A stretch of DNA of 38,556 bases, taken from Catajapyx aquilonaris (Eukaryota). The position numbers and the translations under genes are program-made. The stretch covers positions 1 through 38,556 of the forward strand of contig KZ538966.1 of assembly GCA_000934665.2 (NCBI GenBank), read 5' to 3'. A model generated the notes under the pieces. That model worked only from the letters and a program-made list of their open reading frames with translations, searched no databases and had not been told where the DNA came from. Positions 1 through 38,556 of this stretch are shown here, piece after piece (position 1 is the stretch's first letter; each line of letters begins with the position of its first letter).

Positions 1-279
1 TCAAATAAATCATTCCATGTATGTCCCTCTACGAACATTCACGGAACATTCCCTGAACATACGGAACATTCAGATCATTCCCTGCACATTCACGAACATC
101 CACTTCATGTTGGTGTGTCAATGGGGAACATTCACTGAACGTTCACAGAACATTCAAATAAAGCATTCCATGTATGTCCCTCTACGAACATTCACGGAAC
201 GTTCACTGAATGTACAGAACATACATCACATTCCCTGCACATTCACGAACATCCACTGAACGCTCGTGTGTCAATGGGG
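1..279. repeat. Tandem repeat, unit about 153 bp, built from ~11-bp GAACATTCAC-like subrepeats; continues off the left edge
   Basis: TCAAATAAA.CATTCCATGTATGTCCCTCTACGAACATTCACGGAAC occurs at 1 and 154. GTGTCAATGGGG occurs at about 115-126 and 268-279. Confidence 0.85.
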
Positions 280-298
280 TCCATGCTATTTCATAACA
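1..298 (-). mobile_element. Probable start of the Gypsy element's 3' LTR
   Basis: The minus strand reads TGTTATGAAAT from 298, directly after the integrase tail, where composition shifts from GC-rich coding to repeat. No second LTR is in the window for comparison. Confidence 0.5.
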
Positions 299-2617
299 GT
301 CTCGACGGTCGAAAAGAACATCTTCGTCGTCGGTGTCTGGTTCAAGGTACAACGCAGACACGCTCGGGTCAGGTGGGGGTTCATCGTCATCAGTGGTGAC
401 GGTGTCCTTCGGGCGTGGTCTGGGCGTTATCGGGATGCGACTTCTCGGTGGTCGGCTGCGAGTTGGACGACGGGTCGGTCCCGGTAGCGTTGACGCCCTC
501 GTCTGCGGTTTGCGTTGATCCTTAGGGTAGAATCGACCAGGCGGGATCCAAGGCGGGATCGGTGCGGCAGCAGCGGAAGTACCCGGAACTCCCTCGGGGA
601 GGGCAGGTCTCGGTCTCGATGGAGCTCTGGGAGGCCGTGCAGGAGGTCGCATCGCCTCTGTCGGTGCTCCAGGAGGGTCGTCTGGAAGGGCTGCAGCAGC
701 AGGATCGCCTGTTGATTCGTCAGTCGTCTCCACCGGAGGGGTTGCTTCTCCAGGTGGGGGAGACGGAGTGGCTGGCATCGCTGCAGGAGTGGCTGGAGAA
801 AACGGGTCAGCGGTACTGGTGTCTGATGGAGTCGTGTCCGCCAGCTCGGATGTAGGCAGCGTAGACTCCGGCGATTGTAGCTCATCGGGCTCAGGAACAA
901 TCGGCAGCGGCAGGTTAGCGGCTGTATCGCTGTCATCAAAGTCATGGTCCAGCAGTCTCGGTTTTCGGCGGCGATGTCTCGGAGGGGATGCGGTACCAGG
1001 TGTCGCATCTTCCGGATGGTCATCAGTAGTGGGGCTGCCCGTTGGAGCCTCGGATGTCGTGGTTTCAGGTGTTCCAAACGGGAACGTGGTCGACATCATG
1101 GAAGGTGGGAAGCACTCGGAAGGAGAGGCTGGTGTTGTAGGGGCTGACGGCGGAGTGGACTTGGGCGAGGGGAAGGTTCCAAAAGCGGGCTTTAGGCGAT
1201 TGAAGTGTACTTTGGTCACCTTAGAATCCAGGTTTCGTATTTCATAGGTTGTATCTCCTATTCTACGAAGGACCTGATATGGGCCAGACCACGGCTTTTG
1301 AAATTTGTGATGAACGCCCTTCTTCATCCATACCCAGGAATTCACTGGATAAGGTTCTCCGTGCGCCTTTTTGTCGTATTGAGCCTTCTGTTTCGCTCTT
1401 GCGGCGTTTAACCTGATGCGAGCTTTGTGAAAGATGTTGTGTAGGTCTGCTGACATTCGCTTCAGGTGATCAGTGGAGGACTCAGCGACATTTGAACGAC
1501 CAAGTATGAGGAGATCCTCAGGAAGCTTGGCCTCTCTCCCAAACACCATTTGATATGGAGTGGCTCCGGTAGAAGCGTGTATGTTGTTTCGATATGACAG
1601 CAACGTGAAAGGGAGCCTCTCATCCCATGAGTCAGGGTACATGGCGACTTGGGCTTTCATCAGCTGGACTAATGTGCCATTTAAACGTTCAACCATGCCA
1701 TTTCCCTGTGGATGATAAGATGTGGTTCGAGATTTCTCAAAGGCAAAAGCTTTGCTGATCTCATGAAAGATTGTGCTATCGAACTGAGTGCCTTGGTCCG
1801 ATAGCAAACAAGACGGGACTCCAAACCGGCAAACGTACTCCTTGATGAATGCTTGTGCGACAGTAACGGCGTCGATCCTGGGAAGTGGATATGCTTCTGC
1901 CCACTTGGTGAAGAAATCGACTATAACCAAAATATAACGATGTCCAGAGGACGTGATAGGAAGAGGGCCAATGAGATCGATGCCAAGCAACTGCATAGGT
2001 GAACCGACCTCGATTGGTTTAAGAGGAGCTTTAAATCCTGTCCTTGGAGATTTCGTTTGCTGACACACAAGACACTCTTTACACCAGACCTTAACGTCTG
2101 TGCACATTCCAGGCCAGTAAAACCGGTCTTTCATGCGACAATACGTTTTGTCGAATCCATAATGCCCACCAGTCATCGAGCAATGATACATCTCGAATAG
2201 GGTTTTGCTGTGTTCAGGTGGAATCAGGACCTCGTTGTCGGTTACACCTTTTCTGCGGAAGACAAGGTCACCGTCAACTACCAAGTAGGGGAGATCTTTT
2301 TCCCAGATGGATTTGGTGGTGAGTGGAATACCATGGCGTAAATGCCGTCGGATCTGTTGGATATCAGAGTCTCGACTTTGCCACTGGGCGGCTAAAGGAC
2401 TTTCTCCGATGGGGGAGAGAGCCGCCTCTGAGAGAGGTGGTGGATGTCTAGACAAAGCATCCACGTGCGATAACTGTTTACCCGGTTGGTACGTAATATG
2501 AGGCGCGTACTCTTCCATCATCAGTATCCAACGGGCGAACTTGCCCGATGGGTTTTTCATAGAACGTAACCATTTCAATGGGTTATGATCAGTTACGACT
2601 TCGCATTTTTGGCCGCT
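203..2617 (-). mobile_element. Ty3/Gypsy LTR retrotransposon pol fragment: RNase H C-terminus, integrase (HHCC, DDE, GPY/F) and long Pro/Thr/Ser-rich tail; 5'-truncated
   Basis: Frame is open from 2617: GQKCEVVTDHNPLKWL...GKFARWILMMEEY...YQPGK...VDALSR (RNase H end), HCSMTGGH...CLVC (zinc finger), GIDLIGPL / LLSDQGTQF / NGMVERLN (D,D,E), PWSGPYQV. An in-frame stop at 2618-2620 is followed by unrelated AT-rich DNA. Confidence 0.95.
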
Positions 2618-2979
2618 CTATAAAAAATCTGAGGGAACCTAACATTTCTTCATTACGTACTATAGGATTATTATTGTATATAAAATAAGTGTTACAGTAT
2701 CAGTTAATTCCATGTATACAATATTCATTACTCCCTGGTTGGCAAAAAATCACGTAAATATTCTGCTTTGCCTTGCAACAATCCTTCCAACATAGATCTG
2801 AGCGTATTGTGCATGATAAAAAGTTATCACTTCAGCATAATTCATAATGCAGCATGCCAGTATGAAACAGTCAACCAGGGGACTGGTATAGAGGTTCTTT
2901 AAATAATAATCTGTGCACTGATCACACGCACAACTTATTTATTTAAAATGCTAATAGCCTGGTGTGTACTGATTTTCAG

Positions 2980-3195
2980 AGATCTGGCCATCACACAAGA
3001 AATGCGTGACTTGCTCGCCAGTTTTGAAAGGCCGAGTGATCCTATGGCAATCATTACCCTTGATGACATAAGAAATGCACATGACCCAAGCAGTGGTCAA
3101 GTTGTTGCATGGTACCCTGCTTGCCAAGGCGAGCAGGTCGAAGCTGTAAAAGAAATGGCGGGACATTCCAGCATTACAACGGTATCTCGATTCAC
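2980..3195 (+). CDS. BARD1: BARD1-like exon: ankyrin C-cap, linker, BRCT1 start
   Basis: tttcag acceptor (AG 2978-2979), gtaagt donor at 3196; DLAITQEMRDLLASF...TTVSRFT. Confidence 0.75.
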
Positions 3196-5488
3196 GTAAG
3201 TCATGTGACTGCAGTGTAAAGATATGAACTAATTTTTTTCTGTCTCTTCATATACTCACAGGAAAAATGTTACCCATATCATTGTCAACACGTCAGCTCC
3301 ATTTATGTGCGCCTTCGATACAGCATTTGTCACTGCTGTACTGACAGGAAAATGGCTTGTCAGTTATCCGTGTAAGTATGTTACATCTTGCCTGTTACGA
3401 GGTGTGATGGAAAAGTTCCCGGACTGCGTTCATAAAAACATTAATATTTACTTTAAGTCCTAATTTCCACTGCCACCTTCAAAGTAGTCACCTTGGGCAC
3501 GTATACAACAATTCCAGCGAATTTCCCATTTTTGGAAGCACCAAAAAAAAATTTGGGCAACAGTAGTGTGTTCAACACCTCCTGCGATTTTGCTTAGATC
3601 TCTTTAGTGGAGTCAAAATGCCTCCTTTTCTACCCAAATTTCATTTTAGGGAACAGGTAGAAATCACTTGGTGCCAGGATGTACGAATAGGCAGGGTGTG
3701 GAACAGTGGTCATGTTGTTTTTTGTCAGGAAGTCCCAGTCTACGCGTGAGGTGTGTGCAGGCGGAATTGTCATGGTGCCGCAACCAGTCTATGTTCTTCC
3801 ACATCTCCGGCCATTTGAGCCTAAATCGTCTCAAACCATCGCAGTAATACTTGCCGTTGACAGTTTTACCAGGAGGGAGAAACTCCATATGCACAATTCC
3901 TAAAATGTCAAAGAAAATGATGATCAGCATTGAGTTGATTTTGCTGCAAACTTGACGCGCCACCTTCGAAGCTGTTAGACCACTCATATGTTATTCCTTG
4001 TCTTACAACTTGCGCATCAAAAGCATTGTTCAGCATTCGGTTGGTTGCATCTGAAGTTTTGTTGAGCTGGAAGCAAAATTTAAAACAAATCTTTTGCTCC
4101 CTAACATCAGCGTTTTCGAAAAATCGCAGAAGCACAAGAACATGGTGTCACGAAAACTGCCGAAACTCGGAAACATCTGCACCTATGAGGACAAAATTTT
4201 TCAGACTAATAGCTGAAAGGTGCCTCTAGCGCCCCCTAACGTCACAAGTTCGTACCTCCACTGGTATATCGACGGTCCGGGAACTTTTTGATCACACATC
4301 GTATGTTAGGAATATGATTAGAGGTCTCACTGTTATTCTCTTTAAAAAACTTCGAAACTTGCATGCAATATTTTCTAAAAATCTACAAAATAGGCTCGTA
4401 AATGTTTCCTAAAATTACACCCAACAGAGCTTCAGAATATCGTCAGCAATAAGGAGAAATGGCGAATATACTGTTTTAGAAAATTTACAGGAGAGGTAAA
4501 AAATAGGTAGAAAATACGAGGGCCAGTCAAAACAAATTGAGACATTTTTTCTGTGATAAAGCGAATTGGTTCATGACTTGCTGTTAATGGCATCGTGTCC
4601 ATAATGGATTAAAGTATTAGTACACCAATTCTTGTTCGAATATTCCACAGTCCCAGGCAACAGTGACACCGGAAGTAGACCTGTGGAGGATGTTAGTACT
4701 TTCTGTGTAACAATGCCCATAACACATATTGCTTTTTCTAGGGTTGGAGAAGTGCAGCCAAATGAAGCAAGTTGTAAATCCTGCTCCATATCTTATTCAA
4801 GGCATTCCCGAGGACCCCAATTGCCAGGCTCCAGCCAAATCAATTCTGAATGCCTCTCGTGAGGTAAGTTATGAATCAGTCAATATAATCAAATGGTGGT
4901 CTCACAAGTAAATGTGTCACATATCATGTCAAACATTATTGCCAACAAGTTGAACTGTAGGGGTATGATTTAAGGCTAAATTTCTTGCCTAGTATTTTGG
5001 GAAACTAATCCAGTCAGCCCTCAGTTATCTGTGGGTAATTGGTTCCAAGGCCCCCTCCCATGGTAATCTGCTCCACTTCTGAAGAGCATTGACAAGCACT
5101 ATGAAAGTCACATCTGAGATGGAATTGCATCATTAATTCCTGCCCTTTTCTTCAGCTTCCAGGTATGCTGAGTGGATTTTCTATACATGTGTTCTCAGAG
5201 TGTTCCGAGCTGAAACTATCACGAGAGGAGATAATAGCTGTGCTGAAAGATGCAGGGGCACTCATCTTAAACCGAGAGCCAAACCCAGAGTCTGACTATG
5301 AGATGCACAGTCCATACCATGCAGAAAGCAGTGGAGCATTGGCCAGCTGCACCCGGTTAACACTGTATGATGACAAGAACATACATCAGCCTCGAATTAA
5401 GTACAACATGGCACACCTCAAAGTGCTTCCATACACTTGGCTCTTTGAAGTTGCACGACACTTTGCACTTGTGGATCCTATTAACTAA
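2980..5488 (+). CDS. BARD1: BARD1-like gene, 3' part (4 coding exons): ankyrin C-cap, linker, tandem BRCT; 5' exons lie left of the window
   Basis: Exons 2980-3195, 3262-3371, 4742-4863 and 5156-5488 join in frame via GT-AG (phases 2,1,0). The product resembles the BARD1 C-terminus: DLAITQEMRDLL, VTHIIV...AVLTGKWLVSYPW, GALILNREPNPESD...PYHA...CT...WLFE...F.L. Confidence 0.85.
3262..3371 (+). CDS. BARD1: BARD1-like exon: BRCT1 core
   Basis: cacag acceptor, gtaagt donor at 3372; KNVTHIIVNTSAPFMCAFDTAFVTAVLTGKWLVSYP(W). Not in the ORF track. Confidence 0.85.
3398..4301 (-). mobile_element. Internally deleted mariner element in a BARD1 intron
   Basis: TA-flanked ~28-bp terminal inverted repeats (TIRs): CGAGGTGTGATGGAAAAGTTCCCGGAC vs reverse complement at 4275-4301. 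Minus-strand relics EQKICFKFCFQLNK...ML..AF...YEW (HTH) and MLIIIFFDILGIVHMEFLPPGKTVN...HHDN. Confidence 0.9.
4742..4863 (+). CDS. BARD1: BARD1-like exon: BRCT1 end and inter-BRCT linker
   Basis: tttttctag acceptor, gtaagt donor at 4864; (W)LEKCSQMKQVVNPAPYLIQGIPEDPNCQAPAKSILNASRE. Confidence 0.85.
5156..5488 (+). CDS. BARD1: BARD1-like terminal exon: BRCT2
   Basis: cttttcttcag acceptor; LPGMLSGFSIHV...REPNPESD...PYHA...YTWLFEVARHFALVDPIN, then TAA at 5486-5488. Confidence 0.9.
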   Translation, partial: LPGMLSGFSIHVFSECSELKLSREEIIAVLKDAGALILNREPNPESDYEMHSPYHAESSGALASCTRLTLYDDKNIHQPRIKYNMAHLKVLPYTWLFEVARHFALVDPIN

Positions 5489-5637
5489 GGTGGCTCTTCA
5501 CTGCTCTAGGCAACATCGAAGTGTGACCACTTGCAGTAAAAAGTTGCATAAAACTTAGAAATTCCTTTGGTATTAAATTTTCAAGTTGTCAACTGGTTTG
5601 ATATAAAACTATCAGGTGAACATCCTATGAATGTATC

Positions 5638-5849
5638 CATGGTCTTAGAATAATAAGGTCGGGACATCTCACCTCTTATTGCCTACGGGGCCTGACGGGG
5701 TGTTTTGCGGCAGGTGGCCACTTATAGCGCATTTCAGGGCTTCACAGACATGTGCACTATCAAAAGTGGCCACCTGCCATAAAACACCCTGTCAGACCCC
5801 CTAAGGCAATAAGAGGGAAGAGACCAGACCACACTATTCTTAGACCATG
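5638..5849. mobile_element. Palindromic MITE with 8-bp TSD (P- or hAT-like termini CATGG...CCATG)
   Basis: Imperfect inverted arms of about 85 bp; perfect TSD AATGTATC at 5630-5637 and 5850-5857. Confidence 0.85.
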
Positions 5850-7290
5850 AATGTATCATATTTTGCAATCACTACCACCAGTTGAAGTTATCAATGGTGT
5901 AATGCATTTAGCCTTTTGAAGTACACAAAGTTGTGCATCATCATCTGTCTTGTGTTCATGTGCACACTTGTGATTAAAGTTTTAGTATGAAACGAAAAGT
6001 GGTATTATTTGGAATGAAAAGGATGGTGTGCATTTGACCAGTGAAAATCTTTTATATTGGTTTATTCAAGATGTCAAAGAGCACCAGAAGTCATTAACTA
6101 GCATTGTTTCCCTTCCATGTTTGGCAATTCCTTCTCACTTTCCTCTCTCCTCCTTCCCCATCCCAGTCCTCCCTTTCGGGTGCCGGAAGGACATATGGGT
6201 GCAGCAACATTTCTGCTGATATATACAGTTAATCATCTTCATCACGACATTTCCTATAAGGGGTAGTCAGCGATGGCGAGAGCCACAAGCTAACCCAAAA
6301 TATGAAGTAAATTAAAGCTTGTAAAAATACAGTACATACGTAAAAGGGAAATTCCAGCTATCCACAAGTCTAAAGTGGGGGGGAAAGGGGGGGCTGGGAG
6401 AATTAGAAGCAAGATGCATGAAGGAGTACGGTGGCATCACTTGGGCAGTTTTCTCTCTGTCTAGGGGGTTGTGATTGTGGGGTAAGGTCCAGCTGCCAGA
6501 GGCGCTGCTGTACTATCAGGGCCTAAATCTGAGAGCAATTCAATGGCTGATATAGAGAGAACGTCCGTTTGCGGCTCTGTGCTCCCATTCCAACTGGGAT
6601 GGCCCAGTTGGGTAATGGAAGTCCATTGGGTGATGGGGGATAAAATGGGCTGTGTTTTAGTGTAATTCCTCTTTCTCCGCACATGCTAGTGTATTTGCAA
6701 TAAATTGTAAGAACATTTATACGAGGACACTGCACTCCATGATAATTAAGGCACGGCTGTTCGAAAAACACAGGATAATCTACATACCGATAATTTTTTG
6801 TCAAGCAGGCAGAGTGGCAAAAAATTGGAGTAGGCGCTAAACATACCCCTACGCCACCTTGTTTGCGTGTTTAAGACTTTACATCTCCGTATCGTATAAG
6901 AGGAGGGTCACGTAGATGGTCTCAGGATCAAGCCTGGACACTATACGATCTTATTCACTAGTGTTTTCAAGTCTTGTCCCCCAAGTCCCAAAGAAAGCGA
7001 ATTTTTTGCAGATACTTGCAAAAACGCTAAAAACCACGCGTCTTATTAGGGTTAAATAGGGCTTAATCAATATAACAAAACTTAGCATAGATTTTTAGAT
7101 TGACCTCTGCAAAAAGTCTGTTATATCCTCCTGAGACCTGAGAAGAATTGAGTAATGTCAGTTCCTATTGCATTTTCTGAACATTTTCCCAATAAGAAAT
7201 GAGAAAAAAAATTATAGTTCTAAAAAGTCTGTAGTGCAAACTTTGCATCTGGACAAAAATTTTAAAATTCGACCCCTGAGATTATTTTAA

Positions 7291-7793
7291 GGGGGCGCAT
7301 TAGTAAAAATACGGTAGGCGCATTTTTGAGGGAATTTTATTTTTTGTGGCGAAACGCACCGTTAATCGGAAAAATCACGACGAAGGTGCCCTGTGCAAAG
7401 GTTTGCCCTTTACTATGGTACCGTATCATACTCGATATGTTTGCATTAAAATTGTGGACATATGGGCGCAGAAGCGTTCCCGACTTTGTCGCGTTCCTGC
7501 CGCCATGTTATTCAAATGGGTTTTTGGGGAACGCCATTTTCCTTTCACTTCAACTCGATGAAAAGGTCACTTCTAGGCCGAAAATGGTAAAATGACGACG
7601 AAGGTGCCCTGCGCCAGATCATGTCCTATTTTTTGGTGTAATTTTTGTGTCCGTTGCTCCATTTTTGCGGCCGTATGGCCGCAGAAGCGTAGACATGTCG
7701 AATCCCCATATGCTGTCCATGCATATGCGCGTTGGTTTACGTGGTCGCCAAGGGCTCGCATTGTTACCGTATTTTTTTTGCTAATGCGCCCCC
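7291..7793. mobile_element. Non-autonomous DNA transposon with GGGGGCGCATTAG termini (Kolobok- or PIF-like)
   Basis: TTAA|GGGGGCGCATTAGTAAAAATACGGTA on the left, TACCGTATTTTTTTTGCTAATGCGCCCCC|TTCA on the right. Internal direct repeat ACGACGAAGGTGCCCTG...GCAGAAGCGT about 217 bp apart. Confidence 0.7.
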
Positions 7794-7929
7794 TTCAGTA
7801 ATTCCATCACAGAATAATTAAATATTGCAGAAGTGTAAAATGTCAATTCGGGATATTTTTGTTCAATAGTGATTCCACCAGATGGCATGTAATGGTGGAT
7901 GGGCGAGGAGTTGGATTCATACCCTTGCC

Positions 7930-8595
7930 CACGGTCTAAGAATAGTAAGGTCTGGTCACTCCCCTCTTATCACCTTTGGGGGCTGACAGGGTGATTTTCG
8001 TCAGGTGGTCGCGTGATCGAACTTTTTTTCAGGAGCAAGACCTGTGGCTACCCTACCGGACTCCTCTGAATGTACATAGAAGAGGAGCTCCATGAGCGCC
8101 ATAGAGTAAATATACTACGTACTACAGTGTTGGACATTAATCACATCTTACTGCTAGCGACATTTTTCGATGCGGCAGACGCGCAGTGATCAAGTGCGAG
8201 CCGTGGGAATCAGAAGAGGTAGGCCTTGGGTGACGTCACCAACTGGTGGGCAATGGATAAAAACGCTTGTCCCCAGCCGGTGCCGTCACCGAAGGCCTAC
8301 CAATTCTTTCTTGCACGGCTCGCACTCTATCACTTCAATTTGCATGTCTACCGCATCGGAAAATCTCGCTGGCAGTATGATGTGATTAATGTCCAACACT
8401 GTACGCCCTTCGGTGAGCGCTCATGGAGCTCCTCTTCTACGTAAGTTCAGAGGAGTATGGTAGAGTCGCCACAGGTCTTGCCACTGAAGAAAAGCGCTAT
8501 CACCCGGCCACCTGCCGAAAACCACCCCATCAGCCCCCGAAGGCGATAAGAGGCAATAAGAGGGGACGACCAGACCTTACTATTCGAAGACCATG
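7930..8595. mobile_element. Longer copy of the 5638-5849 MITE family, containing a nested MITE
   Basis: Same termini (CACGGTCTAAGAATAGTAAGGTCTGGTC...GACCAGACCTTACTATTCGAAGACCATG); TSD CCCTTGCC / GCCTTGCC (7/8 match). Confidence 0.8.
8125..8401. mobile_element. TA-flanked palindromic Tc1/mariner-type MITE nested in 7930-8595
   Basis: TA|CAGTGTTGGACATTAATCACATC...GATGTGATTAATGTCCAACACTG|TA. Confidence 0.85.
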
Positions 8596-11500
8596 GCCTT
8601 GCCTATTCAGTCCAGACAGCCATACTGGTTTGACATCATACACTTCCAACCGATACCTCCTCCCATCATTCCAGACAGTTCCACGTATGCGACAAGTCTG
8701 CCTCTGGCCCAGTGGATGAGTTTATGAATGCACAAATATGCTGGAATGCAATTGGGAACTTCTTTCTGTAGTAGGGGAAGAAGTGGGCCCAGCTATAAAC
8801 ATTTGCTGGGACAGATACATTCAGCAAGCATACGAACAATATATTAGGATTTCAAAGATGGTGATTTTATTGGAAAAACATCAATTTCAAGAGTGCATAC
8901 AGTAACAAAATCACAGCCCTTATAATTTTCCCCCAATATCCCATGTTGCCTGTTTCCACCCATTTCCACCTGGACAAAATTCCATGTCCCTGTCGCCCAA
9001 ATGTGTACAATTGGATACTATTTAAAATTGTTTCTATCACACAAAACCAGTATCTAAAATGGAAGATGGGCAAGTCTATGACAAATCAACCAAAGTGTAT
9101 AATCCCCTCACATTTTTATTTACACGAATTTTTGCTATCAAGCAGAACTGCATCAAGAAAGGCCTCTTTTTTGCTTCCCATTTCAGTTCAACATAGCAAA
9201 TAAACTGCCATGAAAAAAATTTAAAAAGAGGCCATTGTAACCTCTGTCTAATAAGTCAAAATGCCGAACACAATTGAAGTCAGTCATACATATCCAAGTA
9301 AAATAACTGTGATGCCAGCTACCCCAAGAGGCACTTTCATCAGAAGAAGGATGGCTACCAGGGAAAACAAACCCTCAGCATGCCACTGGCTTAGTTGGTG
9401 CAGTACTGATAGTAAAGCATGGTTAACTTCATAAAAAGTACACGGATTTTGTGAGAAAGGCAATAATATTGCTCATGCAAACGAGACGTTTTTGGGTGCA
9501 AATATTGCTCTCATTTGTTTTTGAACAAAATAGTCTTGGTTGAAACAGGACTTCAAGGTACAGTGACTGAACAATCTTTCCCCTTCGTGTATAGAGAGTT
9601 ATATCTGGTTTAAAGGGGCAACCTGGAAAGGACCTGCTAGCAAAATACTCCAAATTTCTTGGGGGTGAAAGCACTACCCCACGATTATTATTATTACTCA
9701 AAATTTCTTTCCGACCTGTTTTTGCCATCTCTTGTTTGGGTCAAGCACAACAACATGAATTTTATATTCCAAGGAACAAAGAAGTGGAAGTTACCAATGC
9801 AGTCAATGTTACAGACAACATATCAGTGAGATCCATGAGACTGTTAGTGTGAGAGAACCAGTCACACTAAGGGAGTGCCAGGAAGACTTGCACTTCTTGA
9901 TTGATTCTCACAGTTACTCTGCTCAGTCATCCCTTGCAAAGTTGCAGTCGACAAGAGCTCTACAAACTATTCCCTCAATTGTAATCTTCCCAACAAATTG
10001 TTCCCTCACACTCACCGAGTCCTATGTGATGGGTGAACTGGTACTGCATGTCATCCAGGGATACTAGCAATTTCAAGAACTAACAATCTGGGTCCCAATT
10101 CACAAAAGTCAACAAATGAAATGCATACTGCAAGTTGGTTGCAGGGTGCCGTGGTTGCCATTGCAACATTCATGCTGGCATTCAAAATAATGCCTTGTAC
10201 TGCATACAAATCTTTGCACCTGTTTGTGAATCAGACCTCTGCATCTCGGTATTTTACATTACCTGGCGTTACTGAGACCTGAGTGCACATTGGTGAAAGG
10301 ATTTTTTTTTCTTCTGTTTTGCTCGAAGTGTAGGTAAAACTTTGCAGATCATTTCAAGGTCACCATTTTCTAACCTATGCCAAAATTGGGTATAACAGCG
10401 GTCACTTAACATTTATATTTAAAAAAACACTTCCACATAGGATGCCTCCTGTTCATGTAGTAAAACCAAGTAGCTGAACTCTCGAAGACTGAAAATTCAC
10501 CTAGCAGGCATGACTACCATGTTCAATAATAATTCAAGTCGTACACTGAAATATGCATAAGATCCAGTTGTGCTTTACCAGTTCCATTAGACTATTGCAG
10601 GCAACACCTTCCTGCAAGTTGCATTTTCCCTTATGACAGGCAGTACTGGTACTGAGACGAGTAGCTTGTGAACCAAAGGTGAGAATGAGCAGGCCTACTG
10701 ATTTTCCAATACATCATCAGAACTGTAGTATACAGTATATCCTAGAAGCACACATGCAACACTCTTAGCGGGTGATATTGAGAAGTGCACAGAAGGCCTG
10801 CACTTGACGGTTTTGATTCTAGAATTTTATAATTAGCAGGACTTTTTTTTCCAGTCCTTTCTTACTGCCTGAATCTTACCATACTACATGACACAAAATA
10901 TTGATGTGAATGCCATTCATCACCAATCACCATAGAGTGTGTAAAATGATCACACTAAATATTATCAAAATGTGATGAAAATAGCTAGTTCATTTTTTCT
11001 GCACATCATCACTTTGAAAAATTGTGAACAAATGGTTCATTTCCCATCAGTGTTTCAATCAGTTTCAGGGCCACAGCCGAAGACTGGTCTCTTTCTCTCC
11101 TGGGGACACAAATTACTAGTGCTACTTGGGGTAACTTATGCAGTTACTAATGGCTCATACAACAACCCACTGTCACTTGCTACATTGGTAAGACTTCCCC
11201 ATTACAAAACAGGCATACACAGAGAATTGACTCTCTCAGGAGTCCTCTTCCCACTTCCCAACCATGTTCATGCCTCAATTTACACAAAAATGCCCCCCCT
11301 TCCCTCAGCACTGGATTGTCAGTGAAAGGACCAGCAAGTGTGTGACCCCATGTAACACCTGCCATTCATCTTGTCTGATGGACAAACACTGACATCCCTC
11401 TCCTCAGGTACCAGGAATTGGTTTTACTTCATGATATCGGGGTTTTCACATTATCTGAGTTCGTCATACCTGGATTTTATTCCAGTTTTCTGCTAAAAAC

Positions 11501-12341
11501 CAAAAACTGTGTGTGACTCCTTAACATGTTGACTAAAAGTTTCACACCCAACTTTTGACATCTGGCAGAAATAATCATCTCTCAACTTGATTATCATGAC
11601 TTCCCACTGCCTGCTGATTGTGAGATACTCTACCATCTTGCTTTTTTCAAGTTTCCATTCCATTTTCCATTTTCAAATAAGCCACAAAGCAGGGCCTCTT
11701 ACTGAAGCTATCAGTTGTTGAAAGATACTCATTAAGTTACCCACCCCATATCACATGGTAACATCGCAAATAATTTAAGAAATTATACCATGGATCAATA
11801 TGAATTAATCAGAGAGTTACATTTTGTGTGCCTGGCAAAATGCACACAAGTAATATCACTGAAAACCAGGAGTCATGAACACATGTGATACATAACATCT
11901 GCACACCACCACATGAAATATTTGGCCCACATGCTGTTATATCTTATGTAGTTGTGACCAATGCTACATATACAGCCATGGGCAAAATGCAACAACCTTG
12001 ACACCCAGCATAAAAAAGTGGGAAGTGTATTTTTACTATCACGTCAGGTGAAGCATTTGAACCATCTCACCAACCTACATAAAAATTAAGTAGTGTATAT
12101 GTAATACAATAGAAATCCATGTTAATGTTAAATAAATTTACATGAATATGTGGCCTGTGACTCCAACAAACATCCCCACAAATAAATCTCCATAAATCCT
12201 CTCTGAAGTATTCATCACATACTATGCACATAACATACTTTACAGCACCTACTAGCATGAACTGCACTCTTAGTGCCCAATTAGTCTGGCATATTGGTAA
12301 TGCTTCCCAAGATATTAATATGACACCTTACCATCCCTATT

Positions 12342-12416
12342 CTAACCTACAACAGCTGATGTAGCCATTTGATTGACACCACAGGTGCCATCTCCTCGAT
12401 AAACTCGGTAATAACC
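12342..12416 (-). CDS. CTSF: Cathepsin F exon 16 (terminal)
   Basis: cttgcag acceptor; [24 protein letters not shown], then TAG. Confidence 0.95.
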
Positions 12417-15400
12417 CTGCAAGACAAGAAAGATAGCATCAGATACTACTGTTACATGAAATCTACAGTCCATGAAAACACATTCATTAATGCAACTACA
12501 TAGTGTTACCTGTTCACCCCACTTTGGCCCCCAACTGTTCTTAATCACCCAGAAAGGCAGGGTTTGTTTGAACAAAGGATACTCTGCAAGTGGAAGTGCA
12601 AAGAAAGATTAGAATGGTAAGAAAGACTGCTCACCTTCTCTCCCCATGATGTTCCCCAACTGTTCTTGATTATCCAATATGGCTGTATCTTATGCAAAAA
12701 TCGAGTCTCTGTAAGAGATGCAGGTCACTTTGGTTAGTCATGCACTTGAGAAATTAATTTATGGAGATTAAAGGGTGACACAAAATAGATGTAATTTCAC
12801 AAGGAACAATTGTGACAACGAAAATACACTAGCCTACCTCCTAAGAGTCTGACATTTCCACTTCAACTTGACCACATAATATGGGTTCTTTTTAGCTATA
12901 CAGTATTTATTAGTGGGATTTCCCTCTGCCAGAGTCGGGAAGACCGGGGCACGATGGCTACAGGGACACGATGGCACAGTCAAATTTTTGAAGAGGCTAT
13001 TAGGTTCACGGACATGATGCTTATGTGGTAGGTGCAGATAGACATGCTCCACATTACATCCTATTTTCAATTCAATTGCAAAGACTGTCGGCAGCAGTAC
13101 CGATTTTTTCCATTTTGGACCATTTGAGTAAATTTCAATTTCCTACCAGTATTTCTTTTTTCTTCCAACTGACGTGCTCGATCACTGAGCTCAATAATGC
13201 ATTTGCAAGGCATAATATGCCTACAAAATGACAGCATAAATGGCCATTTAATATTTGTCACTCAAGAGCAGGAGGACTAGAAAGATTTTAAAATGCCTAT
13301 GGGGCACAATGGCACATTTTGTTTGGAGCGCCCTACCCTGTACCTTTGTCATGGACACTTTTTAAACTTCGTTGCATCTCACAGTCAGCCTCCTTGGACT
13401 GGCCCACTCTGCATTGCAGAGTAGCTTTTGCATTTTTCAGATTCTGTCATACTCAGCCTTTGATATTATTGAGTTAATACACTCAACTCCAGATATAAGC
13501 ACTAGAAACCCTCAGTTATAGCCAACTCAATAGGCTGGTCTGGTCCTTTTGGATATAGGAAACCTTGGTAATTGGATACTGATTTCCATGGGGGTTCCCT
13601 CAAAGTCTCTTATATCCAAAATCAATTATTGTATTAGCATCTAACATTTCTGATAACTTCTAAATGCAAATGTTTGTAAGGAATTAATTAGTAAAAAGCA
13701 CGTTAGTACCCCGAAATAGTAAGCACCTCAATTGCAACAGATTGTTTATGCACAGCAGGACGGAAGCAATCACACTGAGTTCTCAAGAAAAATCCATAAC
13801 TATTCCCACCAAACTATAATAGTTTGGTGGGAATAGTAGTTATGGATTTTTCTTGAGAACCCAGTGTGATTGCTTCCGTCCTGCTGTGGATATATACAAT
13901 CTGTTCCAATTGAGGTGCTTACTATTTCAAATGAAAGGCATTGAGTTAACCAAGTCTTCATTCAGCATAATTTCCCTCAATAAATATGCTACATATGATG
14001 GTGTTACGGGGGGAAATCAGGTAGTAAGAAAATTATAGGAAAATTACATGTACGTACTGTGAATTCCATATCCCACAATAAGGACACCATGGTCCAAGTT
14101 TGCAGGATTGCAGAGAAACTTCAGTGGATGGGAGACACCTCCAAAGTAAAACTGAAATCATAAATAGCTATTGCATTGAGAGACATCACCATTATGGTGA
14201 CTAATATAGACAATATAGAAATCTCATATACTGTACTTTTCATGACACTAAATTCTTTTGAGAAAAAATAATATCCAGGCCTACTTGGTACTTGCAATCA
14301 GTACTTCTCACTTGTGGAAAGTTTTAAAACGTGCATGTCACAGGTCAGACATAAGGCGCAATGAGATGGAGGGTGACAGTCACTGTCATTCAGCACAAAT
14401 CACAAGAATGCCATGCACTGATTATTAGTGGGAGCCGAAAAGAAACTGCCTCCTGTCCCCCTCTTTACTTGGGCTGAAAAATACTTTTGAATTGTTCCAA
14501 AATCTTACATCCCTAACTATCACCCTATCAAAGCCCATTAGTGAGACTGATTATTATCATCATCAGTTTGTAACATTACACAACACATATGGCATAACAT
14601 CCTCACCTGCATTGCATTTGCATTTATGCCAATAGATATGGGTCCATTAGCGACAAGCCACATTGCCATTTCCGTCTCATTCTTGGAAATCTCCAGGAAA
14701 TCAGTCACATTAGCCTTCACGCGAGATGCATCAAAATGACACTTTTCGTCATCTCCCTCATATGGGTAATCATTTTCTGTTTCCAGTCCTCCTAGCTTCT
14801 CAATAGCCTTGTATGCATTTTCAGGAAGCCCACCCCGACAGCCTTCATCAAGTGTGTCACAGTCCACCAATTCTGCGAAGAAGGTTTGCATAGCCACACA
14901 ACTGCACACTTACTTGTAATGGAGTCACATGCACCTCAAAACACTAACCTTGTTCAGAAAAGCTTAGAAGTTTCTTGTGATGAATTGAGTACTGGCCTTC
15001 AATGTTTCCAGTGACAGAAAATGCCCAACAGGAACCGCAAAAACCTTGATTCTTTATAGGAGTCACAGCATTGTATGCCCTCCAGTCAAACGACTTTGGG
15101 AGTTTCACACTTGGAATAGCAGCCTGGGTGGAAACTTGATCATTTGGCTTTAATTCAGGTCTCAGGCCTAATAACTGACGGAATTCTTTGGCTGAAAGAT
15201 TACAATGTTTTAGAGCCTGAGGTAGTACACATGGATTAGATATTCTTACATGTCAGGTCAAAAAATTGTGTAGCTCCATACTTTGCTGTTCCTTGCTCAT
15301 TTTCTTGCAATATGGCCACCTTTCGCATGTTGGCACGGAATATTTTAAAACGATACTGATATTCCTTTTCAGAAGTGTATGTTTTTTTATATTTCTTAAC

Positions 15401-18400
15401 CAACTGCTTGAAGGCACCAATATGGCCCAAATCATGACCATCCTGACCCAACATTCTCTTTTGTTTCTGAAACAAGAAAGGTAGAGAATAATTCTTGCTC
15501 TGCAAAGTAATGGCATTCCAGTGTAAATGAATACAAACAGAGATCAGATCAGATTATGCAATGTGATGGTATTTTGATATTCTCACCACAGATACATGTT
15601 TCTTCTCTGGTGTACATGACATGTTGGTGACACGCATGTCATTAAGCCAAGGCCTGTCCCAGATGGTCACAGTACACAGCTGCAGTGACTGAAAGAAAAT
15701 AAAATTACATTAGGCCTTGCCTTTCAAGTTCACTCACAGGAAGTACCTTGTTCTTAACAGTAAGGTTTTTGTTAGGCCTGTGTTTGTAGATTTAGAAAAA
15801 TCATATGACACAGTTGGTAAAGAAAGTTTGTGGGAAGTGGAGATTTTGCAAAGGTGTAATCTGTAATGTTCAAGAGATTGTCATGGATAAGATATTCTAA
15901 GATAGTTTGGCTATGTGAAGAGGAAGGAGGAAGAATAAATTGTCACAAAGACTCATTAAGGTTGAGTTGTTGGTAAGGAGGGTAAGGGCAGGCCTAGGAA
16001 GACATGGATAGATCAGGTGCCCAAGTATCACAAGTGTAAAGGAGGTTTCACAAAAAGATTTTGCGGCAGTGTCAAGCGGTGCGTGTAACTCGTCGCAGTG
16101 CAGTTCACATAAAATTTTTGCTGTGTCGCAGGGCTTTGGGCGCGACAAATATGCCGGGCGGCGAGAACAGGCAGGCCACAATTTGCTTCGCGTTTTACAT
16201 GCCCCAGCCAATGGGAAAGCGTGGATGTCGGTCACGCGGTGCTCCTGCTTCTCCAGCATCTTTCATTTCCTGTCCCTGCCCGTGGGGGATGCCAGGTGTC
16301 GTAGGGGTCTGTAGCATCGTAACTCTTTTTGTGTTTGGACACGCGGCGAACAGAGGTGATGTGTTATTTTTGAAGGGACATGAATATGCTACGCGCCTTT
16401 TTTTTGTGAAACCCGCTTAAGGGCGAATCTAGTTTAAATCTAAGAGGGACTTGACCTCTTTGCTACGAGATAGGCCTGAACCACATAGATTTCGCCTTAC
16501 GCGTACTCCGAAGATACGCACAAAATATTTTACAAATAATAACAGCTATACTTATCCAATCAGGGAGAACACTATGAATGTGTCTGGAACAATAATTTTA
16601 CTCGTCTAGAAGTTTCTAAATAAATGTATTATTATTTGTTATTATTTGTCAAATATCTTGTGCGTATCTTCGAAGTACATGTAAGCCGAAATCTATGTGG
16701 TTCGGGGCCATTCAGTAGCGAAAGGGTTAAGCAACACCATGAATATGCATATGAAAACTCCAAAGGGAATTGACATTAAGTTTGATAGATATTAACCTAC
16801 TTAATTATAAACTACCAACCTGAGTCTGGTCAACTGGACATGATGCAATGTCTTCCTGCTTATTCTTAGCACAATTTGTAAATCCAACCTCCATAGTCAC
16901 AGTGACCTTGTAACCTTGAACAATCTGCAAAAAAAACAAAGGAAATGGTGAGTCAATGTTGGCAGCCATGTCTGACTGTGAGTACAGGAAGTCTGGTATA
17001 TGAATGGGAATATGCTCCTGAAAATGTCTAAGTCAGATTTTTTTTTTTAAAGACATTTTTTAAAAATTTTGTAATGCCCAGTGATTGGGTCAGGGGNNNG
17101 GGGGGGGGGGGGGGTGGAATACCATCATTTTTTTCAATCGATTTGTATGAAATTTTTTCTTCAATTCCCCAAGAAAGGACATGAAGTAGGGACGGGGATT
17201 TCTGGGAAAGAGACATGGGTGATGGTGCAATGTCGTTATGCTGGGGTGATGTGCAATCCCCCAGGAGGTTAGGTTGCCAGACACCTCCAAGGTGCTGCTC
17301 CGAGACCCTCCTGAAGCAGGCGAAAGGGAACTCCCGGGCAGGGTTCGAACCCAGGACCTTCAGCTCAGCAAGCCAAGCGTTACCGACTCGGCCACCACAC
17401 CTCCCAGTCATGTCTAAGTCAGATTTACATGTAACTCAGATTCTTGATGAACAGAGCATGTATGGCAATAATAATAGCTGCTAGCGTAAATATGCTGCAT
17501 GAACTGCTTACGCCATGCGCATTTGTTTACATGCGTGGAAGTAGTTCCCAAATTATAAATTTAATCGTACAGTATTAATGTTGCACTTGGTGTCAGTCAA
17601 TGTATGCATCAATGATTGAGAGTGGAGGGAACATTATAAATTATAATTATGGGGAGTTTTGGGAGGTCCTTCGTAAGTACGGATCACCATAACTCGGGTT
17701 GTTTGTAAACCAGGGACTTCTGAACATATCCACCAATGAAAGACATACCAGTAAAGATGATTGTTGGCCTCTGTCACTACCCTGATTTCATGAAACTATT
17801 TTTTCATGAAAGCCCATACTCTGCCTATCAATTAGAGCTTATTTCAAATCTGGCTGCAAATACACTTGGAAGGAAACTACAGAAACTCAGAAAAAAATGT
17901 TAAGACTGAAGGCCCATTCAGACCATGTCGCTCTCAATGTCATGTATCTAATGCATGTGCAACTTTTTTGTTGGCAGAAAGCATGTGATCCAGAAGCATC
18001 ACCTGAACCATGCTGTGAATTCCAGCTTGCAGCTCCCCTGACTGAATTAAACCTGGAACTATCTAGTTCCAACATTCCCACCAGACATTGATCAACCCCA
18101 CTCACTTCTCTCTCCTCAAATCTCCCCCACACCTACACCTTGCAGCCAGGTGGATGCGTGAGTTGGGCACACAATTTAAAACATTCTTTAGAGGCGGCAT
18201 GTTGGCTGTGTACACTGCTCAGGCAGGGTGCAGCATTTATCAGACAGGTTCAGGGTCAGAATGCTGCTAGGTAACTCCAAGATGGTGGAGCAGGCACGGC
18301 TGTGCCACTTGGCAGCAACTGAATTACAGACCACGAAGCTATGGGGAACAGAGGACCCCAGAGGTGGAAGGCAGTGATGTCAGCCACTACACCACCAATC

Positions 18401-21400
18401 AGTGAGCCTGACTCCATTCACAAAGCTAACTTGTGATTACCAGAATGCTAGTGCTTATGAATGCCCACAAAACAGCAAGACTTACTTGCTTGGTTGCTCC
18501 AATAATCGTAACTAGTTTCATTTGGTACATGGAGTTAGAAGCTCCATTTACACGTTTCATTGCATGTTCAGCATACTTCTGGATGGAGTCATCATTTGGA
18601 TTCACTTCTTGCACTCCGCCAGCCTAAAATGCAAACCATTTAGTATGTAACACCAGACACCAAACCCAATATACTTGGATGCTCACTAAGAGGCTTCGTC
18701 GCTGCCTCTTATGCTTCAAAAGCTTGGTTGGCTCTTCATCCTTGGGGCCACACATGGAATTAACAAGTCGTTCCTGCTTGGGTAGCCATGGCTGAACCAA
18801 AAATTGAATATTGCACTCCAGAATAGGTGGAACTAGATCATTCATGCAAGAATTACTTAGCAAATTGCCCTCCTTGCAAGTGCTGTTACCCACTTCAAGC
18901 TTCAAATGGTACAAAAATCCTGCCATGACCTATAAAAAAATTGTCATATTTCAAGCCATGTCAATAACACAACATAATAAAGGCTGACTCTTTTAAAACA
19001 CAACCAACACATTTGACTGCAGATTGTGAATAGTTAGGCAAAATGTATCAGTAATATATGGAGTCATGCCTTGTCTCAAGCTTAACCCGCCACCTACAGC
19101 AAGTGTACTACACATATAGGGCTACCAGTAAATAATCGCCTTTTATATTTCTGTGCATAAGTTCACTTACTGGAACATTACAGTACAGTGCTGGACATAT
19201 TAGCAGTCCCTAAATGTTTACTTAGTCGCCAAGTAATGCCAGCGCTGCCAATGCCAAAAATAAACACTTAAGGACTGCTAATATGTCCAGCACTGTACAT
19301 ACGCATTTCATACTCCATAGGCCTACATCATGAGGTCGTCTAAGACCAAGGCAGTTACAGTGGATGTTCTTCCATTATTTCTTGCTGTTGTTGAGACATC
19401 AACAATAGTTATGTTGTAGCTAGTGATGCCTCTAATTTAGTTCGAAGCGCAGAAAGAGGAGCTTGAAAAGTGCAGTAACACTTGAAGAGCTTGGGTGCAA
19501 AAGTGCCTACTATCCATTTATTTAATACTAGCAGGTTACCCGGCGTTGCCCGGGTATGTTGGGGTGCTGGTAAAGATAGGGGTACATATATTTTAGGAAG
19601 TTTGTTTGTAAAGTTTGTGTTCCATCCACTCGAAACTTGATATGCCTTAAAACAGGCCTTATAAGTAACAATTAGCCAAAGTTTGTCACTATTTGTGATA
19701 GATTACCTCCTTCAGTCATAGCGTAGTCGACGCAGATATGCTGATTGGATGCATAGAAAGAGGGATGCAGATAGATTTGGCCCAGAAAAATTCTGTGCAG
19801 CCATGTGTTATTTCCGTCGATACATTCGCAAAGTAATTCGGATTATAAACAGCCGAGATAACAGCGGTGTGCAATTAACTTAATTATGGTTGCAGGAATG
19901 GTGATCTCAATGTTTCAAATCTATCATTAGATACACAAAGATGTGCACTATCGAGGGTTCACAGGTGGATTTTTTTGGCCTCCTGAAAGTGTCATTAAAA
20001 ATTCACTTTGCGGGGTAACGTCAGCAACTAGTCAAAAAATGACACTTTTCCGCCTTCTTTTTACAATAAAAAATTAGAGACTGACGATAGGAAAACACCT
20101 CGCATATATGTAACATGGATTTAAACAAGCTTTCTAACGATACATACCATTATTTTTTTTAAATAATTTGCCTGGGAGTTGTTTAGAGTCAAACACAGGG
20201 CTCTATATTAAATAAACGGATAGCAGGCACTTTTGCACCCGAGCTCTTCACTTATGCCACCATGTTGACTGGTTAGTCCTTAGAAAATGGAGTGGAGGGA
20301 CTGGAAGATTGAAAGTAAAATTTGTCAAGTGATTTACAGCAGCCATTCCCGAATGGTGATGCTGATGGGGGAAGATGGCATAAAACTATGGTGTGTTCAT
20401 TTTATGGATCAAAAAAATTACATGCTTTTCTCAGGTAAAACAGGCAAAACCCTACTCTATACTGGCTGATCCCACCTTACACCAGCATGTCAGTGTAGCC
20501 ACCAGACATGTTTTCTCAAATCTGGTCAACCTCATTTTTACCGACATATTGCAGATTGCAAGGTAATATGGTAATAGTCAACTCAGGATAACACAGGATT
20601 GATTTTTTTAGACAATTTCAATATGAACTGACAAATGCAATTCATGATCAGCAGCCAAATAATATGTTAAGCTACTTTTCAAATGACTCGACCTGCAGTT
20701 ATACTGACCTTTTCCTTCGCCTTCACTATATTCAGGACCACTCGAGCTCTGTCATCTTCATCAATTTCATCCAAAAGTTTCATGGCCTTCTCAGAATAGT
20801 GCTTCAATGTGTCATTGTCCACTGAAACTTCATGCCACTGCCCATCATTCACCTTGGCACTTCTTTCTTCGCGTTGTATGTCCTCATCCTCTGTTTGCTG
20901 GTTACAGTCTTCCCAGGTCACCACTTGGGATTTCTCCCAAGAGCATTCTAAAATATCCACCATGCATGTGACTGGCTTGTGGGTTTCATCCAAAGGACAT
21001 GAGTTGCGATCCTCGCCAGAACGGCATACTGTGTCCCCCAGCTCCAGGGTGAGTGTGTATTTAATCCCAGAAACAACCTACCAAAGGAAATGCTGCTATA
21101 CAGAGATATGTGGCAATATTAGCCTATTTAAATTTTAGATGGTAAACATTCCCTGTCTCATGGCACATAAAATTAATTAAGAGCATGGTCCTGTGATTCA
21201 GGTCACAGACTACCACTTCTGAGATCTTTAGTTCAATCCCCATATTAAGCAATTGATTTTTTTATGTCGGGGATATTTTTGATGGATATTCTGTGTGTTA
21301 GGGTGCGTTTAGCTTATTTTGGGACACTCTTCGTACGTAAGCGCAGGTCTTTAGTTAGCATCCTTTTTAGAAATCACCATATACAGTGGAGCATCAATTA

Positions 21401-21867
21401 TCCGAACACCGATCAACCGAACCATCGGTTAACCGAATGTTTTTGGGTCGGCAAAAAAGCCGAGCCTCGGCTCTCAAGAAAAAGAAATTGACCTTTTCCC
21501 CCCCAAAACTGTACGACTACTTCATGTAAGGACAGTAAGGTATATGTACAGTATTTTTAAGACGTGCCTGTGACAGAAAATTTACAGTTTTGTGGTTAAT
21601 ATCACTGTTTCTTAGTTTCATATTGCTCCTATGACACCGGTACAATTTTTTTCGATCATCCGAACAATCAGTTATCCGAACAACCCCTTGGCAGACTCTG
21701 TTCGGATAATCGATGCTCCACTGTACTAATATCTAAATTAACTGAAGCAGTTTGGTGGAGTGGATAAGGTGTTCGACTGATGCTAATCGGGAGGTCCTGT
21801 CCCCTGCACCGGATGGTGGTATTCCACTCCCCTAACAGGGCCTAGGGCCCTAGCGCAGGGTACAACC

Positions 21868-21929
<62 letters not shown>

Positions 21930-24900
21930 CAATAACAATAATAATAATCTAAATTCACCTGGATTGTGTACTTGAATATTTAGACCCACTGCATAGGCAC
22001 CATTGAAGGCAGCCTATCGATTGAGCATGAAATGGCTGTTATTCATTGTTGGCAACAATCATGTCCGAACCTCGAAAATTGTTCACAAATCTGGGACAAT
22101 TATTTTTGTCACACTTGAATGCAATTAATATGCGCAGACATGACTTTCTATGGTAGAGAACAAGTTCATGAATCAAATAAAATACCTAATCATGATATCA
22201 GTCACATCTGATCAGATTGGTTGATGATTAAATCATGCGTTTTTTTTTTGCTAAAAAGTTTAAATTTTTAATTATCAGCAGTATCATTTTTGCACTGTCT
22301 GTTTGGCTGCTCCAAACTGGTTCCAAAAACCCTGGAGATGTCCATTTAGCTCTGGTGTAAGCCTTGCGGCTACACCAGGTTGCATCTGTTTGGGGATCAG
22401 AACTAGTTTGGTTACTAAACTTTCACCAGGTCCAGAGGTGGTGGAAAAGGGGAGTGGCCATATCAAATATGGCAGTGGTTGAGGTTGGAAATTCAGATTT
22501 CCAAGGTACAGTTGAGACTAAGAAGGTGGGAGTCACCGGTCCACAAGGTTAGTTCTCGTACTGGTGGCGGTCAAGAGGCAAAAGGATATAGCAAAGGGCC
22601 ACTTACTAACAAGCAAGCCACACACACACACACTTACTCAAGTTCAGTGTTTAATAATCTTGGACGCTGGCTTCCAGAATCCAAATGGAACTCCGAAGTG
22701 AGTCAGTCGCCCAATTCCTCAATGTTTAAGGACAATTTGCAATTGTGCAGTAAGCAAGTCTTCCGTAAGACCTTCGGAGTGCGTTAGTGTTGTGTATTGG
22801 CAGCCAGTAAGAAAGGAGTCTGTTGATGAACAAGCAGATGTACTGTACCAAGTACACGTGAAAGATGAGTCCAGAGATCCATTAATTAATTCCATTAATT
22901 CTGTGACAGGTTAGAGCACTGCAGCCAACAGAAGGCTCATTTCGGTTGGTTTTGCCTCTCATGGTTGGCCTTTTTGGATTGGCCTTCTCTTCCCACAGGG
23001 TTTTTTTTTATTTTTGAAGGTTACCACCTTGCCACCCCTTACGGGGTATTCGGGGGGGGGGGTCATCTGCACCCTACGAGGTGTGCATTAGGCAACAGTG
23101 TTGGTAAACAGGTTGGAAATTTACAATGGGAGCCTAAGGGCTGCTCCAGAACTAGTTCAGAGCAGAAAAATGTACAGCACTAAGATTGATGAGTTACCCT
23201 AATTTACATGCTTTCAGGTAAAAAACATTTACTATTTTATCAATTGGTTTGGTTAAAATAAATGAAAATAACTTATTCAACATATGGGTGCACAGTCTAA
23301 GTCAGTGGTTCCCAACCTTTTCAGGCCTTCACACCCCTTTGAGAGCAGTTGGTCCTTCTCATACCCCCTACCAGGATGACAGATTTACCAAATCCTTGAC
23401 ATTTAACAAATCCGTGATAATCGTAATAACTACCGTATAATCAACATTATTTTTGGGACCAGGAATATGATGAAGCGAAAGAAAATTAAGTAATTTTTTC
23501 GATTATAATCCAGCTATATTATCCTTTGTGCAAGCCACTTATCGGTTATGCTATGTCCAAAATTGCTCGGTTTGGACTCAGGGGCACTTAGCTCCGTACC
23601 CCAAGGAGGGGCACCTCGCACCCTCTGGGTACACCCTCTGGGAGTACGGGTACCCCTGGTTGGGAACCCCTGGTCTAAGCGTTGGTGAAATGGGAGCTGC
23701 ACGTGCCTGATCATGACCATTGTTCACCATGTCATTACAGAGCTGCACCAGTAAACTGATTTCACTCTAGGGGCAGGGAGCAGATGAGGACTCACTTTTT
23801 GCTCACTTGCATGGAACAGTTTTAACCCCTTGACAGAAGTATCTTTCAGCCTGGCATCAGAGGCATGGCAAAAAAATCCTACCTGATTTGCAGTGATTCT
23901 TTCTGTTCTAGAGTTTCGCCACATGACATTAGTAAAAAAAAGGACAAGTGTCAGGGAGTTCCATGTTTTGTCTTGAGACCCAATCTTCATTCAAAATTGA
24001 TCAGAGAATCATTTGTGGTTTCCAGATACAGCTATTTTATCATAATCCAATTCAGTGATTATTCAGTTAATGCACAATGAAAAACATCCCTTAGCTTAAA
24101 TGTATTGGTGTATCATCTACCTTCAGTGATGCAACCAAACCGGTCTTGTAGGTCAATTTCACACATGAGCAAGTGCCAATCATAGTTTTTCTGCCTCCTC
24201 CAGGACTAACCTGAGTAACGGCATTCACAATCCTCGTGACTTTCCGGATATTTCCATCTACAGCATTATCCAGAGTCTCAACTGCAAAATCAGCCAATTC
24301 CCGAAACTTTGGGTCATTAGGGTCACTTTGAACAGGACAACCAGCACAGACAGCTCGCTCAGCCACAATCAGCTCCTCCGTCACAGGCTCCCTAAACAAA
24401 CACACAAATGTCAATATAAAATATAAGCCTAATGCACTGTAGGTAAATAAACAGGCTTGTGGTGTGTGCACCTTCAGTGCAGTGCACGTGATAGATGTAG
24501 CCGAGGCTAACATGAAGAGAAAGGGTACTGTACTGAAAGGTACTGTTCATCTTTTTTTTAAAAAAAATGGCAAATGATGTTAGACACAAGCCTCACTTGA
24601 GAAAATGTTCCCTGGAGCCAGAGAAAGGTATTTGTCCTCAGCACAGGAAGGGTGGGTGGGGTGAACACCCCTTAATTAAAATCAGGGGTGTGGTAATCGA
24701 ACGTGCATCAACTGATGGATTATTTCGGTTTATGTGTATTTTCCGCATAATTCGACACGGCTGTGCTGAGACGAATGGTGACCATCCCCCATATATGGCA
24801 GTCACGTAATTTGTCCCATACTTAAACCGAAATAATCCGTCAGTTGAAGCACTTTTGACATTTCTCCCTCCTACCATTTTGAGTTGTTTTTGGCCAACAA

Positions 24901-27873
24901 GTACACTTATTATAGAGGTGTCCACTTAGAGGTATAATAAAAGAAAAATTCATAACTTACAAAGTACTAGTTGTAATGACGGAAGCTGTGTGCCAGGTTA
25001 AAGAGCAGATATGAATTTTTTTTTAAAATGTCTAATACACTTCAACATGAACTCCACTGGTAGCGCAGCAAAGGTCAAACCGGAAGTCTGCCTCAACCCA
25101 TGCGTTGAGAAGCATTTTGGGGTGTTACCTTTTCAATTGCAACGCAAATTCTGTTGCGCAAGTCTGCCAAATTATGCACCTGTGTAGGCTACACCAGTCT
25201 TTAACTAACCACAACAGGAAAAAGTTAGGTAGAGTTAGGTTTGGTCATNNNNNNNNNNNNNNNNNNNGGGGGGCATGGAAAAAAAAGGGGGGGGGGACCT
25301 GTGATTTTGCACTTCAAGACCTCACACCAATCATTGCATTTAGGAGAATCCCATTTGTATTAATGAAGTGTATTAGTATATTGAGTGAATTAGGTATGTA
25401 AAAAAAATATTTAAATCTGCTCTTTAAACTGGCGCACACCTTCTGTCATTACAACTAGTAATTTGTAAGTTATGAATTTTTCTTTTATTATACCTCTAAG
25501 TGGAACACCCTGCATACTGCTGGCTGGACAACATATCAGTAAGAAGCACCAAATGTGTGTTGTTATGCAATAATGAGTCAACCCACATGAGATCAGTTTC
25601 GAGAAAAAGGGCTTTGAAGTTCATACCTGTGAAATTAATTCAGTGTTCTCTTCGGTCAGTTATGGCAGAAGTATGCAGATTGCGCCAGCATGATTTTAAC
25701 TGAATGAAGTAGGATCCTTTAGGTATATGTTCCTGGGCATAGCTCAATTTTGACATTTTTGTGGGTTGACAAATTATTGCACAACACCATCCAAATATAC
25801 ACAGGTCCTCCCCCTACCTCTTTCTCCTACCCATATCAGCCTGTCTTTTTGGCAGGGTCTAGGTTTATGGGAGGGATGGAGAAGGTTTTCTATAACAATC
25901 ATACTTAGGCTGCTCCACTTCAACCAATCCTTCATCATTTAGTTTGCCTTCCATTTTGCCTCTTACATCATCAGCTGGTAGGCAGTTTGGTCCATCAAGA
26001 AAAATAATGCTGCTCTCCTCTTTGTCAGTGATCCATGGTCGTTTCCAGGCCATCATGTTGCACAAGTAGGTACCACGTGACTCATCAATTGCACATTCAC
26101 TAATTGGAAGAGCTTGACCTTTGTGCTGCAATGAATAATAGTATGAATACATAGTTATTAACACGTGACAAATCATATAACAAATCATGTTAGTCATAAT
26201 TTGATAATTTGCTTTGCAGGTAAATAAAGATTCATTCTGGAGGTGCAGGGGGGATGTATATTACATTTTTTCTCATGGGACAGGCCAGCAACAGGGCAGT
26301 TTCAACCCCTTAAGGGCAGTATCAAATTTTTGTTTAAGTATTTTTTATTTTTTGCATTACCCCATTGGGATTTACCATATCCTTTAGGAGGGTGGCTTAC
26401 CACCATCAGAAATTGGAGCCATATAAGAAGATCTTAATTAATTACTCCAGGGTAGGTATGAGGGGATGTGCAATGTCTCTAAAGGCCAAAACACAAAAGA
26501 TTTTGCGGCAGTGTCAAGCGGCAAACGCCTGCCCCGCCAATTATTATTAATTATTGGCAATAACAAATATAAATAATAAATTTGCCGCGCGTTTTTTTTT
26601 TGTGAAATGGCCTTAATGGTCATTTTGCGAGCTCCCCCGGGTGGCTTAGTCTGTCGGAAATTGCCACCCGAAGTGAAGCCAGAGATGGCCCAACTCTGCA
26701 AGGATAAAGGTGGGAACCCCGGGTGGGGATCGAACCTGGGACCTTAATATCCGTGGGCGCGTGCGTTACCTTAGCGCCACTTCACCTCCCCGTTAAGGGC
26801 AGTATCAATAAGGGCTGGGCAAAGTACTGCAGGATTACGTGCATATAAGTCTGTCGCGTGCATACCGAATCGCCTACAGAAATTGACGGAAAACTCTGGT
26901 TCCTATATGTGAAATTTTAAGTTCGCAGACAAATTCTCCCATTTCAAGTTACAAAATAAAACTTGTTTCATGACAATTGAGCAATATTTGACAAAGTTAT
27001 TACATGTTTCAAATAGGGAGTTACTTTCCGACCACCCTGTATATTGGACGCTGGGAACAAATGAGTTAAAGGGAGTATTTCGTTATCTGCCCTTTTTAAA
27101 AGGAGCATTTTGTGAAATGGATGGTTTGAAAAGGGGTATTTCGTGATCTGCCCATTTTGAGAAGATCATTCTGTGAAATGGTCGCTTCTTTCGCTCAATG
27201 GCCATTTTCGGGGTTTGCACCTAACACATACAATACCATCCGTACTGGGTTTTTTTTCCAGCAAACCACTGCAGTGGCAAGCACGGACTTAATTCAAGCT
27301 ATTATGCTGACCCAACCAACTGTTACAGGTTAGCACAGAATCAGTTGTCACAAATGTGACAAGATATAAATAATCAGTCAGAAGTAAACCCAAAGATCTT
27401 TCTTTTCTGTGTCAATAATATCACATTCAATCAGTTGAACTGACTGTGAAAGAGAAATAGGTACAGCATGGCATGAGGAAGCATCCTATAATCTAGGTAT
27501 TGTTCCACACACATAAAATTTAAAACACTGACTGGGCCAATTTTGTCCCGAACTGAAGACGTTCTAGCCCCATCCAGTGTGACTCCACCTTTGCCACACT
27601 TTAATAGTAATCAGGGCGACACGGTGGCGGAGTGGTTAGCGCCACAGCCTTCCACCTCTAAGGTCCCGAGTTCGATCCCCGGGTCGCGCAAAGGATGCTT
27701 ATGTGGATCGAGTTTCGATGGGTTCTCTCCGTGTTCGCGTGGGTTTTCTCGGGGTTCTCCCGTTTCCTCCCGCAATCAAAATCCATCACATTACAGGCAA
27801 ATGATTAAAGTTCATGATTCAAAAGATGATCCCCTAAGAGGTCCAAGGGGCCTATCACGGGGTATCCATTTTG

Positions 27874-27933
<60 letters not shown>

Positions 27934-30900
27934 AGTAATCCTTATCATACATAATATCAATGAGGCCAATGAATTTAACTATATTTCCTGGATGCATATT
28001 AGCTCACCTTAATACAGAATGTGGCGGCAACTTCCAGAACAAGGTTAGTGATAAATCCATGTGACCCCGGTACAAGTGCATTTTCAGCACTCTTCACATT
28101 AACCAGCGACTGTTGAAACTGTGATGGTGAGTAGTGATTGATATACTGCAGGGCTCTCTGAGTGACCTCATTCACTTCTTCGAGTGTATTTGGCCCAGGA
28201 GCATCTTTCTGCTCATTGTCTAAGGCATAGCACCAGTATGCCCCCAGCAGGTGCTTCCCTTCCATTTCCACCTCACATGTTTCAAATCCTAAATCATCAC
28301 TACCACTCTGACTACTTCCAACTTTCAGAGTCATGTATATTTTTCCAGATGATTTCTGTAACAAAGGGCAGCTGGTATCAACTCTTAACATTAGCAACAA
28401 ATAACCCTCACCTGTAATCTTGCAGCCATAATATCTACTAAATCCTTCTGCCTTCCCATCTCCCTAGCTTGAATCTCTTCTACAGCAAGTTGTGCCATGC
28501 TTCGAACTGCATCATTCATGTCTAATGTTTCTAAACCATCATTGTGGTTGAATGTAGTATCTCCATCTCCAACTTCTTTTTCCACACATTCCGTGCCTTC
28601 TGCAACAACTTGACGCAAAGGCAACCAAGGCTGATCCCACACAACTACTCGACATATTTTTCCCCTTGACCCCAAAACAGTGTGGACGTCTATAGTCAGG
28701 ATGTACTTTGTTCCAGCAACAATCTGAAAATGAAACAAACCAAATCAAACAATCTGGATATCAGCACATTCATACCACATTGTATCTCATTAACTTAAAG
28801 AACTCGCATCACGCTCATACTTAGGGAGATGCAGACACGCGCTAACTGATGGGCACTTGCCATGTAAAAACTGATGTTTTTATTAATGCACTATCCAATC
28901 ACTTGGGAGCATGGTGGCCCAGTGGCTATGCTACTGGCCAGCCAAGCAGGAGGGCAGAGGTTAAAATCACATCCTATCACCGTCATTTTGTTCGTTCTTT
29001 TTACACTTTTCTACCGACATCCAGACAGATTTGCACTCCCTTCTCTGCTGAAGGCAAAGAGAAAAACTCTGGTATTTCATGGATCCAAAATGACCCAAAA
29101 ACTACCCAGGATCCCCTTTGAGAACCTTCCCCCTCCCCCCCCNCCCCCCATTTCAGCAATTGTATTCATGTCTAAACAATAAAGGTTCATGCAATATACC
29201 CACAGGGGTGTAAAAACCACCCAATATTATCGTTAGTGCTAGACTGCTAGTAGTAGTAGTATTTGTATGATGACTCTCTTATCACTAGACCTTTATCCCT
29301 GAAAGATAACTTCCACAACTAGCGTGTGAAGTGTCAAACTCGGTCATCACTTTCACGCAACAATGGTGGCCTTCAATAACTTGAGAGCTTACTCAGTAGA
29401 TGGTGCAATCCATGTTATGTTTTCATACATTACCAAATAAAATTCTATGCCTATACTTGCCCAACACCAATGAAGTTCGCCTCGCACGAAAATCACCTGC
29501 ATGTCAATGTTACAAATACGGTTACTTGAGAATGAATCATGTGTTAATCACACAACTTATATGCTAATGAGCACATGGAAGAGCAATGTTGGGGTGAGAT
29601 ATCAATGCATTTGTCAGTGGAACAAGACGAATAGGACAGTATTTATTTGGCGCACCAGGGGCAATGGGAGTTCGCCCAGAGCGCTAAACACCCCACAAAA
29701 CAGACTGATGCGATTGTGCCAGATAGGAAAAAATGTGCAGGTCTCTTGCCCTGCGCCACAATGCCATTACTCATTACACTCTGTGTCTGAAAATAACAAT
29801 CACGGGAGGTGGTAAGCCCATTCCTCCAGAGGTATGCAAGGTGATATGGAAGAGCTCTGAAGAAGGAAAGTCTGCGTATGTGGTTGCACAAGAAGGGTAT
29901 GTGCCATGCTCAATGGTAAGGGGCATCGCATGAAGTAACAAAACTACAAGAACCATCCAGAAAAACCTTATTATGGACGTAACCAGGCAACAGCAGCAAG
30001 GAAATACCACGCGGTGAGAAAAATTTGGGTCGCAAAATCGGCAAAAGGAGCAGCGACCATCAATTATAAAATGGTCAGAGGTGACCCAAAAGGTGGTCCC
30101 CACAACAACATGTTGACTGCATCGTGACATGAAGATGAACTTTTATGCGTAACTTCTCAAAGACTAACGGGGAATTCATGAAATCAGAACCTGGCCTCTT
30201 GACAATAGGACAAGAAACCACTCTTGATGGCACTGGAACAGGAAAAAGACTTGCTTGGGAGAAGGAATGGAAGCATTGGGCTCATCAGATGTGGAATTAG
30301 GCAAGTTTCGCAATGAATTAGTCAGTACAGGGACATCCATAATCGAGTACTGCAAACAAAGGAAGAGGTGTACCATCCCAATGTCTCACTAGAACCGTCA
30401 AACATGCACACAGAATTATGGTGTGGGGATGCATGGTAGTAGGCCTTGGCAACTTTCACGGCATCAATGGCACCATCGATACAGGCATGTTTCAGGAGAT
30501 TTTGAGAGACCATCCGCTGTGTGCGCCCTCAACAGCAACCTTACATCCGGATGTCAATGTAATATTTCAACAGGACTTTGCATCTTGCCAACACACCGGA
30601 AGCAGACAAGGGGATTGATATTCTACGTGGCCATCGAGGAGCCTGGACCTCAATCCGATTGAGACAGACTGGAAAATCATGAAGAAGGTACTTCAGAGGA
30701 AACATCCTCGCACCAAGGCATCCCTTGAGGGGCAAACTACAGGAGCTTCGGGACACCATCACACCAGCTGAGTGCCAGAGCTCATTCAACACGTCGTGTT
30801 GTGTGGAGGCCGTCATTGCTGCCCATGGCGATGTCACCTGCTTCTAGGCGAACTTTGTGGCGCGTTTAGCACTCAGGGCGAACTCCATTGCCCCGGCACG

Positions 30901-33900
30901 CTAAATAAATACTGTCTTATTCGTCTTGTTCCACTAACAAATGCATTGGTATCTCGCCCCAACATTGCTCTTATGTGGCTCATTAGCACATAAGGTGTGT
31001 GATTAAAACATGATTCCTTCTCAAGTAATTCGTATTTGTAACATCGACATGCAGGTGATTTTCGTGCTAGGCGAACTTCATTGGTGTTGGGCAAGTATGT
31101 GGATGCTTCAGACAGGTCTGCAGTACATACATTGTAAATTATGATGGTATGGAGAAGTCACTTATTGATCAAGTTCCTGGGTGTGAAGGGGTTAAGAGGT
31201 CAAAGGCAGTGTCCAATTTCATTGTGCTTAATTGATATCATTCCACAATTCGCATGACTCTTATTACAAGCATAAAATTAATACGTATCTGAGAGAAGCC
31301 CAGATTTTCTGCAACTACGCGTAGTAGGGGAGACAGGGGCACAGTTGAACATTTGAATTTTTATAAGAGATCCTGTTATACCCACACACCCAATATTTTC
31401 CGGCTTGGTGGAGGTACCCATTGGTAATGTAGGTGACTAATATATTCACAGGCAGTGCCATCCCTTTAAGCTAAAGTTTTTTTAGAAGCTGCGCTATGCA
31501 AATAGACCACTACACCCCGATACCCGGGGCACAGTGGTCCGGAAGTGATTGGGACCCCTCATTCACACAAATAGTAGCCTATATTTAATTTTTTATCCTA
31601 CATCTAACCCCCCTAAAGAAAAATAGGCAGTAAAACTGCAGAAAACTATTCTTCCTCTGGGCGAGATTAAAAGTAAGAAACAAGTCCATAGGTGGGGGTT
31701 GGTTCGTGTCATGGGGATGTGTGATAATTTAATTTAATTCAAAACATTTGGGCTTTGGGGCTGGGAAGAATTAGGCAGATATCGCTTTTATGTACTCCTC
31801 CGACTCTCATACGTACTCTGCCTATTTCTTCCCAGCCCCAAAGCACGAATGTTTTGAATTAAATTTAATTATCACACATCCCTATGACACGAACCAACCC
31901 CCACCTATGGACTTGTTTCTTACGTTTAATCTCACCCAGAGGAAGAAGTTTTCTGCAGTTTTACTGCCTATTTTTATTTAATTCTTTTCATCATCAGAAT
32001 TAAGTAATAGGGCACTGAAGGATCACTGATGACATCTTGAACGTCACTTATCACAGCCGTGGCACAGATTCTATGGTGTTGAGACTTATATTTGCGCATT
32101 TGTCTAATCATGGAAGGCACATTGAACTGGTGTTATTAGCCGAATAAGACCTGAACCATTTTATCTGCGGTTTCCGTTTACACAATTTCGGACTATATTC
32201 TCTCATGTTACAAACACAAGGTATTAAAATATATCCTGGCAGGTGTGCATCCGTCCACACAAGCTTACCTTTTTCATTTAAATTTTACGTGTTATCATGC
32301 AATTTAAATTTAGGATAGGTTCTCATTAGGTATAGCAGGCAATGGCCTAGGGCCCTAGGCGATGGAACTGTCACAGGCTATGTGCGAAACATACACACTG
32401 GTAAAATGCACTTTTTATTTGATGCTAATTTTCTTGGTAACTGCTTTGGACACCCATAATGCCTGTACTTAAAATGATCGCCTAGAACCGTTCTACCATC
32501 CCCCAAAGAGACGGTACGTTAAATATCTGTACCCTGTATATACAGGTGAAGGGATTCTCACGCATAAGTGCCAGGTAGAGTGACAGTATTCGCAAAACTA
32601 ATACAGTAAAACTTCTATAAGTCGAACTTCCCTCAGTCGAAGTTCTCTATAAGTCGAATAAAATGATGAGCTTGGTTGGTCACAATGTAAAATAATAGGA
32701 AATAATCTTCCCTAACTCGAATTTCTATAACTCGAAGTTCTCCATATACTGTGGGGGTGATTATGCATAGAGTGAACTGCTGGGGGCACTGATGAATGTT
32801 CAATTGGCACACAAGGATAATGTGTAAAAGTTTTTGTATCACACTACTACTCACTTTACGTTTCATGTGAACCACCCTTATACAGGGTGATGGGATTCTC
32901 ACGCATAAGTGCCAGGTAGACAGATAGTCCCCATAAAACTAATATAGGGATGTGCAAGCAGATTTTGGCAGCATTGCATAGTCAATGTGTATGGGCCCAT
33001 TCAAGTGTAGAGTGTTAGATGGTGGCATATGAGGTAAATGACAAAGTGCACAGGTGTCGCACCCGGATTCTTTGACAGGATTTGATCACCTATTGCACAT
33101 GGACGATGAGTTACGGACCCAAGGTCGGATTATTTGGAGGCCCCCGAGCTGACTTTTGCATCTTTGAAGCAGGATGAGTGGATGTGACATCACGAAACTT
33201 TGAAGGCCCTAATGCATTAACTACGCAATGGCGCCCAAAACTAATTGAATCGTGCAATTGCAACCCAATTGTGACAACTTCACTAATTTATTGAAACTGA
33301 TAATGAGCTGTATTTTAATTTTGGCACCTATAGATCAATTTAGTTTCCAATCCACTATACAGCACAGATATTTAAGTTCTGTTGACGTGCGCAGGAAGAG
33401 TTTTAGACGGTTTATTTTGATTCCGGGAAGGTTTGGTTTTCCACACTTGGGCCCTTGATGTATTGCACTATTCAATTGCACATCCCTATACAGTAAAACT
33501 TGTATAAGTCGAATCTCCATGGGACCGAAAAAAAACTTTGAGTTATAGAAGATTCGAGTTAGAGAAGTTTGGATTTTTTAAAACTCACATAACTCTATAA
33601 GGAAGCCTACCTTTATATCCAGCGACGAAAGGTGTTCAAAACATAAAAATAACTGTCCCTATCACACTTGCAATGTTCCTCGTTGTTTTGGTGTAAAAAA
33701 AATCTGTTATGGACATTTTGCCTACTCTTAGATTCAAGGATTCAATTGTCACAATCGAGTCAAACACTTCTTTCGGTACGTCTGGTAGACGGAGATCAGG
33801 AAATTGAGCCTTTCTGTACATGTGGCCTGTACTCTCGACCCTTTGGCTGGGAAATGAGAAAATTTTCCGTACTCGCCAACATGAACTTCGACCTAGGGAG

Positions 33901-34582
33901 ACTGAAAATGCATTGATATCCCATGGTAAGGCCCTGCCTGCACTTCGAGTTATTTGTGACAGTGGTCCAAAAGTTTTGCTATGCTACAATGTCCACAAAG
34001 AAGCCCATTGGCTGCTGCATAAAACAGCATGTCCAAAATTCCCTCCGCCATTTGAAGATGATGTTGTGGTTGAAACAGGCTTCCCCATACACCCTCTGCA
34101 TTCAACAGATGATGTCCGCTGATGCAGTGCCTTCCTTGTAGAGGATCTGTATGGTGGTGCATTGTGCCCACTTGGACGAGTATCCCAGGGGGTCATGCAC
34201 AAAGTTCTCTCCTGCCCGCTACATGCGTACTGACCACTAACCACTTTTCATTACGATTAATTATACCTGTACCTACAAAGAGATACCACTAGCGCCAGCT
34301 GAGGCAAACAGCAACGGAGATATTGCCTCATGTTTCATTTGAACTACTGACATATCAAAGAAATGAAATCCACACCTGTTTCAGTGCATCCAAAACTCCA
34401 CGCAGATGAAGTCTCTCTTTCGACCCTTCACTCAACTGCTCCACTGCAAATTGTGCCAACTGGTGCACCACAGGGTCGTTAGAATTGACAGCAGTGGGTG
34501 CACCTGTCCTAAGGGATAACCCTTGCAGGAAGGGCCCTACTAAAAGAAAGACACCCAAAATGCTGATTCGTTGTAGTGCCAT
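12342..34582 (-). CDS. CTSF: Multicystatin-procathepsin F (Drosophila CG12163-like): signal peptide, 6 cystatin-like domains, I29 propeptide, C1A protease; 16 coding exons, about 1064 aa
   Basis: Exons 34376-34582, 28412-28723, 28008-28355, 25905-26125, 24211-24391, 20709-21077, 18687-18929, 18486-18623, 16820-16924, 15587-15688, 15250-15466, 14949-15191, 14607-14872, 14058-14151, [12635-12708 or 12510-12583], 12342-12416. All introns are GT-AG with consistent phases, total 3195 nt. Motifs: [11 protein letters not shown] (Cys), [11 protein letters not shown] (His), KNSWG (Asn), ERFNAQ-type propeptide. Confidence 0.93.
12510..12583 (-). CDS. CTSF: Cathepsin F exon 15b (mutually exclusive; catalytic Asn)
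   Basis: 74 nt, phase 1 in and 0 out; (K)[24 protein letters not shown]; ttgcag acceptor, gtaaca donor. Confidence 0.92.
12635..12708 (-). CDS. CTSF: Cathepsin F exon 15a (mutually exclusive; catalytic Asn)
   Basis: 74 nt, phase 1 in and 0 out; (K)[24 protein letters not shown]; ctcttacag acceptor, gtgagc donor. Confidence 0.9.
13713..13928. repeat. Near-perfect palindrome, arms about 105 bp, 1-nt spacer
   Basis: GAAATAGTAAGCACCTCAATTG...CCAAACTAT-A-ATAGTTTGG...CAATTGAGGTGCTTACTATTTC; a few mismatches and small indels; no TSD seen. Confidence 0.92.
14058..14151 (-). CDS. CTSF: Cathepsin F exon 14 (catalytic His)
   Basis: [31 protein letters not shown]; tttcag acceptor, gtacgt donor. Confidence 0.95.
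14607..14872 (-). CDS. CTSF: Cathepsin F exon 13
   Basis: (E)[16 protein letters not shown]...YPY...[14 protein letters not shown]; cgcag acceptor, gtgagg donor. Confidence 0.95.
14949..15191 (-). CDS. CTSF: Cathepsin F exon 12 (pro/mature junction, catalytic Cys)
   Basis: [11 protein letters not shown]...[38 protein letters not shown]...LLSFSEQ. Absent from the ORF track. Confidence 0.95.
15250..15466 (-). CDS. CTSF: Cathepsin F exon 11 (I29 propeptide)
   Basis: KQKRML...[12 protein letters not shown]...[20 protein letters not shown] (ERFNAQ-like, A to V)...[14 protein letters not shown]. Confidence 0.93.
15587..15688 (-). CDS. CTSF: Cathepsin F exon 10 (cystatin 6 C-terminal part)
   Basis: [34 protein letters not shown]; ctttcag acceptor, gtgaga donor. 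Confidence 0.88.
15775..16025 (+). mobile_element. Degenerate RTE-type LINE fragment
   Basis: [16 protein letters not shown] RT motif near 15781. AAGGGCAGGCCTAGGAAGACATGG (GRPRKTW) is nearly identical to the 37890-37913 region. Confidence 0.65.
16040..16417. mobile_element. PIF/Harbinger-like MITE (TAA TSD)
   Basis: TAA|AGGAGGTTTCACAAAAA...TTTTTGTGAAACCCGCT|TAA; shares CACAAAA(A)GATTTTGCGGCAGTGTCAAGCGG with 26483-26613. Confidence 0.7.
16455..16726. mobile_element. piggyBac-like palindromic MITE
   Basis: TTGA|CCTCTTTGCTAC...GTAGCGAAAGGG|TTAA; inverted arms about 85 bp. Confidence 0.75.
16820..16924 (-). CDS. CTSF: Cathepsin F exon 9 (cystatin 6 middle)
   Basis: [35 protein letters not shown], completing Q|IVQG; ttttgcag acceptor, gttggt donor. 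Confidence 0.88.
17041..17409 (-). mobile_element. tRNA-derived SINE with 17-bp TSD
   Basis: A box TGGCCGAGTCGG, B box GGTTCGAACC, A-rich 3' end; TSD ATGTCTAAGTCAGATTT at 17024-17040 and 17410-17426. Confidence 0.85.
17900..18100 (-). mobile_element. Possible highly decayed LINE reverse-transcriptase fragment
   Basis: Broken frames resembling the D.S.AF.SV and WI..FL....V RT segments; many stops and frameshifts. Confidence 0.3.
18486..18623 (-). CDS. CTSF: Cathepsin F exon 8 (cystatin 6 N-half)
   Basis: [46 protein letters not shown]; ttttag acceptor, gtaagt donor. Confidence 0.9.
18687..18929 (-). CDS. CTSF: Cathepsin F exon 7 (cystatin 5 C-half and basic linker)
   Basis: [18 protein letters not shown]...C...C..LVQPWL...[10 protein letters not shown]; ttatag acceptor, gtgagc donor. 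Confidence 0.9.
19186..19295. mobile_element. Small TA-flanked MITE
   Basis: TA|CAGTGCTGGACATATTAGCAGTCC...GGACTGCTAATATGTCCAGCACTG|TA; termini resemble 8125-8401. Confidence 0.85.
19528..20205 (-). mobile_element. Non-autonomous Helitron-like element inserted at the axis of a 45-bp inverted repeat
   Basis: Minus-strand 3' end: hairpin ACCCGGGCAACGCCGGGT, then CTAG|T. Flanks 19483-19527 and 20206-20250 are inverted copies (42/45). No canonical 5' TC is evident. Confidence 0.7.
20709..21077 (-). CDS. CTSF: Cathepsin F exon 6 (cystatin 4 C-half, cystatin 5 N-half)
   Basis: [18 protein letters not shown]...CPLD...C..ILECSWE...REERS...[10 protein letters not shown]; ggtag acceptor, gtcagt donor. 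Confidence 0.9.
21384..21723. mobile_element. pogo/Tigger-like MITE
   Basis: TA|CAGTGGAGCATCAATTATCCGAACA...TGTTCGGATAATCGATGCTCCACTG|TA, with repeated ATCCGAAC subterminal motifs. Confidence 0.88.
21740..21946 (+). mobile_element. Internally deleted SINE-like insertion ending in an (AAT)n microsatellite (21868-21946)
   Basis: A-box-like TGGTGGAGTGG; TGGTATTCCAC.CCCC shared with the 3' part of the 17041-17409 SINE; flanking ATCTAAATT duplication at 21731-21739 and 21947-21955. Confidence 0.55.
23303..23672. mobile_element. hAT (Charlie-like) MITE
   Basis: CAGTGGTTCCCAACC...GGTTGGGAACCCCTG; 8-bp TSD GTCTAAGT / GTCTAAGC. Confidence 0.88.
24211..24391 (-). CDS. CTSF: Cathepsin F exon 5 (cystatin 4 N-half)
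   Basis: (K)[37 protein letters not shown]...[10 protein letters not shown]; tgtttag acceptor, gttagt donor. Confidence 0.9.
24703..24852. repeat. Short inverted repeat, probable MITE core
   Basis: GTGCATCAACTGATGGATTATTTCGGTTTA vs TAAACCGAAATAATCCGTCAGTTGAAGCAC. Confidence 0.6.
24913..25512. mobile_element. Tc1/mariner-type MITE with ~110-bp inverted arms (contains N gap 25249-25267)
   Basis: GGTGTCCACTTAGAGGTATAATAAAAGAAAAATTCATAACTTAC... mirrored by ...TATACCTCTAAGTGGAACACCCTG (CAGGGTG-type end). Confidence 0.75.
25905..26125 (-). CDS. CTSF: Cathepsin F exon 4 (cystatin 3 C-part and linker)
   Basis: [31 protein letters not shown]...EVEQP(K); ttgcag acceptor, gtatga donor; phase 2 matches exon 5. 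Confidence 0.85.
26326..26792 (-). mobile_element. tRNA-derived SINE with 16-bp TSD, interrupted by a MITE
   Basis: Head GGGAGGTGAAGTGGCGCTAAGG (A box)...GGTTCGATCC (B box); TSD TTAAGGGCAGTATCAA at 26310-26325 and 26793-26808. Confidence 0.8.
26483..26613. mobile_element. Short PIF/Harbinger-like MITE nested in the SINE; same family as 16040-16417
   Basis: TAA|AGGCCAAAACACAAAAG...TTTGTGAAATGGCCT|TAA. Confidence 0.7.
27613..27928 (+). mobile_element. tRNA-derived SINE with V-domain-like core and (TTA)n tail
   Basis: A box TGGCGGAGTGG, B box AGTTCGATCC, core GTGGGTTTTCTCGGGGTTCTCCCGTTTCCTCCC; TSD TTAATAGTAATC at 27601-27612 and 27929-27940. Confidence 0.85.
28008..28355 (-). CDS. CTSF: Cathepsin F exon 3 (cystatin 2 C-half, cystatin 3 N-part)
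   Basis: [12 protein letters not shown]...[33 protein letters not shown]...[12 protein letters not shown]; ttacag acceptor, gtgagc donor; 56-nt upstream intron. Confidence 0.83.
28412..28723 (-). CDS. CTSF: Cathepsin F exon 2 (cystatin 1 C-half, cystatin 2 N-half)
   Basis: [11 protein letters not shown]...[11 protein letters not shown]...[12 protein letters not shown]...[10 protein letters not shown]; ttttcag acceptor, gtgagg donor. Confidence 0.9.
29456..31095 (+). mobile_element. Full-length decayed Tc1-like (DD34E) element with long (~245 bp) TIRs
   Basis: TA-flanked CTTGCCCAACACCAATGAAGTTCGCC... mirrored from about 30855. Transposase relics: [10 protein letters not shown] (start now ACG), MVWGC...G.G...GTID...[18 protein letters not shown]. 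Confidence 0.92.
31614..31980. repeat. Long inverted repeat, arms about 165 bp, spacer about 35 bp
   Basis: AAAAATAGGCAGTAAAACTGCAGAAAAC...GGGAAGAATTAGGCAGA mirrored by TCTGCCTATTTCTTCCC...GTTTTACTGCCTATTTTT. Confidence 0.9.
32604..32751. mobile_element. pogo/Tigger-like MITE remnant
   Basis: TA|CAGTAAAACTTCTATAAGTCGAA with repeated CTATAA(G/C)TCGAA motifs; same end as at 33491. Confidence 0.6.
33491..33800 (-). mobile_element. 3' end of a pogo/Tigger-like transposon
   Basis: TA|CAGTAAAACTTGTATAAGTCGAA TIR; a minus-strand peptide contains KMSITDFF, like the pogo C-terminal PIP-box motif. Confidence 0.55.
33950..34200 (-). mobile_element. Mariner transposase N-terminal relic
   Basis: [46 protein letters not shown] matches the mariner HTH pattern, with a stop codon. 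Confidence 0.6.
34376..34582 (-). CDS. CTSF: Cathepsin F exon 1 coding part (signal peptide, cystatin 1 N-half)
   Basis: [21 protein letters not shown] (hydrophobic leader) LSLRTGAP...[16 protein letters not shown]...VLDALKQ; gtgtgg donor. Confidence 0.9.
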
Positions 34583-35422
34583 CTTGTTTCCTTTCTACTG
34601 ATGGGCCAGCTGGGTTGGCAGCATTCCGAATACCGTTCAGATTGCCCAAACAAGTCCGCTGACAGGCCTCGCTGGGCCTCGTGCCTACAACAAGCGCCTG
34701 CGCACTTGCTCTCTACATTATGAGACGGCATATTTTACTCCCATATTTGTCATGTAAGTTTTATAATACAATTTACAATAATAAAATTGTCCCACCATTT
34801 TGACCAGAGTCCGCTAGATGTTGCGAGAAGCTCAGCCATTTCGTGTATAGACATTGGCGGCTGTTTTGAATTTGCTTGTCACCGTTGCACTCTGTCACTT
34901 ATTTTCAGTGGGATGCAGTGCATAAGCTGCTTTTCCCAAGAAAGCAATGAAGCGTAGAGATTGTTCCTGTTCACCCGAAACTAATAACGTACTCGTAAGT
35001 AAAGGGGAAGAAAACAGGCGGAAATAGTGTGTAGGATACTGAAAATGGGATGCATATATAATATGAATGCAACAGTTTGTGTCAGGAGTACTGCATTTCT
35101 TATTGTCATCCACTTGAAGCAGTGAATCAGTTTCTGGTCTTAGGTCAAACACAAATTGGAACTGTGACTTGCCCTGTGACTGAGACTCCCATTGTGTTCC
35201 CAAGTACCATAATACATGAACGTTCAGCATCAGAGAGCATTTTGGAAATGTTCAGGCAATGTCCTGAATGTCCAGTGTTCAAAACGAATGTTTAGTGAAC
35301 ATCATGTGAATGTTGAGTGTAGCGCTTGACATTGGATTTGTTAATTTCCACTGTTTTCTAATTGTCAAGTGAATGTGTTAAAATGGACATATACATACTG
35401 CATAGTATACAATAACTAGGTA

Positions 35423-37047
35423 CGAGGGTTGTTCAATAAATTTTGCCTCCTAGTCTGTAACTTATTAATTAATTGATGCCAATGAAAGATGTCGCATTTA
35501 AAATAAAGTTTTAAATGCCAGCTTTCCGAGGAGCAATTCATTTTTCGACATAGTCCCCACTGACGGCGATGGCGACCGACGGCGACGTCAACGTTTTTGC
35601 ATGCCGCCAGAGAAGAATGAGGCTGGCTGTTTGCTGACTGCATTGGCGACCTCTTCGTCGGACACAAAACACGTGCCCTTCAGATGTTCCTTCAGCTTCG
35701 GGAATAGCCAGAAGTTGGGGAAGGTGTGGTGGCCGAGATGGTAACGTCATGCCTTGCTGTGCGTGTGTGAGGCAACTGTAGCGTGGGTGATAGGCAAAAT
35801 ATCGCAGAACTGCATCGTCTCCAACGCATAAACTTGGGCTTGTTTCATGTCGGCAGAGGGTCATTGCAGGCATTCTCGGCATATCGCTTGGAACAGTGAA
35901 TGACATCATCAACGCCAAACTTCGGTTCAGGAAAGTGTGTTCCAGGAGGGTGCCTCATCAGCTGATAGTCGACATGAAACAAGCCCGAGTGGACGAGTTG
36001 GAGACGATGCAGTTCCGGTATGTTTTGCCTCACCCACCCTACAGTCCAAACCTATACCCCCTGTGACTTCTGGCTATTCCTGAAGCTGAAGGAACATCTG
36101 AAGGGCACACGTTTTGTGTACAACGAAGAGGTTGCCAATGCAGCCTTCAAACAACCAGCCTCATTCTTCTCTGACGGCATGCAAAAACGTTGACGTCGCC
36201 GTCGGTCACCATCGCCATCGGTGGGGACTATGTCGAAAATTGAATTGCTCCTCGGAAACAAAGGTGGGCATTAGCGCCTCTAATCAGCTAACAGCTAACA
36301 GCTGACCTAACTTTTCGTTATCTGATTAGCTGTAACTTTTTAGGCCGCTAGCTGACTAATTAGCTTCCAGTAAATTAGTGCCGCACTGCAGCTAAATAAA
36401 TTCAGCTAACAAAATTCATTTGTGTTCCTGTCTCGCTGTCTGTTACCTTTTATAGTTGCATTGTTTCCACTCCAGGCAGGGATTAAAATAGACCAGTTTT
36501 ACAGGGCTAGGTACCGGATTATAAATTCTCTGCCTACCTGGCCAAAATTTATTTTCCGATCACTTCGGTGCGCGGATTATATTATAGCTACCAGTTTTTA
36601 AATATAAATTTTGCCTTGCCTGTCTTTGTAGCCTTCTTCTGAGACAAATAAACTTTTTTCCTATTTGGATTTGTTTATTACTTTTTGTACAGAACAGTAG
36701 CCTAAATAACTAAATAAGGCGTATGTGTAGCAATGCTCTCTAGGCTTGATCAGCTTAGGTCTGTTTTTTAAGGGTCATGGAGCAAATAATAATAATGGAA
36801 GTTAGCTGTTAGCTGTTAGCATTCGCTTTAACTAATTTTCTAGCCATTTAGCATTAGCTATTTAGCAAATCCAATTTTTTGTAGTTAGCTGATCAGCTGT
36901 TAGAGAAGCTGATTTTTCGGTTAGCTGTGCCCACCTTTGCTCGGAAAGCGGGCATTTCAAACTTTATTTTGAATGTGACATCTTTCATTGTCATCAATTA
37001 ATGAATAAGTTACAGACCAGGAGGCAAAATTTATTGAACAACCCTCG
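35423..37047 (+). mobile_element. Rearranged mariner derivative with two inverted 3' ends
   Basis: TA|CGAGGGTTGTTCAATAAATTTTGCCTCC at both ends. 35423-35715 is the reverse complement of 36066-37047 minus the insertion. The core encodes RKVCSRRVPHQL and LPHPPYSPNL..CDFWLF. Confidence 0.9.
36259..36939. mobile_element. hAT-like MITE nested in the mariner derivative
   Basis: TIR CAAAGGTGGGCA...TGCCCACCTTTG; perfect TSD CTCGGAAA at 36251-36258 and 36940-36947; many (T)AGCT(A) subterminal repeats. Confidence 0.92.
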
Positions 37048-37583
37048 TATATAGGCTACATATATTGGTATATATACATGTACTTCAATCCTTTCAGCCT
37101 TAGAATAACACTGACGTCACAATGGGCAACAATAATGACTCTCACAGATAGCCAACCAACATCATTACCGCATCGTTGTCATCATTGTCATTACTGCTAT
37201 ACTGCCACCTCTAGCCTTTACCCCTTTACTGTGATAGCAAAATAAATAAAAACATCAATGCTGCCTTTTTGAAGGTTGCTACAGAAACTGGACTATTGAC
37301 AACTTTCATATTGTTTCTTAAGTTTCACACTTTGCCACAACTTACATATGCATCCTATTTCCTATGACTTATCGTCCTGCTCCCCGTTCTAGTAGTTGAT
37401 GAGGTCATGGAGAGGCAGTATAATCAAGGTAATTATGGTGTCCTGGCTGGGTATAGAAACAACTGGTTAATTATATGCTATAACCATCATAATTTCTAGT
37501 TCTGCATATGGTTTGCAATAATAATTTATAAAGTCTGGATTAGCTTATTTCTAGCTAATAAATAAGGACCTTCTGCCTGTAGG

Positions 37584-38033
37584 TTGTCTGTCTATTCTCA
37601 CGTTATTATTGTTCCTTCACTTATGTATGGTAGTGAAGCGTGGGTTTGGTCAGATAGGCATAAGAGTAGGGTGTTGGCTACAGAGATGCGTTATCTCCGG
37701 GCTGTTTGTGGGGTTACCAAGTTCGATAGGATTAGGAATGAGGAGATTTTGGAGAGGTGCAATGTTAAGGAGACTGTTAAAGATAAGGTGTGTAGGTCTA
37801 CTCTAAGGTGGTTTGGCCATGTGGAGAGGATGAAGGAGGAGGAGATTGTGAAGAAGGTTTATTTGGGTGGCGTAGTTGGTAAGAGGGGCAAGGGTAGGCC
37901 TAGGAAGACATGGTTGGACCAGGTGGGTCAGTGTCTTAAGGGTGTTGCTAGTGTTAAGCCGAGACGTTCATGTGTCAATAGGACCATGGACGTGGCTGAG
38001 GCTAGGGTTGTTTGTTTGGATAGGTTGGCGTAG
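37584..38033 (+). mobile_element. RTE-clade LINE, 3' fragment of the RT ORF
   Basis: VPSLMYGSEAW...ATEMRYLR...GVTKFDRIRNEEI...LRWFGHVERM...[14 protein letters not shown]. Confidence 0.9.
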
Positions 38034-38460
38034 GTTAATTAATGGGTAGAATATTCATGGGTTTGTGAGGAATGGCAGTGTCTGTTGAATTTTTCCGAAT
38101 GGCTATAGAATGTTTGCAGGTTGGTGGGACGTGGGAGGAGTCGGCTTCTGGAAGTTCATGCTCAGGCTCTGGGTGCTGTGCAGAACTACAAGTTTGGCAA
38201 ATATCTCTTGCACAGTAATGCATAGGTTGACACCGGTAGTCATGCTTGCAAGGGTGCCTGGCTCTCTCTCTGTCCTGCACAGCGCTTGGAGTTCGGGTAT
38301 GGATTTCTGTATGCTGGTTCTTCTCGCTGGCCTGTGGGTGTTCTGGTAGTTTGGAGAATATTATGGTCACTTGGAGGAATTTAACAGTTGCTGATTCCTC
38401 TTCCAGGGGGGGATTTCTTAAGTACCGCGTTCCATAGTCGTGTAATATTTATATTTAATA

Positions 38461-38556
38461 CTAGCAGGATACCCGGCGTTGCTCGGGGTATGAAAGACTT
38501 TTCCATGTAGGTGTAAGTACATGACACAGTACGTAGAGGAAAAGGTATGGCACTGG
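38461..38556 (-). mobile_element. Helitron-like 3' end, same family as 19528; runs off the right edge
   Basis: A|CTAGCAGGATACCCGGCGTTGCTCGGGGT (CTAG plus hairpin). Confidence 0.65.

Follow-up and report, generated by a model that had tools for sequence, protein, structure and literature searches.

Mutually exclusive tandem exons belong to the few alternative-splicing events that carry a strong functional prior. Exons 2 and 3 of alpha-tropomyosin and exon 17 of Dscam, associated with the names of Smith and Nadal-Ginard (1989) and Yue et al. (2013), are reportedly exclusive because the branch point lies too near the upstream donor. The pair described here, located in a cathepsin F-like gene of Catajapyx aquilonaris, likewise consists of tandem homologous exons with less than 50 nt between donor and predicted branch site: The intron separating them comprises 51 nt, and that of a corresponding pair on the metagenome contig L070 43 nt. 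Unlike in alpha-tropomyosin and Dscam, it is the lengths alone that point to steric exclusion in the cathepsin F gene.

For the human cathepsin F gene, we know of no alternative exon. The human enzyme (PDB 1M6D) is the best solved relative of an arthropod homologue of the gene (P0007) and has the catalytic motifs in common with it. Between GYG and P-[FY]-W, it is six residues shorter, precisely at the site of the largest difference between the two versions of the arthropod segment. A member of the same family, composed of cystatin-like repeats, an I29 propeptide and a cathepsin F-like peptidase, was described in 2010 (cited in PMC4398375); the passages of PMC4398375 that deal with this system do not mention an alternative exon. 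Annotated cathepsin F-like or CG12163 isoform pairs (X1/X2) of Schistocerca, Periplaneta, Procambarus and Hyalella concern the same exon and the same two types. These are database gene models, and they come from species other than C. aquilonaris. Among the matches listed in a search of full-text literature, which covered main texts, largely of journals available without subscription, no description of the exon pair was found. At least 25 species have public gene models in which the pair itself can already be seen.

The host gene and its two versions of exon 15

The window, by which we mean the whole analysed stretch of 38,556 bases, contains three N runs, all of them away from the exon pair. 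Very probably, it harbours on its minus strand the 3' end of a long gene for a multicystatin cathepsin F-like cysteine protease and, within this gene, an old pair of exons of which one or the other is used; our high confidence applies to both statements jointly. The N-terminal part of the gene extends over 15554..28726 (minus strand, as all features below); exons in this part align with multicystatin cathepsin F-like homologues over their cystatin-repeat region. Using three long multicystatin homologues, tblastn yielded collinear minus-strand matches from 28726 down to 15575, and QxVxG motifs are located at 16913-16927 and 28712-28726. A Pfam scan of a single N-terminal piece (28005-28343) returned no family.

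Propeptide and upstream peptidase exons were located at 14607..15553 by Pfam, tblastn and motifs. The I29 propeptide exon lies within 15251-15553 (PF08246, E 2e-12). Cathepsin F-type I29 propeptides carry an ERFNAQ-type motif rather than ERFNIN; the open reading frame displays the pattern E...R...F..N...V..Q, with V at the position of the A in ERFNAQ. Two peptidase exons follow, one with CGSCW (15192-14949, motif at 15025-15039) and one translated as ELVDCD...NAMQ (14872-14607). The introns upstream of exon 14 comprise 76 nt, between these two exons, and 455 nt. Exon 14 (14058..14151, 94 nt), delimited by tblastn with three homologues, reads FYFGG and ends in a stretch of 13 residues. It contributes the catalytic His motif, LDHGV, at 14083-14097. 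A GCRGG motif is also present in the gene. Cys, His and Asn motifs of this kind contain the catalytic residues of papain-family (C1A) peptidases, and four separate exon translations of the gene match PF00112.

The subfamily was assigned through relatives. An 89-residue exon of the gene has 583 relatives with a best identity of 80%, many of which are long and combine cystatin, I29 and C1 domains. Their source names vary: Some are called cathepsin F, cysteine proteinase CG12163 or cathepsin F-like, many others cathepsin L or L-like. The homologue P0007, which carries type A of the segment (see below), matches human cathepsin F with an E value of 8.5e-61, while the next family follows at 4e-37. 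By way of this homologue and some of the hit names, we assign the gene to the cathepsin F-like subfamily and not to L, K, S or other cathepsins. In a maximum-likelihood tree of 28 peptidase domains, the sequence from the window sits on a long branch and is not resolved; its best identity, to Schistocerca, amounts to 73%, and none of the named sequences sampled is a near relative.

Exon 14 is followed by an intron of 1349 nt (12709..14057), which contains a nested palindromic repeat at 13713-13928. Then come exon 15a (12635..12708), the 51-nt intron (12584..12634), exon 15b (12510..12583), an intron of 93 nt (12417..12509), which is in frame and free of stops, and exon 16 (12342..12416). The latter, found by tblastn, is the last coding exon and encodes 24 residues followed by a TAG stop at 12344-12342. 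Exons 15a and 15b both comprise 74 nt and encode 24 residues each, of type A and type B, respectively. The acceptor of 15a is cttacag|AG with a branch-like gactaac upstream, its donor AAG|gtgagc; 15b has the acceptor cttgcag|AG after a long pyrimidine tract and the donor CAG|gtaaca. Both begin with AG and close on a full codon before the GT donor. As the donor of exon 14 (...CAC A|gtacgt) is placed one base into a codon, 15a and 15b are both entered in phase 1 and left in phase 0, and the junction codon is AAG with either of them. Thus, the reading of the initial annotation, two tandem 74-nt exons of identical phases with intact GT-AG sites, holds on the minus strand, translations included. 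The two copies show what is expected of tandem duplicates: They are adjacent and homologous, equal in length and phase, and their splice sites are intact. It had also been proposed that inclusion of both exons or of neither would shift the frame. In-silico splicing bore this out: Joining 15a to 15b creates a stop within 15b, and omission of both produces a frameshifted tail that ends just beyond the normal stop.

A six-frame scan of the whole window detected NSWG solely at 12653-12664 and 12528-12539, i.e. in the two exons. Each exon alone matches Pfam PF00112 (Peptidase_C1) at profile positions 180-197/198 of 220, with 28.9 and 30.3 bits (cut-off 20.7). Since NSWG is restricted to these exons and both match the profile independently, the finding of two exons is not due to chance. 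Their sequences agree at 47 of 74 bases and 12 of 25 residues and differ at the other 27 and 13. The many synonymous differences mentioned in the initial annotation turned out to be overstated: Just five of the 12 common residues are specified by other codons, and the K-N-S-W codons are identical. Most differences are located in the stretch that leads from the His strand to the Asn strand; two more residues differ after KNSWG. The catalytic residues are the same.

Two segment types in arthropod homologues

Among homologues, two classes can be distinguished by the 24-25 residues that surround KNSWG. For counting, we devised a pattern in which type B starts with x-Y-P-[LMIV]-F and type A with x-T-[STKR]-[IYF]-x-H-[KR]. 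Applied to 345 proteins, it assigned 161 to B, 102 to A and two to A followed by B; 26 were classified as other, and 54 were devoid of the motif. The 26 are mostly molluscs, whose homologues have a shorter loop at this segment. Exon 15a is on average identical at 16.5 of 25 positions to ten named type-A segments and at 12.4 to their type-B partners; for 15b, the respective values are 12.7 and 17.7. As judged from these identities, 15a is orthologous to type A and 15b to type B. Because both exons are closer to separate old classes, they do not represent a recent local duplicate. The hallmarks of the two types are retained in the window, T..H..PYW in 15a and YP.F..PFW in 15b. The initial annotation had singled out the His in the 15a loop as a possible cause of a different pH dependence. 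What stands of this remark is the residue as a type-A hallmark: It is present in nine of the ten named type-A segments, and Diabrotica has Lys instead. Only B-like segments were seen in the scorpions, spiders and horseshoe crabs sampled. The same applies to the sampled representatives of Lepidoptera and Diptera, which have type B only; as clusters at 90% identity merge isoforms, this does not prove the absence of type A.

Such clusters hide isoforms in general. Therefore, cluster members were listed and records of equal length compared. This revealed 30 isoform pairs of equal length from 25 species in public annotations, most of them automated gene models, which differ solely in the A/B segment. 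They range over a springtail, a mayfly, Orthoptera, Blattodea, thrips, Hemiptera, Decapoda and an amphipod. In a first set from Zootermopsis, six Schistocerca species, Periplaneta, Frankliniella, Cryptotermes and two Gryllus species, all 12 pairs have 10-12 differing positions, without exception inside the segment. The difference is also confined to the segment in two pairs from Cloeon and one from the springtail Allacma. Among crustaceans and hemipterans, 15 of 24 pairs of equal length differ only there; they originate from 11 species (Procambarus, Cherax, Penaeus vannamei, P. indicus, Homarus, Panulirus, two Macrobrachium species, Hyalella, Nilaparvata and Lycorma). The remaining nine have N-terminal differences, which in one case (P0297/P0203 from Procambarus) also span the A/B segment. 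In the beetle Diabrotica, an A-like and a B record exist, of unequal length. A type-A product of Nilaparvata bears the source name "seminal fluid protein". For the pair from Macrobrachium nipponense, single-sequence AlphaFold2 models reached a mean pLDDT of 38.2 (P0344, type A) and 39.3 (P0340, type B), which is too low for use. Gene models that include both exons, known from Ephemera, Cloeon and Petrolisthes, present A before B, the order found in the window and in L070.

The earlier proposals that one gene makes two proteases by mutually exclusive exons, and that similar pairs in annotations might make the arrangement old and conserved, gain support from these data. For the former, support comes from the 30 pairs of orthologues and not from RNA of C. 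aquilonaris; the latter is now backed by 25 species from malacostracans to hexapods. We consider it highly probable from the sequences that the choice of one or the other exon yields two full-length proteases, equal in length and distinct at 13 of 25 positions, and that the pair is old and both members have been kept.

Eighty loci were recovered in a scan of metagenome contigs. Type A is joined straight to the last exon in the intron-free contigs L002-L005 and L009, and type B in L001, L006-L008, L016 and L018. Intron-free contigs are most simply explained as assembled transcripts. None of 66 compared pairs of transcript-like contigs had flanks of more than 90% identity, so that they provide no A/B pair from one organism. 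The genomic contig L070 contains a type-A exon of 74 nt, an intron of 43 nt and, at the contig end, the start of a type-B exon. Three loci carry a single type in genomic DNA: The ant-like L021 possesses B alone, which is fused to the last exon and preceded by an AT-rich intron of 564 nt; B is also the sole type in L052, and L053 contains nothing but an A-like exon that is fused to exon 14. This indicates that one copy is sometimes lost and that retention is not universal. The initial annotation had named splicing of one exon only, together with absence or decay of the other in related species, as an argument against its reading; both types are kept in many relatives, with these three loci among the exceptions.

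The 72 in-frame bases of type A from the window and seven loci (28 pairs) have a pS of 0.89 and a pN of 0.22; for type B from the window and eight loci (36 pairs), pS is 0.88 and pN 0.17. Towards their orthologues, pN is 0.14-0.25 for 15a and 0.14-0.23 for 15b, with synonymous sites saturated. The surmise that both exons are under selection is thereby strengthened: With a pS of about 0.9 against a pN of 0.17-0.22 across the recovered copies, the pattern of substitutions indicates that the peptides of both types are kept by selection.

Probable exclusive use of the two exons

That the duplication is an assembly artefact or results from alleles collapsed in tandem might be suspected from the tandem arrangement and from the N runs present elsewhere in the window. 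We regard this as practically negligible. An artefact is excluded by the 27 of 74 bases at which the copies differ, corresponding to 13 of 25 residues; this also settles the objection raised along with the initial annotation that the duplication might stem from the assembly. Moreover, each copy matches its own conserved class of orthologues, and the order A then B recurs in the unrelated contig L070. The possibility that one of the exons is silent or decaying in C. aquilonaris, so that the gene yields a single protease, has somewhat more in its favour and is nevertheless very unlikely. The single-type loci L021, L052 and L053 are precedents. Furthermore, reads of the one run found, which is of uncertain kind (0.22 of sampled words), produced four contigs with 90-99% identity that all fall on intronic repeats at 12970-13620 and none on the exons; they are uninformative on expression. 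Against decay, both exons have an open frame, AG and GT sites, a pyrimidine tract and a branch-like motif, both preserve the hallmarks of their type, and their pN to orthologues is alike at saturated synonymous sites. Hence, judged from these features, either exon is presumably used in C. aquilonaris.

How can two such exons exclude each other? According to the part of PMC5740500 that treats the subject, devices for mutually exclusive exons comprise incompatible types of splice sites, a branch point less than 50 nt from the upstream donor, and a frameshift. U2/U12 incompatibility was rejected here: The donors GTGAGC and GTAACA are ordinary GT sites and unlike the U12 consensus. The sole branch-like motif in the 51-nt intron is CTAAT, whose A is separated from the donor by 26 nt and from the acceptor by 25 nt. 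With the 15b branch site no more than about 26 nt behind the 15a donor, two spliceosomal complexes would find no room. The length of 74 nt would then act as a backstop, as products with both exons or neither are out of frame. Steric exclusion, suggested by these lengths, is the mechanism that we prefer, at roughly even chances; the threshold of less than 50 nt underlying the argument derives from human data, and the branch site is predicted from its motif. Introns of about 50 nt are spliced in some animals. The other short introns of the gene have 76 and 93 nt, compared to 51 nt between A and B and 43 nt in L070.

Alternatively, the exons might be true alternatives whose exclusion is brought about by regulators or by RNA pairing that masks one acceptor. 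The short intron would then enforce nothing, and missplicing products would be out of frame and lost. In intron 14, 15 of the 17 bases of a stretch at 13414-13430 would pair with a region made up of the 15b acceptor and the initial 11 bases of 15b; yet, by a rough estimate, about 0.1-0.5 such matches are expected by chance in 1.9 kb. Nor does the 344-nt exon cluster fold better than shuffled sequences (z = +0.77; 75 of 100 at least as good). An annotated isoform of Schistocerca nitens that skips both exons (P0134) suggests that exclusion leaks at least towards skipping, and in a human survey (PMC5740500), such exon clusters show the frameshift more often than any other feature. On the other hand, a short A-B intron recurs in L070. 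Taking these points together, we consider regulated exclusion rather unlikely, though clearly more probable than a silent exon, and retain steric exclusion as the preferred reading.

The swapped hairpin, its age and its meaning

The small exon that exists in two copies encodes, as we assume from the papain fold, the last part of the His strand, the hairpin behind it, the catalytic Asn within KNSWG and the subsequent Trp-Gly-Glu loop. The stretch that varies most between A and B would be the hairpin that connects His strand and Asn strand, with its tip pointing away from the cleft. The two residues after KNSWG are presumably closer to the primed side. Type A, as in 15a, has a hairpin with Thr-x-x-x-His-Lys, type B, as in 15b, one with Tyr-Pro-Leu-Phe. 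As the catalytic residues are identical, a change in surface recognition, processing or stability seems likelier than one in chemistry. What distinguishes the isoforms would be the surface character of the hairpin, basic with His in one case and hydrophobic in the other, and not catalysis. In cathepsin L, the equivalent loop is the cut site that gives rise to heavy and light chains.

Since pairs are present in both malacostracans and hexapods, the duplication predates the split between Malacostraca and Hexapoda; no myriapods were sampled for this age estimate. Going further, one may propose that the switch is more than 500 million years old, was established before the malacostracan/hexapod split and is absent from the sampled chelicerates, that the isoforms are biologically distinct, and that the intron of 43-51 nt has been kept short for the sake of exclusivity. 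This combined proposal is tentative, and we rate it somewhat below even. Distinct biology could, for instance, concern autoprocessing or two-chain cleavage, handling by the protein's own cystatin repeats, or tissue-specific secretion; the "seminal fluid protein" of Nilaparvata may be a hint of this kind.

Altogether, the exon pair is real, ancient and probably functional, with an unremarkable mechanism. The swapped segment belongs to the catalytic core of a cysteine protease, lysosomal or secreted, to which its own inhibitors are fused, and both versions have been retained from shrimps to locusts. For annotation, the pair explains recurrent mis-models, in which both exons are included, both are skipped or the reading continues into the intron. 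The pair also provides a simple natural test case for exclusion through intron length. A database curiosity turns into a tractable question: What is gained from two versions of a hairpin beside the catalytic Asn? If our reading is true, one multicystatin gene would make two enzymes, one with a basic, His-bearing hairpin and the other with a hydrophobic one.

Intron sequences flanking the alternative exons

The two tandem 74-nt alternatives that encode the KNSWG segment, exon 15a (12708..12635, type A) and exon 15b (12583..12510, type B), are preceded on the minus strand by intron 14 (12709..14057). Within this intron, the stretch 13414-13430 is complementary in 15 of 17 bases to 12573-12589, which covers the 15b acceptor and extends 11 bases into exon 15b. 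By base pairing, the intron 14 stretch could mask the 15b acceptor. A match of this kind could also have arisen by chance. The same intron contains a nested palindrome (13713-13928) that looks like a small inverted-repeat element. Its arms, 56, 37 and 19 nt long, are 96%, 95% and 100% complementary, respectively. Downstream of exon 15b, the 93-nt intron at 12417-12509, which leads to the last coding exon, is in frame and free of stop codons, yielding an open reading frame that spans 12342-12608. Retention of this intron would add 31 residues and would not truncate the protein.

Gene models with both alternative exons or neither

In orthologues, annotated models exist that contain neither exon or both. 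In isoform X3 of Schistocerca nitens (P0134), both alternative exons are skipped; the segment with the catalytic Asn is missing, and the C-terminal tail is frameshifted. The models P0160 (Ephemera danica), P0173 (Cloeon dipterum) and P0209 (Petrolisthes cinctipes) each carry type A and then type B within one protein. Compared to its single-exon isoforms, the Cloeon two-type model is 22 residues longer, which fits a donor that we infer to be located 8 nt inside exon A. In the window, GT is absent at the corresponding place.

Other features of the window

At 1538-1552 on the minus strand, a segment whose motif scan context reads PYQMVFGREAKLPEDLL looks like a remnant of a retroelement integrase. 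The G+C content of the window is raised in its first 2 kb (0.50-0.56). Assembly gaps (N runs) are present at 17097-17099, 25249-25267 and 29143, all within the span of the cathepsin F-like gene.

Naming and further isoform variation in orthologues

A type-A product of the orthologous gene in Nilaparvata lugens (P0322) is named 'seminal fluid protein' by its source, a possible hint at the site where type A is used. Decapods have isoform pairs of equal length that differ in N-terminal stretches only, as in Homarus P0194/P0307 (residues 197-253), Procambarus P0289/P0297 (55-170) and Penaeus indicus P0329/P0333 (87-190). These N-terminal differences may reflect further alternative exon clusters of the same gene.
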